Notes: generated by a model from the letters alone, not told the origin. DNA of 64,000 bases from an uncultured Candidatus Woesearchaeota archaeon (GCA_963717515.1 OY970338.1:670882-734881), one strand, 5' to 3'; counted from the first letter of the stretch, positions 1-64,000 are shown. Program-made: numbers and translations.

Positions 1-161
1 GAAAGACCGACCACAATCCCGTCTGCACCAGTGGATTGAAGGTACTTCACTATGCCATCGACAATATCTGCTGTCGCCTTTTTGCAGTCCAGCCCGGGGA
101 GAGTTATCTTCCCTATGCCTGGCTTCTCAAGGATTATCGGCATGATTTTATTGTTCATCAT
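1..161 (-). CDS. PP-loop ATPase N-terminus, NAD+ synthetase (NadE)-like; partial, runs off the window
   Basis: My own reverse translation from the ATG at 161 gives MMNNKIMPIILEKPGIGKITLPGLDCKKATADIVDGIVKYLQSTGADGIVVGLS. It ends where the SGGxDS PP-loop would start. It is too short for the ORF track. Confidence 0.45.
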   Translation of the reverse strand, partial: MMNNKIMPIILEKPGIGKITLPGLDCKKATADIVDGIVKYLQSTGADGIVVGL

Positions 162-325
162 AATTACAGGATATCATTATGTATATTTTAAAGCTTGTGG
201 TTCGATATATACAAAGTCTCAATTCCTCATTACTTATGAAATAATGTCTAACTGATAGCAATAAAGTCCAAGGTGAACATGATTGATTCACAATATTTAA
301 AAAAGCCCCGCACACCCCAATAAAT

Positions 326-1180
326 ATGGCAGGGGATATTTTCAGGCTCCTAAGGGTGAGCCAGTGGTACAAGAACATAGTCATCTTCATCGCCCTCTTC
401 TTCACAGGCCATGTGTTCATTGCAGGAGAGCTTTGGCCGACGATGCTCGGGTTCGTCTCCCTCTGCCTGATATCATCAGCCAACTATACCATCAACGACA
501 TAGTCGACAGGAAATCCGACAGCCTGCACCCTGAGAAGAAAGACAGGCCTATAGCCTCTGGCAGGTTCCCAGTCCATGCTGCCTCATTGCTCGCATTTTT
601 CCTTGTCGCTATTTCTGTGCTTGCCTCATCGATGCTCTCTGCATATTTCATGCTCACGATAGCAGGGTTATTCATCCTCAGCCTTGCGTATACTCTGTAC
701 CTCAAAGACATTATGTACATCGACATCATCCTGATAAGCATCAACTTTGTGCTTAGGGCCATTTCCGGCGCATTCATCATCAATGTGGACATCTCTCCCT
801 GGCTCCTAGTCTGTGCATTCTTCCTTTCCCAGTTCATGGTCCTCGGCAAGCGCAGGTCAGACCTTGCATTCCTGGGCAAAGACGCATCCAGGCACAGGAA
901 GGTGTTCAGGCATTATTCTGTAGAGCTTCTTGACCAGCTGATAACTGCTGACATGGCCATACTCATGATATCCTATGCACTGTACACATTCCTCAAGGGA
1001 GGGGACAACATGATATACACACTGCCTATCGTGCTCTACGGACTGTACAGGTATCATTACTTGATATCGTCAGGCTCAGACATCCCGAGGCAGCCTGAAA
1101 AGCTTGCCGCAGACCCTGGCCTTGCACTATCAATCCTGGCCTGGGGCCTCATACTCTTTGTGCTCCTCTACGTGATATGA
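326..1180 (+). CDS. UbiA-family polyprenyl-phosphate prenyl/phosphoribosyl transferase (decaprenyl-phosphate phosphoribosyltransferase-like)
   Basis: 284-aa multi-TM ORF. N-terminal FRLLRVSQWYKNIVIF and the Asp-rich motif NDIVDRKSD are typical of the UbiA superfamily. A TATA-like ATATTTAAAAAA lies about 25 nt upstream. Confidence 0.8.
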   Translation: MAGDIFRLLRVSQWYKNIVIFIALFFTGHVFIAGELWPTMLGFVSLCLISSANYTINDIVDRKSDSLHPEKKDRPIASGRFPVHAASLLAFFLVAISVLASSMLSAYFMLTIAGLFILSLAYTLYLKDIMYIDIILISINFVLRAISGAFIINVDISPWLLVCAFFLSQFMVLGKRRSDLAFLGKDASRHRKVFRHYSVELLDQLITADMAILMISYALYTFLKGGDNMIYTLPIVLYGLYRYHYLISSGSDIPRQPEKLAADPGLALSILAWGLILFVLLYVI

Positions 1181-1181
1181 A

Positions 1182-1874
1182 ATGGTAAATAAATCCGGAA
1201 CCAAAAAAATATTTATCGTGATGCCCGCTTTCAATGAGGAGAAAGTCATAGGCAGGGTGATTGACAGTGTCAGGAGTGAGGGATTTGATAACCTGATTGT
1301 AATCGATGACGGCTGCGAGGACGGCACTGCAGAGATTGCAGATAAGAGAGGGGCCATTGTCTACAGGCACTTATTAAACAGGGGACTTGGTGGGGCTCTC
1401 GGAACAGGGCTTGCAGGTGCCCTGAAGCTTGAGGCAGATGTCATTGTGACATTCGACTCTGACGGCCAGCACAACCCAAAAGACATAAGGAATGTAATAT
1501 CGCCCATACTGAAGGGCAAGGCTGATGTTGTGATCGGCTCAAGGCTCATAAATCCAAAAGGGATGCCCCTTCTCAGGAGGGTCGGAAATTTCGGGCTCAA
1601 CATAATAACCTACATCCTATTCGGGGTGTGGACGACGGACTCCCAGTCAGGCTTCAGGGCATTCTCTGCACAGGCTGCCAAAAAGATAAATATCAGGACA
1701 AACAGGATGGAGGTCAGCTCTGAGATAATCAGGGAGATAGGAAGGAACAGGCTGAGATTTCAGGAAGTGCCAATAAAGGCGATATATACAGACTACTCGC
1801 TCAGACATGGCCAGAGTAGCATCAATGCCATAAGGATCGTCGCAAAGCTGATATTGAAAAAACTGATGAGATAA
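1182..1874 (+). CDS. Glycosyltransferase family 2 (polyprenyl-phosphate sugar synthase-like)
   Basis: GT-A motifs IFIVMPAFNEE, LIVIDDGCEDGT and TFDSDGQH. It starts 1 nt after the UbiA stop. Confidence 0.85.
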   Translation: MVNKSGTKKIFIVMPAFNEEKVIGRVIDSVRSEGFDNLIVIDDGCEDGTAEIADKRGAIVYRHLLNRGLGGALGTGLAGALKLEADVIVTFDSDGQHNPKDIRNVISPILKGKADVVIGSRLINPKGMPLLRRVGNFGLNIITYILFGVWTTDSQSGFRAFSAQAAKKINIRTNRMEVSSEIIREIGRNRLRFQEVPIKAIYTDYSLRHGQSSINAIRIVAKLILKKLMR

Positions 1875-1888
1875 GGAAGGTGATATGA

Positions 1889-2215
1889 ATGTTATTGCAG
1901 GTGATAATAATATTGTTTGCAGCTTTTGCACTCAGCAGGTCATACCTGAGGTACAGGAAAAATACTGAATCCCTTTGGGAATTCATGCTTTGGATAATCA
2001 TCTGGGTATCCATCGTCATTGTCGTACTGGTCCCTGAGATCACTGCGATTCCCGCGCAGATATTCGGCATAGGCAGAGGGATCGATGTCCTGATCTACAT
2101 CAGCATAGTCTTCCTGATATATTCTATTTACAGGATATATTCCAAGATAGAGCAGCTGGAACAGGACCTTACTAAGCTGACAAGGGAGATAGCGCTTGAG
2201 AGGAAGAAGAAATAG
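1889..2215 (+). CDS. Small membrane protein, DUF2304-like GT2 partner
   Basis: 108 aa with 3-4 TM helices followed by a charged coiled tail (EQLEQDLTKLTREIALERKKK). Immediately downstream of a GT2, which is the usual DUF2304 context. Confidence 0.6.
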   Translation: MLLQVIIILFAAFALSRSYLRYRKNTESLWEFMLWIIIWVSIVIVVLVPEITAIPAQIFGIGRGIDVLIYISIVFLIYSIYRIYSKIEQLEQDLTKLTREIALERKKK

Positions 2216-2282
2216 GAATGTAAAGCCGCTTGACCCGGATTGGATATCCATAAACTTAATAAAGATTCATGGTTTCATTCAG

Positions 2283-3377
2283 ATGATGAAAATATGCATA
2301 ATCATAGGGACCAGGCCCGAGATAATCAAGATGGCGCCCCTCATCAGGGCATGCGAGAAAATGAAACTGGATTATTTCATTCTGCATACGGGCCAGCATT
2401 ACACTTATGAGATGGACAGGAAATTCTTTGAGGAACTTGAGCTGAATGAGCCGAAATACAACCTGAATGTCGGCGGACAGGAATACAGGAAGCAGGTAGG
2501 GATGATGATCCGTGAAATTATGGACATCCTTAGGAAGGAATTGCCTGACATAGTCTTTGTCCAGGGAGACACTAACAGCGTGCTTGCCGGCGCGCTTGCG
2601 GCAAACAAGCTGAGGATAAAGATAGGCCACCACGAGGCAGGGCTCAGGAGCCATGACCTGACCATGCTCGAGGAGACAAACAGGATAATAACAGACCATA
2701 TATCAGATTATCTCTTTGCCCCGACAGAAGCAGCTCTCAGGAACCTCAAAGATGAAGGCATCAATGAGGGGAAGATGTTCCTGACAGGCAACACTATTGT
2801 GGATGCTGTGGAGCAGAACCTGAAAATCGCCGACAAGAGAGTCGATGTCCTGAAAAGGCTCGGCCTGGGCAAGAAAGGGTATGTCGTGGTCACTGCCCAC
2901 AGAGCAGAGAATGTGGATATTGAAAAACGGCTTAGAGGGATACTTGAGGGTCTGGTGCTTGTCCAGCGATATTTAAAGGTCCCTATCATCTTCCCGACAC
3001 ATCCGAGGACCGCAAACAACATAAAGAGATTCAGCCTTTCAGTGCCAGACAGCATCAGGCTCCTGGACCCGATGGGATATCTCGAATTTCTCCAGCTAGA
3101 GGGAAATGCCCGGCTGATAATAACAGACTCAGGCGGGCTCCAGGAAGAGGCATGCATACTGAAGATACCTTGCGTGACCATAAGGGACAATACAGAGCGG
3201 CCTGAGACAATCGAGGCAGGGATGAACATCCTCGCAGGCACTGACCCGAAAAAGATACTTGAATCAACCAAGCTTATGCTTGCGGACCGAAAAGAATGGA
3301 CAAACCCCTTCGGCGACGGAAAAGCAGGGGAGAGGATACTCGATATCTGGCTCAAAGGAGCTACTGAAAAGAGATGA
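2283..3377 (+). CDS. wecB: UDP-N-acetylglucosamine 2-epimerase (non-hydrolysing)
   Basis: ICIIIGTRPEIIKMAPLI, HHEAGLRS and ITDSGGLQEEA. Start moved to the MMK at 2283 because the ORF-track start at 2196 overlaps the previous gene. Confidence 0.85.
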   Translation: MMKICIIIGTRPEIIKMAPLIRACEKMKLDYFILHTGQHYTYEMDRKFFEELELNEPKYNLNVGGQEYRKQVGMMIREIMDILRKELPDIVFVQGDTNSVLAGALAANKLRIKIGHHEAGLRSHDLTMLEETNRIITDHISDYLFAPTEAALRNLKDEGINEGKMFLTGNTIVDAVEQNLKIADKRVDVLKRLGLGKKGYVVVTAHRAENVDIEKRLRGILEGLVLVQRYLKVPIIFPTHPRTANNIKRFSLSVPDSIRLLDPMGYLEFLQLEGNARLIITDSGGLQEEACILKIPCVTIRDNTERPETIEAGMNILAGTDPKKILESTKLMLADRKEWTNPFGDGKAGERILDIWLKGATEKR

Positions 3378-3422
3378 AAAAACCTGAGAAAGATTATTAA
3401 ACAGGACGGGATTCCCTTTTCC

Positions 3423-4571
3423 ATGAACATACTCATCACATCCATAATCGACCTGGAGAAGACATCTTTCTCAAGGCTCCATCATTTCATTGAGCATTTC
3501 CTCAATAATGGGCATAAAGTCACTGTCATAAGCCTCAGGGATACTTGGAAGCACAAGGGAATCAAGCAGAACCAGGCGCTCATTAGAAGGATAAAGGTAC
3601 ATTATATCACTGACAGGGAACTCAGCCCGATCCTCCAGAAAGGGAAGGCTTATTTCTCAATTAACAGGCTGCTCAGGGGGATAGACCTGGAAAAGACAGA
3701 TATCCATCTCGCCTACAACAGCCTCATACTGAGCTATCTCATATCAAAGAGGCTGAAGAAGCACGGCATAAAGACTATATATGACCTCGCAGATGACATG
3801 CCAGACATGCTGAGGAACAGCACTCAGATACCTGCATTCCTAAGGCTGTTTGCAGGTTATTTCGGAGGCATGATGCTCGAGAAGAACTTAAGGATGGCAG
3901 AACTTACTACTGTCTCAGCAAAGGAGCTGATAGGGAGCCTTGGTCTGGAGAAGCACAGGCATATATACATACCGAATGGTGTGGACCTGAAGAGATTCCG
4001 CCCACGCCAGTCAAGACACAAAGGCATCGTCATAGGATATCTCGGCGCCCTTCGTGAATGGGTCGACCTAAGGCCGATGCTATCCGCTGTAAAGAATCTC
4101 AAGGGCTATAAGCTCAAGGTGATGATTGTCGGCGGAGAAGAGGACCTGCCCAGATACCAGGAATACGTGAAGCAGAACAGGATGGAGAGCATCGTCACAT
4201 TCACAGGGAATGTGCCTTATGGCGAAGTCCCGCAATACATAAACAGGATGGACATAACTACTGTGCCATTCAAGAAAAATAGGGTGACTGACGGGACATG
4301 CCCGCTCAAGCTCCTTGAATATCTTGCCTGCGAAAAGCCCGCCGTGTGCTCAAAACTCAATGAGATAAGGTCGATGCTAGGCGATAGGGTCCTTTATGCA
4401 TCAACACAGAGGGAATGGGAGAAGCAGATAAGCACGCTCTATCATGACCAGATTCTCAGAGACATGCTCGGCAAGCAGGGAAGGAAGTATGTCGAGGAGA
4501 ACTTCAACTGGAAGAGGATCTGTGAGGGGATGGAAGATGCCCTTGACAGGTGCAGCAAAGGGCAGAATTAA
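3423..4571 (+). CDS. Glycosyltransferase family 4 (GT-B)
   Basis: 382 aa. C-terminal EX7E-type region TTVPFKKNRVTDGTCPLKLLEYLACEKPAV. Confidence 0.75.
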   Translation: MNILITSIIDLEKTSFSRLHHFIEHFLNNGHKVTVISLRDTWKHKGIKQNQALIRRIKVHYITDRELSPILQKGKAYFSINRLLRGIDLEKTDIHLAYNSLILSYLISKRLKKHGIKTIYDLADDMPDMLRNSTQIPAFLRLFAGYFGGMMLEKNLRMAELTTVSAKELIGSLGLEKHRHIYIPNGVDLKRFRPRQSRHKGIVIGYLGALREWVDLRPMLSAVKNLKGYKLKVMIVGGEEDLPRYQEYVKQNRMESIVTFTGNVPYGEVPQYINRMDITTVPFKKNRVTDGTCPLKLLEYLACEKPAVCSKLNEIRSMLGDRVLYASTQREWEKQISTLYHDQILRDMLGKQGRKYVEENFNWKRICEGMEDALDRCSKGQN

Positions 4572-4636
4572 TTAAGTTTATAAATTCCCGGCTTTTCCGA
4601 CGTACAAAGAGGTTCTGAAACATTGATTTGATAAGC

Positions 4637-5566
4637 ATGGACGCACCTTTATTCATGGACTGGCTCAAAGACCAGGAGAATAACATCATCCCAGTCCTGT
4701 ATCATTATGATCTATTGCTGAACAAGAGGCTGGACACGGCCAATCACAAAGAGCAGCTGCTTAAATTTGAAAAAGGCATCAGGTATCATCTTGCAAAAGT
4801 ATCGAACTCGAAATCAGAGAGGATATTCTCATCAAGCCACATCGATGAGCTGCTGATCAATGTCAATTGCCTCAAGGACACAAAAAGGGATTATCCGGAC
4901 GTCCATGGATTGCAGCGCCCTTATTCGATACATCCGTACAGGTCAGGCATTATCATCGGCGAGCTGCTGGATCAAGACAGCCCCCTTTACGACAGCTCGA
5001 TGACCTCGGCCATAAGCCATGATTTCCTGGACGAGGGTTTCAACAATGATTACATGCTTCTCCTGAACCATCTCAGGGAGAACGGGCTGACAGAGAAAAC
5101 GAGATTCGTGCTTGAATCCGCCCTTATCCATACAACACCCCTGGATATCATGAGGAAGCTGGAACACCCTGAGACTTCATCTGTCATCGATGAATACACG
5201 GTAAAGAGATATAAACGGGGCTCAAGGATATACAACATCAAGAAGCATGGTAATCCGGCGCATGCAATAGCGCTCCTGGCAGATGCGACAGATAATCTTC
5301 TTGACAGGCATGAGACTGAACTCAGCAACCCGAACAAGACAGTGCTCAATGAGGTAGGATTCGGCATATCTATAATAAGAACCCTGGATAATCTCATCCC
5401 TGCGGAGTTCTCAGATAAGATTAAGGAGCTGCATGCCCACATAACCAATGGCAACAGCAAGGCTTCGGAGTATGCAGACAGATTCTTGAGCATCCTGGAC
5501 TATGATGAAGTGTTCTTCCTGCAGGGATATATTTCCATATCCCCTGCATTGAACCATTGCAGATAA
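4637..5566 (+). CDS. Hypothetical protein with HD-type phosphohydrolase motifs
   Basis: RPYSIHPYRSGIIIGELL followed about 20 aa later by AISHDFLDEG gives an H...HD...D arrangement like RelA/SpoT-type HD domains. First ATG is at 4637; the track start at 4628 is a TTG. Confidence 0.45.
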   Translation: MDAPLFMDWLKDQENNIIPVLYHYDLLLNKRLDTANHKEQLLKFEKGIRYHLAKVSNSKSERIFSSSHIDELLINVNCLKDTKRDYPDVHGLQRPYSIHPYRSGIIIGELLDQDSPLYDSSMTSAISHDFLDEGFNNDYMLLLNHLRENGLTEKTRFVLESALIHTTPLDIMRKLEHPETSSVIDEYTVKRYKRGSRIYNIKKHGNPAHAIALLADATDNLLDRHETELSNPNKTVLNEVGFGISIIRTLDNLIPAEFSDKIKELHAHITNGNSKASEYADRFLSILDYDEVFFLQGYISISPALNHCR

Positions 5567-5644
5567 ATTAATCAAAGGAAGTTACCAGGATAAAAGTACA
5601 TGTGTTCATAAAATTTTTATACTGCATGCCCAATCTCTGGACTG

Positions 5645-7177
5645 ATGGGCGAGGAACATTCGATAATCAAGGACACTGTCATATTCTCTGTCTGCAAGTA
5701 CATATCATTTTTCCTCATCGTGATAACCACGACATATCTGCTAAAACAGCTTTCAGTCTCAATATTCGGGCTCTATTCGGCTCTCATGCTCATACTTGAG
5801 TACACCAGGTTCGCTTTTCTTCCGCTTTACTCCGCAAGCTATAAGAAGATACCCTTCATAAGGGGAAAGGGCAGGAGCGACAAGGAGATCCAGGAGGTCA
5901 GGGACCTCACTTTCGGCCCGACGTTCTACATCATGCTCCTGATAGCTGTCGGAGCCTTCATCAGCTCATTCATCCTCAACTACAGCCATGAGACCCTGAC
6001 AGGGCTGAGGCTGCTCTCCGCAATCATCCTCTTCCAGCACTTCAACTTCTTCCAGCTCAATTTCCTCAGGATCGACAAGAGATTCTGGGCAGCGGGCATC
6101 CTCAATGTCGTCCTCTCGGCAAGCAAGCTAATCCTCGTGCTGCTTTTGGCCGGACCATACGGGCTCGACGGCGTCCTTGCGGCATTCATAATATCATACA
6201 TCATAACAACGGTTACAGGACTCGTCATCGCCCCTTATAAATTCAGCTTCAGCCCGAAGAACATAAGAAAAAAGGCGCTGACACTCATGATAAAATCAGG
6301 CATCCTCCCTGCCCTGGTATACATAATATCCACAGCCTTCCTGACAGTCGACAAATGGATGGTTATAAAGTTCTACACAACGACCCTGCTGGGATACTAC
6401 GGCTTTGCGGTGTTCATCATCGAGATAGTCGGCTACATACCGCAGGCCATAGGTGGCGTCATGTTCCCAAGACAGATAGAGGCATACGGCAGGTGGAACT
6501 CATACTCGAAGATGAAGAACTACATACTTGTGCCCACAACAGTCATAGCCTACTCGATACCTTTCATCATCGCAGGGGCATTCTTCTTCCTGAACCCGTT
6601 CGTGAACTTTTTTGTCCCAAAATACATACCTGCAGTCCCTATAGTGTATATCCTTATGTTTGCCGCCTTCTTCGCTTCAGCCAAGATCCCGATAACGAAT
6701 TTCCTGATCTCGATAAACTTCGAATGGAACATCATCGTCATCAGGACCATGATGATCGCTTTCGTACTGGTCCTAAACATAATATACATCAGCCAGGGCT
6801 ACGGCCTTCTGGGTGTCGCGCTAGCTACGCTTATCGCCTATCTCATCGAGTTCTTCATCTTCTGCTTCTACACCCTGAAGACACTGAGATTCAATGTCCA
6901 GGACATACTTAAATCCACAGGCATGTACATGTTCCCTTTCGCCTACATGGCGCTGCTCTTCTACGCGCTCGGCCTCTTCGACTATTCCGCAGGCGAAGGC
7001 CTCGCATCTTTCATAGTGCCGGCTGTGAAATACGTCATATTCTGCATACTGAACATCCCGCTCCTCTATTATGTCGACAGGAAGACCAGGGTCATCTCTA
7101 TGCTGTACAAGATCTTTGTAAGGGACATCTGGACAAACATTTCCAGGCTCGACCCGGGCCTCATATTCAGGACCTGA
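5645..7177 (+). CDS. Polysaccharide/oligosaccharide flippase (Wzx / MOP superfamily-like)
   Basis: 510 aa with about 14 TM helices, in a glycan operon. TATA-like AAATTTTTATA lies about 25 nt upstream. Confidence 0.7.
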   Translation: MGEEHSIIKDTVIFSVCKYISFFLIVITTTYLLKQLSVSIFGLYSALMLILEYTRFAFLPLYSASYKKIPFIRGKGRSDKEIQEVRDLTFGPTFYIMLLIAVGAFISSFILNYSHETLTGLRLLSAIILFQHFNFFQLNFLRIDKRFWAAGILNVVLSASKLILVLLLAGPYGLDGVLAAFIISYIITTVTGLVIAPYKFSFSPKNIRKKALTLMIKSGILPALVYIISTAFLTVDKWMVIKFYTTTLLGYYGFAVFIIEIVGYIPQAIGGVMFPRQIEAYGRWNSYSKMKNYILVPTTVIAYSIPFIIAGAFFFLNPFVNFFVPKYIPAVPIVYILMFAAFFASAKIPITNFLISINFEWNIIVIRTMMIAFVLVLNIIYISQGYGLLGVALATLIAYLIEFFIFCFYTLKTLRFNVQDILKSTGMYMFPFAYMALLFYALGLFDYSAGEGLASFIVPAVKYVIFCILNIPLLYYVDRKTRVISMLYKIFVRDIWTNISRLDPGLIFRT

Positions 7178-7254
7178 AGGCAGAAGGCAGGGCGGGCTTT
7201 ACCTGATGTGCATAAAATTTATAAGTCATCCAGGGTTCATAGCATCATATTGGC

Positions 7255-8304
7255 GTGGAGACGGGAACTGTTTCCATACATATCCGGTCGGAGGCGAGCA
7301 AGATTTTCAAGGACAAGACCATACTCATAACAGGGGGCACGGGATATCTCGGGATCGCCCTGACAAAAGAGCTGCTCAAGCAGAAGCCCCAGAGCATCAG
7401 GCTCTTTTCCAGGGACGAGGTCAAGCATCACAGGACCCAGGAGCTTTTCGGCAATGACCCTAGGCTCAGGAACCTGATAGGAGACGTGAGGGATTATGAG
7501 AGGCTGCACAAGGCCATGCGGGACGCAGACATCGTCATCCATGCCGCAGCCCTGAAGAGGCTGGACATGATCGAGTACAATGTGGAGGAATCGATCAAGA
7601 CAAACATCCTCGGCACGCTCAACGTGGTCAATGCATGCCTCGCAAACAGGGTCGAGAAGGCTGTCTTTGTCTCGACTGACAAGGCGTGCTCGCCTGTGAA
7701 CACCTACGGGGCATCCAAGTTCGTCGGCGAGAGGATATTCATCGAGAGCAATTACAGCAAGGGCACATGCCCTACGAGGTTCTTGTGCGTGAGGTACGGC
7801 AACGTGCTTGAGAGCACCGGCTCTGTCATCCCGTTCTTCGAGGAGAAGATAAGGAACGGCGACAAGATACCCCTGACCGACGAGCGAATGACGCGCTTCA
7901 TCATCACTCCGGAGCAGGCTGTCAAGCTCATATTCGACGCATCCGAAACAGGCCGCGGAGGGGAGGTCTTTGTCCCGAAACTGCCTTCCTTCAGGATTAT
8001 AGACCTCATCGACATACTCAAATCCAAGAACAGGAGCACCAACAACGTCGAGGTGATAGGCATAAGGCCCGGCGAGAAGCTCCATGAGGTGATGATCAAC
8101 TCTAGTGAAGTGCCAAGGACGTACCAGTACAAGGGCAATTACATCATAATATCCCAGATTGAGAGGTACATAGACGACAAAAGGCCCGCTTATTTCAAGG
8201 GCAGGCAGCTGACTGAAAAGGACATGGACGAATACAGCTCGAAGGACAATCTCATCAGCAGGGACGAGGCTGAGGAGTTCTTCCGGAGTCAGGGACTCAT
8301 GTAA
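7255..8304 (+). CDS. pseB: UDP-GlcNAc 4,6-dehydratase, PseB/CapD/FlaA1-like
   Basis: Rossmann motif ILITGGTGYLG and catalytic region VSTDKACSPVNTYGASKFVGE. GTG start with ATTTATAA about 30 nt upstream. Confidence 0.8.
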   Translation: METGTVSIHIRSEASKIFKDKTILITGGTGYLGIALTKELLKQKPQSIRLFSRDEVKHHRTQELFGNDPRLRNLIGDVRDYERLHKAMRDADIVIHAAALKRLDMIEYNVEESIKTNILGTLNVVNACLANRVEKAVFVSTDKACSPVNTYGASKFVGERIFIESNYSKGTCPTRFLCVRYGNVLESTGSVIPFFEEKIRNGDKIPLTDERMTRFIITPEQAVKLIFDASETGRGGEVFVPKLPSFRIIDLIDILKSKNRSTNNVEVIGIRPGEKLHEVMINSSEVPRTYQYKGNYIIISQIERYIDDKRPAYFKGRQLTEKDMDEYSSKDNLISRDEAEEFFRSQGLM

Positions 8305-8305
8305 A

Positions 8306-9604
8306 ATGGTGGACATCCTCGTCCCCCAGGTGGGATATGTCGAGCGGGACACCCTTGTCCTGTACAACGTGATGTACTATCTCGAGAAATGGGGTTATTC
8401 CGTCAAAGTCGTCCCTCATTTCGACCTGCACGCTCTCTTCAGGCACAGGCCGAAACATCTCCTTCTCACCGATGCGAACGGCGATTTTTACGCGGTCATG
8501 TTCGCAAGGTACGCAAAACGCCTCGGCATGACCACGGTCTCGCTGAGCGCAGAGTCAAACCACGAGTCCCAGGTCCTCGACACCTTCTGGGGATACAACA
8601 CCGGCAGGGAGATGAACGTCGACGTGAGGTTTGTATGGAACAGGAAGATAAAAGAAGACGTCCTTGCCGACTGCCCTGATTACAAGGGATTGATAGATGT
8701 GTCAGGGGCAGTGGGATTTGACAAGTACAGGTGGATGAAGTACAAGGACAAGAAGACGCTCCTCAAAAAATACGGCAAGTCGAGATTCAGCAAGGTCATA
8801 ACCTATGCGGGCTGGAACTTCAGCTATTTTGTCGACGAGAAGAGAAGGAAGACGAATCCCTTTGAATATTCAGAGGAGGAGGTGGAGCGCAGGAAGCTTG
8901 ACCTGGAATTCGTGAGGGACGTTCTCGGCAGGGCGCTTGCGGACAATCCGGACATACTATTCATCTTCAAGAAGCATCCGGGCCTCCTTCCAGGGGTCCT
9001 CGAGATCCTGGACGAGTGGTCAGAGCTTGACAATGCGATAGTCATGCAGTACGAGGAGAACATCTATGACCTGATAAACGTCTCAGACATCTGGCTGGTG
9101 TATGACAGCATCACCTCTGTAGAGTCATGGATACTCGGCAAGCCCGTCATCCAGGTGGTCCCCGAGGCTGAGGACTACAGCAGGTGGTATAGCAGGATGC
9201 ACGAGGGAAATGTCATTGCAGGAAGCATAGGGGAGCTCCAGTCATGTATCGACGAATTCTACAGGGAGGGCCGTATCAGGGCATTTGATGAGAGATCGGG
9301 CTTCAGGAAGGGGTTCGTCCGGATGAAGTCGGAACACCTGGACGGGCTGAACGGGTTTCGGACAGCCCGGAAGATAGACAGGTTCCTGAAGAAGAGCCGG
9401 CCTGGCAGGAGAGTATTTGCGCCTGGGCTGTATCTCAACACGCTGATATTCAATATAGTCCATTACATGATACTTTACCTGCCATTCATAAAGAGATACG
9501 ATTTTTTCAGGTCACGCTACAGGACCTTTCCAAAGGTCCTTGAGAACAAGAGGCATTATCAGAAGATGATAGGGGAATTCGCAGAGTCAAAAGGTGTGGT
9601 ATGA
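8306..9604 (+). CDS. Uncharacterised GT-B-like surface carbohydrate biosynthesis protein (TagB/TagF- or capsule-synthesis-like)
   Basis: 432 aa. VITYAGWNFSYF, ILFIFKKHPGL and LINVSDIWLVYDSITSVESWILGKPVI resemble the YaPTxR / HP / sD.litDySS blocks of glycerophosphotransferase-type GT-B enzymes. Sits between the pseB-like and pseC-like genes. Confidence 0.4.
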   Translation: MVDILVPQVGYVERDTLVLYNVMYYLEKWGYSVKVVPHFDLHALFRHRPKHLLLTDANGDFYAVMFARYAKRLGMTTVSLSAESNHESQVLDTFWGYNTGREMNVDVRFVWNRKIKEDVLADCPDYKGLIDVSGAVGFDKYRWMKYKDKKTLLKKYGKSRFSKVITYAGWNFSYFVDEKRRKTNPFEYSEEEVERRKLDLEFVRDVLGRALADNPDILFIFKKHPGLLPGVLEILDEWSELDNAIVMQYEENIYDLINVSDIWLVYDSITSVESWILGKPVIQVVPEAEDYSRWYSRMHEGNVIAGSIGELQSCIDEFYREGRIRAFDERSGFRKGFVRMKSEHLDGLNGFRTARKIDRFLKKSRPGRRVFAPGLYLNTLIFNIVHYMILYLPFIKRYDFFRSRYRTFPKVLENKRHYQKMIGEFAESKGVV

Positions 9605-10732
9605 ATGGGGATAAACTACGGGAAGCAGAGCATCGACGAAGAGGACATAAAGGCAGTTTCTGACGTGCTTAAGAGTGATTTTTTGACCACAGGGCCTCTT
9701 GTGGACAGGTTCGAGAAGAGTTTTGCGGAGTTTGTCGGAGCGAGGTTCGCAGTCGCTGTCAGCAACGGCACCGCCGCCCTGCACCTTGCCTGCCTGGCAG
9801 CGGGCGTGAAGGGAGGGGAGGTCATAACATCGCCGATAACATTTGCCGCCAGCGCAAACTGCGCGCTTTACTGCGGGGCAAGGCCGGTGTTCGCCGACAT
9901 CGACAAGCACGGCCTGATAAGCCCCGAAGAGGTCGAAAAATCAGTGACCACGAAGACCAGGGCCGTGATACCAGTGCATCTTGCAGGACTGCCTTGCGAC
10001 ATGGAGCAAATCTCAGCAATCGCAAAAAAGCACGGCCTCACAGTCATAGAGGACTGCTCCCACGCGCTCGGGGCAGCGTACAAAGGCTCAAGGATAGGCG
10101 ACTGCAGGCACTCGGACATGTGCACTTTCAGCTTCCATCCTGTCAAGCTCATGACAACCGGGGAAGGCGGCATGATAACGACTAATTCGGAAAAGCTTTA
10201 CAAGAGGCTGAAAATGCTCAGGAACCACGGCATCACAAAGGATCCTAAGCAGTTCACTGGCAAGGCGGACGGCCCCTGGTATCATGAGATCCAGGAGCTC
10301 GGGTACAACTACAGGCTGACTGACATCCAGTGCGCTCTCGGCCTGGGACAGCTATCCAAGGCTGAAAAGTTCGTCAGGGACAGGCAAAAGATTGCTGGGA
10401 AGTATCAAAAAGAGCTCGGACCATTCAAGGAGATAGAGCTCATCGGGGTTCCGAAAGACCGGACCCATGCATATCATCTCTTCATCATGATGCTCGACGG
10501 ACCCAAAAAGAGGCTTGCGATGTTCGAGCACCTCTCAAGAAACGGCATAAGCTGCCAAGTGCACTACATTCCTGTGTACTACCATCCTTTGTACCAGGGA
10601 CTTGGCTACGAAAGGGGGCTCTGCCAAAGAGCAGAGGAATTCTACAGCAGGATACTCAGCATACCGATCTATCCCGGTCTGACTGATGAGCAGGCTGATA
10701 TGATAATCCGCAAAATCAAGGTTTTTTTCTGA
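9605..10732 (+). CDS. pseC: DegT/DnrJ/EryC1 aminotransferase, PseC-like (UDP-4-amino-4,6-dideoxy-hexose transaminase)
   Basis: INYGKQSIDEEDIKAVSDVLKSDFLTTGP, AVSNGTAALHLA and FSFHPVKLMTTGEGG (PLP lysine). Confidence 0.85.
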   Translation: MGINYGKQSIDEEDIKAVSDVLKSDFLTTGPLVDRFEKSFAEFVGARFAVAVSNGTAALHLACLAAGVKGGEVITSPITFAASANCALYCGARPVFADIDKHGLISPEEVEKSVTTKTRAVIPVHLAGLPCDMEQISAIAKKHGLTVIEDCSHALGAAYKGSRIGDCRHSDMCTFSFHPVKLMTTGEGGMITTNSEKLYKRLKMLRNHGITKDPKQFTGKADGPWYHEIQELGYNYRLTDIQCALGLGQLSKAEKFVRDRQKIAGKYQKELGPFKEIELIGVPKDRTHAYHLFIMMLDGPKKRLAMFEHLSRNGISCQVHYIPVYYHPLYQGLGYERGLCQRAEEFYSRILSIPIYPGLTDEQADMIIRKIKVFF

Positions 10733-10786
10733 TGCATGATTAATATTGTTTTTTTCTGAATCAAATGCGGACAGATCCATGCACTG

Positions 10787-11572
10787 TCAGAAATACCTGG
10801 GCCGCCTCGGGGTCTTTATGTCATAGAATACAGGCTCTCTCACGTCTATTCCCGCTTCCTTCATGTAATTCTTTGCCTTCTTCGTGCTCTGATCTGAATA
10901 ATGGAATATGTTCGCTGCAGACACAGCATCAGCTCCGGCCTCTATCCCCTCGACAAAATGCTTCCATTCCCCCACTCCGCCTGAAGCGATGACAGGGATG
11001 CTGACCGCCTCCGCAACATCGCTTATCAGCCTTAGATCGTACCCTTTTCCCTGCCCGTCCTGCTCGATCGATGTGAGAAAAATCTCGCCTGCGCCCATAT
11101 CCTCGCATCTCTTTGCCCAGGCGGCAGGTTTCAGCCCTGTAGCCTCTGATCCCTGGGCAACATACACCCCGTCATCCTTTGCATCGATGGAGACGACTAT
11201 GCACTGGTTTCCGAACATCCTGGCCCCCTCAGTCACCAGGCTGTTGTCCCTGAATGCCATGGTGTTGATGACCACCTTGTCTGCCCCGGATGCGAGAAGC
11301 TGCCTGATATCCTTGACTGAATCTATGAACCCGCCGACGCTTAAGGGGACAAAGCATCTCTTGGAGATCTCGCTTATGGAATCAACGAACTTGTCCTTTC
11401 TCGGCTCCTTCCTTGTCACGTTTAGTATGACTATCTCGTCGATTGCCCAGTTGTTGAAGAACTCGACAGCGACAAAAGCGTTGCCCACTGCATTGGTATG
11501 CCTGAAATTCCTGCTCTGCACGAGTATTCCGTCCTTCCACAATAGGCATGCGATAAGCCTGTTCTTAACCAT
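10787..11572 (-). CDS. HisF-like cyclase subunit of a glycan-pathway amidotransferase (WbuZ-like)
   Basis: 261 aa with a HisF-type (beta/alpha)8 sequence (RLIACLLWKDG, ASGGVG). Overlaps the hisH-like gene and sits with the WbuX-like gene, not with his genes. Confidence 0.75.
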   Translation of the reverse strand: MVKNRLIACLLWKDGILVQSRNFRHTNAVGNAFVAVEFFNNWAIDEIVILNVTRKEPRKDKFVDSISEISKRCFVPLSVGGFIDSVKDIRQLLASGADKVVINTMAFRDNSLVTEGARMFGNQCIVVSIDAKDDGVYVAQGSEATGLKPAAWAKRCEDMGAGEIFLTSIEQDGQGKGYDLRLISDVAEAVSIPVIASGGVGEWKHFVEGIEAGADAVSAANIFHYSDQSTKKAKNYMKEAGIDVREPVFYDIKTPRRPRYF

Positions 11573-12188
11573 TTTTCACGAACCTTACGAAATTCTTCAG
11601 GAGCATCAGCCCTGCGCCCTGGCTCTTTTCCGGATGGAACTGGACCCCGATGATGTTGCCCTTCTGCACCCCGGCGATCAGCTTCTCTGCATGGAACGTG
11701 GTGGCAATCACCGAATCTTTCTCCTCGGCATCAAAGAAATAGCTGTGGACATAATAGAATACCCCGCTTTTCCCTAGGCCGGAGAATATGGGCGCTTCCT
11801 CCCTGAGCTCAGTGTCGTTCCAGCCCATGTGCGGAATCTTGAAGCCGTCAACATGCCTGATCTTCCTCACCCGGCCCTTCATCCAGCCGAATCCCCTGCA
11901 AAGGCCGTGCTCCTCGCTCTCTTCCCCGAGGAACTGCATGCCGAGGCATATCCCGAGATAAGGCTTCTTCTTTTCCAATACCTCGGATTCCAGGGCATCC
12001 TTCATCCCCATCCTCTCAAGCTTGCCCATGCCGTCGGCAAACGCGCCCACCCCGGGCAGGATCATGCCGTCCGCCTTCGGCAGGTCTGAAGGGTCGGAGC
12101 ATATGAAAAATTCAGTGCCAAGTGCCTCCAGGGCATTGGCAACCGACCTGAGGTTGCTCGCCCCGTAGTCGATGATGGCTATCATCAT
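11565..12188 (-). CDS. HisH-like class I glutamine amidotransferase (WbuY-like)
   Basis: MIAIIDYGASNLRSV, GICLGMQ (nucleophile Cys) and a VHSYF/QFHPEKS tail. ATGA overlap with the upstream gene. Confidence 0.8.
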   Translation of the reverse strand: MMIAIIDYGASNLRSVANALEALGTEFFICSDPSDLPKADGMILPGVGAFADGMGKLERMGMKDALESEVLEKKKPYLGICLGMQFLGEESEEHGLCRGFGWMKGRVRKIRHVDGFKIPHMGWNDTELREEAPIFSGLGKSGVFYYVHSYFFDAEEKDSVIATTFHAEKLIAGVQKGNIIGVQFHPEKSQGAGLMLLKNFVRFVKNG

Positions 12189-13450
12189 AACCAGATGTAT
12201 TCCTTGTCCTCCTCGACATGGTCGTCCCGGGAGTAATACGGGCTTTTCGTAGGCGCGATGGGCTTCCTGTCCTCTTTGAGCTTGAGCCTTGCCTTTTCAA
12301 CTCCCTCGTCATGGACATGATTTGCCACGCTGTCCTTTGCTACCCAGACACCGTTCTTCTTCTCCCATATCGAGCTGTCACGCATTGGCTCTATCATGTC
12401 CAAGAACTTCTTCTCGTCCCAGCCCACGAACTTCAGCCAGATGTCAAGGTCGCTCGGCCTCACGTGGTCGTATTTCTTTACCATCTCGATGCCCTCTTCC
12501 CGGGTCATCCTTCCGTGGCGTATCTCCATGGACGCATCGTCTGTCGCCCTGCCGTACCCGAACTTGAGGTACTTCAGGTAATCATGCGTTCCGTTGGCAT
12601 GGATGTCGTCCAGCTTGTCATAAAGGTGGAATGTCCTCTCGCGCTTTTGGGCTGTCTCGAAATTGAACTTGTCTATCATCAGCTTCGTGTGCTTCCTTGC
12701 ATCCCAGGGGACGAAATTCGCGAGGAATATGCCCCTCACGCCCACCCTCTCGATATCCTCGTTGCTGGGATAGTAGAACGGGTCAAGGTCGTCTTCTGTT
12801 ATCCCGGGGTTTTCCGGGTCTTCCAGGATGTCGTCGGGCTCAAACCCCCTCATGCTATGGTCCCTCCTGTCCTTCTTTGAGAACTCCAGCATGTCTTCCT
12901 GGTTGTACATGCCGAGCATGTCGGAAAACCCGTGCTCGCCCCAGATGATGAGGGGGATCCTGTACATGACTGCAGCCTTGATGGGAAAAGTGGTGATGCC
13001 CGCATGGTAGTGCCAGGTCAGGTCCCCTACCTTCTTGACCATGAATGTCGACAACTTTCTCGCGCTCTCGGGATTGGTCGTGAACCTGAGGATGTCAACA
13101 CCGAACTGCGTTGTCATGTTAGTGAGATTCCTGATTCCCCTCTTTGTATTGAAGCCGTGGTTATAGCATACGAGGAGCGGATTGTAACCGAGCAGCTTCT
13201 TTATCACATAGGTCTGGAAATGGCTGTCCTTTCCTCCGCTGACAGGTATGATGCAGTCGTATTTCGACCCGTTCGCCCTCGCTTTCTTGCTGTACTCCTT
13301 CAGGATCTCCTTGAGCTTTTCCATCTGCTTGTCCCAGTCAATCTTTGGCCTTGACTCATGAAGCCTGCATCCGCTGCAGACACCCTCTTCGTCAAATATT
13401 ATGGCTGGTTTAGCATTCTCAGGATATACGCACCTTGCACAATATCTCAT
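12185..13450 (-). CDS. N-acetyl sugar amidotransferase (WbuX/PseA-like PP-loop enzyme)
   Basis: Zinc ribbon CARCVYP...CSGCR and PP-loop IPVSGGKDSHFQ. Start placed at MRYCARC (13450), which is preceded by GGGTGATATA. The track start at 13483 lies inside the TATA region. Confidence 0.75.
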   Translation of the reverse strand: MRYCARCVYPENAKPAIIFDEEGVCSGCRLHESRPKIDWDKQMEKLKEILKEYSKKARANGSKYDCIIPVSGGKDSHFQTYVIKKLLGYNPLLVCYNHGFNTKRGIRNLTNMTTQFGVDILRFTTNPESARKLSTFMVKKVGDLTWHYHAGITTFPIKAAVMYRIPLIIWGEHGFSDMLGMYNQEDMLEFSKKDRRDHSMRGFEPDDILEDPENPGITEDDLDPFYYPSNEDIERVGVRGIFLANFVPWDARKHTKLMIDKFNFETAQKRERTFHLYDKLDDIHANGTHDYLKYLKFGYGRATDDASMEIRHGRMTREEGIEMVKKYDHVRPSDLDIWLKFVGWDEKKFLDMIEPMRDSSIWEKKNGVWVAKDSVANHVHDEGVEKARLKLKEDRKPIAPTKSPYYSRDDHVEEDKEYIWL

Positions 13451-13562
13451 TATATCACCCTCACATGGCCTAATTATCGCCATTTATATATTTTATTAAT
13501 GTGAATTTAATCGATATCTGCAATCCATAACTTATTTAAATGCTTATCCAATACTTTGCGCC

Positions 13563-14243
13563 ATGCTCATGGCAATAATCCCTGCAAGAGGAGGCTCAAA
13601 GAGGTTCCCGAGAAAGAACATCGCGCTGCTTGACGGCAGGCCCCTTCTGCACTATGCAGTTGAAGCGGCAAAAAAGGCAGCGATATTCGACAGGATCGTC
13701 GTATCGACAGACGATAAAGAGATAGCAGGTATCGCCGAAGGACTCGGGGCGGAAGTACTGATGAGAGATGCCGAGCTCGGAAGCGATGACGCGACTGTGC
13801 CGCAGGTATGCATAGATGTCATATCAAAGTATGAAAAGAAGGGCGTTGAAGTCGGGAACATCTGCATCCTTCTGCCCACCAGCCCCCTGAGGGCCGGTGA
13901 TGACATCAGGAAAGCATTCGAGCTGTTCGAATCCTCAGGAGCTGACTATCTCATGTCCATAACAGACTACAGGTATTCACCATTCAGGGCGCTCAAGAAG
14001 ACGGGGGACGGGTTTCTCAATCCGCTTTACGGCAGTGAATACCTGACCCAGGACCAGAAGAATCCCAAAGTCTTTGTCCACGACGGCTCCATAATTTTCG
14101 CAAGAGCAGCCCAGCTCAGGAAGGACAGGACATACTACGGTGAGAGGATAGTCGGATACTACATACCCCCGAAGAGGACCGTCGACATAAACGAGCCTTT
14201 CGACCTCGAGCTGGCAGAGTATCTAATCAGGAGAAGAAAATGA
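13563..14243 (+). CDS. CMP-nonulosonate synthetase (acylneuraminate cytidylyltransferase family, PseF/NeuA-like)
   Basis: AIIPARGGSKRFPRKNI, 226 aa. ATGA overlap with the next gene. Confidence 0.85.
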   Translation: MLMAIIPARGGSKRFPRKNIALLDGRPLLHYAVEAAKKAAIFDRIVVSTDDKEIAGIAEGLGAEVLMRDAELGSDDATVPQVCIDVISKYEKKGVEVGNICILLPTSPLRAGDDIRKAFELFESSGADYLMSITDYRYSPFRALKKTGDGFLNPLYGSEYLTQDQKNPKVFVHDGSIIFARAAQLRKDRTYYGERIVGYYIPPKRTVDINEPFDLELAEYLIRRRK

Positions 14244-15283
14244 AGAAAACCAAGAAATTGAGGATAGGCAACAGGACAGTGGGAGAAGGCGAGCCATGCT
14301 TCATCGTGCTTGAGGCAGGGCCTACAATATATGACTTTGAGTCAGGAAAGGCTCTGTGCAAAGCTGCAGCAGATTGTGGAGCAGATGCCATCAAGTTCCA
14401 GATAATGGATGTCGACAGGCTCATGGGCGACAAGTCCGTGGATTTCACATACGGGACAGCGGAAGGCAACGTGACAGAGAGATTATATGACATCCTCAAG
14501 AGAAGGGAGCTTCCCGTCGCGCAATGGAAGGAGCTAAAGAGGTACTGCGACGAGCTGGGCATATTGTTCTTCTCCACTGCGTTCTTCCCCGAAGAGGTGG
14601 AGCTGCTCAAGGAAATAGGTTCATGCGCAATCAAGATTGCAGCAGCAGACATAAACCACCCCTTCCTCATAGGATATGCGGCAAAAGCAGGCCTTCCTAT
14701 CATACTTGACGCGAGGGGGACACTCGAAGAGCTGGAGAGGGCTGTGAGCATCTGCAGGGGCAATGGGAACGACGATATTATGATAATGCACTGCCCGCCC
14801 GGCTACCCATGCAAGGATGAGGAGATAAACTTCTCTGTGCTGCGCTATCTCAAGGAAAAATTCGGCTGCCCTGTCGGGTTCTCCGACCATTCTGTCGATG
14901 CCCTTATGGATTACGCCTGCATGGGGTTTGGGGCAGACTGCATCGAGAAGACAATAACCCTTGACAAGACCACGAGGAGCGCCGAGCATTACATGTCCCT
15001 CGAGCCTCACGAGCTCAAGGGTTTTGTCGAGAACGTCCGCAAGATAGAGAGGGCTGTAGGCAGGCCTAAAGACGTGTTCGCGCTCAGGCCTGGGTTTGCG
15101 GGAAGGAGAAGCCTTGTGGCTTTCAAGGACCTCAAAAAAGGAGCAGTCTTGAAACTGGAGGATCTGGATTTCAGGAGGCCGGGCTCAGGCATAACAGCTG
15201 ACAGGTACGAGGAATTTCTGGGCAAGAGGCTCAGGACAGACGTCAGAAAAGACAATTTTTTGAAAGAAGACATGTTCGGATGA
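14240..15283 (+). CDS. NeuB-family nonulosonic acid synthase, copy 1
   Basis: GEPCFIVLEAG, GADAIKFQ and FSDHS, plus a C-terminal SAF-like domain (LDFRRPGSGI). Confidence 0.85.
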   Translation: MKKTKKLRIGNRTVGEGEPCFIVLEAGPTIYDFESGKALCKAAADCGADAIKFQIMDVDRLMGDKSVDFTYGTAEGNVTERLYDILKRRELPVAQWKELKRYCDELGILFFSTAFFPEEVELLKEIGSCAIKIAAADINHPFLIGYAAKAGLPIILDARGTLEELERAVSICRGNGNDDIMIMHCPPGYPCKDEEINFSVLRYLKEKFGCPVGFSDHSVDALMDYACMGFGADCIEKTITLDKTTRSAEHYMSLEPHELKGFVENVRKIERAVGRPKDVFALRPGFAGRRSLVAFKDLKKGAVLKLEDLDFRRPGSGITADRYEEFLGKRLRTDVRKDNFLKEDMFG

Positions 15284-16374
15284 GGGTAGTAAGGCATATG
15301 TTTAAATCGATTATAAGGATTGGAAAAAGGGCTGTGGGCGATGGTTCCCCCTGCTTTATGATAGCAGAAGCAGGGGCGAATTTCAGGATTTCCGACGACC
15401 CGGTCAAGAATTATGAGCAGGCATTGAGATTGATTGACATTGCAGCTGAAAGCGGGGCGGATGCTGTGAAATTCCAGGTCTACCGCGCAGAGAGGCTGTA
15501 TGTAAAGGACGCTGGCCACGCGGAATACATAGGGAAGAAAAAGAAGATATACGACATAATCAGGGAGATGGAACTGCCCTATGAATGGCTGCCGAAGCTC
15601 AAAAAGCACTGCGACGACAAGGGCATCATGTTCCTTGCGACGCCTTTTGACAGCGCTTCTGCTGACGAGCTTGAGAAGATAGGCATGGACGCCTACAAGA
15701 CTGCATCCTATTCCATAACAGATTTCCCGCTCCTCAAACAAATCGCAGGCAAGGGAAAGCCGGTGATAATGTCGACAGGGGCATCTGAAATGAATGATGT
15801 CGGCAAAGCTGTTGATTATATCAAAAAATGCGGAAACGATGACATCATCCTGCTGCAGTGCACAGCAAAATACCCTGCACCGATGTCAGCCATGAACCTG
15901 AGTGTCATACCGAAGATGAAAAATGAGTTCAGCTGTCCTGTCGGTCTCTCTGACCATTCGAGAGAGCCTCTCATCGCACCGCTCGGCGCTGTCGCGCTCG
16001 GCGCATCTGTAATCGAGAAACATTTCACCACAGACAACAACCTGCCTGGCCCGGACCATGGTTTTGCCATCCTGCCTTATGAACTGAAGGAGCTTGTCAT
16101 GAGCATCCATAAGCTTGAGCAGGCGCTCGGCACAGGCAGGAAGAAGGTGGATGATGCTGAAAAAGAGCTGCACAGCTTTGCCAGGCATTTCATATATTCG
16201 ACAAAGCCTATCAAAAAAGGCGAGAGGTTCACCAGGGAAAACATAGGCGTGCTCAGGCCGGGAAAAAAAGAGCACGGGCTCGAGCCCGACCATTATGAAG
16301 AGCTTCTCGGCAGGACAGCAGCAAGGGACATCGGCCTGCAGGAGCCGATAAGAGAGGGGGATGCGGATGGATGA
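15280..16374 (+). CDS. NeuB-family nonulosonic acid synthase, copy 2
   Basis: SPCFMIAEAGANF, GADAVKFQ and LSDHS, plus a C-terminal SAF-like domain (GVLRPGKKEHGLEP). ATGA overlap with copy 1. Confidence 0.85.
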   Translation: MRVVRHMFKSIIRIGKRAVGDGSPCFMIAEAGANFRISDDPVKNYEQALRLIDIAAESGADAVKFQVYRAERLYVKDAGHAEYIGKKKKIYDIIREMELPYEWLPKLKKHCDDKGIMFLATPFDSASADELEKIGMDAYKTASYSITDFPLLKQIAGKGKPVIMSTGASEMNDVGKAVDYIKKCGNDDIILLQCTAKYPAPMSAMNLSVIPKMKNEFSCPVGLSDHSREPLIAPLGAVALGASVIEKHFTTDNNLPGPDHGFAILPYELKELVMSIHKLEQALGTGRKKVDDAEKELHSFARHFIYSTKPIKKGERFTRENIGVLRPGKKEHGLEPDHYEELLGRTAARDIGLQEPIREGDADG

Positions 16375-16825
16375 CTACATATTTTTGAGGTTCGCGACAC
16401 GCGAGGATTCAGACGACCTTTTCAGGTGGAGAAACGACCCTGTCACGAGGAAATACTCTTTCAACACCGCCAAGGTGCCCAAGAAGGACCATGTGAGATG
16501 GTTCAGCAGTTCGCTCTCCAATCCCAGGAGGAACATGTTCATTGTCCTTGACAGGGAAAACAACAAGCTCGGCCAGGTGAGGTTCGACAGGGAGGGAAGG
16601 CATGCAGAGATAGACATCGCGATCGCTCCTGAGTCAAGGAGCAGGGGTATAGGTACCAGGGTGCTGAAAGAATCTGCAAGGTTCTACCTGGACAATTTTG
16701 ACGTGGATTATATCATCGCCAATATCAAGCACGAGAACATCGCCTCTGTAAGGGCGTTCGAGAAGAGCGGATACAGGCTTTTCAAGGACCATGGGGAATT
16801 TGTCGAACTGAGGTACGGAAGATGA
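16361..16825 (+). CDS. GNAT N-acetyltransferase, PseH-like
   Basis: 154 aa. FRWRNDPVTRKYSF and the acetyl-CoA loop RSRGIGTRVL. Confidence 0.7.
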   Translation: MRMDDYIFLRFATREDSDDLFRWRNDPVTRKYSFNTAKVPKKDHVRWFSSSLSNPRRNMFIVLDRENNKLGQVRFDREGRHAEIDIAIAPESRSRGIGTRVLKESARFYLDNFDVDYIIANIKHENIASVRAFEKSGYRLFKDHGEFVELRYGR

Positions 16826-17553
16826 GCCTGACTGACGAGACCAGGGTAGAGGACAAGAAGAACATCGTGGTAGTTACTATCAAGTCATGGAATGTCGGGA
16901 ATTTCAGGAAGATAGAAAAAGAGCTTGAGGGGTATAACTGGACACTCATGGAGGACAAGGAGGACCTGACATACGAGAGGCTGAAGGAACTGGACCCAGC
17001 ATATGTCTTCTTCCCTCACTGGTCATGGATAATCCCGAAAGATATCTATGAGAATTTCGAGTGCGTGGTCTTCCACATGACAGACCTTCCGTTCGGAAGG
17101 GGAGGAAGCCCGCTGCAGAACCTTATTTCAAGGGGTATTTACAAGACAAAGATATCGGCGATAAGGGTCGTCAGGGGACTTGATGCAGGCGACATATACA
17201 TGAAGAGGGACCTTGACCTTTCGAGAGGCAGCGCTGAAGAGATATTCAAAAAAGCGTCCGAAATAATATACAATATGATGGCAGAGATCATCAGGGACAG
17301 GCCGGCCCAAAAGAAGCAGGAAGGCGAGGTCGTCGAGTTCAAGAGGAGGACACCGGAAGAGAGCAGGATACCTGATGGTGCGCCCATATCCAAGGTCCAT
17401 GACTGGATAAGGATGCTCGACGGCGAGGGCTATCCGCCTGCGTTCATCGAGACAGGGGGCATCAGGATGGAGTTCTCGAATTCCAGGCTGTCGGACGGAA
17501 AAGTCAGGGCTCATGTGACAATCAAGGTGATGGAAGATGAAGAAAAACAATAA
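16822..17553 (+). CDS. Formyltransferase-domain protein (Fmt/PurN N-terminal fold)
   Basis: FHMTDLPFGRGGSPLQNLI and LDAGDIY match the HxSLLPxxRG / D.G.I formyltransferase core. Confidence 0.65.
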   Translation: MSLTDETRVEDKKNIVVVTIKSWNVGNFRKIEKELEGYNWTLMEDKEDLTYERLKELDPAYVFFPHWSWIIPKDIYENFECVVFHMTDLPFGRGGSPLQNLISRGIYKTKISAIRVVRGLDAGDIYMKRDLDLSRGSAEEIFKKASEIIYNMMAEIIRDRPAQKKQEGEVVEFKRRTPEESRIPDGAPISKVHDWIRMLDGEGYPPAFIETGGIRMEFSNSRLSDGKVRAHVTIKVMEDEEKQ

Positions 17554-18223
17554 GGTGCTCGTCATAGCTGCGCATCCGGATGACGAGGTGCTGGGCATAG
17601 GCGGAACAGTTCTCAGGCATGCCCTGTCGGGTGACGATGTCTACTGCTTAATCGCTGCTGAGGGCGTTACTTCACGGCTCGCGAAGGGAAAGAAAGCTGA
17701 TGCAGATGTCAAGAAGCTGCGAAAGGAGAGCCTCAATGCAGCTGACATACTGGGATTCAAAGAGGTCTTCTTCCTTGACTTCCCTGACAATGCAATGGAT
17801 TCAGTGCTGTTGCTGGATGTTGTCAAGGGGTTCGAGAAGGTCATGGGCAGGCTGAAGCCGGACATAATCTATACTCATCACGAGAACGACCTCAATATCG
17901 ACCACAGGATCTGCTTTCAGGCCGCGATGACAGCGGCAAGGCCGATTGGGAAGGATTGCGTGAAAAAGATATATGCTTTCGAGACTTTGTCGTCTACAGA
18001 ATGGCAGTCGAAGGGAGAGGGTGTCTTCAGGCCGAATGTCTACAATGATATCTCAGGAGTGATGGATGATAAGCTTAAGGCGATGAAGGCGTACAAGAGC
18101 GAGCTTCGGAAATATCCCCACCCGAGATCCCTTGAAGGCATAAGGATACTTGCACAGTTCAGGGGGCTGGAATCAGGGCTGGAACTTGCTGAGGCGCTGT
18201 GCCTGGTCAGAGAAATAGGATAA
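17537..18223 (+). CDS. PIG-L/LmbE-family N-acetyl-sugar deacetylase
   Basis: VLVIAAHPDDEVLGIGGT and a later HHENDLNIDH. Confidence 0.8.
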   Translation: MKKNNKVLVIAAHPDDEVLGIGGTVLRHALSGDDVYCLIAAEGVTSRLAKGKKADADVKKLRKESLNAADILGFKEVFFLDFPDNAMDSVLLLDVVKGFEKVMGRLKPDIIYTHHENDLNIDHRICFQAAMTAARPIGKDCVKKIYAFETLSSTEWQSKGEGVFRPNVYNDISGVMDDKLKAMKAYKSELRKYPHPRSLEGIRILAQFRGLESGLELAEALCLVREIG

Positions 18224-19017
18224 TGGACCTGCAAATGGGGGGAAAAAAGGGCAGGCTGGGGCTCAAGATATGGTCAATCAACCAGGAGTCCTTTACGAAG
18301 CTTGCCCAGTTCTGCAGAAAGAGGCTCATAGATTATGTCGAGCTCTACATCGTCCCTGGGTCATTCGATGAGAAGAAGCTTTCAGCTCTCAGGGGCATCC
18401 CGATAATCTTCCATGGACCCACCTATAACCAAAATTTCAGCATCACGAACAAGGACAGGGTCTTTTCTGAATCCATCGATTCTATCAGGAAATTCGCAAG
18501 CTTCTTTGACGAGAAGAGGATAATCTTCCACCCGGGTTATGTGATGGACAAAAAAAGGGACAATATCCAGGGACTTATTGAAAATCTTGGGGAGCTGATG
18601 CAGGAATTCGAAATCATCCTCGAGAACGCTCCTGCACTCGGCTACAAGGACAACATCAGACTTGTGATATCGCGGCCTGAGGATTATGATGAGGTCATAA
18701 AGAAGACCGGCTGCAGATTCTGCCTTGATTTCGGCCATGCAGTCGCAGCATCCAACACGCACAGGATAGACATGATGGAATTTGTCAGGCAATTCCAGAA
18801 ACTTGCACCATATATGTATCATCTGAGCGACAGCAGAAAAGAGAAAGAGGTCGATGAGCATCTGCACCTGGGCGAGGGCGACCTGCCTCTGAAGGAGCTT
18901 GTGGGACTGATACCTGAAGGTGCATATCTGTCCCTCGAGACGCCGAAGACAGATTTTCTGAATCTTTCAGAGGACCTGGAGAACCTGAAGAAGCTGAGAA
19001 GGCTGCTCTCGGATTGA
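18223..19017 (+). CDS. Xylose-isomerase-like TIM-barrel protein (sugar phosphate isomerase/epimerase family)
   Basis: About 264 aa with an IFHPGY...LENAP...DFGH...HLSD...E.HL pattern. Start taken at the TAATG overlap (18223). Confidence 0.55.
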   Translation: MDLQMGGKKGRLGLKIWSINQESFTKLAQFCRKRLIDYVELYIVPGSFDEKKLSALRGIPIIFHGPTYNQNFSITNKDRVFSESIDSIRKFASFFDEKRIIFHPGYVMDKKRDNIQGLIENLGELMQEFEIILENAPALGYKDNIRLVISRPEDYDEVIKKTGCRFCLDFGHAVAASNTHRIDMMEFVRQFQKLAPYMYHLSDSRKEKEVDEHLHLGEGDLPLKELVGLIPEGAYLSLETPKTDFLNLSEDLENLKKLRRLLSD

Positions 19018-19024
19018 ACCTGAT

Positions 19025-20179
19025 TCATCTCTTTTTGCTTTTGAGTGCCTGTTCGTATATCTCTGCATATTTTTCAGTTATCCTGTCCCAGGCGAAGTCT
19101 TTTTTGACGAGAGTGCGAATGTTCTTCCCGAATGATTCCCTCTTTTTTTCGTCAAGGAGACTCTGGACGGCTTTTTCTATGTCTCTTGGGTTGTTGTGGC
19201 TGACAAGATAGCCTGTCTTGCCGGCCTTCACGATGTCTTCTGCAACGCCAACTCTTGTCGATATTATCGGCAGCCCTGCTGCTCCTGCTTCGAGCAATGT
19301 CTGGCCGAAGTTCTCCCAGACAGAGGTGTATATGAATATGTCGGCGTTCATGTATTCTTCAATGAGACTTTTGCCGTATTTCGGGCCTGTGAACATGGAA
19401 TTTATGCTGTATTTTGCAGCTGTATGCCTGAGCAGGTCCAGGTAGCCGAGCCTGTCTGTATCAGTCCTCCTGGCCTCCCCGCCGACAACCCTAATACATA
19501 TCCTTTTGTCGTCGAGTTTTTTCAGTGCATCGAGAATAGGCATCAGGTTCCTGTCCTTGCTTATCCTGCCGACAAAGAGCAGAACAATCCTGTCGTCTTT
19601 ACGGTTCCTCATGCTGAACTTGTAATCATTGACATCGATTCCCATGGGTACGATATGCAGCTTCTGTTTTTTTACGCCGAAATCAAGCGCCTCGCCGTAT
19701 TCCTGGTTCGATGAGACGACGACTGCATCGGATTTTCTTATCAGCTTCTTTCCGCCGAGGATGTCGTAGGACCAGTACGGGACTTTATTTATGCCTTCTG
19801 TGATCTTCTTGTACCCGTGAAGCCCTCCGTGGGTGTTTATGATGAAGGGTATCTTCAGCTTCTTTGCAGCCTTGTACCCTATCTCTGACTGGTAGCTCCT
19901 GTAGTTGTGGGCATGTATGATGTCCGGACGGAATATTATGAATTCTTTCTTCATCTGAGGCGTGTAGAGGTATTTGAGATACTTCCCTTTGACTTTGAAT
20001 CTCCTTACAGGGATGTCCTTGTAATCCTCTTCTGCAGGGCTCTCTTCTGCCATGTAGTCTGTGGTGAAGATGCTGGAAGCGATGTTTTTGTCTTTGAGCT
20101 TTTTGCTTATCATGTACGCCTGGTTCGCAGGTCCTGACATGAACGGGTAGAATGACTCGATTGTTCTCAGGATCTTCAT
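19025..20179 (-). CDS. Glycosyltransferase family 4 (GT-B)
   Basis: MKILRTIESFYPFMSGPANQ and the C-terminal VWENFGQTLLEAGAAGLPIISTRVGVAEDIV (EX7E). Start moved to 20179 so it does not overlap the upstream gene. Confidence 0.8.
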   Translation of the reverse strand: MKILRTIESFYPFMSGPANQAYMISKKLKDKNIASSIFTTDYMAEESPAEEDYKDIPVRRFKVKGKYLKYLYTPQMKKEFIIFRPDIIHAHNYRSYQSEIGYKAAKKLKIPFIINTHGGLHGYKKITEGINKVPYWSYDILGGKKLIRKSDAVVVSSNQEYGEALDFGVKKQKLHIVPMGIDVNDYKFSMRNRKDDRIVLLFVGRISKDRNLMPILDALKKLDDKRICIRVVGGEARRTDTDRLGYLDLLRHTAAKYSINSMFTGPKYGKSLIEEYMNADIFIYTSVWENFGQTLLEAGAAGLPIISTRVGVAEDIVKAGKTGYLVSHNNPRDIEKAVQSLLDEKKRESFGKNIRTLVKKDFAWDRITEKYAEIYEQALKSKKR

Positions 20180-20208
20180 TTTCTGGATATATGGCCCAGG
20201 GCAATATC

Positions 20209-22287
20209 TTATCTGCTGCCCTTGGCAGACTTCACTACGCCGAATGTCGTCTCTGTGGCTGTTATGCATTCCTCTGCTGTCACGAGCGAGCTTTCTTTTC
20301 CTGCGAGGTGTGCTGCAAGCTCTTTCATCTCCTGCTCGTGGCCCTCGTCAGCCTTTCCTGCGTAGACTGTCTTTCCATTCAGCCTTATCTTCGAGAGGCT
20401 GCTCATCTCGATTGTGTTTGCGTCCTGGATGATTGTGCATGATTCCCTGCCAGCCCCCGAGCTTCCTATGCATGAGTATGTGAGAGTGCAGACGCTCCCG
20501 TCCTGGTATTTTATGACAGCTGATATGTTGTTGTCGTCATTCCCGCCTGCTGAAGATAGCTTGCTTGCCTGAACTGTCACGGGCTTCGATCCGGTGAGGA
20601 AATTGAAGATATCTAAGATATGGCATGCCTCGCCTATGACTCTGCCCCCGCCCACATCAGGCTGGTTGACCCAGTGGTCTGCGGGCAGGAAGGTATTGTT
20701 GAATACGTAATTTACCATCATCGGAGACTTGTCTGAGAGCATTGATTTTATTTTTTTGAATACAGGCGAATACCTCCTGTTGAACCCGCATGCATAGGTC
20801 TTGGCGGTTTTCCTTATCTCTTTTACCAGGGACTGGAAGGATTTCTCATCGATCGCCATGGGCTTCTCTGAGAACACATGCTTTCCCTTTTTCAGGGCCT
20901 CTGCTGCTATCTCTGCATGGCTGTCGTGCCTGGTCCCTATAATCACCAGGTCGACATTCTTGTCATTTATGATGTCTGCATAGCTCGTGCTCGCGATCTT
21001 CGCCCCGTGCTCTCTTGCGAGCTTCTTTGCATTCGGCCCGCTCTTTGTCGCTATTGCATATAGTGAGAATTCCTTTATGTTCTTTATCGCCGGCAGTATG
21101 AAGCCTTTGACGAACTGGCCAGCGCCGATTATTGCGACATTTATCTTTCCGGTCTTTTTGAATTTTTCATCTGCGACAATTGTCTGCGCTTCGTCTTTGG
21201 GGTTGTACCTCAAGAGCGCAGTCATCATCTTGCCCTGCTCGAGTCCGCTGTAGGCTGTCTTTGCGTCGCTGATGTCGAATACATCTTTTTTCATCTCGCT
21301 TATGTCGAGCTTCTTTGTGGAGAGGAGTTCAAGCACTGCTCTCAGGTTCCTGCCGGATGTCCATCTTGCGTATTCTATAGGGTAATCCTTTCCCTGCTCG
21401 TAGATCTGGTCCAGGGAGCCTGCGCCGAATGCAGTGGATATTTTGAAATCCAGCTCTTTTTCGAACATCTTCTGCCTGTCTATATCAAGATTGCATATGC
21501 CTAACAGGACCACCCTTCCTTTTTTCCTGCACATGTCGAATGCGTCGTTGACAAGGTTCTTTTTCGAGGATGCCGCTATTATGACGCCGTCTGCGCCAGC
21601 TCCGTCTGTTGCGTTCATGACATTCTTTATCGTGTTTTTGGTTATTCCCACGTCGATGTACGACTTTCCTGTCTTTTCCCTGTCAATGTCAATGCCTATG
21701 ACCCTGCAGCCGTTCGCTCTCAGGAGCTGGGCCACCATCTGGCCTATGAGCCCGAGGCCTATGACAACAATGTTCTCGCCTAATTGCGGCTCGAGCTGTC
21801 TTATGGACTGGAGTGCTATGCATCCTATGCCTGAGAATGCTGCATCATCGAATTTCAGGCCTTTTGGTATCTTTGCTGCAAAGGTCTTCGGCACTGCTAC
21901 GTACTCTGCGTGGTTTGCAAAGCCTGAGCCGATGCACGCTACCCTGTCGCCCACACCGAAGCCTGCTGCGTTTTTCCCGGCCTTCACCACAGTCCCTGCC
22001 GAGCTGTATCCTAAGAGGTGCCAGACATCGAGCCTGCTCTTGACAACGTCCATTGTCTTTTTCACTCCAGAGCTTTTGGCGAAGTCCAATACCTGTCTTG
22101 TCAGGTCAGGCCTGTCGAGCGCCATCTTCCATAACGGCTTCTTCATCAGGCTTATCATGGATTTTTCCGTGCCTGCGCTGAGGACTGAGAAAGCGTTCTT
22201 TACAAGGAGCTCGTTGTCGCCTATCTCCGGTACAGGGACATCCTTCACCCTGACCCTTCCGCTCTTGTCGAATATGACCTGTTTCAT
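20209..22287 (-). CDS. Two-domain oxidoreductase: MDR/zinc-ADH-like N-terminal half fused to a Gfo/Idh/MocA C-terminal half
   Basis: 692 aa. N-terminal half has GDRVACIGSGFANHAEYV and IGLGLIGQ. C-terminal half has INVAIIGAGQFVKG and VFSEKPMAI. Confidence 0.75.
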   Translation of the reverse strand: MKQVIFDKSGRVRVKDVPVPEIGDNELLVKNAFSVLSAGTEKSMISLMKKPLWKMALDRPDLTRQVLDFAKSSGVKKTMDVVKSRLDVWHLLGYSSAGTVVKAGKNAAGFGVGDRVACIGSGFANHAEYVAVPKTFAAKIPKGLKFDDAAFSGIGCIALQSIRQLEPQLGENIVVIGLGLIGQMVAQLLRANGCRVIGIDIDREKTGKSYIDVGITKNTIKNVMNATDGAGADGVIIAASSKKNLVNDAFDMCRKKGRVVLLGICNLDIDRQKMFEKELDFKISTAFGAGSLDQIYEQGKDYPIEYARWTSGRNLRAVLELLSTKKLDISEMKKDVFDISDAKTAYSGLEQGKMMTALLRYNPKDEAQTIVADEKFKKTGKINVAIIGAGQFVKGFILPAIKNIKEFSLYAIATKSGPNAKKLAREHGAKIASTSYADIINDKNVDLVIIGTRHDSHAEIAAEALKKGKHVFSEKPMAIDEKSFQSLVKEIRKTAKTYACGFNRRYSPVFKKIKSMLSDKSPMMVNYVFNNTFLPADHWVNQPDVGGGRVIGEACHILDIFNFLTGSKPVTVQASKLSSAGGNDDNNISAVIKYQDGSVCTLTYSCIGSSGAGRESCTIIQDANTIEMSSLSKIRLNGKTVYAGKADEGHEQEMKELAAHLAGKESSLVTAEECITATETTFGVVKSAKGSR

Positions 22288-22366
22288 GCTGTTTTAGCCT
22301 CTCTGCATATTGTGATGATTATTCCATTTATAAATTTTAGGAATGACAGGTACTTTTTATGGTTTT

Positions 22367-22696
22367 TCAGAACATCTCATAGATGAACGGAGATACTGAA
22401 TCTGACTGGCGGACATCGGCGAACTCAGGAGCTAGCTCCATGAGCTTTTTCGGGAGTTTTTCCAGTCCTGAGTCTTTCCATATCGCTTCAAGGGATGATA
22501 TTATCTTGTCTTGGTCTTTGAGTTTCAGCTCGAAATCCTCTTTTCGGAGGTTTTGGTCCTTCCTTTCCATGAAATAATCATCTGCTCCCTTTTCCTTGAT
22601 GACTGATATTTTTGAAATCCCTGAAAGGGGGACAAGTTCCTCGTCAAAGAACTTTGTCAATATCTTTTTCTGCTTCTCAGTCGAGCTCATACTCAT
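22367..22696 (-). CDS. Hypothetical small acidic protein
   Basis: About 109 aa, soluble, no motif I recognise. Overlaps the 3' end of the carbamoyltransferase gene. Start uncertain (22720/22696/22690). Confidence 0.4.
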   Translation of the reverse strand: MSMSSTEKQKKILTKFFDEELVPLSGISKISVIKEKGADDYFMERKDQNLRKEDFELKLKDQDKIISSLEAIWKDSGLEKLPKKLMELAPEFADVRQSDSVSPFIYEMF

Positions 22697-24503
22697 CCCT
22701 CCAGTCTTCCTTGTCGTCAAACTCTGGCTGGTCTTTCCTGTAAATGATCTGGTTTTCGATCACCAGCACGTCCATCCCTGTCCTCATGAAGCACTTGTAG
22801 GCATCCTGGGGTGTGCAGATTATGGGCTCGCCCCTGACATTGAACGAGGTGTTGACTATCACGCCATAGCCTGTGAGCTTCTCGAATTCAGATATCAGTT
22901 CGTGGTAATCAGGCTTGTCTCTTGCATCCACTGTCTGGATCCTTGCGCTGCAGTCCACGTGGGTCACAGCTGGTATGTCGCTTCTTTCCTGGTTGACTAT
23001 GTCATGGATGTCTTTTATCTCTATCTTCGGCACTTTCTTGCACCTGCTCTTCTTCACCCGGGCTACGAGGAGCATGTAGGGGCTTGGGACATCGAGGTCG
23101 AAGTATTGGCTGCATTTTTCAACCAATACTGAAGGTGCGAACGGACGGAATGATTCCCTGTACTTTATCTTGAGGTTCATGACGCTCTGGGTCTTCGGGT
23201 TTCTTGCATCTCCCAGGATTGAGCGTGCGCCCAGGGCTCTTGGCCCGAACTCGAGCCGTCCTGCCATATAGCCCACGATGTTTCCCACAGCTATCTCTTT
23301 TGCAGCTATTTTTGCCCGTTCTTTGTCTGTGACTGTCTTGTATGGGTAATCGTGATTGTCGAGGAATGCTTTTATTTCTGCGTTGCTGAACCTGGGACCG
23401 AGGTAGGAACCTTTCTGGCCGTCTCTTTCTTTATCTGGTGTTTTTCTTTTTACTTTGAAATATTCGTGCGTTGTTATCAGAGCAGCCCCTAAAGAGCCTC
23501 CTGCATCGCCGGCAGCTGGCTGTATCCAGATGTTCTCGAATATCTTCTCTTTCAATAGTTTTCCGTTTGCCACACAGTTGAGCGCCACGCCTCCAGCAAG
23601 GCAGATGTTCTTCTTTTTTGTAAGCTCTTTTGCATGGCGGCATAATTTGAGGAATATCTCTTCAGTGACATTCTGGATGGATGCTGCGATGTCCATCTCC
23701 CTTTTTGTCAGCTTTGATTCAGGCTCTCTTGGCTTGCCTTTGAATAATTTGTGGAATCTCTCGTTTGTCATGCTGAGCGAGTCCATGTAGCCGAAATATT
23801 CCATGTTTAATCTGAATGAGCCGTTTTCCTTTATGTCTATCATCTTGGATTTGATGAGGTCTGCGTATATGGGCTTTCCGTACGGCGCAAGGCCCATGAG
23901 CTTGTATTCGCCTGAATTGACCTTGAACCCGCAGAACTGTGTGAATGCGCTGTACATGAGACCCAGGGAATCAGGGAAATGGATCTCTTTCTTGATTCTT
24001 ATTCCGTCTTTGTCTCCTTCTCCTATGGAGAGAGTCGACCATTCGCCCACGCCGTCGATCGTCAGGATAGCGGCCTCTTCAAAAGGAGAGGGGTAGAATG
24101 CGCTTGCAGCATGGGAGAAATGATGCTCAGAATAGAGAACAGGTCCATTGTAGTCCAGGGTGTCTCTTACTATCTTTTCTATGAATAATTTTGCAGAGAG
24201 CCAGCCAGGCGCGCCTTTCAGCCATGGTCCTATGCCTTTTTTTCCTGCGGTTATCAGGCTCTTTATTATCCTGTCGAATGTCAGGACAGGGTTGTCGTAG
24301 AACACTATAGCGGTTATTTCATTCGGTTCTATCTCTGCCTCTTCGAGACAATATTGGATTGCGTGTATGGGGAACCTCGGGTCGTGCTTCTTCCTCGAGA
24401 ACCTCTCCTCGTGAGCAGCTGCTATTATCTCGCCGTCTTTCACCAGGCTTGCAGCTGAGTCATGGTAGAATGCTGATATCCCGAGGACGAATACAGGCTT
24501 CAT
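22677..24503 (-). CDS. Carbamoyltransferase (NodU/CmcH family)
   Basis: MKPVFVLGISAFYHDSAASLV plus a C-terminal carbamoyltransferase region, about 608 aa. ATGA overlap with the SGNH gene. Confidence 0.85.
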   Translation of the reverse strand: MKPVFVLGISAFYHDSAASLVKDGEIIAAAHEERFSRKKHDPRFPIHAIQYCLEEAEIEPNEITAIVFYDNPVLTFDRIIKSLITAGKKGIGPWLKGAPGWLSAKLFIEKIVRDTLDYNGPVLYSEHHFSHAASAFYPSPFEEAAILTIDGVGEWSTLSIGEGDKDGIRIKKEIHFPDSLGLMYSAFTQFCGFKVNSGEYKLMGLAPYGKPIYADLIKSKMIDIKENGSFRLNMEYFGYMDSLSMTNERFHKLFKGKPREPESKLTKREMDIAASIQNVTEEIFLKLCRHAKELTKKKNICLAGGVALNCVANGKLLKEKIFENIWIQPAAGDAGGSLGAALITTHEYFKVKRKTPDKERDGQKGSYLGPRFSNAEIKAFLDNHDYPYKTVTDKERAKIAAKEIAVGNIVGYMAGRLEFGPRALGARSILGDARNPKTQSVMNLKIKYRESFRPFAPSVLVEKCSQYFDLDVPSPYMLLVARVKKSRCKKVPKIEIKDIHDIVNQERSDIPAVTHVDCSARIQTVDARDKPDYHELISEFEKLTGYGVIVNTSFNVRGEPIICTPQDAYKCFMRTGMDVLVIENQIIYRKDQPEFDDKEDWRDEYELD

Positions 24504-25504
24504 GCTTTTTTCCATGTTTCATATGTCCCTTTTATGTATTGCGATATCCCGTCGGCGATTATTTCGTGGCCTAAAGGTGTAGGGTGCTGGTCATTTTTGA
24601 ACCTGCATCTCCTTCTTGTGTCTTTTGATTCTTTCCAGAACCTGGGGAGGAGGTCGCCTACCTTTATTTTGGTATCTTGTTCCAGCTCTTTGAACCTTTT
24701 CTGGAAACTGCCAGGGTCTGCAAGGTTCTCTATGTAATGATACACCGGGATTGGGCAGATCATCGGCTTTTTTGCTTCTTCTGTCCAGGTCTTGAGGAGC
24801 TTTTTCATGAGCACCCAGCCGGGGCTGTCTTTATCATTGTACTCAGGGAAGGGCTGGTATCCCAATGTCTTCTGGAGCTTGTCTTTTATATTTGGCGCTT
24901 TTCTCAGAAGCCTGTCTGCGACAGGATGCCTTCCCCCTTCGTCGATGTATTGCTTCAGTTCCGGGTTGTCCTTCATGTCTTTTTCTGTAAGTGTTATTTT
25001 TGGCACCGGGCTGTTGTTTAGCCTGAGAGCGTTGTTTTCCATCGTGAAATACGGCTTTGCCCTTGCTGATAATTCTCCTGTCTCTGCGCTTCTCGAAAGC
25101 CTGTACCTTGCCATGTTGCGCCTTATGTTCTCTGCGAGCGGGCATATCAGGAGCAGGTCGTAATCTATATCTTTTGCAAATTCTTTGAATATGAGGTACT
25201 GCTGGTCTGTGCCTGAGCCCGGGAGTCCGAAATTGAGCACTTCTGTGCCTGGGAATCTTTTTTCTAGGAGGTCTCCGAACCTGTACTTGTTGCTCACTCC
25301 CTCGCCTGCTGTGTATGAGTCACCGAAGAGAAGGATTCTATAGGTGTTTTCTGGCTTTTTTTTGGTCACCTCGTGCTCGCAGCGGAAGCCGGCCTGGTTG
25401 GCCTTCACCAGAAACCCGCCTCCCTCGTGGCTGACCCTCGCCTTTATGCCCGGGATGAAGGTATAACCGATCACCGGATGATACTGGAAGAGATTTCTGT
25501 TCAT
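24500..25504 (-). CDS. SGNH/GDSL-type hydrolase (esterase/acyl-transfer fold)
   Basis: Block I ILLFGDSYTAGEGV and block II-like FGLPGSGTD. 334 aa. Confidence 0.65.
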   Translation of the reverse strand: MNRNLFQYHPVIGYTFIPGIKARVSHEGGGFLVKANQAGFRCEHEVTKKKPENTYRILLFGDSYTAGEGVSNKYRFGDLLEKRFPGTEVLNFGLPGSGTDQQYLIFKEFAKDIDYDLLLICPLAENIRRNMARYRLSRSAETGELSARAKPYFTMENNALRLNNSPVPKITLTEKDMKDNPELKQYIDEGGRHPVADRLLRKAPNIKDKLQKTLGYQPFPEYNDKDSPGWVLMKKLLKTWTEEAKKPMICPIPVYHYIENLADPGSFQKRFKELEQDTKIKVGDLLPRFWKESKDTRRRCRFKNDQHPTPLGHEIIADGISQYIKGTYETWKKA

Positions 25505-25671
25505 GCATGCACCTGACTCGGAGAATGGGATGGAGGTATTTAAAGTTTTTGAACTGTGTGTCTAGATAAGGAAATAATATAGCAGTTGAGAAAACGACTT
25601 AGAAATATTTATAAATTAGTTATCCTTGATAGAATTTATTAACAAAAATAAGATTAAAATAGGTGATTATT

Positions 25672-25812
25672 ATGGCAACGGATATTACAACAATCAGTTT
25701 ATCAATAAGCATTGGAACTCTCGCAGCTTTGGTTTATACTTTAAGAGTTGTTGTTTTGCTTGATAGAAAAATTTCAAAATTAATGAAACATCAAGGAATA
25801 AGTCAAAAATAA
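25672..25812 (+). CDS. Unannotated 46-aa single-TM small ORF
   Basis: My own translation is MATDITTISLSISIGTLAALVYTLRVVVLLDRKISKLMKHQGISQK. AGGTGA lies 5 nt upstream of the ATG. Below the ORF-track cutoff. Confidence 0.35.
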   Translation: MATDITTISLSISIGTLAALVYTLRVVVLLDRKISKLMKHQGISQK

Positions 25813-25908
25813 TTGACTAATATTCAACTGAAACTGACCTCGTGTTTAAACTTAATAAGATGGAGAATAAAGACCTCTGTCTATTCTCCCCGACTTCTCA
25901 TCCATAAC

Positions 25909-25916
25909 CTTTAAAA
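25909..25916 (+). promoter_or_regulatory. TATA-like box CTTTAAAA (duplicated copy)
   Basis: Identical box at the same offset as 27425-27432, 24 nt upstream of the ATG at 25940. Confidence 0.5.
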
Positions 25917-25939
25917 ACGCCTCTGTGTTCTGCATGGTC

Positions 25940-26047
25940 ATGGCAGTCATGAAATCATTGAAGCTCGGGGCTGAAGGGATCGTCTCAGGTACCAGGTATC
26001 ACTGGAACAAGTCCCGTGGGAAGAGGCAGTTCCCTCTTTTCCTCTGA
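25940..26047 (+). pseudogene. Truncated 5' fragment of a radical SAM/SPASM gene (35 codons then stop)
   Basis: MAVMKSLKLGAEGIVSGTRYHWNKSRGKRQFPLFL* compared with MAVLKSLKLGAEGVVSGTKYHYNKARGKRQYPTFLIYQ at 27456. It ends before the CxxxCxxC cluster. Confidence 0.8.
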
Positions 26048-26144
26048 TAAAGTTCTAAACTCAGCAACATTTATATTAAACACCCTCCACCCCAACATAT
26101 AAGAGGTGAGCCAGGAATCACCTAGACTGATTCTGGAGTTGAAA

Positions 26145-26531
26145 ATGTTCAAAATTTTGCTGATTGATGATAAAGATCGTAAGAAGGACAAGATAGATGG
26201 GATCCTTCATTATTACAAGGAGGATCATGGAGAGGATACTGTCTCCATGGAGGCTTTCAAAGATGAAAGATCAGGCCTGGAAGCCCTTGTCCCGGGCAGG
26301 TATGACCTGGTCCTTCTGGACCAGTATCTGGACGAGGGAGGAAACAAATTAGGGACCTCATTGATTCCAGAGATAAGACAGATTGACCCGGATGTAAAAA
26401 TATGGATGTATACAAGTGCAATCAATTTTGAAACATCGAAAAAAGCAGGAGCAGATGATGTATTGAATCCTTCTTCCATCAATTATTTTGACAAGTTATA
26501 TAACCATATATTGCATCAAGTTAATAAGTAA
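26145..26531 (+). CDS. Stand-alone CheY-like response-regulator receiver domain
   Basis: MFKILLIDDKD, the acceptor region YDLVLLDQYL, WMYTSA and KKAGADDVL. GGAG lies 6 nt upstream of the ATG at 26145. The coding sequence is low in GC. Confidence 0.75.
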   Translation: MFKILLIDDKDRKKDKIDGILHYYKEDHGEDTVSMEAFKDERSGLEALVPGRYDLVLLDQYLDEGGNKLGTSLIPEIRQIDPDVKIWMYTSAINFETSKKAGADDVLNPSSINYFDKLYNHILHQVNK

Positions 26532-26605
26532 ATTTCAAAATAGTCCCTTATTAGTGGTGACAAAATAGAAACATTTATATATTAGTTATATCTAATCATA
26601 CTAAT

Positions 26606-27325
26606 ATGGACAATTATAATGTTATTTATGGCAGGTATATGTATACTATTCGTGCTATCCAGGAAGCTGAACGTGAAGGGACATTTAAAGACCTTCCTGA
26701 TAAGCTATTGGAGATTGATGATCTTGTAACGAAAATATTCGATTCAACTGAACCACCTGAAAAAGAGACTAAAGAATTTAAGGATTACATAATCAAAACA
26801 GGTTCAGTCCCTTTGCCGACAGACGAGCAGATAGAAGATTTTGCTAAGACCTTGCATAATAGAGGAAAAAAAGGATACAGGGGTAATTATTTTCATGGAT
26901 ATCATTTCTTTATTGATCCAGCTGCAGGACAAAGTGGGTATGGGTATTTTGAAATACCAAAATTTGAAAGTCTTTCAGGCGGGTATTGTAGAAATATTTC
27001 TCCAAAAAATCCAAATGAAAATCCAAATTCCAGGGATGAGTACTTGTCCAGATTTGGATATATAGACTTTACACATTTGATCAATGATGGAAAATTAGAA
27101 GATCAGATATTAGCGTTTTCTTTAGATAAAGAGATGACATATGCTGATTTGGAAAAGACTGAATTATTCATACCTGTTCCAAGGGAAATAACTCGTTTGG
27201 TAAGGCTCGTTAAATATGAAGCAGGTTTTAGTTATGGAAATAAGATGAGACCCTTTACTTGGATTGAACAGATACATAAAATGGTCGAAGTAGTCAAAGC
27301 AGGCAGAGAGAAATATGCAGCATAA
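26606..27325 (+). CDS. Hypothetical 239-aa soluble protein, no recognisable family
   Basis: Long ORF with no competing frame, low GC, Gly/Tyr-rich centre (GYRGNYFHGYHFFIDPAAGQSGYGYFEIP). Confidence 0.55.
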   Translation: MDNYNVIYGRYMYTIRAIQEAEREGTFKDLPDKLLEIDDLVTKIFDSTEPPEKETKEFKDYIIKTGSVPLPTDEQIEDFAKTLHNRGKKGYRGNYFHGYHFFIDPAAGQSGYGYFEIPKFESLSGGYCRNISPKNPNENPNSRDEYLSRFGYIDFTHLINDGKLEDQILAFSLDKEMTYADLEKTELFIPVPREITRLVRLVKYEAGFSYGNKMRPFTWIEQIHKMVEVVKAGREKYAA

Positions 27326-27398
27326 TCCTCAATCCCTTTCTCATTGTTTAGGATTATTGAAAATTGAGATTAACAATAATCAATGCAAAATCAACACA

Positions 27399-27566
27399 AT
27401 TCTCACCGACTTCTCATTCATAACCTTTAAAAGCCCGTTTGTGTTCTTGCAATAGATGGCAGTGCTCAAATCATTGAAGCTCGGGGCTGAGGGAGTTGTC
27501 TCAGGGACGAAGTACCATTACAACAAGGCCCGTGGGAAGAGGCAGTATCCGACATTCCTGATATAC
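27399..27566 (+). repeat. Direct repeat copy B (native promoter and 5' end of the radical SAM gene)
   Basis: See copy A. Confidence 0.85.
27425..27432 (+). promoter_or_regulatory. TATA-like box CTTTAAAA of the radical SAM gene
   Basis: 24 nt upstream of the ATG at 27456, consistent with a leaderless or short-leader transcript. Confidence 0.5.
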
Positions 27567-28571
27567 CAGTACACAGACACCTGCAATTCCCGGTGCACGA
27601 TGTGCAATATATGGAAAAAGGAGCCCAAGGACGAGCTCAGGCCAGAAGAGCTTGAGAAGATATTCAAGGATCCTCTCTTCAGCAGGTTGAGATGGGTCAA
27701 TCTCACCGGAGGCGAGCCTTTTTTGAGAAAAGACATAGTGGAGACTGTAAAGCTCATATCAACCCTCCCGAAGCTTGAAGGAATCGCAATCCCGTCGAAC
27801 GGCTTCCTGACAGAGAAGATAGTAAAAGATGCAAAAGATATCCTCAAGATCCTGCCAAAGGACCAGTTCCTATCGATAACATTGTCGATAGACGGGTTTG
27901 AAAAAACACATGATGAAATTCGAGGAGTTCCCGGCGCATATAAAAAAGTCACAGAGACATTAAGAAGACTCAAAGAAATAAAGAACCCGAATTTCAACGT
28001 AGGCATCCAGCCGACAATAATGAAGAAGAACCTGGGCGAGATAGAAGAATTCTACAATGAGATGAAAAAGACGACAAAGAGCATAGGCTTTGCAGTGATG
28101 CTCGAGAGCGAGGGGTATTACGGCAACATGGGCTCAGAAGCCAAACTAAACAAGCAAGATAAATTAAAGATTGCCGATTTCCTCAAAAAGACACTCAAGG
28201 ACGACCCCCAGTACGGGTTCTATTATTCAAAGCTCATAGAGATGTTCAAGACTGGGAAGAGGGGCTTTGGCTGCCTTGCAGGTTACTTAACCCTGTACAT
28301 GAACCCATACGGCGATCTGTACCCATGCCCGGTCCTCTCTTCAGTGATGAGGTACAATTTCGGAAACGTGAAAGACAGCAAGTGGTTCACAAAGAACATC
28401 AAAAGGCCCCTGGAGAGCGAGCCTATATGCGAGAAATGCCACATGATGTGCGATTTCATAAATGTGGCCAAAGTCGAGTTCTTTGAGCATGCGACATTCA
28501 TGCTCTTCCACCCGAAGATACTCAAGAACCTCATAAAAAAGATAAACGCTGAGAAGAACCCGTATTTCTAG
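27456..28571 (+). CDS. Radical SAM protein with a C-terminal SPASM/twitch-like Cys-rich domain
   Basis: CNSRCTMCNIW (CxxxCxxC), NLTGGEPFL, and the C-terminal GFGCLAGY...LYPCPV...EPICEKCHMMCD. Confidence 0.8.
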   Translation: MAVLKSLKLGAEGVVSGTKYHYNKARGKRQYPTFLIYQYTDTCNSRCTMCNIWKKEPKDELRPEELEKIFKDPLFSRLRWVNLTGGEPFLRKDIVETVKLISTLPKLEGIAIPSNGFLTEKIVKDAKDILKILPKDQFLSITLSIDGFEKTHDEIRGVPGAYKKVTETLRRLKEIKNPNFNVGIQPTIMKKNLGEIEEFYNEMKKTTKSIGFAVMLESEGYYGNMGSEAKLNKQDKLKIADFLKKTLKDDPQYGFYYSKLIEMFKTGKRGFGCLAGYLTLYMNPYGDLYPCPVLSSVMRYNFGNVKDSKWFTKNIKRPLESEPICEKCHMMCDFINVAKVEFFEHATFMLFHPKILKNLIKKINAEKNPYF

Positions 28572-28668
28572 ACGGTCTTGCCTGTCCAATGCTAGCACGA
28601 TGATTCTGCAGATGCATTAGGCAAGATTTAAATAATATCCAAAAATTCAATCTAAAAATCATCTTAGA

Positions 28669-30456
28669 ATGGGCTTGAAAAATATTTTGGGGAGCAAAAG
28701 GAACAGGATAATCATCGTAATCTCTCTCATGATAATCTGTTTCCTGATAAGGCTGCACAATTCAGGGGGATTGAGCGGAGGGGATGATTCCAGCTATGCA
28801 GCCTGGTTCTTCTATGCCTATGAACAGCCGACAAGGTTCATATACCTGACCATCCCTGACCTGCCTGTCTGGCACCAGGGCATGTCTCTTCTCAGGAACT
28901 TCTCGATAATCCCTCTGGCACCGTTCGTGTACCTGTTCGGATTCAACACAGCCTCATTGAAGCTTGCAAGCCTGATCTTTGCATCGCTGTCAGTGATGAT
29001 GGCATACATACTTGCGAAGAGGTATTTCAATACAGGGATAGCCCTTCTCACCATGATCCTATTCGTATTCTCACCTCTGAACATAGCTTTCTCAAGGGTG
29101 GTATTTGTCGATTCTGCACTGACATTCTACATCCTCCTGACGATCTATCTCGTCGTCCGGGGCATTGAGGAGAAGAGACCGGGATTTTTCTACATCGCTG
29201 GCCTTGTCTGTCTGGTAGACCAGCTCACCACCAATTTCAGGGGGCTGGTTCCGCTCGTCGGGCTAGTGCCATTCGTGATCCTGTCAAGACCTTCAAAAAA
29301 GCAATGGAAACATCTCGTCCTTGTTGCGATCCTCGCAATGTCCGTATATATCGGCTATACATTGCTGCCTCTGTTATGGGGGGACAGCAGCTTCATCCTG
29401 AGACTGTTCATGAGAATCAACCACGCTGAAGGTGCACGCGGCACGATTTTTTTCACATCTTTAATTCAAATCGGAAAATACCTTTATTTCACCCCGTTCC
29501 TTGGATTGATAGTCGTTCCGGCATTGTTCGGGATATATCATGTATCCAAAGACCTTAAGCGCCCGATAAACGCCTTGACCATATTCTACCTGTTGAGCTC
29601 GATCGTCTTTTATGTGCAGGGCCAGTTCTACCCGTCAAGACAGACCATCTATGTCCCTGTATTTGCATTGCTGGCATCAATAGGCATCATCAGCATGCTC
29701 AAGCCTGCCAAGCAAAGAATGACCAGGCTATATTCACTGATCTTTTTCACGATTGGATACTATCTCCTGATGGTATACATGATGCTCAATCACATCCCGG
29801 AGACATATCCATTTAAGCAAACCATGAGCAGCATCATAGGCAGCAAGGCATTCTCTATCGGGACATACCTGCTCATCGTACTGACAATATTATCTATATT
29901 CATCCCATTCATCCTGCGCTATATCGGAAGAATAAATAAATTCCTGGTAACAAATGAAAAAATTCTTCTCTGGTCAGGAAAGGCAATCCTCATTATCCTG
30001 TTGATAATCAATATCATGGTTCCAGTGATATCTGTTGGGGCAGGATTCGGGATATACCACAGGTCAGATAAGATAAATGCTATCGCCGATTATCTTGAGA
30101 AGAACCTCGGTGATGAGAAATACGGCTGCATCGCAGGGATCCATCAGAAGACCCTGACCTACCTGCTCAAGAGACAATGCATAACCTATAGTGCAGACAT
30201 CGACTGGCTGGAAAGAAATAAAGAGGAGGGGAACCTGAAATATTTTGTGATCAATCTGGAATATGACCGAGGCACCCTATTCCTGGGAAAGTTCCTGAAG
30301 AACGGCAGTGTTGACACGACTGATTACGACAATCCGCTGATACAGAAGAATGATTACCAGAAGATCGCCTGGGTCTTCAACAATACTGTCGACATCACTG
30401 AAAAGACTTCGCTGGGAAAAGATAATCCCTTCTTCAGGCTGAGAGAGATAAAGTAA
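28669..30456 (+). CDS. GT-C fold glycosyltransferase (GT39/GT83, ArnT/PMT-like)
   Basis: 595 aa with about 12 or more TM helices, an acidic first loop GGDDSSYAAWFFY, and a C-terminal soluble domain. No WWDYG motif, so it is not an AglB/STT3 oligosaccharyltransferase. Confidence 0.65.
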   Translation: MGLKNILGSKRNRIIIVISLMIICFLIRLHNSGGLSGGDDSSYAAWFFYAYEQPTRFIYLTIPDLPVWHQGMSLLRNFSIIPLAPFVYLFGFNTASLKLASLIFASLSVMMAYILAKRYFNTGIALLTMILFVFSPLNIAFSRVVFVDSALTFYILLTIYLVVRGIEEKRPGFFYIAGLVCLVDQLTTNFRGLVPLVGLVPFVILSRPSKKQWKHLVLVAILAMSVYIGYTLLPLLWGDSSFILRLFMRINHAEGARGTIFFTSLIQIGKYLYFTPFLGLIVVPALFGIYHVSKDLKRPINALTIFYLLSSIVFYVQGQFYPSRQTIYVPVFALLASIGIISMLKPAKQRMTRLYSLIFFTIGYYLLMVYMMLNHIPETYPFKQTMSSIIGSKAFSIGTYLLIVLTILSIFIPFILRYIGRINKFLVTNEKILLWSGKAILIILLIINIMVPVISVGAGFGIYHRSDKINAIADYLEKNLGDEKYGCIAGIHQKTLTYLLKRQCITYSADIDWLERNKEEGNLKYFVINLEYDRGTLFLGKFLKNGSVDTTDYDNPLIQKNDYQKIAWVFNNTVDITEKTSLGKDNPFFRLREIK

Positions 30457-30485
30457 AGACTCCATTACTTCCACAGCAGGCATGA

Positions 30486-31463
30486 TTATCTGAGATTCTT
30501 ATTTCCAAGCTTCAATCCGAGCGGATTCTTCTGCCAGGTGAAGAACCCAATGGTCGAGAACACAATATTAGTCAGCAGCATTATGGATGAGAATGCAACT
30601 GCCTTCTCAACGCTCAGGCCCAATCGGGAAAATATCAGGATTATCATCGCATCCCTGGTGCCTATTCCGGAGAACGATATAGGTATCATCACGATAATCG
30701 AACCTATCGAGGATATGAGTATCACATCAACCAGCGAGATGCCGATCGACATAATGTCTGCGATGAAATAAAACAGCACGAATGACACTAGCCAGGAGAA
30801 CAATGACAGGAACAGGGTGTAGCCCAAGGTCCTAAGCCTGATTTTCCGCATGTCATCGAAGAACACATCCAGGTGCCTGTTGACTTTCTCTTTTATCCTT
30901 CTTGGCAGGAAAACCAGGAACAGCATCCTGAAAGAGAATGTCCTGACTTTTTCAGACAGCAGAAGGGTGAACAGTGCCCCAATAAAGGCCATGACGACAA
31001 CCACCATAAGCCATGCCCTGCCGATGAAGGCAGAAGAATACACAAATATCGCCAGAAGGCCGATGACGAGCAGGACTATCGTGTCCTCTATCCTGTCAAC
31101 GAAAACACTGACCGATGACTTGCCAAATGAATGGCCTTTCTTATTGACATAGAATATCCTGACTATCTCCCCAAGCCTGCCAGGCAGGAAATTGGAGACA
31201 AATGATGTCGTGAACAGGATAGAAAAAAGCTCCCAGAAACCTATCGCGATATCCTGCGATCTCAGGAGGACTGTCCACCTGTAGGCCCGGACAAGGTCCA
31301 GGTATACTACTATCACCAGAACAAGCAGCAGTATGAGGAGAATATCGGATTCCCTGTAGATATCTATTACCTTTCCGACGTCAATCCTCGTTATTATGAA
31401 GATGAAGATAAGTATCCCGACGCTCCTCAGTATCCAGCCCAACAACCTGTCCCTGTCCATCAT
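30486..31463 (-). CDS. Flippase-like membrane protein (UPF0104 / lysyl-PG synthase TM-domain family)
   Basis: 325 aa with about 8 TM helices. Contains LPGRLGEIVRIFYV, typical of the family. Confidence 0.6.
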   Translation of the reverse strand: MMDRDRLLGWILRSVGILIFIFIITRIDVGKVIDIYRESDILLILLLVLVIVVYLDLVRAYRWTVLLRSQDIAIGFWELFSILFTTSFVSNFLPGRLGEIVRIFYVNKKGHSFGKSSVSVFVDRIEDTIVLLVIGLLAIFVYSSAFIGRAWLMVVVVMAFIGALFTLLLSEKVRTFSFRMLFLVFLPRRIKEKVNRHLDVFFDDMRKIRLRTLGYTLFLSLFSWLVSFVLFYFIADIMSIGISLVDVILISSIGSIIVMIPISFSGIGTRDAMIILIFSRLGLSVEKAVAFSSIMLLTNIVFSTIGFFTWQKNPLGLKLGNKNLR

Positions 31464-31602
31464 CCCCTAAAAAGAAACTCGATTTATAAATTTTATCTGC
31501 AATGGGGAATCATCCGCGCCGGCAGATCGTGCGATGGATAATTGCCTGTGGAGGATGAAGTTATAAAGAAATCGTATCATTTATAAATACCTGTGGATTC
31601 AC

Positions 31603-32556
31603 ATGCCCATGAAACTTGTGATCATAATTCCGGCATTGAACGAAGAAAAAACAATCGGAAAGATAATCGCTGATATTCCGAAAGACATTCCCGGGATAAC
31701 TGATATTGAAGTGGTCGTGGTCGATGATGGCAGCACAGACAGGACAGGCCAAATTGCCCAAAAATCAGGGGCAGTCGTCATCTCTCACGCGAAAAACAGG
31801 GGAGTAGGCAGGGCATTCAAGACAGGTATCGAATACGCATTGAGCAGCCAGGCGGACATCATTGTCAATATCGACGGAGACGGGCAGTTCGACCCGAACG
31901 ACATCAGGAAGCTGATATCGCCCATAATGAAGAAGGATTATGATTTCGTGACCTGCACCCGCTTCCATAAAGGCTTCCTGAAAGGCAGGATGCCGTTCAT
32001 CAAGAGGATTGGCAACCGCATCATCTCATCCCTGATATCGTTCCTCATCAAAGAGAAATTCACCGATACGCAATGCGGTTTTCGGGCCTACTCGAGGGAT
32101 TCTGCCATGAACCTCTCAGTCTACAGCGACTACACCTATACCCAGGAAGTATTCATTGACCTCGCAAACAAGGGATTCAAGATGACTGAGATGCCCCTAA
32201 AGGTCCAGGCACAGAGAAGCTACGGAAAGAGCAGGGTGCTGAACAAGGGCATCCTGAATTACATCGGAAACAGCATGATCATCATATTAAGGGCATACAG
32301 GGATTACAAGCCTCTGATTTTTTTCGGCTTTCCCGGAGTCGTATTCCTGGGAATCGGTCTCCTGACTGGGATGGGTTCATTCATATACTGGCTGATAAAC
32401 GGCATTACTACACCTGTCAAGACCTATGTTCTCATCTCGATCTTATTCACGATACTCGGCGTCATGATAATCATCCTTGCGCTCATAGCCGATATGTTCA
32501 TCAGGATCAGGAGGATACTCGACAATATCCTGCTGCAATTGAAAAGAAGACGATAA
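31603..32556 (+). CDS. GT2 polyprenyl-phosphate glycosyltransferase (GtrB/ArnC/DPM-like) with C-terminal TM helices
   Basis: IIIPALNEEKTIGKII, VVVVDDGSTDRT and NIDGDGQFDP, plus 2 C-terminal TM helices. Confidence 0.85.
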   Translation: MPMKLVIIIPALNEEKTIGKIIADIPKDIPGITDIEVVVVDDGSTDRTGQIAQKSGAVVISHAKNRGVGRAFKTGIEYALSSQADIIVNIDGDGQFDPNDIRKLISPIMKKDYDFVTCTRFHKGFLKGRMPFIKRIGNRIISSLISFLIKEKFTDTQCGFRAYSRDSAMNLSVYSDYTYTQEVFIDLANKGFKMTEMPLKVQAQRSYGKSRVLNKGILNYIGNSMIIILRAYRDYKPLIFFGFPGVVFLGIGLLTGMGSFIYWLINGITTPVKTYVLISILFTILGVMIIILALIADMFIRIRRILDNILLQLKRRR

Positions 32557-32589
32557 CGGCAGCCATCTCCTGATGGTTCATCTGAGATA

Positions 32590-33870
32590 TCACAACGAGA
32601 AATATCTGAAATCCAGTGCCAGGGCATCCATCCTTGAATAGAATGATCTGATATCGACCAATATCGGAGAATCCTTCATCAGCGACCTGAGTCTCTTCAA
32701 TGTCAGCTTCCTGAACTCATCATGGGGAGCCAAGATCACAACGCAGTCGATATCATCCTCAAGCTCCTCCAGGGATATGCTCGGTACCCCAAATTCATCC
32801 TCAATGATGCTATTTTCAAGAAGGGGATCGCATGCCAGCATATTGAGGTTGTATCTCTTCAGTTCGTTTATCAGGTCCAAGGCCTTTGAATTCCTGTAAT
32901 CCCTGACATTCTCCTTGAACGTGAGGCCGAGGATAAGCACCCTTGCATTGTTCAACGCCTTGCCATGGTTGCTGAGGCCTTTAATCACAAACTCTGCGAC
33001 ATGCCTGGACATGTACTCGTTGATATGCCTTCCTGCAAGGATTATCTGGGGCTCATAACCAAGCTGCTGCGCCTTGAAAGTCAAATAATACGGGTCCACC
33101 CCTATGCAATGACCCCCCACAAGACCTGGAGAATACCTATGGAAATTCCATTTCGTGCCGGCAGCATCGAGCACGTCCTTGGTGGAGATGCCGATCCTTT
33201 CAAATATGAGCGAAAGCTCGTTCATCAATGCGATATTGAGGTCCCTCTGGATATTCTCGATCACTTTCGCAGCCTCTGCAACCTTGATGCTCGGCGCCCT
33301 GAAAACACCAGCACTGATGATTTTAGAATATGCATCAGCCACTCTTTCAAGAGTATCCTGGTCCATCCCAGAAACCACTTTTACGACCTTGTCCAGGGAA
33401 TGATCCCTGTCGCCGGGATTTATCCTCTCAGGGCTGTATCCCACCTTGAAATCCTTTCCGCATCTCATTTTGGAATGCTTCTCAAGGACAGGAACGCATA
33501 TCTCTTCAGTCACGCCCGGATAAACAGTACTTTCATAGACGACGATGGAGCCTTTTTTCAGGTTTTCCCCTACAATCCTTGATGCTGATTTCAGATTTGT
33601 CAGATCAGGCCTCCTGTCTTTTGTTATGGGTGTAGGCACTGTGATTATTATGAAATCAGATTTAGAGATATGTCCTTGGTCGCTTGTGAATGTGACTTTT
33701 GCTGCCTTTATCTCATCCGGGGTTAGCTCACCTGACCTGTCAATACCATTCTTCAGCTCCTTTATCCTCTGGCCATCAATGTCAAAGCCAGTCACATTGA
33801 ATATTTTCCCGAATCCTACTGCAAGCGGCAGACCTACATAACCCAGGCCGACTATGCAGATCTTCATCAT
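32590..33870 (-). CDS. UDP-N-acetyl-hexosamine 6-dehydrogenase-type nucleotide-sugar dehydrogenase (TviB/WbpO/WecC-like)
   Basis: MMKICIVGLGYVGLPLAVGF and the catalytic GGHCIGVDPYY. Confidence 0.8.
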   Translation of the reverse strand: MMKICIVGLGYVGLPLAVGFGKIFNVTGFDIDGQRIKELKNGIDRSGELTPDEIKAAKVTFTSDQGHISKSDFIIITVPTPITKDRRPDLTNLKSASRIVGENLKKGSIVVYESTVYPGVTEEICVPVLEKHSKMRCGKDFKVGYSPERINPGDRDHSLDKVVKVVSGMDQDTLERVADAYSKIISAGVFRAPSIKVAEAAKVIENIQRDLNIALMNELSLIFERIGISTKDVLDAAGTKWNFHRYSPGLVGGHCIGVDPYYLTFKAQQLGYEPQIILAGRHINEYMSRHVAEFVIKGLSNHGKALNNARVLILGLTFKENVRDYRNSKALDLINELKRYNLNMLACDPLLENSIIEDEFGVPSISLEELEDDIDCVVILAPHDEFRKLTLKRLRSLMKDSPILVDIRSFYSRMDALALDFRYFSL

Positions 33871-34820
33871 GCAACCCCGAAATAATCCCTGTACCAGGCG
33901 ACAAATCTCTTCACGCCCTCCTGCACGTCGACTTTGGGATTGAATCCCAGAAGCTTCCTTGCCTTGGAGATGTCTGCCGATGTCTCCTTCACATCACCTG
34001 GCTGCATGTCCATGAAATTTATTACAGCCTTTTTGCCGAGCTCTTTCTCGATCGTCGATATGTAGTCCATGAGCTTCACAGGGCTGCCGTTGCCCAGGTT
34101 GATTATCTCAAAACCCATCGGCTTGTCAAGCGCCAATACAAACCCTTCGACGATGTCGCCGACATATGTGAAATCCCTCATCATGTCACCATGATTGTAG
34201 ACGTCGATTGGCTTTCCCTCAAGTATGTTCTTCGTGAACCTGAACAGCGCCATGTCAGGCCTTCCGAACGGGCCGTATACTGTGAAGAATCTCAGGCAGG
34301 TTATATCCATGCCGAAAAGATGATGATACACATGAGCAAGGAGCTCGCAGCCCCTCTTTGATGCAGAATATATCGAGACAGGGGTATCCACTCTCTGGTC
34401 CTCTTTGAACGGCATGTCCTCATTGAGGCCGTAGACAGACGAGGTCGATGCGAACACTATATGGCTAATCTTGTTTCTCTTAGCAAGCTCGAAAAGGTTG
34501 AGGGTTCCTACATAGTTCGACTCTGCATACACAAACGGGTTCTCCAGCGAGTACCTGACTCCTGCCTGGGCTGCGAAGTGGCATATCCTGTCTATCCTGT
34601 TCTCCGCAAATATCTTCTCAAGGGCCTCCTTGTCTGCGATATCAGCCTTGTAGAACTTTATCCTGCCCTCGAACTGGGCAAGCCTGGCATTCTTGAGCCC
34701 GGGGTCGTAGTATTCATTGAGATTGTCGATGCAGACGACCTCATGGCCCAGTTCAAGCAGCCTGATTATCAGATGGCTGCCGATGAATCCCGCCCCGCCT
34801 GTGACAAGTATCGTCTTCAT
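33867..34820 (-). CDS. NAD-dependent nucleotide-sugar (uronate) 4-epimerase, SDR family
   Basis: ILVTGGAGFIGSH and SIYSASKRGCE (YxxxK). ATGA overlaps on both sides. Confidence 0.8.
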   Translation of the reverse strand: MKTILVTGGAGFIGSHLIIRLLELGHEVVCIDNLNEYYDPGLKNARLAQFEGRIKFYKADIADKEALEKIFAENRIDRICHFAAQAGVRYSLENPFVYAESNYVGTLNLFELAKRNKISHIVFASTSSVYGLNEDMPFKEDQRVDTPVSIYSASKRGCELLAHVYHHLFGMDITCLRFFTVYGPFGRPDMALFRFTKNILEGKPIDVYNHGDMMRDFTYVGDIVEGFVLALDKPMGFEIINLGNGSPVKLMDYISTIEKELGKKAVINFMDMQPGDVKETSADISKARKLLGFNPKVDVQEGVKRFVAWYRDYFGVA

Positions 34821-36112
34821 CTTCCTATACCGATGTAAGTGAAACCGAGCTTCTTCATCTCCTTCGGGTTGTATATGTTCCTTCCGTCGACGACAATGGG
34901 CTTTTTCAGAAGCGACTTGATGGCCTGCCTGTCAAGGTTCCGGAATTCGTCCCATTCAGTGACTATAATGAGGGCATCACAGTCCTTGATAGTGTCATAA
35001 GGCGTCCTGAAGAACCTGACATCCTTCAGCTCCTTCTTCGCATTGTCCATTGCGACAGGGTCGAATGCGTGGACCTTTGCGCCGGCTTCCTGAAGCAGGC
35101 TGATTATCTTCAATGCCGGAGCCTCACGTATATCGTCAGTCTTCGGCTTGAATGCAACACCCCAGACTGCTACTGTCGATCCTTTCAATCTGAGGATCTT
35201 CCTAAGCTTGTCGACAACAATAGTCTTCTGCTTCTCATTGACGTCATGGACAGCCTCAAACAGCCCTGATTCGCATTTGTTCTCTTTGAGCGTCGCTATT
35301 AGGGCGAGCACGTCTTTTGGAAAACAGCTGCCCCCGTAACCGACCCCGGCCTGCAGGAACCTCGAGCCTATCCTGTTATCAAGACCCATCCCCTTTCCGA
35401 CCTCTTTTATGTCCGCACCTGTCTTTTCGCACAGGTGGGAGAGCTGGTTCATGAAGCTTATCCTTGTCGCAAGCATCGCATTGCTTGCATATTTGATGAG
35501 CTCTGCGCTCCTTATGTCTGTGACCATGATGGGATTGTCCACACGGGCGACTCCCTGATAGAGGGATGTCATCAATGCCTCTGCTTTCTTGCTTTCAGTG
35601 CCGACAACCACCCTCTGGGGGTTCTGGAAATCCTTTACAGCGGAGCCTTCCCTGAGGAACTCGGGGTTGGAAACGACGTCGAAATCAACCTTTTTCTTCT
35701 GGCTGTCTTTGATTATCTTCCTGACCATCGAGGCTGTCCCGACAGGGACTGTGCTCTTGTTGACCACGACCTTGTAGCTGTTCATGTGTCTGCCTATGTC
35801 TTTTGCCACGGCCTTGACAGCAGTCAGGTCAGCCTCGTGAAACTCGTTCGGAGGCGTTCCGACAGCAAGCATAATGATATCTGACTTCTGGATGGATTCC
35901 CTGGGATTGGTCGAGAAAGTCAGTCTCTTCTCTTTTATGTTCTGGTCAAAAAGCTCCTTGAGCCCTGGCTCATATATAGGCAACCTGCCTTTCCTGAGCA
36001 TATCCACCTTGGCCTTGTCTATGTCAAGGCAAATCACATCATTCCCAAGGTTTGCAAAGCAGGTGCCTGTCACAAGCCCCACGTATCCTGTTCCTACGAT
36101 TGTAATCTTCAT
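34817..36112 (-). CDS. ugd: UDP-glucose 6-dehydrogenase
   Basis: MKITIVGTGYVGLVTG and GYGGSCFPKD. Confidence 0.85.
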   Translation of the reverse strand: MKITIVGTGYVGLVTGTCFANLGNDVICLDIDKAKVDMLRKGRLPIYEPGLKELFDQNIKEKRLTFSTNPRESIQKSDIIMLAVGTPPNEFHEADLTAVKAVAKDIGRHMNSYKVVVNKSTVPVGTASMVRKIIKDSQKKKVDFDVVSNPEFLREGSAVKDFQNPQRVVVGTESKKAEALMTSLYQGVARVDNPIMVTDIRSAELIKYASNAMLATRISFMNQLSHLCEKTGADIKEVGKGMGLDNRIGSRFLQAGVGYGGSCFPKDVLALIATLKENKCESGLFEAVHDVNEKQKTIVVDKLRKILRLKGSTVAVWGVAFKPKTDDIREAPALKIISLLQEAGAKVHAFDPVAMDNAKKELKDVRFFRTPYDTIKDCDALIIVTEWDEFRNLDRQAIKSLLKKPIVVDGRNIYNPKEMKKLGFTYIGIGR

Positions 36113-36166
36113 GATATCACCTTGGAGGGTGGATATTGAGGATTTATTTAAAAAATTTGTTAATTT

Positions 36167-36976
36167 ATGAGACTTGGCAAAGTTAGATACAACAGAAAAG
36201 TTTTTATAAAAAGGCCGATGATATATTGTACAATGGCAATTTCTATGGTCGCAGTTTTTCAGACCTTTAATTCCTGGGGGATATTTAATATCTTTATCCC
36301 TGCATTGTCCATGGCAACAATCTGTTTAATCATCATTTTTTCCATTTTTGGTTTATGGAATATCAAATTGGGAAGGAAACTCTTGTATTCAATAATACTT
36401 TCAATAGTGTTCGGCTTAATAGTGATTGTAATAGGGATTTTTGACATATACCCGGGTGGATTTAATCTATTTCAAATTTATCAATCCGGATTTCCCTTAT
36501 TAGTACCAATTGCCGGAAGTCTTCTTATTGCTTTATTTCCCTTATCGCTGCTGTTTGATAAACAGCTAAATATATTAATAATTTTGATTGTATTAACAAT
36601 ATTGATTCTCCCTTTCAGTATTGGATATGTCACTATTTTATTTGGAATATCAATTATTCATAGTATCCAATTCAACACCCTTCTCAGCAATACAGCTGGA
36701 TTAATGCTTTTGGCGCTTATCCCAGTCTTTCCTATTTTACTCATCATATCCCAATATAAAGGAATTTCGAGTCATATAAATATAAACATAGTGAAAACAA
36801 TATCCATACTTGCAATAATATATTCAGTCATCAGGATTGTACTTTATTCAGATATTAAGGCATACGGAATAGAGGTTATCACTTATTCAATGTTTTTAAG
36901 CGTCATTTTATGGTCAATGTTGTTGTATAAATTATACAGATCTCCCGGAACTATGGGTTTAAAAATTGACTCTTAG
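36167..36976 (+). CDS. Low-GC polytopic membrane protein of unknown function (possible Wzy-like polymerase)
   Basis: About 8 TM helices, very AT-rich coding sequence, sits at the edge of the glycan island. Start uncertain. Confidence 0.45.
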   Translation: MRLGKVRYNRKVFIKRPMIYCTMAISMVAVFQTFNSWGIFNIFIPALSMATICLIIIFSIFGLWNIKLGRKLLYSIILSIVFGLIVIVIGIFDIYPGGFNLFQIYQSGFPLLVPIAGSLLIALFPLSLLFDKQLNILIILIVLTILILPFSIGYVTILFGISIIHSIQFNTLLSNTAGLMLLALIPVFPILLIISQYKGISSHININIVKTISILAIIYSVIRIVLYSDIKAYGIEVITYSMFLSVILWSMLLYKLYRSPGTMGLKIDS

Positions 36977-36996
36977 CATTAACTTTAATCGAAATA

Positions 36997-37004
36997 TTTA
37001 TAAA
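36997..37004 (+). promoter_or_regulatory. TATA box TTTATAAA of the 5S rRNA gene
   Basis: About 22 nt upstream of the inferred 5S 5' end. Confidence 0.55.
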
Positions 37005-37024
37005 CCACCCGGGAACCCGGTTGT

Positions 37025-37144
37025 ATGTGGACGGCCATAGCAGCCTGGAAATACCCGTTCCCATTTCGAACACGGAAGTCAAGCAGGCTTACGTTCTGTT
37101 GTGTACTGTACTTTTGTACGGGAAAAGCAGAAAGCTGTTCACAC
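37025..37144 (+). rRNA. rrf: 5S ribosomal RNA (archaeal type), not linked to 16S/23S in this window
   Basis: ACGGCCATAGC...CCCATTTCGAACACGGAAGTCAAGC...GTACTG core. Helix I can form between GTGGACGGC (37027-37035) and GCTGTTCAC (37134-37142). A T-rich tract follows. Ends are accurate to about 3 nt. Confidence 0.9.
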
Positions 37145-37175
37145 TTCTCTTTTCATCGATGAAGCCCGGCATATA

Positions 37176-37771
37176 TCAATATCTACCCTGTCTCAGCATG
37201 TTCTCAAGTTCCTGCCCTTTTCCTTTGACAGCAGCCAGATAGATAGGCAACCCGTAACCCCCTTCGACAGCGATCACCCCTATGCCATCCTCGTTCGAGC
37301 TGCATATATGCAGACCGTCCGGATACATGCCATTTGTCCTCTTTACAGGGCCTTTCCTAAGCCGTCTCACGCATTCCACATTCCTGCTCAGGATATCAAC
37401 ATAGTATTCCAGCTCTCCGACTGCAGAGTATTCCTGTTCTTTGAGCTGTGCTGCAGGGTGCTTATCGTAGCGTCCGCAAAGTTCATCCACGGACTTATTG
37501 ACTGAATCAGCGTAAGAAGGATTGTAATTCACAAGCACGAACATCGTGCCGTCTGCCCTGCGATCCACGATCTTGAGGCCGATAAGGTTTGATGTCTTCT
37601 TCTTTCCGCTAAGCACCCTGTTTGTCCTGTAGATGCCGTCAGGCTTCTTCTCCTTGAAACCCATCGCGACATACTGCACTTTCGCCTGTCCCCTGAGCCT
37701 ATTGTCCAATGATTCCATGCATGCAGCCATATACTGCGTTATCCGGTTATCGTGCCCTATTTTTGCCATCT
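37176..37771 (-). CDS. Hypothetical protein (about 198 aa)
   Basis: Start moved to MAKIGHDNRITQYM, which is preceded by GGTGAT at 7-nt spacing. No family recognised. Confidence 0.5.
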
Positions 37772-38171
37772 TCCAATCACCTCGAGGCTTTCCGGCGACA
37801 TGGAATGATGCACGTAATACAGGCAACTGAAATTCATCAGACAGAACCAGCCACCAGAAAGAGCCAATGAGAGGGCTATGCCAGCCAAAACACAATCAGA
37901 AGTTTATTTAGCTGTGCTCTCATGACCAAGAAAAAGCAAAACATCTATATAAATATTTGCAAGGTATGAGGGTGTATGATGCCTGCAACATATATATTTT
38001 TGAATATAAATAATTAAATGGTTAAATAACCAATAAACAATCATCATGGCAAGCCGTGATCCACTGAACCCGTATTTCTTTTTTATATTGGAAACCTATA
38101 AGACAACGCCTGATCATGCCGACACAAGCTACCTGCAATTGTATCCACTTACCACCTGGGGCATTTGTGCA

Positions 38172-38435
38172 ATGGAACAAAGAAAAAAGCATCAGATAAC
38201 GACACCTGATGACCTGGCAGAAAGCATCCAAGAGCTTGACGAGAGCCTGGAAGGACTTTTGCCAAACCTATTCAGGACTATCAAGAAGAAAAACTTTATG
38301 AGGTTTGTCCTGGAAACGTGTGAAAAAGAATATCTCATGATTGATTTCCAGAGAGGCCTGCCAAAGGATATCAAGCAATATCTTGCATTTGTCGAGATGA
38401 ACAAATATGAGATCATGATGACCAAATTTTTCTGA
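38172..38435 (+). CDS. Hypothetical small protein (87 aa)
   Basis: ORF 38046-38435. The internal ATG at 38172 (MEQRKKHQ) is more plausible than the track start. Weak call. Confidence 0.3.
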   Translation: MEQRKKHQITTPDDLAESIQELDESLEGLLPNLFRTIKKKNFMRFVLETCEKEYLMIDFQRGLPKDIKQYLAFVEMNKYEIMMTKFF

Positions 38436-38504
38436 GACTTTCCCGTGCCCTTGAAAAACCCGGGCATTTCGCAGAGGCCTTCATCAATAGTAAGCCAGCA
38501 GGCA

Positions 38505-39491
38505 TCACTTGCTGTTCTCGAACATCTCCCTTGCTTCCTTCTTTAAGTCATCTGACATCAGGGCGCCCAGCTGCGATACTGCCTTTGCTCCCATGAACGA
38601 GCCCATATTCCCGGCTTTCCTGACATCACCGTCACGCAGATAACTATATAGGAACCCGGCTGCATAGAGGTCACCTGCCCCTGTCGAGTCCACAGCCTTT
38701 GCCTTAATCGGCGAAATCCTGTACAGCTCATCCCCTGATACGACAAAGCTGCCTTCCGGGCCTGCCTTCACGACGACTGTCGGCACATATCCGCCGACCT
38801 CTTTTGCTGCATCCTCAGGACCAAGGCCGGTGAATCTTTTGGCCTCGTCCTCATTCATGAATACCATGTCGACATGCTTCATGACATCAAGGATCCCTCC
38901 CATGTTCCTCCTGACGATCTCAGGGTCTGCCAGGTCCATCACGACAAGGGTCTCATGCTTCTTCGCAAGCCTTATAGTGCGCATGACAGCTGCATTTATC
39001 GACTCGAACTCATAACCGGTGAAATAGAAGACACGGCTATCTGCAATATCGTCTTCGACGACAGAATCCTCATGAACCCTTGAAGAAGCACCGAGACTGA
39101 CACCGAATGTCCTTTCTGCATCAGGCGTGACGAAATTAAGGACCTTGCCTGTCCTTGAATTTTCGCTCTTCAGAAGCCTGGGAGTCACCCCTTCCCTTGT
39201 TATGACCTCTTCGAAATGCCTTCCGTATTTTCCGGGTCCGACCTTTCCGCAAAGGATGCATCTGCCGCCCAGTGCAGCTATTCCCATCAATGTATTAGGC
39301 ACTGTCCCTGCAGGGATTATCTTATGGTCCCTGAATTCCTCAAGCAATGAGTGCGTCCTTCCTTCCTCAAGGAGATTGAAGACCCCCTTCTTGAGATCCA
39401 TCCTTACCAGATCGCTTTCCTCAACCCTTATCATGAAATCAAGCAGGGTGTTGCCCAGTCCGAAAACATCATATCTTTTCTTCATCTGCAA
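38505..39491 (-). CDS. PfkB-family carbohydrate/nucleoside kinase
   Basis: VFGLGNTLLD N-terminus and the C-terminal DSTGAGDLYAAGF. Confidence 0.8.
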   Translation of the reverse strand: MQMKKRYDVFGLGNTLLDFMIRVEESDLVRMDLKKGVFNLLEEGRTHSLLEEFRDHKIIPAGTVPNTLMGIAALGGRCILCGKVGPGKYGRHFEEVITREGVTPRLLKSENSRTGKVLNFVTPDAERTFGVSLGASSRVHEDSVVEDDIADSRVFYFTGYEFESINAAVMRTIRLAKKHETLVVMDLADPEIVRRNMGGILDVMKHVDMVFMNEDEAKRFTGLGPEDAAKEVGGYVPTVVVKAGPEGSFVVSGDELYRISPIKAKAVDSTGAGDLYAAGFLYSYLRDGDVRKAGNMGSFMGAKAVSQLGALMSDDLKKEAREMFENSK

Positions 39492-39538
39492 CTGGAAATT
39501 CCATACGTTTAAATTTTTTTAGATTCATTTTCTGATAT

Positions 39539-40681
39539 TCATGCTTTAATCAAAATCAGGGGGACGTCCATCTCTTCTTTGCTCACTCCCCCATGCCTGC
39601 CGATGTAAGTGCTCTTCCTCTCGCCGACAAGAGTGTCACTGATGCTGTAATCCTTCTTCATGACAAGGACATAATCCCCAACCCTGTCCAGCAGCCTGGG
39701 GTCAGGCTTACCTGGGCCGAACCAACCTTTCTTTACCAGGACACTGCTCTTGTACATATGGCAGACTTCCCTGAAATGCTTCCTGACATATGTCTCAAAC
39801 TGCCTGGCCTTCGATGGTCTTACATAGCAGTAAACAGCCCTTGACTCACCGCAGAGCGGAAGGGCTAGAGTCTCCTGAAGTCTTGGGTGGGATTCCAGCC
39901 TTATCTGGTGCCTTACCGGTGAATCCATCAGCCCGTGGTCTGCTGTGACAATCACTATCGAACCAGCCCCCTCCAGAGAGCTTACGAAATTCTTGATGCT
40001 CTCATCAATTTCCCTGAAATGGCTTATGCTTCTCCTGTCACTGGTTCCGAATTCATGGCAGAAATGGTCAAGCTCAGGCCAGTATGCATAGACAAGCTTC
40101 CTGCCAGGCAGCCTTACAGCTTTTTTTGCCTGTCGGAAAAGGCCATTTAGTGTGGAATATTTGCGTACAGCAGCTCTGCCTGACAATGCCCTGGTGTATT
40201 CTGTCGTCGAGAGCTCTTTTGGCAATATCATAAATGACCTGCACTTGATTTTGTCGAATACAGGCTTCTCAGGTATCAGTTTCTTCGGCTCAATATTGAA
40301 CCTGCCCCCTGCCCTGAACCTGAACCGGAGAGGCACGCCTACACCGCCGAGCTGCTTATAATGCATGAACCAGCCTGTGACAGCATGCCTTGAAGGGGGA
40401 AGCCCTGTCCTGAAAGTCGTTATCGCCGCTGCTGTCGTCGAAGGGAAGACAGAGGTCATCTTTGACCTTGTATTCTTCCAGAGAAAAGAGCCTTTGCCGT
40501 GTTTTTTTATGAACTCATGGCCCATCCCGTCGATTATGATGAGGATTATATTTTTTGACGAACTGATCTCAGAAGGCGGCAATCCAGCCAGGGCTCTATA
40601 CCCCGTCTTTCCGCCGAGAGCTCCGACGACAGAGCTCATGAGATTGACGATGCTTCCGTCCTTGTATTCTGGAATGTGCAT
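39539..40681 (-). CDS. Alkaline-phosphatase-superfamily protein (nucleotide pyrophosphatase/phosphodiesterase-like)
   Basis: IIIDGMGHEF, FPSTTAAAITTFRTG (nucleophile region) and VTADHGL. Confidence 0.7.
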   Translation of the reverse strand: MHIPEYKDGSIVNLMSSVVGALGGKTGYRALAGLPPSEISSSKNIILIIIDGMGHEFIKKHGKGSFLWKNTRSKMTSVFPSTTAAAITTFRTGLPPSRHAVTGWFMHYKQLGGVGVPLRFRFRAGGRFNIEPKKLIPEKPVFDKIKCRSFMILPKELSTTEYTRALSGRAAVRKYSTLNGLFRQAKKAVRLPGRKLVYAYWPELDHFCHEFGTSDRRSISHFREIDESIKNFVSSLEGAGSIVIVTADHGLMDSPVRHQIRLESHPRLQETLALPLCGESRAVYCYVRPSKARQFETYVRKHFREVCHMYKSSVLVKKGWFGPGKPDPRLLDRVGDYVLVMKKDYSISDTLVGERKSTYIGRHGGVSKEEMDVPLILIKA

Positions 40682-40850
40682 TATTTCCAGATGAAGCTGA
40701 ATCTTATATAAATATATTTATTAGGCCTGCATTCATTGGCTGAAAAGAGGTTTTAAAGCATATTCGTCACTCAGTAATGAAAACATTTATATACCATTGC
40801 AGATTTTATTGCGAGGAACAGGAAAAAACTGCAAACATGCCGAATTGAAA

Positions 40851-42107
40851 ATGGAAAAGAAGCCCACATATGAAGAGCTTGAACAGAATATCCGCTCGCT
40901 CGAGGCAGTCATCAAAGAGGCTGATAGGAGAAAAGCCGCTGAATTCAAAGACTCCCTCAAGACTCTGGCCGGAGCTGTATCACACGAGATAAACAATATC
41001 CTGGCTGGTATAGTAGGCTATGCAGACCTTATAATGATGGACACTGACGAGTCTGACCCGAACTACAGCATGCTGAAAAGAATCAAGGATAATGGGATGA
41101 GGGGAAGCAGGTTCACATCAAAGCTGCTTGGCTATGCAAGAAGCGGAAGATACAATGAAACCGAATTCAATCTTAATGATCTGGTAATGGCCAAGCTTGA
41201 CGAGTTCAACAATTCTTATGCAGGAAAAGAGATCTGCCTCGATCTTTATGCAGAGCCACTGAACATTGTCTTTGACAAAGAACAGCTGTCAGTGGTCATA
41301 AATGACCTTTACACAAATGCTGCAGAGGCTACAGAAGGGAAATCTGACATATTCGTAAGGACCGGAAAGGCTTCTGAAGATGATGTCGATAAAAAACCGG
41401 GCGGGATGGAGCCTGGCCGGTATGCGCTGCTGGAAATTGAAGACAAGGGAACCGGTATGGATGAGATGACCAGGTCAAGGATATTCCAGCCCTTCTTCAC
41501 GACGAAATCCAAGGGAAGCCATATAGGGATGTCGCTTGCATCTGCCTATCAGGTGATAAGCGAATCAGGAGGCTACATCTCATTCTCCTCTGAAAAGGAT
41601 TCCGGTACAAGATTCAGCCTTTACCTGAAACTGGCTCAAGGACAATCAACTGAAGAACCCGGGGAATCATCAGCAAAAACAAATGATGCACCAGGACATG
41701 ATGGGCATTCTAAATATACAATCCTGGTTGCAGATGATGAAAAATGCGTCAGGGAATCGTTCAGGCTGGTTTTAGGGGACCTGGGATATGATGTGATAAC
41801 AGCTGAGGACGGGACAGATGCATTGTTAAAATATGAGAGATCCCATGAGAAGATCGGCATGGCCATCCTTGACAGGACAATGCCTAACATGGACGGATTT
41901 GAAACCTTCTACAGGCTAAAAGAGAAAGATCCGGGCATAAAGGTTCTTGTAGTCTCAGGCCTCGACAGGGATTCGATATTAGACAGGTTGCTGGATGACG
42001 GAGCAGTCGGCTTTGTCAACAAGCCTTTTGATGTCTATGACGTGGCAGATAGGGTCAAGAAAGCCTATGGCCTGTCTGCACACCCAAGTGAACTGAAAAA
42101 CAAGTGA
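40851..42107 (+). CDS. Hybrid histidine kinase (coiled coil - HisKA - HATPase - receiver), no sensor or TM domain
   Basis: H-box AVSHEINNILAGIVGYADL, ATPase region IEDKGTGM...FFTTK...G.G.GLS-like, and receiver ILVADDEKCV...AILDRTMPNMDGF...VNKPF. Confidence 0.8.
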   Translation: MEKKPTYEELEQNIRSLEAVIKEADRRKAAEFKDSLKTLAGAVSHEINNILAGIVGYADLIMMDTDESDPNYSMLKRIKDNGMRGSRFTSKLLGYARSGRYNETEFNLNDLVMAKLDEFNNSYAGKEICLDLYAEPLNIVFDKEQLSVVINDLYTNAAEATEGKSDIFVRTGKASEDDVDKKPGGMEPGRYALLEIEDKGTGMDEMTRSRIFQPFFTTKSKGSHIGMSLASAYQVISESGGYISFSSEKDSGTRFSLYLKLAQGQSTEEPGESSAKTNDAPGHDGHSKYTILVADDEKCVRESFRLVLGDLGYDVITAEDGTDALLKYERSHEKIGMAILDRTMPNMDGFETFYRLKEKDPGIKVLVVSGLDRDSILDRLLDDGAVGFVNKPFDVYDVADRVKKAYGLSAHPSELKNK

Positions 42108-42125
42108 GATTACATGATCCTGAGC

Positions 42126-43253
42126 TCAATCCCCAAGCTCGACCACAACCTTCTTGTCCTTCTCGTTTATCTCCTTGATTCTATCATGGCCCTTGAGCTT
42201 CTCCTTAATCTCTTTCCAGGAATATTTCAGCCTCGCTTTCTTCAATTCTGAGATTATCTCACTGACTTCTGCATATTTTTCGAAAATGAGCTCAGCCTTC
42301 CTCTGGTTCTCCTCGATTGATTTTTCCAGGCTATTTATGGTCTGTTCCTGCTCGGATATCATCTTCTCGTATTTCCTAATCTCTCTGGAATGGCTCTCTT
42401 CTGACTTTATCAACTGCTCATCCATTACCCTCTCTGTCAGCACTTTTCCGAGAGCCTCGCTGAATGTATTAAATAGGTTAACATCATACCCCTCGTACAC
42501 CTTCATATTGACAGGGGCGATGTCAACCTCTTTTCCATCTTTCAATATGATTCCCGGATTTGCCTTCTCCTCCCTGAGCTTCTTTAATTCTGAGAATAGC
42601 TTTTTGAATCCCGCTTCCGCTGGCTTTCTTCTGCTCTTGTCGATGCCTGCCCTGAGACATAGCTCCTCTGCGTACTTCCCACCCAGCCCAAGGTCAAGCG
42701 CAAGCGTCTTGACAATCGAGTCCTTATCAGAGTCCTGAACCAAAGCAGCTAATTCCTTCTCATCCAGCTCCAGGAAGTCATGCTCACGCTTAGGGTACTC
42801 GTACTTCACATTGCCCCTGATAGTCCTGTCCTTCCACTTCTTTGTGACAAGCGCTGACCTTATTATGTCCTGCTCATCGCAGAGTATCACGTTTCCTCCT
42901 GAAAACAGCTCCACATACAGCCTGAACTTCCCTTCTTTTGTCTCGAAGAGAAACATCACGATGCGCTCGAAACCGAGCTGCCTGACCTCCCTGAGCCTTG
43001 CGCTGGACAGCTGTTTTCTCAAGAACATGCAGAACTGGAATGGCTGCTCTGGTATCTCTCCCTTGAAATCCGTGATGAACATCGAATTTGGCAGTGTTAT
43101 CCTGAGGAATCTCTTCCCTGTATTTGGAACATGGAATATGAACAGGAAATCATGCTTCTCAGGCTGGTATATCTTATCTATCTTTGCACTCACCAGATCC
43201 TGCAGCTCTCTGACAAGGAAATGCAGGTCAAGGGCGCTGAATGTGTATTTCAT
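42126..43253 (-). CDS. NFACT-N/HhH/coiled-coil protein (RqcH/Rqc2/FbpA N-terminal part only)
   Basis: MKYTFSALDLHFLVRELQDLVSAKIDKIYQP...LRITLPN is a typical NFACT-N start. A long coiled coil follows and the ORF stops before any NFACT-R (DUF814) region. Confidence 0.65.
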   Translation of the reverse strand: MKYTFSALDLHFLVRELQDLVSAKIDKIYQPEKHDFLFIFHVPNTGKRFLRITLPNSMFITDFKGEIPEQPFQFCMFLRKQLSSARLREVRQLGFERIVMFLFETKEGKFRLYVELFSGGNVILCDEQDIIRSALVTKKWKDRTIRGNVKYEYPKREHDFLELDEKELAALVQDSDKDSIVKTLALDLGLGGKYAEELCLRAGIDKSRRKPAEAGFKKLFSELKKLREEKANPGIILKDGKEVDIAPVNMKVYEGYDVNLFNTFSEALGKVLTERVMDEQLIKSEESHSREIRKYEKMISEQEQTINSLEKSIEENQRKAELIFEKYAEVSEIISELKKARLKYSWKEIKEKLKGHDRIKEINEKDKKVVVELGD

Positions 43254-43288
43254 GGAAATTGAGAATGGGCCAGTGTATTTAAAATTAA

Positions 43289-44119
43289 TCAATCCCTGAG
43301 AAGGTTTTCATACGCCCTGTAAGTATTTTCCATCAGGCAGGCGATTGTCATTGGACCGACTCCGCCCGGGACAGGCGTGATGAACGATGCGACCCCTTCG
43401 ACTTCTTTATCGACATCACCGACAGCCTTCTTGTCCACCAAGGTCGTGCCGACGTCTATCACCACTGCGCCTTTTTTAACCATTTCTTTCTTTATGAGCC
43501 CCGGAACTCCGGCAGCAGAGATAAGCACATCAGCCCTCCTCGTGTGGGATGCCAGGTCCCGGGTCTTGATATGGCAGATTGTCACAGTCATCCCACTGTT
43601 GAGAAGGAGATACATCAGCGGCTTTCCTACAATGACTGAAGCCCCGACTATCACTGCCTCTTTTCCATCAAGCGTGATTCCAGTTGATTCGATGAGCTTC
43701 ATGCATCCCTGGGGTGTGCAGGAAACTAGGCCAGGCTCGCCGATGACAAGCTTTCCCAGGTTCACAGGATGGAACCCGTCAGGATCTTTCATAGGGTCGA
43801 TAGCAAGCATGACCTTCTTCTCATTGATATGCTTCGGAAGAGGAAGCTGGACAAGGATGCCATGTATGTTCTCCTGCATATTCAGTTTTTTTATGAGGTC
43901 GAGCAATGCTTTTTCTGAGGTGTCCTTGGGGAGCTCATGCTTCTCTGAATAGAATCCTATCTCGCTGCAGGTCTCTGTCTTCATCGAGGTGTACAGTACA
44001 GAGGCAGGGTTATCTCCTATAAGGACTACTGCAAGTCCTGGCTTGATGCCCAGATTTTTGACCTTGGACTTGAGATCATCCAAAATGTCCTGTGATATCT
44101 TTTTTCCGTCTATGAGCAA
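43289..44119 (-). CDS. folD: Methylene-THF dehydrogenase / methenyl-THF cyclohydrolase
   Basis: MLIDGKKISQDILDDLK, GILVQLPLP and VIVGASVIVGKP. Confidence 0.9.
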   Translation of the reverse strand: MLIDGKKISQDILDDLKSKVKNLGIKPGLAVVLIGDNPASVLYTSMKTETCSEIGFYSEKHELPKDTSEKALLDLIKKLNMQENIHGILVQLPLPKHINEKKVMLAIDPMKDPDGFHPVNLGKLVIGEPGLVSCTPQGCMKLIESTGITLDGKEAVIVGASVIVGKPLMYLLLNSGMTVTICHIKTRDLASHTRRADVLISAAGVPGLIKKEMVKKGAVVIDVGTTLVDKKAVGDVDKEVEGVASFITPVPGGVGPMTIACLMENTYRAYENLLRD

Positions 44120-44655
44120 TCTATCACACCATTCTCGGTTATTATCCTGTCGACCTTGACATCATGATCCTGGACAGGCACCTCATCCAATACCTGGAAG
44201 CTGTATGCAAGGGCAATCCTGGGGATGTCAAGCCTGTATAAAAATCTATCATAATACCCTTTTCCAAATCCTATCCTTCCGCCCCTCCTGTCAAATGCGA
44301 CACCGGGGACGATGACAAGATCTATGTCGCCTGGCTCAAGCTCCGATATCTTCCTTGGTTCAGGGATTCCGTAAGCACCCTGCTTCATCTTCTCAATGCT
44401 GCTGATTCTGGATATGATAAGCCTATGGTTGCCGGTATCAGTCACAGGGAGGGCGACATTCTTTTTCTTCAATGCCTCCCTTATCATGTCCGCTGTATCG
44501 ACCTCGTTCCTTATGGGCATGTAGAACAGTATTGTTTTCGCATGCCTGTATTCATTCGATGAGAACAGGGCTCTTTTTATCAGTATGCTCTTGTTCCTTG
44601 TTTCACCCAAGCTTTCCCTTCTGCCCAGCAGGGTTTTTCTGATGGTTTCTTTCAT
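44110..44655 (-). CDS. 5-formyltetrahydrofolate cyclo-ligase
   Basis: 181 aa. IRKTLLGRRESL and VVPGVAFDRRGGRIGFGKGYYDRFL. Confidence 0.8.
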   Translation of the reverse strand: MKETIRKTLLGRRESLGETRNKSILIKRALFSSNEYRHAKTILFYMPIRNEVDTADMIREALKKKNVALPVTDTGNHRLIISRISSIEKMKQGAYGIPEPRKISELEPGDIDLVIVPGVAFDRRGGRIGFGKGYYDRFLYRLDIPRIALAYSFQVLDEVPVQDHDVKVDRIITENGVIDCS

Positions 44656-44769
44656 TTTCAGAGTTTTCCATGAGTGTATGGAGATGTGTTTATATTGTTT
44701 ATTAAAAATACATCCTTATTCATCATTTAATTCTAAAAGTTTTTATATTCCTTCACAATCACACTGGAT

Positions 44770-46404
44770 ATGAAATATGCTTTGCTGAGCGTCTATGACA
44801 AGACAGGTCTTGACAAGCTCATTACAGGTCTTTCAAGACATGGTTTCTCAATAATCTCAACAGGAGGTACATACAAGGCTTCCCAAGAGATAATAAAGAA
44901 AAACAATCTTGATATCAAGTTATTCAAGGTAAGCGAGATCACAAAATCACCAGAGATGCTGGGCGGAAGGGTCAAGACTCTCCATCCAAAGATCCTAGGC
45001 AGCATCCTCTACGACAGGGACAAGAAAGAGCATCTGGCTGACGCAGAGAAGAACGGGCTCATAGATATATGCATTGTTGCAGTGAACCTTTATCCTTTTG
45101 AATATGCGATGAAAAAAAATGCTCCTGATGATGATCTCATCGAGGAGATAGACATCGGCGGACCGACGATGCTGATATCTGCTGTAAAGAACCACAAGCA
45201 TGTCGCGATTGTCACAGACCCGGCTGATTACGGCAGGCTTATTGACGACCTGGACAGGAACGATGGGAAAGTGTCCCTGGAGCTTAAAAAAGAATCTGCA
45301 GTCAAGGCGATAAACCTCCTTGCTGACTACAGGGGGATGATTGCAGGGGAGCTTACAAGAAGATTCTCAGGTCAGGATACATTGAGGATTTCTGGAAGAG
45401 GAAAAAAGCTCGGCAGGTACGGGGAGAACTGGCACCAGGAGGCTTGGTTGTTTCAAAAAACAGGACTTGCAGATGCAGAGCAGCTTGCAGGCATCCCATT
45501 AGGATACAACAATTACCTCGATGCAAATGCGGCATTGCTCTCTGTATTGGACCTGAAGGATTCCCCTGCAGTATCGATTGTCAAGCACAGCAACCCGTGC
45601 GGGTACGCGACAGGAAAAGACCTGAGGACAGCGCTTGAGAGGGCATGGGAAGGCGATGACATCAGCGCATTCGGGGGGATAATCGCGTTTTCCAGAAATG
45701 TTGACTTGAAAACAGCTGGGTTCTTTGATGATAAATTTATTGAGGTATTGATAGTCCCAGATATAGATGACGACGCACTTGAACACCTGAAACTGAAAAG
45801 GAAGAACCTGAGGGTCCTGCAAACCAGCCTGGATACGACGGATGAATATGAATTTCGTTCAATCGACGGCGGGATCCTCCGGCAGACAACCGATGACATG
45901 CTGTATCTTGGGAATCTTATCGATAAAAAAACCATAGATGACAACGGCAAGGAGAGAGTGACTGGGATTGTCACAAGAAAGAGATGCGCTGCGGATATAA
46001 AAGGCCTTGCCGAATTCTCGATAAAGGCTGTCAAGCATCTCAGGAGCAATGCGATAGCTGTCTGCTGTGAATATGAAAAAGGCCATTACCAACTGCTCGG
46101 TATGGGTTGCGGCCAGCCGAACAGGCTGGACTCTGTGAAGCTTGCAGTCGACAAGGCCTTCTATAACCTGAAAAAGCAGGGCCTCAGTGATAAAGATATC
46201 AAAGAGCTTTTCTCAAGCAATAAGATAATCCTCTCCTCAGACGCATTCTTCCCTTTCGGCGACTCGATCGATGTCATTGCAGAGTCAGGCATCAGGCACA
46301 TTGTCCAGCCGGGAGGCTCGATAAAGGACAGGGAAGTGATTGAGTCAGCAGACAGGCATGGGATGGTGATGATGTTTTCAGGGATGAGGCATTTCAGGCA
46401 TTGA
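44770..46404 (+). CDS. purH: Bifunctional AICAR transformylase / IMP cyclohydrolase
   Basis: MKYALLSVYDKTGL, GGRVKTLHPKI, VKHSNPCG and a C-terminal GMRHFRH. Confidence 0.9.
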   Translation: MKYALLSVYDKTGLDKLITGLSRHGFSIISTGGTYKASQEIIKKNNLDIKLFKVSEITKSPEMLGGRVKTLHPKILGSILYDRDKKEHLADAEKNGLIDICIVAVNLYPFEYAMKKNAPDDDLIEEIDIGGPTMLISAVKNHKHVAIVTDPADYGRLIDDLDRNDGKVSLELKKESAVKAINLLADYRGMIAGELTRRFSGQDTLRISGRGKKLGRYGENWHQEAWLFQKTGLADAEQLAGIPLGYNNYLDANAALLSVLDLKDSPAVSIVKHSNPCGYATGKDLRTALERAWEGDDISAFGGIIAFSRNVDLKTAGFFDDKFIEVLIVPDIDDDALEHLKLKRKNLRVLQTSLDTTDEYEFRSIDGGILRQTTDDMLYLGNLIDKKTIDDNGKERVTGIVTRKRCAADIKGLAEFSIKAVKHLRSNAIAVCCEYEKGHYQLLGMGCGQPNRLDSVKLAVDKAFYNLKKQGLSDKDIKELFSSNKIILSSDAFFPFGDSIDVIAESGIRHIVQPGGSIKDREVIESADRHGMVMMFSGMRHFRH

Positions 46405-46903
46405 TAATATTTCTTTTTCTCAAAATATACTTTTTTTCAAACCCCCTTGTCCTGACCACAACACCATTCCTCTCCAGTACATTGAAGATGTCTGATTCCC
46501 GGTAAAGCTTTCTCTGCTTTCCGGGCAGTTTGATGTAATCATATCTTGAGCTCTTTTTTCCGTATCTTTTCTTAGCATCATCCATCAATGCCTTCAGGTC
46601 ATTCTGTATTATTCCTACGTATGTTTTGGTAAATTCTAGAATCGTGCAGCGCTCAAGCAGGTCGACGTATTCCACAGGTCTTAATGGCGCACCAACCTTC
46701 CTCGGCTTTATATGTTCTTTTTCCAAAACATAGAAGATATCCTCAAGGAGGTAATAATGACCTGAAATCCCATTGCATTTCATGTAAGGGGCATCATATT
46801 TTTTCAGATACTTAACCAGGGCGACATCATTGACACCTTCATAGACACTGAGAAATGCCGGGACTGTGCAGCAGCTGTCAAAAATTTTTGAATCAATGGA
46901 CAT
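46394..46903 (-). CDS. Hypothetical 169-aa protein with an internal two-fold repeat
   Basis: No family recognised. Its 3' end overlaps the purH 3' end convergently by 11 nt. Confidence 0.45.
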   Translation of the reverse strand: MSIDSKIFDSCCTVPAFLSVYEGVNDVALVKYLKKYDAPYMKCNGISGHYYLLEDIFYVLEKEHIKPRKVGAPLRPVEYVDLLERCTILEFTKTYVGIIQNDLKALMDDAKKRYGKKSSRYDYIKLPGKQRKLYRESDIFNVLERNGVVVRTRGFEKKYILRKRNIINA

Positions 46904-46985
46904 GAATAGAAGAATTTACATTAAATATATATAATCTGGTATTGATGAGCAATCAGATAATAAGAGTTTTTAAAGATGATAATTA

Positions 46986-48434
46986 TTAGAGAGTTTTTAA
47001 CTGATAACATCTATTAAAGACTCTCCTAACGATTTCCTTGCTCATTCCGATGTATTTCAATGGGTCTGTAATCTCAATTATCGTCCTGTCATCCAACCTG
47101 GAAGTCACATTCTCATTATTCAGCAGCACCTCGGCAAACTGTATCTTGTTCTTCCAGGCGCATGTTGCTAACTCTCCCATGAGATCATGGGCCTCGTCAC
47201 GTGTCATGGGATTGGCAACGTGATGGGGGCTTGTGAGGTATGTCATGACGACTTGAGAAGTCGGGCATCCATAGCTCCTTTGGACCCTCTCTACTGACCT
47301 TTCGCTGTTCAATCCAAGCCAGTATATAGTATTTGCCAGCCTCCTTATGGCATGGTCAGTGTACTTGAACCCGTCCTCGAGATTGATCCGGGCATTAGAG
47401 CTAGCGGCAAGATTCCTCGCATATGGCATCTCGCAGTTCATCATGGCAGTCACGAGATTGCCAGTGTTGTAATTGCGCATGGACATATTCTGCTCTTCCA
47501 CAGTAGGGTTGCCGTTCTTTGCATCCTTGTGCGGCATGGCTGAGGAGCCTTTCTTTTTTTTCAGGCTGGAATTGAAGAAGATGTTTACATCATCGCTCCT
47601 GCCCCAAGCGACGTATTTCGCGATATTGTTCACTGTCTCGCCGGTCCTTGCAAGGACGTAGAAGACATCGGCCTCGAACTCAAGTCCGGGTATCTGTGCT
47701 GGTGCATCCATATGATTCAAGCCCAATTTTTTGCAGAATATTTCCTGGATGAGCATTCCATCAATGCCCATGGAAGTGGCAGAATGATGGTTGCCTGTCG
47801 CATCAGCCCATTTCCCCATTATTGAATTGTCATATACATATTTCAGGATATTCAGGTTTGATTGAAGCATCTCTGCATAATGGGAAAGGGGTCTGCCCGC
47901 AACTGTCGGCAGCGCGTCATACAGATGTGAAACATCCATGTGCGGAACATCAATCCATTTCATTGATTTTTCCAAAACAATGTCCCTTAGGTTCTCGACC
48001 GAACCCGCAATTATCTCAAGTGATGCCTTTATCTGGAGACCTTTTGCAGGCTGGCTTGTGTCAGCGCTGGTCTTGAACTTGTTTATGTGCGAGGCAGCTT
48101 CCTTACTGATAACCTCGCTGAGAGCAGTGTTAATGGCGATGATGTCATGCCCGGTCTTCTCTTCAAGCTCCCTAATTCTTTCAGGGTTGACAATCTTAAG
48201 ATTCGCCCTGGAGACTATATGGTCTGCCAGGCCTGGCTGTACCTCTTCAGGAGCGATTTCAGACAAGGTCCAGGCTGACTGTCCCTGTACAAACAATGAA
48301 TACTCGAATGTCTTTTCAGCGCCCCATACCTGGATTGTCTCATATGTACCATATCGACCTGCTGCTAGGTCAGCCGGGTCAAATTTCATGCCCTCAGGCT
48401 TGAGAGGTCTTGGTTGAGTTTCTGTCATTTCCAC
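46986..48434 (-). CDS. purB: Adenylosuccinate lyase
   Basis: 482 aa. Fumarate-lyase signature region GSSAMPHKDAKNGNP. Confidence 0.85.
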   Translation of the reverse strand: MEMTETQPRPLKPEGMKFDPADLAAGRYGTYETIQVWGAEKTFEYSLFVQGQSAWTLSEIAPEEVQPGLADHIVSRANLKIVNPERIRELEEKTGHDIIAINTALSEVISKEAASHINKFKTSADTSQPAKGLQIKASLEIIAGSVENLRDIVLEKSMKWIDVPHMDVSHLYDALPTVAGRPLSHYAEMLQSNLNILKYVYDNSIMGKWADATGNHHSATSMGIDGMLIQEIFCKKLGLNHMDAPAQIPGLEFEADVFYVLARTGETVNNIAKYVAWGRSDDVNIFFNSSLKKKKGSSAMPHKDAKNGNPTVEEQNMSMRNYNTGNLVTAMMNCEMPYARNLAASSNARINLEDGFKYTDHAIRRLANTIYWLGLNSERSVERVQRSYGCPTSQVVMTYLTSPHHVANPMTRDEAHDLMGELATCAWKNKIQFAEVLLNNENVTSRLDDRTIIEITDPLKYIGMSKEIVRRVFNRCYQLKTL

Positions 48435-49712
48435 TTAAACCTGTCTCACTATCCTGCTTGCATAGGGCACAAAATCATTGACCCATATGCTGACTGGCTT
48501 TGCAGGGAAGATGTCTTTTCCAAGTGCCCTGTTGGCTACCTCTGCAATGGCATAGCTCATCAGGTCACATGAATAGTCAGTCACTGCCTGCAGGTCGATT
48601 TTCCTGTCTTTGATTATCTGCGGAAAGTAATTTCTCCATTGTCCGACATCTCCTTTCTGCAGGGCATTATGCTTCGCCTCTTCAATGGCTGAATAGACCC
48701 CTTCCTTCCTGTAGATCGCCCTCTGGATCTCCTTGTTTGACGGTATGGCTAGCTCCTTCCCTTTCACCTTGTTGATTATCATCAGCCTGTTCTCATCCGC
48801 CGTGCATAGAAAATCAGTCACGACTGGCATGCCCCTGTATGCGACAATCTCAGCCTTGCCGTCGATATTGAGGATGTTCCTCTCATTGCAGTAGTCTATC
48901 TGCGCCTGGACAATCTTCGGGAACATGTCCTGTGTCCAGAGGCCGTAGCCTTCACCAGAAAGGCCGCTGAGCTCTTTTTCCTCTTCCTTTGTTATGTCCC
49001 TGTCCCCTGCCTTCTCGAACTTGGTTGTGCTGTCATAGACGAACTTCTTCAGGACAAACCCTGGATTGGGGATTGTGCTGTCGAGCCCTGAGTCAGCAAG
49101 CAATTTTTCGAGACCCGGAAAATTCGCGAGCCCTTCCTTGGATACCAAAGCCCTAATCCTGTCCAGGCCTGCGACTGTCTCATCATATGTGGCAAGTTTC
49201 TCGTAATAATCACCCATCCCTGCTGACTTGAATATCTTCTTGTATGTCGACGAGCCTAGAGGAAATCCGTTCCTGAATATGGACTCTACATCAGCCACGC
49301 AGCACTGAAGTTGTCCTGACTTCATCGCCTCCCTGTAGACTTTCAGGTTGCCGAGGGAGTAAGACTCTGGCACATGGGCAAGCTTCATCACTATGATGTC
49401 AGTTTTTTCTCCTTTACGCATGATATAATCGAGATCAGTTATCGCATTCCTGTTCTTGTCGAACACCCCGATATAGCAGGTAGGTATCTCCGGATGCCTT
49501 TCTGCAAGGTACTCAAAAAAATCAGCTGTCATCATGGTCAGGGCCTCTGCCTTGCCCTTTATCTCGCTTTCAGGTATCTGCTCCTTGAGGTCGCCCACAG
49601 AGAAAGTGCCCTTGACCTGCCATGCTCCCTGGCCGAAATCGAAATCCGTCTGCGGCATATAGACCTCGGCCGCCGGATGCCCTGACAATATAAGATCCTT
49701 TACGCTTCCCAT
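48435..49712 (-). CDS. purC: SAICAR-synthetase-like protein, unusually long (425 aa)
   Basis: GSVKDL start. FSVGD..IKGKAEALTMMTADFFEYL parallels SAFD..IPGKG..L..IS..WF. ILNIDGKAEIV..VVTDFLCTADENRL parallels E. coli LILVDFKLEFG..VLGDEFSPDGSRL. Sits in the purine operon. Confidence 0.6.
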   Translation of the reverse strand: MGSVKDLILSGHPAAEVYMPQTDFDFGQGAWQVKGTFSVGDLKEQIPESEIKGKAEALTMMTADFFEYLAERHPEIPTCYIGVFDKNRNAITDLDYIMRKGEKTDIIVMKLAHVPESYSLGNLKVYREAMKSGQLQCCVADVESIFRNGFPLGSSTYKKIFKSAGMGDYYEKLATYDETVAGLDRIRALVSKEGLANFPGLEKLLADSGLDSTIPNPGFVLKKFVYDSTTKFEKAGDRDITKEEEKELSGLSGEGYGLWTQDMFPKIVQAQIDYCNERNILNIDGKAEIVAYRGMPVVTDFLCTADENRLMIINKVKGKELAIPSNKEIQRAIYRKEGVYSAIEEAKHNALQKGDVGQWRNYFPQIIKDRKIDLQAVTDYSCDLMSYAIAEVANRALGKDIFPAKPVSIWVNDFVPYASRIVRQV

Positions 49713-49733
49713 TTTCTATCCCTCCTTAATCAA

Positions 49734-51224
49734 TCACATGAATATGTTCTGGCTCCTCTCCGGACCCACTCCGACTATCCTGATTTCCGCTCCTGTCATC
49801 TTTACTATGTAATCGAGGGTCTTCTTTGCATTCAGCGGAAGGTCTGTCCGATCCCTTATCCAGGTCGTATCAGTCATCCATCCCTCAAGCACTTCATAGA
49901 CAGGCCTGCAGCTGCTCAGTATCTCGGTCTTCATGTTCGCCACGTCGATACGCTCCCCGTCCTTAAGTACCTTGTTTCCAAGATTGTATTCAGGTCCGGT
50001 GTAGATATAGTGGTCGCATATCTCTATATTCTCGCATTCATCCAGGACATCGAACTTGCTGATGATTATATTTTCCCTGTTTATCGTCATGGCATGCCTC
50101 AACAATGGCAGGTCAAGCCTTCCGGTCCTCCTTGACCTGTTGGTCGTCGCGCCGAACTCATCGCCCTTGTATCGTATCGCAACACCTCGTTCAAATTCAT
50201 CGCCGCTGTTGACAGAAGGATTATCATACTCGTCCTTCTCATTGAACCTGTTATGCTTGTCGCACCATCTTGCGGATTCCGCCCCACCGTACTCAGTCGG
50301 GAACGGGCCTTCGCCAACCCTTGTCATATAAGCCTTGACTATCCCCAATACAAGGTCGACATCATCATCATTCAGTCCGACGCCTTTGGCAAGTCCCCTG
50401 ATTGTCGGGTCTGAAGAGGTCACGAACGGGACGCTGCCGTAATCATTCCCGAGAAGGAGGCCCTGAGCGCCTTCCAAAAGTATCCTCTTCTTTCCAAGAG
50501 ACTGCTGAATGAACTTATCTGTATCTGTGATCATATGCCTGAGCTCCTTGCCATATCCTGCATAAGTCTCGACAATTGCATCCACATCAAAGAAATTCCT
50601 TGGATCGTAGAACCTCCCGTTCAGGAGGTGTTCATGGTGCATCACTTCCTTGACCTTTTCAGGTTTCATGAACCGCAGAAGCTTGACCTTGTCAGCCAGG
50701 TTCTTCTTCAGGTTCCTGCTGAAAACATCCTTGTTGAGCATGTCATTGAATTCGAGACCTATCCTCTGCGCATGGTCTGTGTACACAGGACCGATGCCCC
50801 TGCCGGTGGTCCCTATCTTCGTCTCGCCAAGCTCGCTTTCCTTGCACCTGTCCATTACAAGATGCTGGGGCAGGACAAGCTTTCCGTTCTGGGCAATCAT
50901 CAGATTATCATAGCTGACGCCCCTCTTGTCAAGCTCAGCCAGTTCTTCAAGGATAATCCTCGGGTCCAGGGCCATGCCGTTGCCGAGGACATTGACCTTC
51001 CCGTCTTTGTCATGCAGGATGCCTGAAGGGATGAGGTGCATTATCAGGGATTCTTCCAGCACCTTCATCGTATGCCCTGCATTCGCACCCCCTGTGCCCC
51101 TTGCAATGATGTCTGCCCAGACAGATGCGAACAGGTCGACGAACTTGCCTTTGCCTGTGTCCCCCCACTGGTTGCAGACCACGGCGATAGTATACAGGTC
51201 ATTGATTTCTTCTATTAGAGCCAT
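49734..51224 (-). CDS. purA: Adenylosuccinate synthetase (long form, 496 aa)
   Basis: QWGDTGKGKFVD, GGANAGHT, GTTGRGIGP and EFGATTNRSRRTG. Confidence 0.9.
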   Translation of the reverse strand: MALIEEINDLYTIAVVCNQWGDTGKGKFVDLFASVWADIIARGTGGANAGHTMKVLEESLIMHLIPSGILHDKDGKVNVLGNGMALDPRIILEELAELDKRGVSYDNLMIAQNGKLVLPQHLVMDRCKESELGETKIGTTGRGIGPVYTDHAQRIGLEFNDMLNKDVFSRNLKKNLADKVKLLRFMKPEKVKEVMHHEHLLNGRFYDPRNFFDVDAIVETYAGYGKELRHMITDTDKFIQQSLGKKRILLEGAQGLLLGNDYGSVPFVTSSDPTIRGLAKGVGLNDDDVDLVLGIVKAYMTRVGEGPFPTEYGGAESARWCDKHNRFNEKDEYDNPSVNSGDEFERGVAIRYKGDEFGATTNRSRRTGRLDLPLLRHAMTINRENIIISKFDVLDECENIEICDHYIYTGPEYNLGNKVLKDGERIDVANMKTEILSSCRPVYEVLEGWMTDTTWIRDRTDLPLNAKKTLDYIVKMTGAEIRIVGVGPERSQNIFM

Positions 51225-51225
51225 C

Positions 51226-52176
51226 CTAATACCTCACCATCTCGCCATTCTTGAAAACTCCGTATCTGTTCCTCACACCGTCCCTGATGATATCGCTTGC
51301 AACATTCTCAAGATATTCTCTCTTTTCCTTCTTCTTTCTATTGATGATGTTCAAAGACTTCACATTCCCCTGCAGTATTCCTGCGACCTGTGCAGCGTTG
51401 CTGTATCCACCGATATTGACGATTCCGGTGGAATATATACCATCCAGACATTCCATGTAGCAGTCAAACCTCTTGACCATGTCCTTCTCCCTGACACCAA
51501 CCTGTATCCCGTTGCCTTTGCCGAGCCTTTTATCGACACGTCTCAGGATGTTCGATTCCAGCTTGCTCACAGGCATTGTTTCATTGTAGTGTTTGAATAC
51601 GGTTATGACAATATTATCTTTCCTGACTGAATTGATTCCAGCGACTCTATACCCTATCCTGAAATTATCAAGCTGTTCTGCAACCTTATCTATCGATTTC
51701 TCATCAACTTCATAATTGATCCTTCCGGCGTTCGAAAGGACCAATACATTCCCTCCATCAAGAGAATGATATCTCTTGGAGATGTTCAGGGCTGCATAGG
51801 TGTTGTTGATGCCGACTGTAAGCACTGGGTTGAGCGGAGGCTTCTCTGATGTCGACAGCAGCGAGCTCAAGCCACCTGTCGTAGAATCAGAGATTGGTAT
51901 CCCTATTATCAGGTCATCAAATTCGGCCTTTGCCTTCATGACGCCTGTAAGGACATTGCTCATGCCCGCTCCTGACATGAATACATCAGTTTTCTCACTG
52001 ACCAAAAAATTGAATATATGATCGACCTTTTCCGGCGTGTTGTCTGCGGAGCCGAAATGGACGATAATGCTCTCTTCCGGGTGCTCGATGGAATACCTGA
52101 CCACTCCCGGGTACACCTTGTCCTTGTCGCTGTCCGAGCCGAATGTGATGTTTTGTATCATTATTTCATCCCCCAA
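51226..52176 (-). CDS. Two-module PurE-fold protein lacking the canonical SAHR/AAHLPG histidines
   Basis: ITFGSDSD, GSADNTPEKV, SGAGMSNVLTGVM and LIIGIPI align to E. coli PurE IVMGSKSD, VSAHRTPDKL, AGAGGAAHLPGMI and PVLGVPV. The second half repeats the pattern weakly (IGGYSNAAQVAGIL). Confidence 0.6.
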   Translation of the reverse strand: MGDEIMIQNITFGSDSDKDKVYPGVVRYSIEHPEESIIVHFGSADNTPEKVDHIFNFLVSEKTDVFMSGAGMSNVLTGVMKAKAEFDDLIIGIPISDSTTGGLSSLLSTSEKPPLNPVLTVGINNTYAALNISKRYHSLDGGNVLVLSNAGRINYEVDEKSIDKVAEQLDNFRIGYRVAGINSVRKDNIVITVFKHYNETMPVSKLESNILRRVDKRLGKGNGIQVGVREKDMVKRFDCYMECLDGIYSTGIVNIGGYSNAAQVAGILQGNVKSLNIINRKKKEKREYLENVASDIIRDGVRNRYGVFKNGEMVRY

Positions 52177-52181
52177 TATTC

Positions 52182-53093
52182 TTATCTTTCCAGCTGATAC
52201 CCGCCGTATGGCATCTTCTTATCGTCTATGTATATGTCCCTCAGGCCTAACTCATTCAGCCGCGTGCCTATCTTCACCCTGCCCTGGGCAATCATACGGA
52301 CTGACTTAACATAAGTCGGCCAGTCGCAGATCTCTTTCTGCCTGTCCTGGTGCTCGCCGCAGAATTTCTCGAATTCATCATATAACTGCGGAAATGATTG
52401 CCTGATTGCATCCAGTGTCCTGTCCAGGCTCATGTTCATCCTGAGACCGTCTTTTGTCAAAGCCAGGATAGGTCTGAATCTGTCCTCCAATCCGACCTTA
52501 CAGGGCCCTGATGTCCCGATTATCTCACCGCCGTCCATCTTTTTTGTTACGATGTGCACAGTCGAATAGGTCTCTGTCTCGCCGTTGGCGATCGCCTTCA
52601 TGACAGCATTGTCGCCGACATACAGCCTCTCATTATTTTCATCAAGCTTGTCAAGCCTTGCAGGATGCACATTGATTATCCTGTCAGGAAAAGCATTGAG
52701 CAGCGGGTCCCTCACGTATCTCATGTACCCTGTCAAAAGAAGCATGTCAATCGGAAAACCTTGCTGCTCTGAGAAATCCTTGAGCCTCTTTATGGCAATC
52801 TCTTCGTATTCCTCGCATTTTTTGACATAATCCTCAAGAGCCTTCTCTCCTTTTGCCTCTGCATCGCTGAATCTCCCGCAGAATTTCACCCCGCTCTCAT
52901 AGATGACAGGTATCTCATGCTTTTCGGCCCTTTCCTTGGCTCCGCAGAGCTTGTCGACGAATACTGCCCTTATCCATGTATTCTTGACATGCTGGTAGAT
53001 CGCCTCGAAATTCGTCCCGCTTGTCGAGGCGAATGCGATTGCGTTCATCAAGCCGCCGGAGGGCGTGTATAATGGTTTCAATGTGTCCTGCAT
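52182..53093 (-). CDS. GAR-formyltransferase-like protein (PurN-like) with a C-terminal extension
   Basis: AFASTSGTNFEAI and INVHPARL. Start at 53093 is preceded by GGTGATATT. Confidence 0.6.
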   Translation of the reverse strand: MQDTLKPLYTPSGGLMNAIAFASTSGTNFEAIYQHVKNTWIRAVFVDKLCGAKERAEKHEIPVIYESGVKFCGRFSDAEAKGEKALEDYVKKCEEYEEIAIKRLKDFSEQQGFPIDMLLLTGYMRYVRDPLLNAFPDRIINVHPARLDKLDENNERLYVGDNAVMKAIANGETETYSTVHIVTKKMDGGEIIGTSGPCKVGLEDRFRPILALTKDGLRMNMSLDRTLDAIRQSFPQLYDEFEKFCGEHQDRQKEICDWPTYVKSVRMIAQGRVKIGTRLNELGLRDIYIDDKKMPYGGYQLER

Positions 53094-53097
53094 AATA

Positions 53098-53922
53098 TCA
53101 CCTGAAATACTCAACTGCGTTCTCAAAAATCTTGAGGCCGAGGGGAGGCATCAGCTCCTCGACTCTCCTGCCTTGTTTATCAGCCATATATCTAAACCTA
53201 GTGAATTGGGGATGATTTACCACATGATTGAAAGCCTCTGGATGCGGCATGAGGCCGAATATCCTGCCTGACCCATCGCAGACACCTGCAATGTCATGAA
53301 GCGAGCCATTCGGGTTTGCCGAATAAGCGCCGCCTGCAAGCACCCTCGAGTCAGTCCTCGCATACATCATAACATGCTGGTCATCTGCCATAAGCCTCTC
53401 GAGGGTCTCCTGCTCTGCATAGAATTTACCCTCTCCGTGCCTTATGGGAAGCTCCAAGTATTCCAGTCCCCGGGTAAAGACGCAGTCGGAATCCTGGTTT
53501 ATCCTGAGCCCGACCCACTGGTCCCGGAAATTCCCGCAGTCATTGTATGTCAGTGCGACACTCTGCGTATTGTAATCACCGTCGAAACCAGGGACAAGCG
53601 CCATATTGACCAGAGTCTGAAAACCATTGCAGATGCCGAGTACGAGTTTGTCTGAATCAATAAATTTTGGAAGTTCATCCCCGAGCTTCCTCTTGGTCCT
53701 CCTGCCCTGGATATGGCCTGCACCGTGATCATCACCCCATGAGAATCCGCCGCCGAAGACAAGAATCTGGTAATCGTGGATCATCCGGATATTTTCATAT
53801 ATCTGATTCAGGTGTATCCTCTCTGCCTTCGCCCCGGACATATCCAGGCTATGAGCTGTCTCTATGTCGCAGTTCAAGCCAAAACCAGTCATTACAAGTG
53901 CCCTGATATTATTTGCCTTCAT
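53098..53922 (-). CDS. purQ: FGAM synthase glutaminase subunit
   Basis: GICNGFQ (nucleophile Cys) and GLMPHPE. Confidence 0.85.
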   Translation of the reverse strand: MKANNIRALVMTGFGLNCDIETAHSLDMSGAKAERIHLNQIYENIRMIHDYQILVFGGGFSWGDDHGAGHIQGRRTKRKLGDELPKFIDSDKLVLGICNGFQTLVNMALVPGFDGDYNTQSVALTYNDCGNFRDQWVGLRINQDSDCVFTRGLEYLELPIRHGEGKFYAEQETLERLMADDQHVMMYARTDSRVLAGGAYSANPNGSLHDIAGVCDGSGRIFGLMPHPEAFNHVVNHPQFTRFRYMADKQGRRVEELMPPLGLKIFENAVEYFR

Positions 53923-53926
53923 CTTC

Positions 53927-56900
53927 TCAGTTATTTACAACGTACCCCATGTCCTTGAAAGGCGCTTTCCACACCTTCTTGAGTTTCATTATGTCATGAT
54001 CTATTATCCTGATTGGTCTTTTCATGCCATCCTTCTCAACTTCATTTATGCTGATTACGTTCACTTCGCTCGTTTCATTGAATTTCCCGATGTATCTCGC
54101 ACGCCTGCCCATCATCTCCTCAAACCGGTCTTTCATCTCCGGCATCACCTCGACAAGGAACCTGCCTGTCGATTCCGAATACATGACCTGCTCGTCAAGC
54201 CAGCATCCTTCTGCACCCACATTCCTGAGGTCGATGTCAAAGCCCATGTTGCCTCCACCAGCCATGAATATCAGGCTTTTCATGAAGCCCGCCTTCTGGT
54301 CGACTGCCTTTATGCTTGCTGTATATCCCATGTCACGGGCTTTTGCAAGCTTCCTGTAATACTTCATGTTCTCTTCCATGTCTGTCTTCGGGACATTGAG
54401 CCCTGTCTCGCCCAGCAGGCTGTATAATTCCCCGCCGCCAAGCTCATTCTTCGTATCGCCTATGATGTATATCAGGTTGCCTGCCTCCTTGGCATCTGAA
54501 GTGACGCATTTGGTCACGTCTTTGACAATGGATGTCAATGAGAACTGCATTGTCGGAAGTCCTGAGACCTTCTTCTTGACACCTGATTCGATATGTTCAG
54601 GATGACCGTCGACATACATGCTGTCCTTGCCTGAAAGCAGGGGAATGCCATATGCAAGGCATGCGTCCCTCAAAGCTTCACAGGACCTGACAAGCTGCGC
54701 AGCCTTGAACTTCCCGTCCGGGTTCTTGACAGGGTGGTACTCGACAGTCGGCCAGCAGAAATTGTCTACACCACCTATTTGGTCGATATCTGCTCCTACT
54801 GCGATGAGTTTCCTCACAGCCTCATCTATTGTAGCTGTTGTCATGTGATAGGTATCAATCCGGGAATATTCAGGATTAAGACTCTGGGTGAATGCAATCC
54901 CTCTATCTGAAGTCAGCACTGGCCTGATGACAGCTGCATCACTTGGCATATCTCCAGGCACGCCATCCTCTCCCCTGCCGATCAACGGCCCTATGACTTT
55001 TGTTCCCTGCACTTCGTGGTCATACTGCCTTGATATGAATTCCTTTGATGCTATATTGGGCTTGCTGAGCATCTTTTCAAGAAGCTTGTTCTGGTCTTTT
55101 GTCGAGGACAGCACCGGCTCGTGCAGCCCCCTTAACTCTGGCGGTGTCCATTCAGCGTCGAATTTCCATTGAGGAAAGCCGCTCTCCAAAAAATCCATGT
55201 CCATGTACGCGCATGGCTTGCCGGCATATGTAATGTGGAGCTTGCCCGTATCCCTGTATGTGCCTATTACAGTGCTCTCGACAGCATGTAACTTTGACAA
55301 GTCCATGAAACGAGTGAGGTCTTCTGGTCTTATCGCGACAGTCATGCGTTCCTGTGATTCCGATATCCATATCTCCCACTGGTCGAGGCCCGAGTATTTC
55401 AAGGGCACTTTCTCAAGCTCGACGTCGCAGCCGTTGCTGAACCTTGCCGACTCCCCTATTGAAGACGACAATCCCCCTCCGCCATTGTCAGTGATGAACT
55501 GGATGAGGCCCTCATCCCTTGCCTCAAGCAGGAAATCATGCATCTTCTTCTGGGTATAAGGGTCGCCTATCTGCACGTGGCCAGCGGGCGTCCCTTCATG
55601 GAGAACTTCAGATGATGCAGTAACCCCGTGAACTCCGTCTTTTCCGACCCTTCCTCCGCACATGATTGTGAGGTATCCAGGCTCAATATCCTTCTTTTCA
55701 GCAGGCTCTCCATCTATCTCAGCAGGCATGAGTCCCATTGCTGTCACGAAGACAAGGAACTTGCCTAAATAATTGTCATTGAACAGCAATTGCCCGTATG
55801 TCGTAGGAACACCGCTCTTGTTGCCTCCGTCTCTCACGCCGAGGACAATCCCGTCCAGTCCCTGCCTGGGGTGCAGCTTTGGTTGGAATTTATGTTTTTT
55901 CAAGATGTCCGCCATGCAAAATCCATAACCGCCCATGATAAGTCTTGAGCCCTTGCCTGTCCCGAGAGGGTCCCTGTATACGCCGACAATCCCTGTTATC
56001 GCTCCCCCATATGCTTCCATGTTAGAGGGGCTGTTGTGGGTCTCTCCTGTGATGACATAGTAAAAATTCTCATCGAACCTGGCGACGCCTGCATTGTCCC
56101 AGAGCACGGATATGACATAATCACGCTCCTGCTTGAGATGCAATGTCGGTGCTTCGATGCAGGTCTTGAACAGGTTGTCGATGACCCGGGCCTCGCCTGT
56201 AGCCAGGTCCCTGTACCTGAAAAGCCCCCTGAAAGTATTGTGATTGCAGTGGTCGCTCCTCCCCTGTGAGATATATTCAAGCTCGACATCAGTGGGATCC
56301 CTGAGACCAACTCTCTCTCTTGCCGCTATCACTTTCGGGTCCAGGAAATACTTCCTTATTATCGGGATGTCCCTTGGGTTGAGAGCAAGGCTTCTCCTGT
56401 CGCTCTCTTCCTTCAATAACTGGTCTGTGAGATTCTCGAGCGGTATCGTATCCAACCGGGGCTCATGATCAAGAGTCACCCTCGGCCTGTGCACACCGAT
56501 TCCTATACCATCATCCCAATCACTGTTCCCAATTATCTTGAATTCCTGGATAATATCATTTGACAGCTTTCCAGCGACCTTGATAATATCTGCCTCTGAC
56601 AGACCTTTGCCTATTATTGCATATATGTGGGAGTAATATATCTCTGTCCCTTCCGCTTCCTTTCCAAGCAGGTCAGACATCTCTTCAAGGGCTGTTGCAG
56701 CCTCATTGTCCCTGACACCAGGCTTCTTTGCAATATGCACTATCCAATCAGCTTCGTCTTTTCTTATCAAAGGATCATAAGATGATATTATGGTGACAGG
56801 ATTGGTTATTTCAGCCCGAAACCTTTCCAACTGCTCCTCTGTCAATTCTCCTATCAAAGAAATATTGTTTGATCTCCTGACATATTCAAGCTCGATCCCG

Positions 56901-56995
56901 ATATTTCTTGCTTTTTTTCTTACATGCTCTCCGTCAGGATCAAAAAGCCCGCGCTTGAGCGCTATCTCAAGATTCGCATGAACCACTTTACTCAC
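53927..56995 (-). CDS. purL: FGAM synthase PurL fused to two N-terminal PurS-like modules
   Basis: 1022 aa. N-terminus ANLEIALKRGLFDPDGEHVRKKARNIGI is PurS-like, with a second module IVHIAKKPGVRDNEAATALEE. The PurL core follows (SDHCNHNTF, GETHNSP, DNGGGGLSS). Confidence 0.85.
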   Translation of the reverse strand: MSKVVHANLEIALKRGLFDPDGEHVRKKARNIGIELEYVRRSNNISLIGELTEEQLERFRAEITNPVTIISSYDPLIRKDEADWIVHIAKKPGVRDNEAATALEEMSDLLGKEAEGTEIYYSHIYAIIGKGLSEADIIKVAGKLSNDIIQEFKIIGNSDWDDGIGIGVHRPRVTLDHEPRLDTIPLENLTDQLLKEESDRRSLALNPRDIPIIRKYFLDPKVIAARERVGLRDPTDVELEYISQGRSDHCNHNTFRGLFRYRDLATGEARVIDNLFKTCIEAPTLHLKQERDYVISVLWDNAGVARFDENFYYVITGETHNSPSNMEAYGGAITGIVGVYRDPLGTGKGSRLIMGGYGFCMADILKKHKFQPKLHPRQGLDGIVLGVRDGGNKSGVPTTYGQLLFNDNYLGKFLVFVTAMGLMPAEIDGEPAEKKDIEPGYLTIMCGGRVGKDGVHGVTASSEVLHEGTPAGHVQIGDPYTQKKMHDFLLEARDEGLIQFITDNGGGGLSSSIGESARFSNGCDVELEKVPLKYSGLDQWEIWISESQERMTVAIRPEDLTRFMDLSKLHAVESTVIGTYRDTGKLHITYAGKPCAYMDMDFLESGFPQWKFDAEWTPPELRGLHEPVLSSTKDQNKLLEKMLSKPNIASKEFISRQYDHEVQGTKVIGPLIGRGEDGVPGDMPSDAAVIRPVLTSDRGIAFTQSLNPEYSRIDTYHMTTATIDEAVRKLIAVGADIDQIGGVDNFCWPTVEYHPVKNPDGKFKAAQLVRSCEALRDACLAYGIPLLSGKDSMYVDGHPEHIESGVKKKVSGLPTMQFSLTSIVKDVTKCVTSDAKEAGNLIYIIGDTKNELGGGELYSLLGETGLNVPKTDMEENMKYYRKLAKARDMGYTASIKAVDQKAGFMKSLIFMAGGGNMGFDIDLRNVGAEGCWLDEQVMYSESTGRFLVEVMPEMKDRFEEMMGRRARYIGKFNETSEVNVISINEVEKDGMKRPIRIIDHDIMKLKKVWKAPFKDMGYVVNN

Positions 56996-57113
56996 TATCG
57001 AACCACCCCATCCGGAAAATGCAAACAGACATAGAATATAAAAACTTTTCTATTCCAGAATGGTGACAGGAATCTTCCTGATATCTCCGATATGGGCAGG
57101 ATTTTTCATATCC

Positions 57114-58859
57114 CTATTTGACAGTTACGGATTTTGCCAGGTTGCGGGGCTTGTCAATGGGGAGCTTGCGCAGCTTCGCTATGTAATAGCTCAGCAGGTG
57201 GCCGATGAGAGCAGAATACACAGCGAACTCTGCATCTGTGCTTGATGGGAGATGTATCTCGCCGTTAGTATTGGAGATGACAATCGTCCTCGCCCCCCTT
57301 GCCTCGACTTCTTTTGTATTCGATATCATGTCTGGGTTGTTGTTTGGTATCAGGCTGATGATGGGCGTGCCCTCCTCGACAAGAGCGATCGTGCCGTGCT
57401 TGAGCTCCCCTGCCATCATCCCCTCTGCATGGATATAGGATATCTCCTTGAGCTTCAATGCGAACTCCCTCGCAATCGGATAGGACATCCCCCTGCCCAG
57501 GACAAAGATGTCATTCGTCTCATAGAGTTCCTTTGCAAGCGCCTTTATGTATTCCTCATTCCTGTCTATTGTCGACCTGATCTTGTCCGGGATGCTTGCA
57601 AGGTTTATCCCCCTGTTGCCAAGCTCTCTTGCAATCTCGAACAGGGTAACGAGCTGGTTTGTGAAGCTCTTTGTCGCCGCCACGCAGATCTCCTGGCCTG
57701 CCAGTATCTCGACTGACACGTCGCTCAGCCTCTGAACAGTAGAATAAGGCACGTTGACAATCGAAGCTATCTTTGCCTTCTTGAATTTTATATCCTTGAG
57801 AACTGTTACCACATCCATTGTCTCGCCAGACTGGGATATGGGTATGACCAGCGTGTCCTTGTCGACGAGAAGAAAATGCTCAAACTCGGATGCAATGACA
57901 GAATGCGCCCTTATGCCCAGCTGGGTCAGCAAGAAGGCGCCGACAAGAGAAGCATGATAGGATGTCCCGCACGCAAGGAATACGACTCTTCTTGAATTCT
58001 TGATGAGCCTTACAATCTCCTTTATCTTGGCCTTCTGGAAAGTCTCGAACGAATCCACAAGCCTGCCGACAACCTCCGGCTGCTCTTTAATCTCCTTCAT
58101 CATGAAATGGTCGAACTTCTCCTTAGACTCCTCTTTCCTTGTCCACTTGAAGGTGCTTATCTCCTTCTCCAGAGGGTCACCGAAACAGTCGAAGAACCTG
58201 TACCCCTGCCTGTCTATCACTGCATATTCCTCGTCGTCAAAGAAGATTGCCTTGTTTGTCACATCAGAGAACGCGTAAATGTCTGATGCGAGCATATGCT
58301 TGCCGTCTATCAATCCAAGGCAAAGCGGAGAGTCTCTCTTCATCGCATACAGCCTGTCCAGGCCCTTGACGAAAAACAGGACTGCAAACGTCCCCCTTGC
58401 AGTGTTTATGAAATCCTTCATCGCTTCCTCGGGTGTCTTTCCCTGCCCGATTCTCTCTGCGATGAAATGTGCGATGACCTCGGAATCAGTCTCACTCTTG
58501 AATACATGGCCGCTGTCAAGAAGCCCTTTCTTGATCTCTTCATAATTCTCGATTATGCCGTTATGCACCAGGAATACCTTTTCCTTGTCATCAGCGTGAG
58601 GGTGGGCATTCTCTTTTGTGACCTTCCCTGTCGTCGCCCACCTGGTGTGTGCCATTCCGATGTTGCCCTTCATGCCATGCAGGTCTATCTTCTTATTGAC
58701 CTTCTCAATGTCGCCTACATCCTTTTTCAGGACCACATCCTTGCCATCAGTGACAGCAATGCCGCATGAATCATATCCCCTGTACTCAAGCTTCCTTATG
58801 CCGTTATACAGAATCTCATTAACATCCTCTCCGGCAATGCAGCCGACTATTCCGCACAT
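57114..58859 (-). CDS. glmS: Glutamine--fructose-6-phosphate aminotransferase
   Basis: MCGIVG N-terminal nucleophile, two SIS domains, C-terminal KSVTVK. Confidence 0.9.
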   Translation of the reverse strand: MCGIVGCIAGEDVNEILYNGIRKLEYRGYDSCGIAVTDGKDVVLKKDVGDIEKVNKKIDLHGMKGNIGMAHTRWATTGKVTKENAHPHADDKEKVFLVHNGIIENYEEIKKGLLDSGHVFKSETDSEVIAHFIAERIGQGKTPEEAMKDFINTARGTFAVLFFVKGLDRLYAMKRDSPLCLGLIDGKHMLASDIYAFSDVTNKAIFFDDEEYAVIDRQGYRFFDCFGDPLEKEISTFKWTRKEESKEKFDHFMMKEIKEQPEVVGRLVDSFETFQKAKIKEIVRLIKNSRRVVFLACGTSYHASLVGAFLLTQLGIRAHSVIASEFEHFLLVDKDTLVIPISQSGETMDVVTVLKDIKFKKAKIASIVNVPYSTVQRLSDVSVEILAGQEICVAATKSFTNQLVTLFEIARELGNRGINLASIPDKIRSTIDRNEEYIKALAKELYETNDIFVLGRGMSYPIAREFALKLKEISYIHAEGMMAGELKHGTIALVEEGTPIISLIPNNNPDMISNTKEVEARGARTIVISNTNGEIHLPSSTDAEFAVYSALIGHLLSYYIAKLRKLPIDKPRNLAKSVTVK

Positions 58860-58920
58860 TTTCTCACCTTGTTTCTCTCTAAAATCATATGATAGTTGAT
58901 ATTCAAATCATAGTGCCTAA

Positions 58921-60132
58921 CTACTTCTTCCCGGTCTCTGCTTCTGTTATGTCTTTTTTGACTATCTCTCCTGGCAATGTGCCGGTATTCGGCCATAGTT
59001 TCCTGCCAGGATATATGCATGTGTTGATGCCTGTCCTCACATGGTCGCCCATGAACGAGCCCAGCTTCCTCCTGCCTGAGTCGACCTTCTTGCCATTCAC
59101 GATAGTTATGTTGTTCTTTCCGTCATGCCTGTAATCAGATGTTATCGTCCCTGCACCTATATTTACGTCGACACCTAGGACAGAATGGCCGATGTAGCAG
59201 TGATGCTTTGCGACTGACTCATCCATGATGATTGCGTCATAGGCCTCTCCCCTGAACTTGCATCTGTCGCCGATTGTCGTATCTGGCCTTATATATGCCG
59301 AAGGACCGATGACGCAGTCCTCGCCTATCATCACCGGCCCCTCTATGTAGGTGCAGTTCTTGACGACAGTCCCTTTGCCTATGATTGCCTCTCCTTTTAT
59401 TGTGGCCCCTTTCTCGACTGTCCCCTTAATGTCTGTCTTGATATTCTTCAAAAAGTGAGAGTTGGCCTCGAGAAGGTTCCAAGGATAGGATATCGGAAGC
59501 CAGAAATCTGTTATCTTTTCGATAGCAAATCTCTTCTTCTTTGCAATGGCCGTGACAGCATCAGTCAGCTCAATCTCTCCCCTGGGGCTTTTTTTCAGCT
59601 TCCTGAGGATATCAAAGACCCCTGTTTCAAAGATATAACATCCGACATTGCATAGGCCTGGCTGTTCCTGCTCAGGCTTCTCGATGATCTCTCTTAGATT
59701 GCCGCCTTCAACTATGCATAAGCCGAACTGGCAGTTGTCATCCTTATGGACTGCAAGCGCTGCATTATCATGGCTGAGGAGCTTCCTGATGTCCTTACCG
59801 GAAAAAAGGTCATCTCCGTTCATCACTATGAATCTGTCGTCGACAAATCTCTCTGTCTGGAGGACTGCGTGGCCAGTGCCATGCTGTTCTTTCTGGATGG
59901 CATAAGTTATCTTCAAACCCATGTATTCCATTCCGACATGCTCCATGAGCATCTCTTTTTTGTAGCCGACAATGATTATGACCTCATCCACGATGCCTTT
60001 GAGCTCGCCAAGGTTCCTCTCGATTATGGTCTTTCCAGCGACAGGAAGAAGGGGCTTTGGCCTGGTCAGGGTGAGAGGATATGTCCTCGTCGACTTGCCA
60101 GCTGCCATGATAACTGCTTTCATTTCATTCAC
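58921..60132 (-). CDS. Bifunctional sugar-1-phosphate nucleotidylyltransferase / left-handed beta-helix acetyltransferase (archaeal GlmU-like)
   Basis: MKAVIMAAGKSTRTYPLTLTRPKPLLPVAGK plus C-terminal hexapeptide repeats. Confidence 0.8.
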   Translation of the reverse strand: MNEMKAVIMAAGKSTRTYPLTLTRPKPLLPVAGKTIIERNLGELKGIVDEVIIIVGYKKEMLMEHVGMEYMGLKITYAIQKEQHGTGHAVLQTERFVDDRFIVMNGDDLFSGKDIRKLLSHDNAALAVHKDDNCQFGLCIVEGGNLREIIEKPEQEQPGLCNVGCYIFETGVFDILRKLKKSPRGEIELTDAVTAIAKKKRFAIEKITDFWLPISYPWNLLEANSHFLKNIKTDIKGTVEKGATIKGEAIIGKGTVVKNCTYIEGPVMIGEDCVIGPSAYIRPDTTIGDRCKFRGEAYDAIIMDESVAKHHCYIGHSVLGVDVNIGAGTITSDYRHDGKNNITIVNGKKVDSGRRKLGSFMGDHVRTGINTCIYPGRKLWPNTGTLPGEIVKKDITEAETGKK

Positions 60133-61471
60133 CTATCTGCTTCTTTATCTCCCTTGATATGGCTGCAACGTGTTCCTTGACCAACGCCGCATCCTTTCCC
60201 TCTACCATGACCCTGCATTTATTCTCTGTACCAGAGTACCTTACTAGCACTCGCCCGTCTGCTCCGAGAGCTTCCTCAGCTTTCCTGATTGCAGAAGCCA
60301 CTGTTTTCAGGCTCGCAAGCGGAGGCTTGGAACTAACAGTGATATTTATCATTTCCTGTGGATATACCTCAAAATCACCCAGTTCCGAAAGCTTCTTTCC
60401 GGTCTTTATCATGATGGAAAGGACCTGGAGGGCTGAGACTGTCCCGTCACCCGAGGTGTTATAGTCTGAATGTATGATATGCCCGGACTGCTCCCCTCCG
60501 AGATTATAATTGTTTTTCCTCATCTCCTCAATGATATACCTGTCTCCCACAGCTGTCCTTACAAGCCTTATGCCTTCTTTCCTCATCGCCGCCTCAAAGC
60601 CCATGCCGCTTGCGACAGTCCCGACAACAGTGTCAGATTTCAGCAGACGGTTCTCTTTCATGTAAAGGCCGCAGATGGCGAGTATCCTGTCTCCGTCGAT
60701 GATCCTACCGGCCTCATCCGCCATGATGACCCTGTCAGCGTCGCCGTCAAGAGCTATGCCTGCATCTGCCTGGTTGCCTAGCACTGCTGAGCTCAATATT
60801 TCCGGATGAAGCGCCCCGCACTGGTCATTTATGTTCAGGCCGTCAGGTTTTGCCGAATATACGACTATCTCAGCGCCAAGTTCGGAAAGGATCAGCGGAG
60901 CAACCTTGTAGGCTGCGCCATTTGCACAGTCAAGCACCACCTTGAGCCCGAACAGAGAATTGTTCCTGACAGAGCCCTTGGCAAACTCGATATAACGGCC
61001 TGCTGCATCATCTATCCGGTAAGCTCTTCCAACCTCATCTATCTTCACATGGGATGCATCCGGGCCATCAGCACTTATCAGGCTTTCAATCTCTTCCTCT
61101 ATGTCGTCAGGGAGCTTGTATCCCTGTGAGTCAAAGAATTTTATGCCATTGTCGCCTGCAGGATTATGCGAAGCCGATATGACGATGCCTGCGTCAGCAG
61201 CAAACGAGCGCACAAGATGGGCTATCGCAGGAGTAGGCATGGGGCCGACAAGATAGACATCCGCGCCCATGGAGCATAATCCTGATGTCAGCGCATACTC
61301 GAATATGTAGCCGCTCCTGCGCGTATCTTTTCCGACGATGACCTTGATCTTCTTCTTCCCTTCCCGGAATTTCAGCGCCGCAGCCTGGCCTAGCCTGAAT
61401 GCCACTTCACCAGTAAGGGGATAGATGTTCACCTTCCCCCTTATCCCGTCTGTCCCAAAGAGTTTTCTCAT
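60125..61471 (-). CDS. glmM: Phosphoglucosamine mutase
   Basis: MRKLFGTDGIRG, SASHNPAGDNGIKF, DGDADR and GEQSGH. Confidence 0.9.
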   Translation of the reverse strand: MRKLFGTDGIRGKVNIYPLTGEVAFRLGQAAALKFREGKKKIKVIVGKDTRRSGYIFEYALTSGLCSMGADVYLVGPMPTPAIAHLVRSFAADAGIVISASHNPAGDNGIKFFDSQGYKLPDDIEEEIESLISADGPDASHVKIDEVGRAYRIDDAAGRYIEFAKGSVRNNSLFGLKVVLDCANGAAYKVAPLILSELGAEIVVYSAKPDGLNINDQCGALHPEILSSAVLGNQADAGIALDGDADRVIMADEAGRIIDGDRILAICGLYMKENRLLKSDTVVGTVASGMGFEAAMRKEGIRLVRTAVGDRYIIEEMRKNNYNLGGEQSGHIIHSDYNTSGDGTVSALQVLSIMIKTGKKLSELGDFEVYPQEMINITVSSKPPLASLKTVASAIRKAEEALGADGRVLVRYSGTENKCRVMVEGKDAALVKEHVAAISREIKKQIGE

Positions 61472-61649
61472 CGGCCTAATGCTTCAGAGTTTATTTATAA
61501 AGTTAATTCAAAAAAAGGTTATAATCATGAACGAATTAAGCCTGAAAAAGCCTTATTTCTCAGCAAAATTGATATAAAATAACAATAATATTATAAAAAA
61601 ACTTATAATAAAAAGAAAAATTTTTAAATAAAAAAGCATCACCAGGCCC

Positions 61650-62579
61650 ATGGCAAAGAGCTATGTTGTCAAGGAGATTGATGGGAAGCTGTTCTATGAC
61701 GAGGCGATTGATTTAGGGCCTAATATGCTCAAGGTGATAGACCACAAGACAAGGATCAGGATAGTTAAGCTGCTGAACAGGAAGCCCATGTATCCAATCG
61801 AGATTGCAAAGGCCCTGAAGATGCACGAACAGAAGATCTATTACCATGTCAAGCAGCTTCTTGCAGCAGGCATAATCAGGACAGTGGAAAAGAAGGAGAT
61901 AAGAGGCACGACAGCGAAGAAATTTGCACCAGTAGGCATGAATTTCAATTTCTGCCTGGATTTTTCAGGGAAGAACATAACCTCAATGCTCAAGCAAAAC
62001 AGGCCTGACAAGCTTGACGATTTCCTTATCCCTTTCATCAGGGATGGGAAACTCAATTCTAGAATTGTCGTTGGGAGCCCTGACCCTCACGGGCCTTTCA
62101 AGGCAAGGGCAAGGGACGGACATCATGCTATCGAGCTTGCATTGTTCCTCGGCAGGCTCTGTTCGCTCTCAAAAGGGTTTTCGACAGCCCTGGATGTCGA
62201 TGTCGACATGAAAAAAAATGACGAGAATCTCATCATAGTCGGAGGCCCGGTGACCAACCTGACAATGGCAGTGATAAATGATTTCCTGCCTGCCAGGTTC
62301 AGCGACAAAAAACCATGGGGCATAGCAGGAAAAGAGAGTTATACAGACGACAATATAGGGTTGATTGCAAAAGTGCCTCACCCATATTTCCCTGATAAGT
62401 TCGTGCTTGCCGTCGCGGGAATAAGGTATAGCGGCACGATGTCGGCAGTGATTGCACTTTCCAGATACAGCAGCGATATCCTTTCCCGATTTACAGGTCA
62501 GAAAAGATTTTATGCTGTTGTGGAGGGCTTTGACATGGATGGAGACGGCAAGGTGGACGCTGTAGAGGTCCTCGAGTAG
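61650..62579 (+). CDS. ArsR-type winged-helix protein with a roughly 200-aa uncharacterised C-terminal domain
   Basis: KTRIRIVKLLNRKPMYPIEIAKALKMHEQKIYYHVKQLLAAGII. Confidence 0.6.
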   Translation: MAKSYVVKEIDGKLFYDEAIDLGPNMLKVIDHKTRIRIVKLLNRKPMYPIEIAKALKMHEQKIYYHVKQLLAAGIIRTVEKKEIRGTTAKKFAPVGMNFNFCLDFSGKNITSMLKQNRPDKLDDFLIPFIRDGKLNSRIVVGSPDPHGPFKARARDGHHAIELALFLGRLCSLSKGFSTALDVDVDMKKNDENLIIVGGPVTNLTMAVINDFLPARFSDKKPWGIAGKESYTDDNIGLIAKVPHPYFPDKFVLAVAGIRYSGTMSAVIALSRYSSDILSRFTGQKRFYAVVEGFDMDGDGKVDAVEVLE

Positions 62580-62582
62580 CGC

Positions 62583-63053
62583 TCACGCCCTTAATGCAAC
62601 CAGCTTGTACAGTACAACATCAATGTCCAACTTATGCCTACTATCGTTGAACTCTATACTTTTCCTATTGCAGAATACAGCATTGTAGTCATTCTCATAA
62701 GCCTTTCTGACCGCCATCCTGACTGCATTCCTGATGATTTTATCCATCTCAGAATCGCTTATCGCATGATCATCCTTGAATATGTAATGCAATGTAAATT
62801 CCCTGAAGTAACCCTTTTCAGGCCTTGAATTGAGGATCATGACACCCGGGTAGTCGGATTTGATGCCTGATAAATCCTTCTCATCCTCTGCCATGGAATG
62901 GTGTGTCCTGAGCCTTTCTTCTATCCCCTGCCCGGAAACCGGGGAATTTGCTGTCAACCCTTCAATTCCAGTCGGGCTTATAATGCCAGTGCCAGGCGAA
63001 TACCCTGCGATAGCCATGAAAAACAACGCAGGGTATAATAATCTTTTTTTCAT
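62583..63053 (-). CDS. Small secreted/lipoprotein-like hypothetical protein
   Basis: N-terminal signal-like MKKRLLYPALFFMAIAG. 156 aa. Confidence 0.5.
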   Translation of the reverse strand: MKKRLLYPALFFMAIAGYSPGTGIISPTGIEGLTANSPVSGQGIEERLRTHHSMAEDEKDLSGIKSDYPGVMILNSRPEKGYFREFTLHYIFKDDHAISDSEMDKIIRNAVRMAVRKAYENDYNAVFCNRKSIEFNDSRHKLDIDVVLYKLVALRA

Positions 63054-63213
63054 CTCAATGGGTAAACTGCAGGGATATTTAAACCTTTTTTATGAAAAAG
63101 TGAGACTTGCAGGATATCCTCCTCACTTATGAAGCCCGCAGAACGACACCACTCTCCATAATTGAAAGTTTAGCAGTATCACCCTGGAAAGAGACAAAGA
63201 ATGATTAGTCCAA

Positions 63214-63260
63214 GGGACTTTTCCTGAGGGACTTTTCCTGAGGGACTGCCCTGAGGGAGT
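63214..63260. repeat. Tandem repeat: GGGACTTTTCCTGA x2, GGGACTGCCCTGA, partial GGGAGT
   Basis: Read directly from the sequence. Units start at 63214, 63228, 63242 and 63255. Confidence 0.9.
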
Positions 63261-63420
63261 GTCAATTTTGCATAATCCCTTTCAAGATATATTCAATGCT
63301 TACTGTTAATTTCTAAAAGATCCCAGCCAATAAATATCCCAATTAAAAAATTCCTGGCTAAAAATATCCTGGTTTAAAAAAACTGGTCTATCATTGCCTG
63401 ACTATTGACATATGAGACAT

Positions 63421-63480
63421 AATGCATTGCAATGCATTATAATGGCCATTGCAATGCATTGCAATGGCCGTTGCAATGGC
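63421..63480. repeat. Degenerate 10-12-nt tandem array built from the GCAATG/CATTGC half-sites
   Basis: AATGCATTGC AATGCATTAT AATGGCCATTGC AATGCATTGC AATGGCCGTTGC AATGGCC. Perfect 12-bp palindromes GCATTGCAATGC (63424-63435) and GCAATGCATTGC (63451-63462). Confidence 0.9.
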
Positions 63481-63612
63481 CTGGCTCGAGATTAGCATCT
63501 TCTTTGACAGTCATGAGAGACCATACACCCCATCGTCTGAATTTAGTAAAAATCCAATAGAAGAATTACATAGTTCAGCATATCCTTGGCTAAGGAGGAC
63601 TAAAATTAGAGG

Positions 63613-63638
63613 AAAATGCATTGCATGCATTGCATTTT
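63613..63638. repeat. Near-perfect 26-bp palindrome AAAATGCATTGCATGCATTGCATTTT
   Basis: Same CATTGC half-site as the array 150 bp upstream. One mismatched pair. Confidence 0.85.
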
Positions 63639-63730
63639 CAATGTTTCGAACATTGAGAACATTGGGATGGAGAAATCTGAATTCACTGGATACAGGGCCT
63701 GTAAAGGCATTATAATGTGTGCAATGCCCT

Positions 63731-64000
63731 TCACATGTGCTGTATATTGTAGAGCTTCTTTATTTTTTCCCTGCTGAGTGCAGAGAACAGCTTCACGCCG
63801 GAGGGAAGCACATTCTCATCAACCAGCCCCCTTTTCTTGAGGCTGTTCATGATGACCCTTACAGTATTTATGCTGTTTCCTGTCTTCTCTGCAATGGACG
63901 AATAGCTGACAGGATCCGGCTCTGAGAGCATCAGATTCAGCAGCTTCTGTTCTGGATTAGTGAGGGATGAATCAGGGATAACTGGAACATCAGGTGCATC
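63731..64000 (-). CDS. C-terminal winged-helix (MarR/TrmB-style) part of a protein whose 5' part lies beyond the window
   Basis: The frame stays open to position 64000: DAPDVPVIPDSSLTNPEQKLLNLMLSEPDPVSYSSIAEKTGNSINTVRVIMNSLKKRGLVDE... The ORF-track Met at 63931 is internal. Confidence 0.55.
   Translation of the reverse strand, partial: DAPDVPVIPDSSLTNPEQKLLNLMLSEPDPVSYSSIAEKTGNSINTVRVIMNSLKKRGLVDENVLPSGVKLFSALSREKIKKLYNIQHM

Follow-up and report, generated by a model that had tools for sequence, protein, structure and literature searches.

The segment named copy A, which lies upstream of an intact radical SAM/SPASM gene and repeats the promoter region and first codons of that gene (copy B), is a real relic of a gene head and a fresh example of an already known type of scar. 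It is probably the head of a second allele or paralogue of the neighbouring gene, cut short where an illegitimate junction joined it to foreign DNA while the modules of a glycan island were being shuffled. Its history was read from one sequence. Of the two readings given in an earlier note on this DNA, the second, in which replacement removed all but the head of another radical SAM copy, is favoured, and the first, an insertion with duplication of the target, is disfavoured; target-site duplication by a mobile element was not the origin of copy A. The features of the region are listed in Table 1, with positions counted in the window, i.e. the whole 64-kb stretch of DNA that was analysed.

Table 1. 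Features around the repeat, with position in the window, strand and the evidence on which each is based.
Feature	Position	Strand	Basis
GT4 glycosyltransferase	19025-20269	-	annotation
Fused ADH_zinc/GFO_IDH_MocA oxidoreductase	20209..22287	-	Pfam
Small ORF of three-gene module	22367-22720	-	translation
Carbamoyltransferase of three-gene module	22677-24515	-	Pfam
SGNH/GDSL hydrolase of three-gene module	24500-25504	-	Pfam
AT-rich stretch left of copy A, GC 0.30	25505..25882	+	composition
Small hydrophobic ORF, 46 aa	25672-25812	+	AGGTGAT in front, TATA-like box at 25603; called by Logan too
Copy A, relic radical SAM 5' end: 57 nt promoter region, 35 codons and stop	25883..26050	+	80-88% identity to copy B
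BRE/TATA-type box TCCATAACCTTTAAAA of copy A	25901..25916	+	23 nt before ATG
Stub ORF of 35 codons, MAVMKSLKLGAEGIVSGTRYHWNKSRGKRQFPLFL and stop	25940..26047	+	28/35 identical to head of copy B
Spacer, GC 0.40, no oligo-T run	26051..26144	+	TATA-like box AACATTTATATT at about 26066-26077; GGAG 8 nt before receiver ATG
Stand-alone receiver-domain protein, 128 aa (or 141 aa with GTG 26106 as start)	26145..26531	+	PF00072
Orphan-family protein, 239 aa, GC3 0.27	26606..27325	+	four remote homologues
Copy B, start of intact gene: promoter region plus its first 35-37 codons	27399..27566	+	repeat, identity profile
Intact radical SAM/SPASM gene, 371 aa, GC3 0.63	27456..28571	+	Pfam
PMT_2 glycosyltransferase, then further sugar genes	28669-30456	+	Pfam

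Copies A and B form a direct repeat of 168 nt each at a fixed offset of 1516, as had been claimed, and the alignment bears this out far beyond chance. The comparison of A with B by blastn gave an E of 1.35e-13 and that of the 35-aa head by tblastn an E of 6e-16, and sub-patterns of 27 nt and 23 nt taken from the repeat occur twice each in the window against none expected from shuffles. The repeat search returned one block of 49 nt with 88% identity (25883-25931 and 27399-27447) and another of 104 nt with 80% identity (25940-26043 and 27456-27559), and the longest identical run inside the 168 nt is 23 nt. A profile of identity per 10 nt showed that the homology begins abruptly at 25883 and fades over 26030-26050; relative to the start codons (ATG at 25940 in A and 27456 in B), the boundaries are at -57 and +105. 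The same CTTTAAAA box is present in both copies, at 25909 and 27425, and both peptides quoted by the earlier note, together with its 22 mismatches in 105 coding nt, were recovered exactly. Its statement that copy A terminates after a 1-nt indel was wrong, because the two copies share the frame through codon 35 and codon 36 is an in-frame TGA in A and ATA in B. This TGA is located where the homology ends; an optional shift of 2 nt (CT) at the far end, TTCCT[CT]GATA, extends the match by a few bases.

Nothing else of the truncated gene was found nearby. The spacer that follows copy A does not resemble the remainder of the radical SAM gene, with scores within those of shuffles, and no further relics of the radical SAM body were found at the protein level in 25505-27398. 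Concerning a tandem duplication, the 73 nt located 5' of copy B show no resemblance to what flanks the radical SAM gene on its 3' side, the scores again being within the shuffles. No extra stubs were found elsewhere in the window or in the related loci.

The truncated homologue ends at a compositional break. The GC content of copy A is 0.49, like that of native genes, and falls to 0.40 in the spacer and to 0.39 and 0.35 in the receiver and orphan genes, with 0.22-0.29 in the intergenic DNA, compared with 0.46-0.49 in the flanking genes. GC3 is 0.43-0.44 in the receiver gene and, for the orphan gene, as given in Table 1, versus 0.55-0.77 in nearly all other genes of the window (about 0.6 in the neighbours), so the cassette formed by these two genes is compositionally foreign. 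The idea that the two copies bracket the AT-rich DNA held only in part: the DNA between them is AT-rich, but so is the stretch to the left of copy A. A 24-nt repeat at 25600 and 26566 (22/24 identical) was considered as a second duplication and rejected, because its E of 0.03 is marginal and half of it is a common BRE/TATA consensus, which recurs at 36992, 40781 and 37958. Moreover, the orphan gene has no similarity to another low-GC gene at 36167-36976, and no Rfam families were found in the region, the sole match in the window being a 5S rRNA gene (37027-37143).

The substitutions between the two copies carry the signature of a coding gene that was once constrained, and they are mostly synonymous, which fits the replacement of a second radical SAM copy. 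The 22 differences in the 105 nt are distributed 4/4/14 over the codon positions. The Nei-Gojobori method gave pS 0.52, pN 0.118 and an omega of about 0.15, with a synonymous excess (Fisher p 2e-4), in a test comprising 35 codons and about 24 synonymous sites that are close to saturation. Three histories were then simulated, conditioned on 11-14 synonymous differences. Neutral drift of copy A since the duplication would be expected to leave 25.8 non-synonymous differences (95% range 11-41) versus 9.5 observed, with P(<=9.5) = 0.011, and constraint on both copies as in the extant gene (omega 0.085) would leave 5.1, with P(>=9.5) = 0.086. The best fit to 9.5 came from giving copy A an intermediate omega, 0.3, with 10.9 expected. 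A target duplication whose stub then drifted neutrally is rejected (P about 0.01).

In 34 homologues, the N-terminal 35 residues form a conserved portion of the enzyme. The heads of A and B share 28 of 35 amino acids, whereas A shares at most 18 of 35 with any of the 34 other homologues, and A and B are thus mutual closest relatives. At 0.7-0.9, the dS between A and B exceeds the value of 0.43 that separates copy B from its orthologue in a Methanosarcinales MAG, with a large error since it is based on 24 synonymous sites. Four of the seven replaced positions in A carry residues found in none of the 34 homologues; one of these four is Leu in place of Thr33 of the PTFL motif (T33L), a Thr conserved in 31 of the 34. 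These odd residues point to some decay, which may have followed the truncation. Regarding the substitution pattern, the simulations and the odd residues together, we infer that copy A, during most of its divergence from B, was part of a functional gene under constraint and has decayed slightly since.

Copy A has kept its promoter box intact. A 16-nt box, TYCAYAACCTTTAAAA, is found upstream of the gene in both copies and in the related loci L026/L027, L010 and L025, always at 23-24 nt from the start codon. It is invariant in all five family promoters compared, does not appear anywhere else in the sequences compared, and presumably reads as a BRE plus TATA element driving a leaderless mRNA. As an observation in its own right, the box and its spacing of 23-24 nt to the start codon are conserved across radical SAM orthologues that are only 61-68% identical in protein. 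Copy A keeps all the invariant positions of the box and the 23-nt spacing, and there is no run of four or more T between the stub and the receiver gene, nor between any cassette gene and the next. Since the box and the spacing are intact and no such run of T is present, transcription could plausibly read through from promoter A into the cassette: this promoter may still fire a leaderless transcript through the stub ORF into the receiver gene, and the 35-aa peptide itself is probably functionless.

The cassette genes also have TATA-like boxes of their own. AACATTTATATT is placed about 67 nt before the ATG of the receiver gene, and a TATA-like box common in this genome, A[AC]A[CT]ATTTATA[AT], is located upstream of the orphan gene (26569-26580) and of the 46-aa ORF (25603). 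The orphan gene, with its own BRE/TATA-like box, looks leaderless. Capture of promoter A by the cassette, as the earlier note had proposed, is therefore not required, although the intact box and the lack of an oligo-T run before the receiver gene are compatible with it.

Another account, somewhat unlikely, is that copy A has been retained as a regulatory duplicate. Promoter A, perhaps with the 35-codon ORF as a leader, would be under selection, either because promoter capture would put the cassette under common control with the radical SAM gene or because the ORF would encode a functional micro-protein. As to origin, this account overlaps with that of the gene-head relic. Besides the preserved box and spacing and the lack of a T run before the receiver gene, it can explain why identity reaches 88% in the 49 nt around the box, above the synonymous sites, and why the ORF is open over 35 codons with a low omega; indeed, a peptide under selection would yield an omega as low as that attributed here to a former working gene. 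However, the receiver and orphan genes have their own boxes, the stub carries odd residues at positions conserved in the family, such as T33L, and it appears in no second genome among the related loci compared. A more elaborate form of the idea, which seems quite unlikely, is that the leaderless promoter and the 35-codon ORF constitute a selected module that co-controls the receiver and orphan genes with the radical SAM gene, or that the micro-protein mimics the N-terminus of the enzyme; the 168-nt repeats might also allow a reversible loss of the cassette, at which the branches in the assembly graph (see below) could hint.

It is unlikely that copy A arose by a duplicative insertion, in which the cassette would have inserted itself into one ancestral gene, with 168 bp of the target being copied, by staggered-break repair or by a Campbell-type single crossover of circular DNA with a homologous head. 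The copies would have diverged afterwards, or would already have been 20% apart if the circle brought a foreign head. One such event would explain in a single step both homology boundaries and the order A, cassette, B, whereas the relic explanation needs at least two breakpoints, and an insertion also agrees with the foreign composition of what lies between the copies. Nevertheless, a stub that had been dead since the insertion should show about 26 non-synonymous differences instead of 9.5 (P = 0.011), low-GC DNA is also present to the left of copy A, and the longest identical run of 23 nt is a poor substrate for a homologous crossover.

Support from mobile elements is lacking as well. No transposase, integrase or recombinase domains were found in the genes scanned or annotated about 10 kb either side (Pfam for the cassette and its neighbours), no terminal inverted repeats were detected at the cassette ends, where only short, chance-level inverted pairs appear, and the 64-kb window is devoid of tRNA genes. 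This supports the claim that no standard mobile element is involved. A transposable element with target-site duplication was rejected on the lack of transposase and inverted repeats and because 14 of the 22 differences are at third positions, at odds with neutral drift (P = 0.011). An integrase-mobilised genomic island was rejected because there is no recombinase domain near and no tRNA in the window. As in the target-site duplications of transposons and insertion sequences and in the att repeats of integrases, direct repeats flank inserted DNA here; the difference is that these repeats measure 168 nt, are 20% diverged with substitutions of the coding type, and have no inverted repeats, transposase, integrase or tRNA with them.

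The earlier note had also suggested a check of the assembly across the repeat. In Logan, an independent k-mer assembly of run ERR11571143, three contigs tile the window with 0 mismatches: L024, which ends at 25438, L002, which covers 25409-27442, and L001, which starts at 27413. L002 (2,034 nt) is unbroken through copy A, the junction between A and the cassette, the entire cassette and 44 nt of copy B. The breaks between contigs, at 25409-25438 and 27413-27442, are exact overlaps of 30 nt and therefore represent branches of the assembly graph; they are near the low-GC segment and off the repeat junctions. An artefact, either a chimeric join of the alleles of two strains or a mis-resolved repeat, is highly improbable, since A and B differ by 20% and could not be collapsed or confused by an assembler, L002 reads without mismatch across A and the cassette into B, and no branch point coincides with a repeat junction, even though graph branches flank both sides of this contig and the sole related MAG contig likewise ends within the 5' part of the gene.

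The intact gene belongs to a surface-glycan island. Its product matches the radical SAM domain PF04055 with 70 bits and the SPASM domain PF13186 with 23.4 bits (cut-off 21.5), its CxxxCxxC cluster motif reads C43-NSR-C47-TM-C50 (CNSRCTMC) in the translation, and none of the NCBIfam equivalogs reaches its cut-off. The island is a mosaic of modules. The order SGNH hydrolase, carbamoyltransferase and small ORF recurs in L028-L030, and this module travels as a unit. In the nearest full-length homologue (L026, 68% identical in amino acids), the radical SAM gene has the GT4 glycosyltransferase and the oxidoreductase as its direct divergent neighbours, and in L010 the same oxidoreductase is 1 kb upstream of it; in the window, the SGNH module, the stub and the cassette separate the two. 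A contig of the Methanosarcinales MAG CAYXZQ010000021 (L003) is 90.6% identical in nucleotides over 27636-28571 only; it is no longer homologous past the stop codon of the radical SAM gene, all the genes downstream differ, and the contig begins at codon 61. From these neighbourhoods and the travelling SGNH module, it follows that the stretch has been hit repeatedly by insertion and replacement.

Neither an empty site nor an allele with a full-length copy A was found: the genome contigs gave one close relative, the one that starts at codon 61, and the search of metagenome contigs for related alleles gave nothing above 61%. The nearest matches in the protein searches were 68% identical for the radical SAM protein and 65% for the SGNH hydrolase, and exact-protein look-ups returned one sample only, ERR11571143. 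As to other gene content at this site, the branches of the Logan graph are no more than suggestive. On a separate point, the conserved divergent pair of the oxidoreductase and radical SAM genes may define a sugar-modification pathway.

Under the preferred reading, copy A as the relic head of a lost gene, the events would have been as follows. A second radical SAM/SPASM gene, diverged from the present one and either the allele of another lineage or an old paralogue, would have existed, and during most of the time since its split from copy B it would have been evolving as a functional gene. Everything past codon 35 would then have been lost at an illegitimate junction, at 26044-26050, with foreign DNA that carried the atypical receiver and the rare orphan gene. 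The setting of this loss would be a surface-glycan biosynthesis island that was reshuffled module by module.

Similar remnants have been described in the Rhs and CDI loci and in the T6SS effector-immunity arrays of Vibrio cholerae, where module replacement is proposed to leave displaced ("orphaned") gene fragments and the mechanism put forward is homology-facilitated illegitimate recombination (PMC5361080). As in those fragments, a truncated copy of a neighbouring gene stands beside unrelated new DNA, there is no integrase or transposase, and one end of the join is non-homologous. In those toxin systems, however, 3' ends and immunity genes are pushed downstream, whereas in the present case it is a 5' head, together with its promoter, that stays behind upstream, the setting is an archaeal glycan-biosynthesis cluster and the mechanism is inferred. 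The cell-wall island GI1 of Haloquadratum walsbyi is a replacement-type flexible genomic island whose diversity is attributed to recombination and mobile elements (PMC4535781). Both regions are clusters of glycosyltransferase and sugar-modifying genes, with modules that have differing neighbours across genomes and with compositionally odd inserts; the present case concerns one genome of its lineage, from which replacement at population level can only be presumed, and no mobile-element gene was seen. A small ORF upstream of a radical SAM/SPASM enzyme gene is also a feature of RiPP systems, but a RiPP precursor with its maturase was rejected, as the stub is 80% identical to the conserved N-terminus of the enzyme itself (34 homologues) and the neighbourhood consists of sugar genes.

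The stub marks a recombination breakpoint in an archaeal surface-glycan island at single-base resolution and shows that modules of the island are exchanged without recognisable mobile-element genes. Furthermore, it provides a natural test, on a small scale, of whether an archaeal promoter that was duplicated remains active once its gene is lost. None of these results alters current understanding, and the side observations on the box, the divergent pair and the orphan family may prove more useful than the scar.

The two genes of the cassette had been described as a receiver domain and an ORFan. The first part holds narrowly, with a PF00072 score of 31.7 bits, just above the curated cut-off of 30.2. 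The protein weakly matches the response regulator RR468 (3a0r); the alignment with it pairs up the DD of residues 8-9 and the D59 of LVLLD, and the protein retains the phospho-acceptor Asp as well as the Thr. At the site that is GA..Y(V/L).KP in receivers it reads GADDVLNPSS, with no Lys aligned (alignment read by eye). The receiver is thus atypical and seems to lack the Lys that is conserved in the K-P motif after beta-5.

The term ORFan, on the other hand, has to be qualified. No family was assigned to the protein in Pfam, NCBIfam, PHROGs (only E above 0.06) or PADLOC (nothing), the sequence search of the PDB gave no match, and its AlphaFold model is poor (mean pLDDT 57.8). A mobile-element or viral origin of the gene was rejected, with no match in phage records, plasmid records or IMG/VR. 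Nevertheless, four remote homologues (29-44% identity) were found among 1.8 billion representative proteins, and the alignment has 27 invariant columns, which indicates a real but rare family. One of these homologues lies amid sugar genes and has no adjoining receiver. With the protein of the window, a family of five members was found.

The fused ADH_zinc/GFO_IDH_MocA oxidoreductase and the radical SAM/SPASM family are conserved neighbours in the window and in two loci carrying homologues, L026 and L010, and in L026 both genes are divergent and directly adjacent. This conserved vicinity suggests that they take part in a common sugar-modification pathway. Moreover, the order SGNH hydrolase, carbamoyltransferase, and ORF of ~108 aa is repeated in the unrelated metagenome contigs L028, L029, and L030, with an SGNH hydrolase identity of 65% to the window. 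The three genes appear to form a portable module.

Radical SAM orthologues that share just 61-68% protein identity are all preceded by the same invariant 16-nt BRE/TATA-like box, TYCAYAACCTTTAAAA. It lies 23-24 nt from the ATG in every case and does not occur again in the loci compared. Promoters are seldom conserved so strictly.

Coordinates of the features (window positions unless a locus is named)
Feature	Location	Remarks
Oxidoreductase	20209-22287	
Radical SAM/SPASM gene	27456-28571	
Both families	L026 1192-4543; L010 6904-11119	
Three-gene order	22367-25504	
TYCAYAACCTTTAAAA box	25901-25916; 27417-27432; L026 3371-3386; L027 1332-1347; L010 9952-9967; L025 7962-7977	
Radical SAM homology	27636-28571; L003 1-936	90.6% nt identity
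Logan breaks	25409-25438; 27413-27442	
24-nt direct repeat	25600-25623; 26566-26589	22/24 matching
Hairpin in the spacer	26102-26121	
Receiver gene	26145-26531	
Orphan gene	26606-27325	
Second strongly low-GC gene	36167-36976	269 aa; GC 0.31, GC3 0.33
5S rRNA gene	37027-37143	

Regarding the assembly, the independent k-mer assembly Logan of run ERR11571143 places the probable relic radical SAM head (copy A) and the low-GC cassette of receiver and orphan genes on a 2,034-nt contig between two breaks, both with exact 30-nt overlaps. A co-existing structural variant may be the cause of these breaks. The closely related radical SAM gene of the Methanosarcinales MAG CAYXZQ010000021.1 (L003) begins at codon 61, where its contig starts, which places an assembly break in the 5' part of the gene, as in Logan. 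The homology runs precisely to the stop codon; every downstream gene is different.

Concerning the cassette, the receiver domain keeps its acidic pocket as well as the Thr and the phospho-acceptor Asp. Since GADDVLNPSS (residues ~100-110) replaces the Lys-Pro conserved in receivers, it may be an atypical receiver or pseudo-receiver. In the spacer upstream of its gene, a Shine-Dalgarno-like AGGTGA and a TCACCT 8 nt downstream form a 6-bp hairpin, and no start codon is located at a usable distance from AGGTGA. The orphan protein has just four other family members (P0122-P0125) among 1.8 billion representatives, with invariant motifs including YI..T...PLPT..Q..F and RFGY. Its AlphaFold model (pLDDT 57.8) was too poor for use.

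The 24-nt repeat spans the TATA-like boxes upstream of the orphan gene and of a small hydrophobic ORF; the match is marginal (E 0.03), and half of it is the common promoter consensus of the genome. The second strongly low-GC gene is unrelated to the orphan gene, matches no Pfam family, and is directly followed by a solitary 5S rRNA gene.
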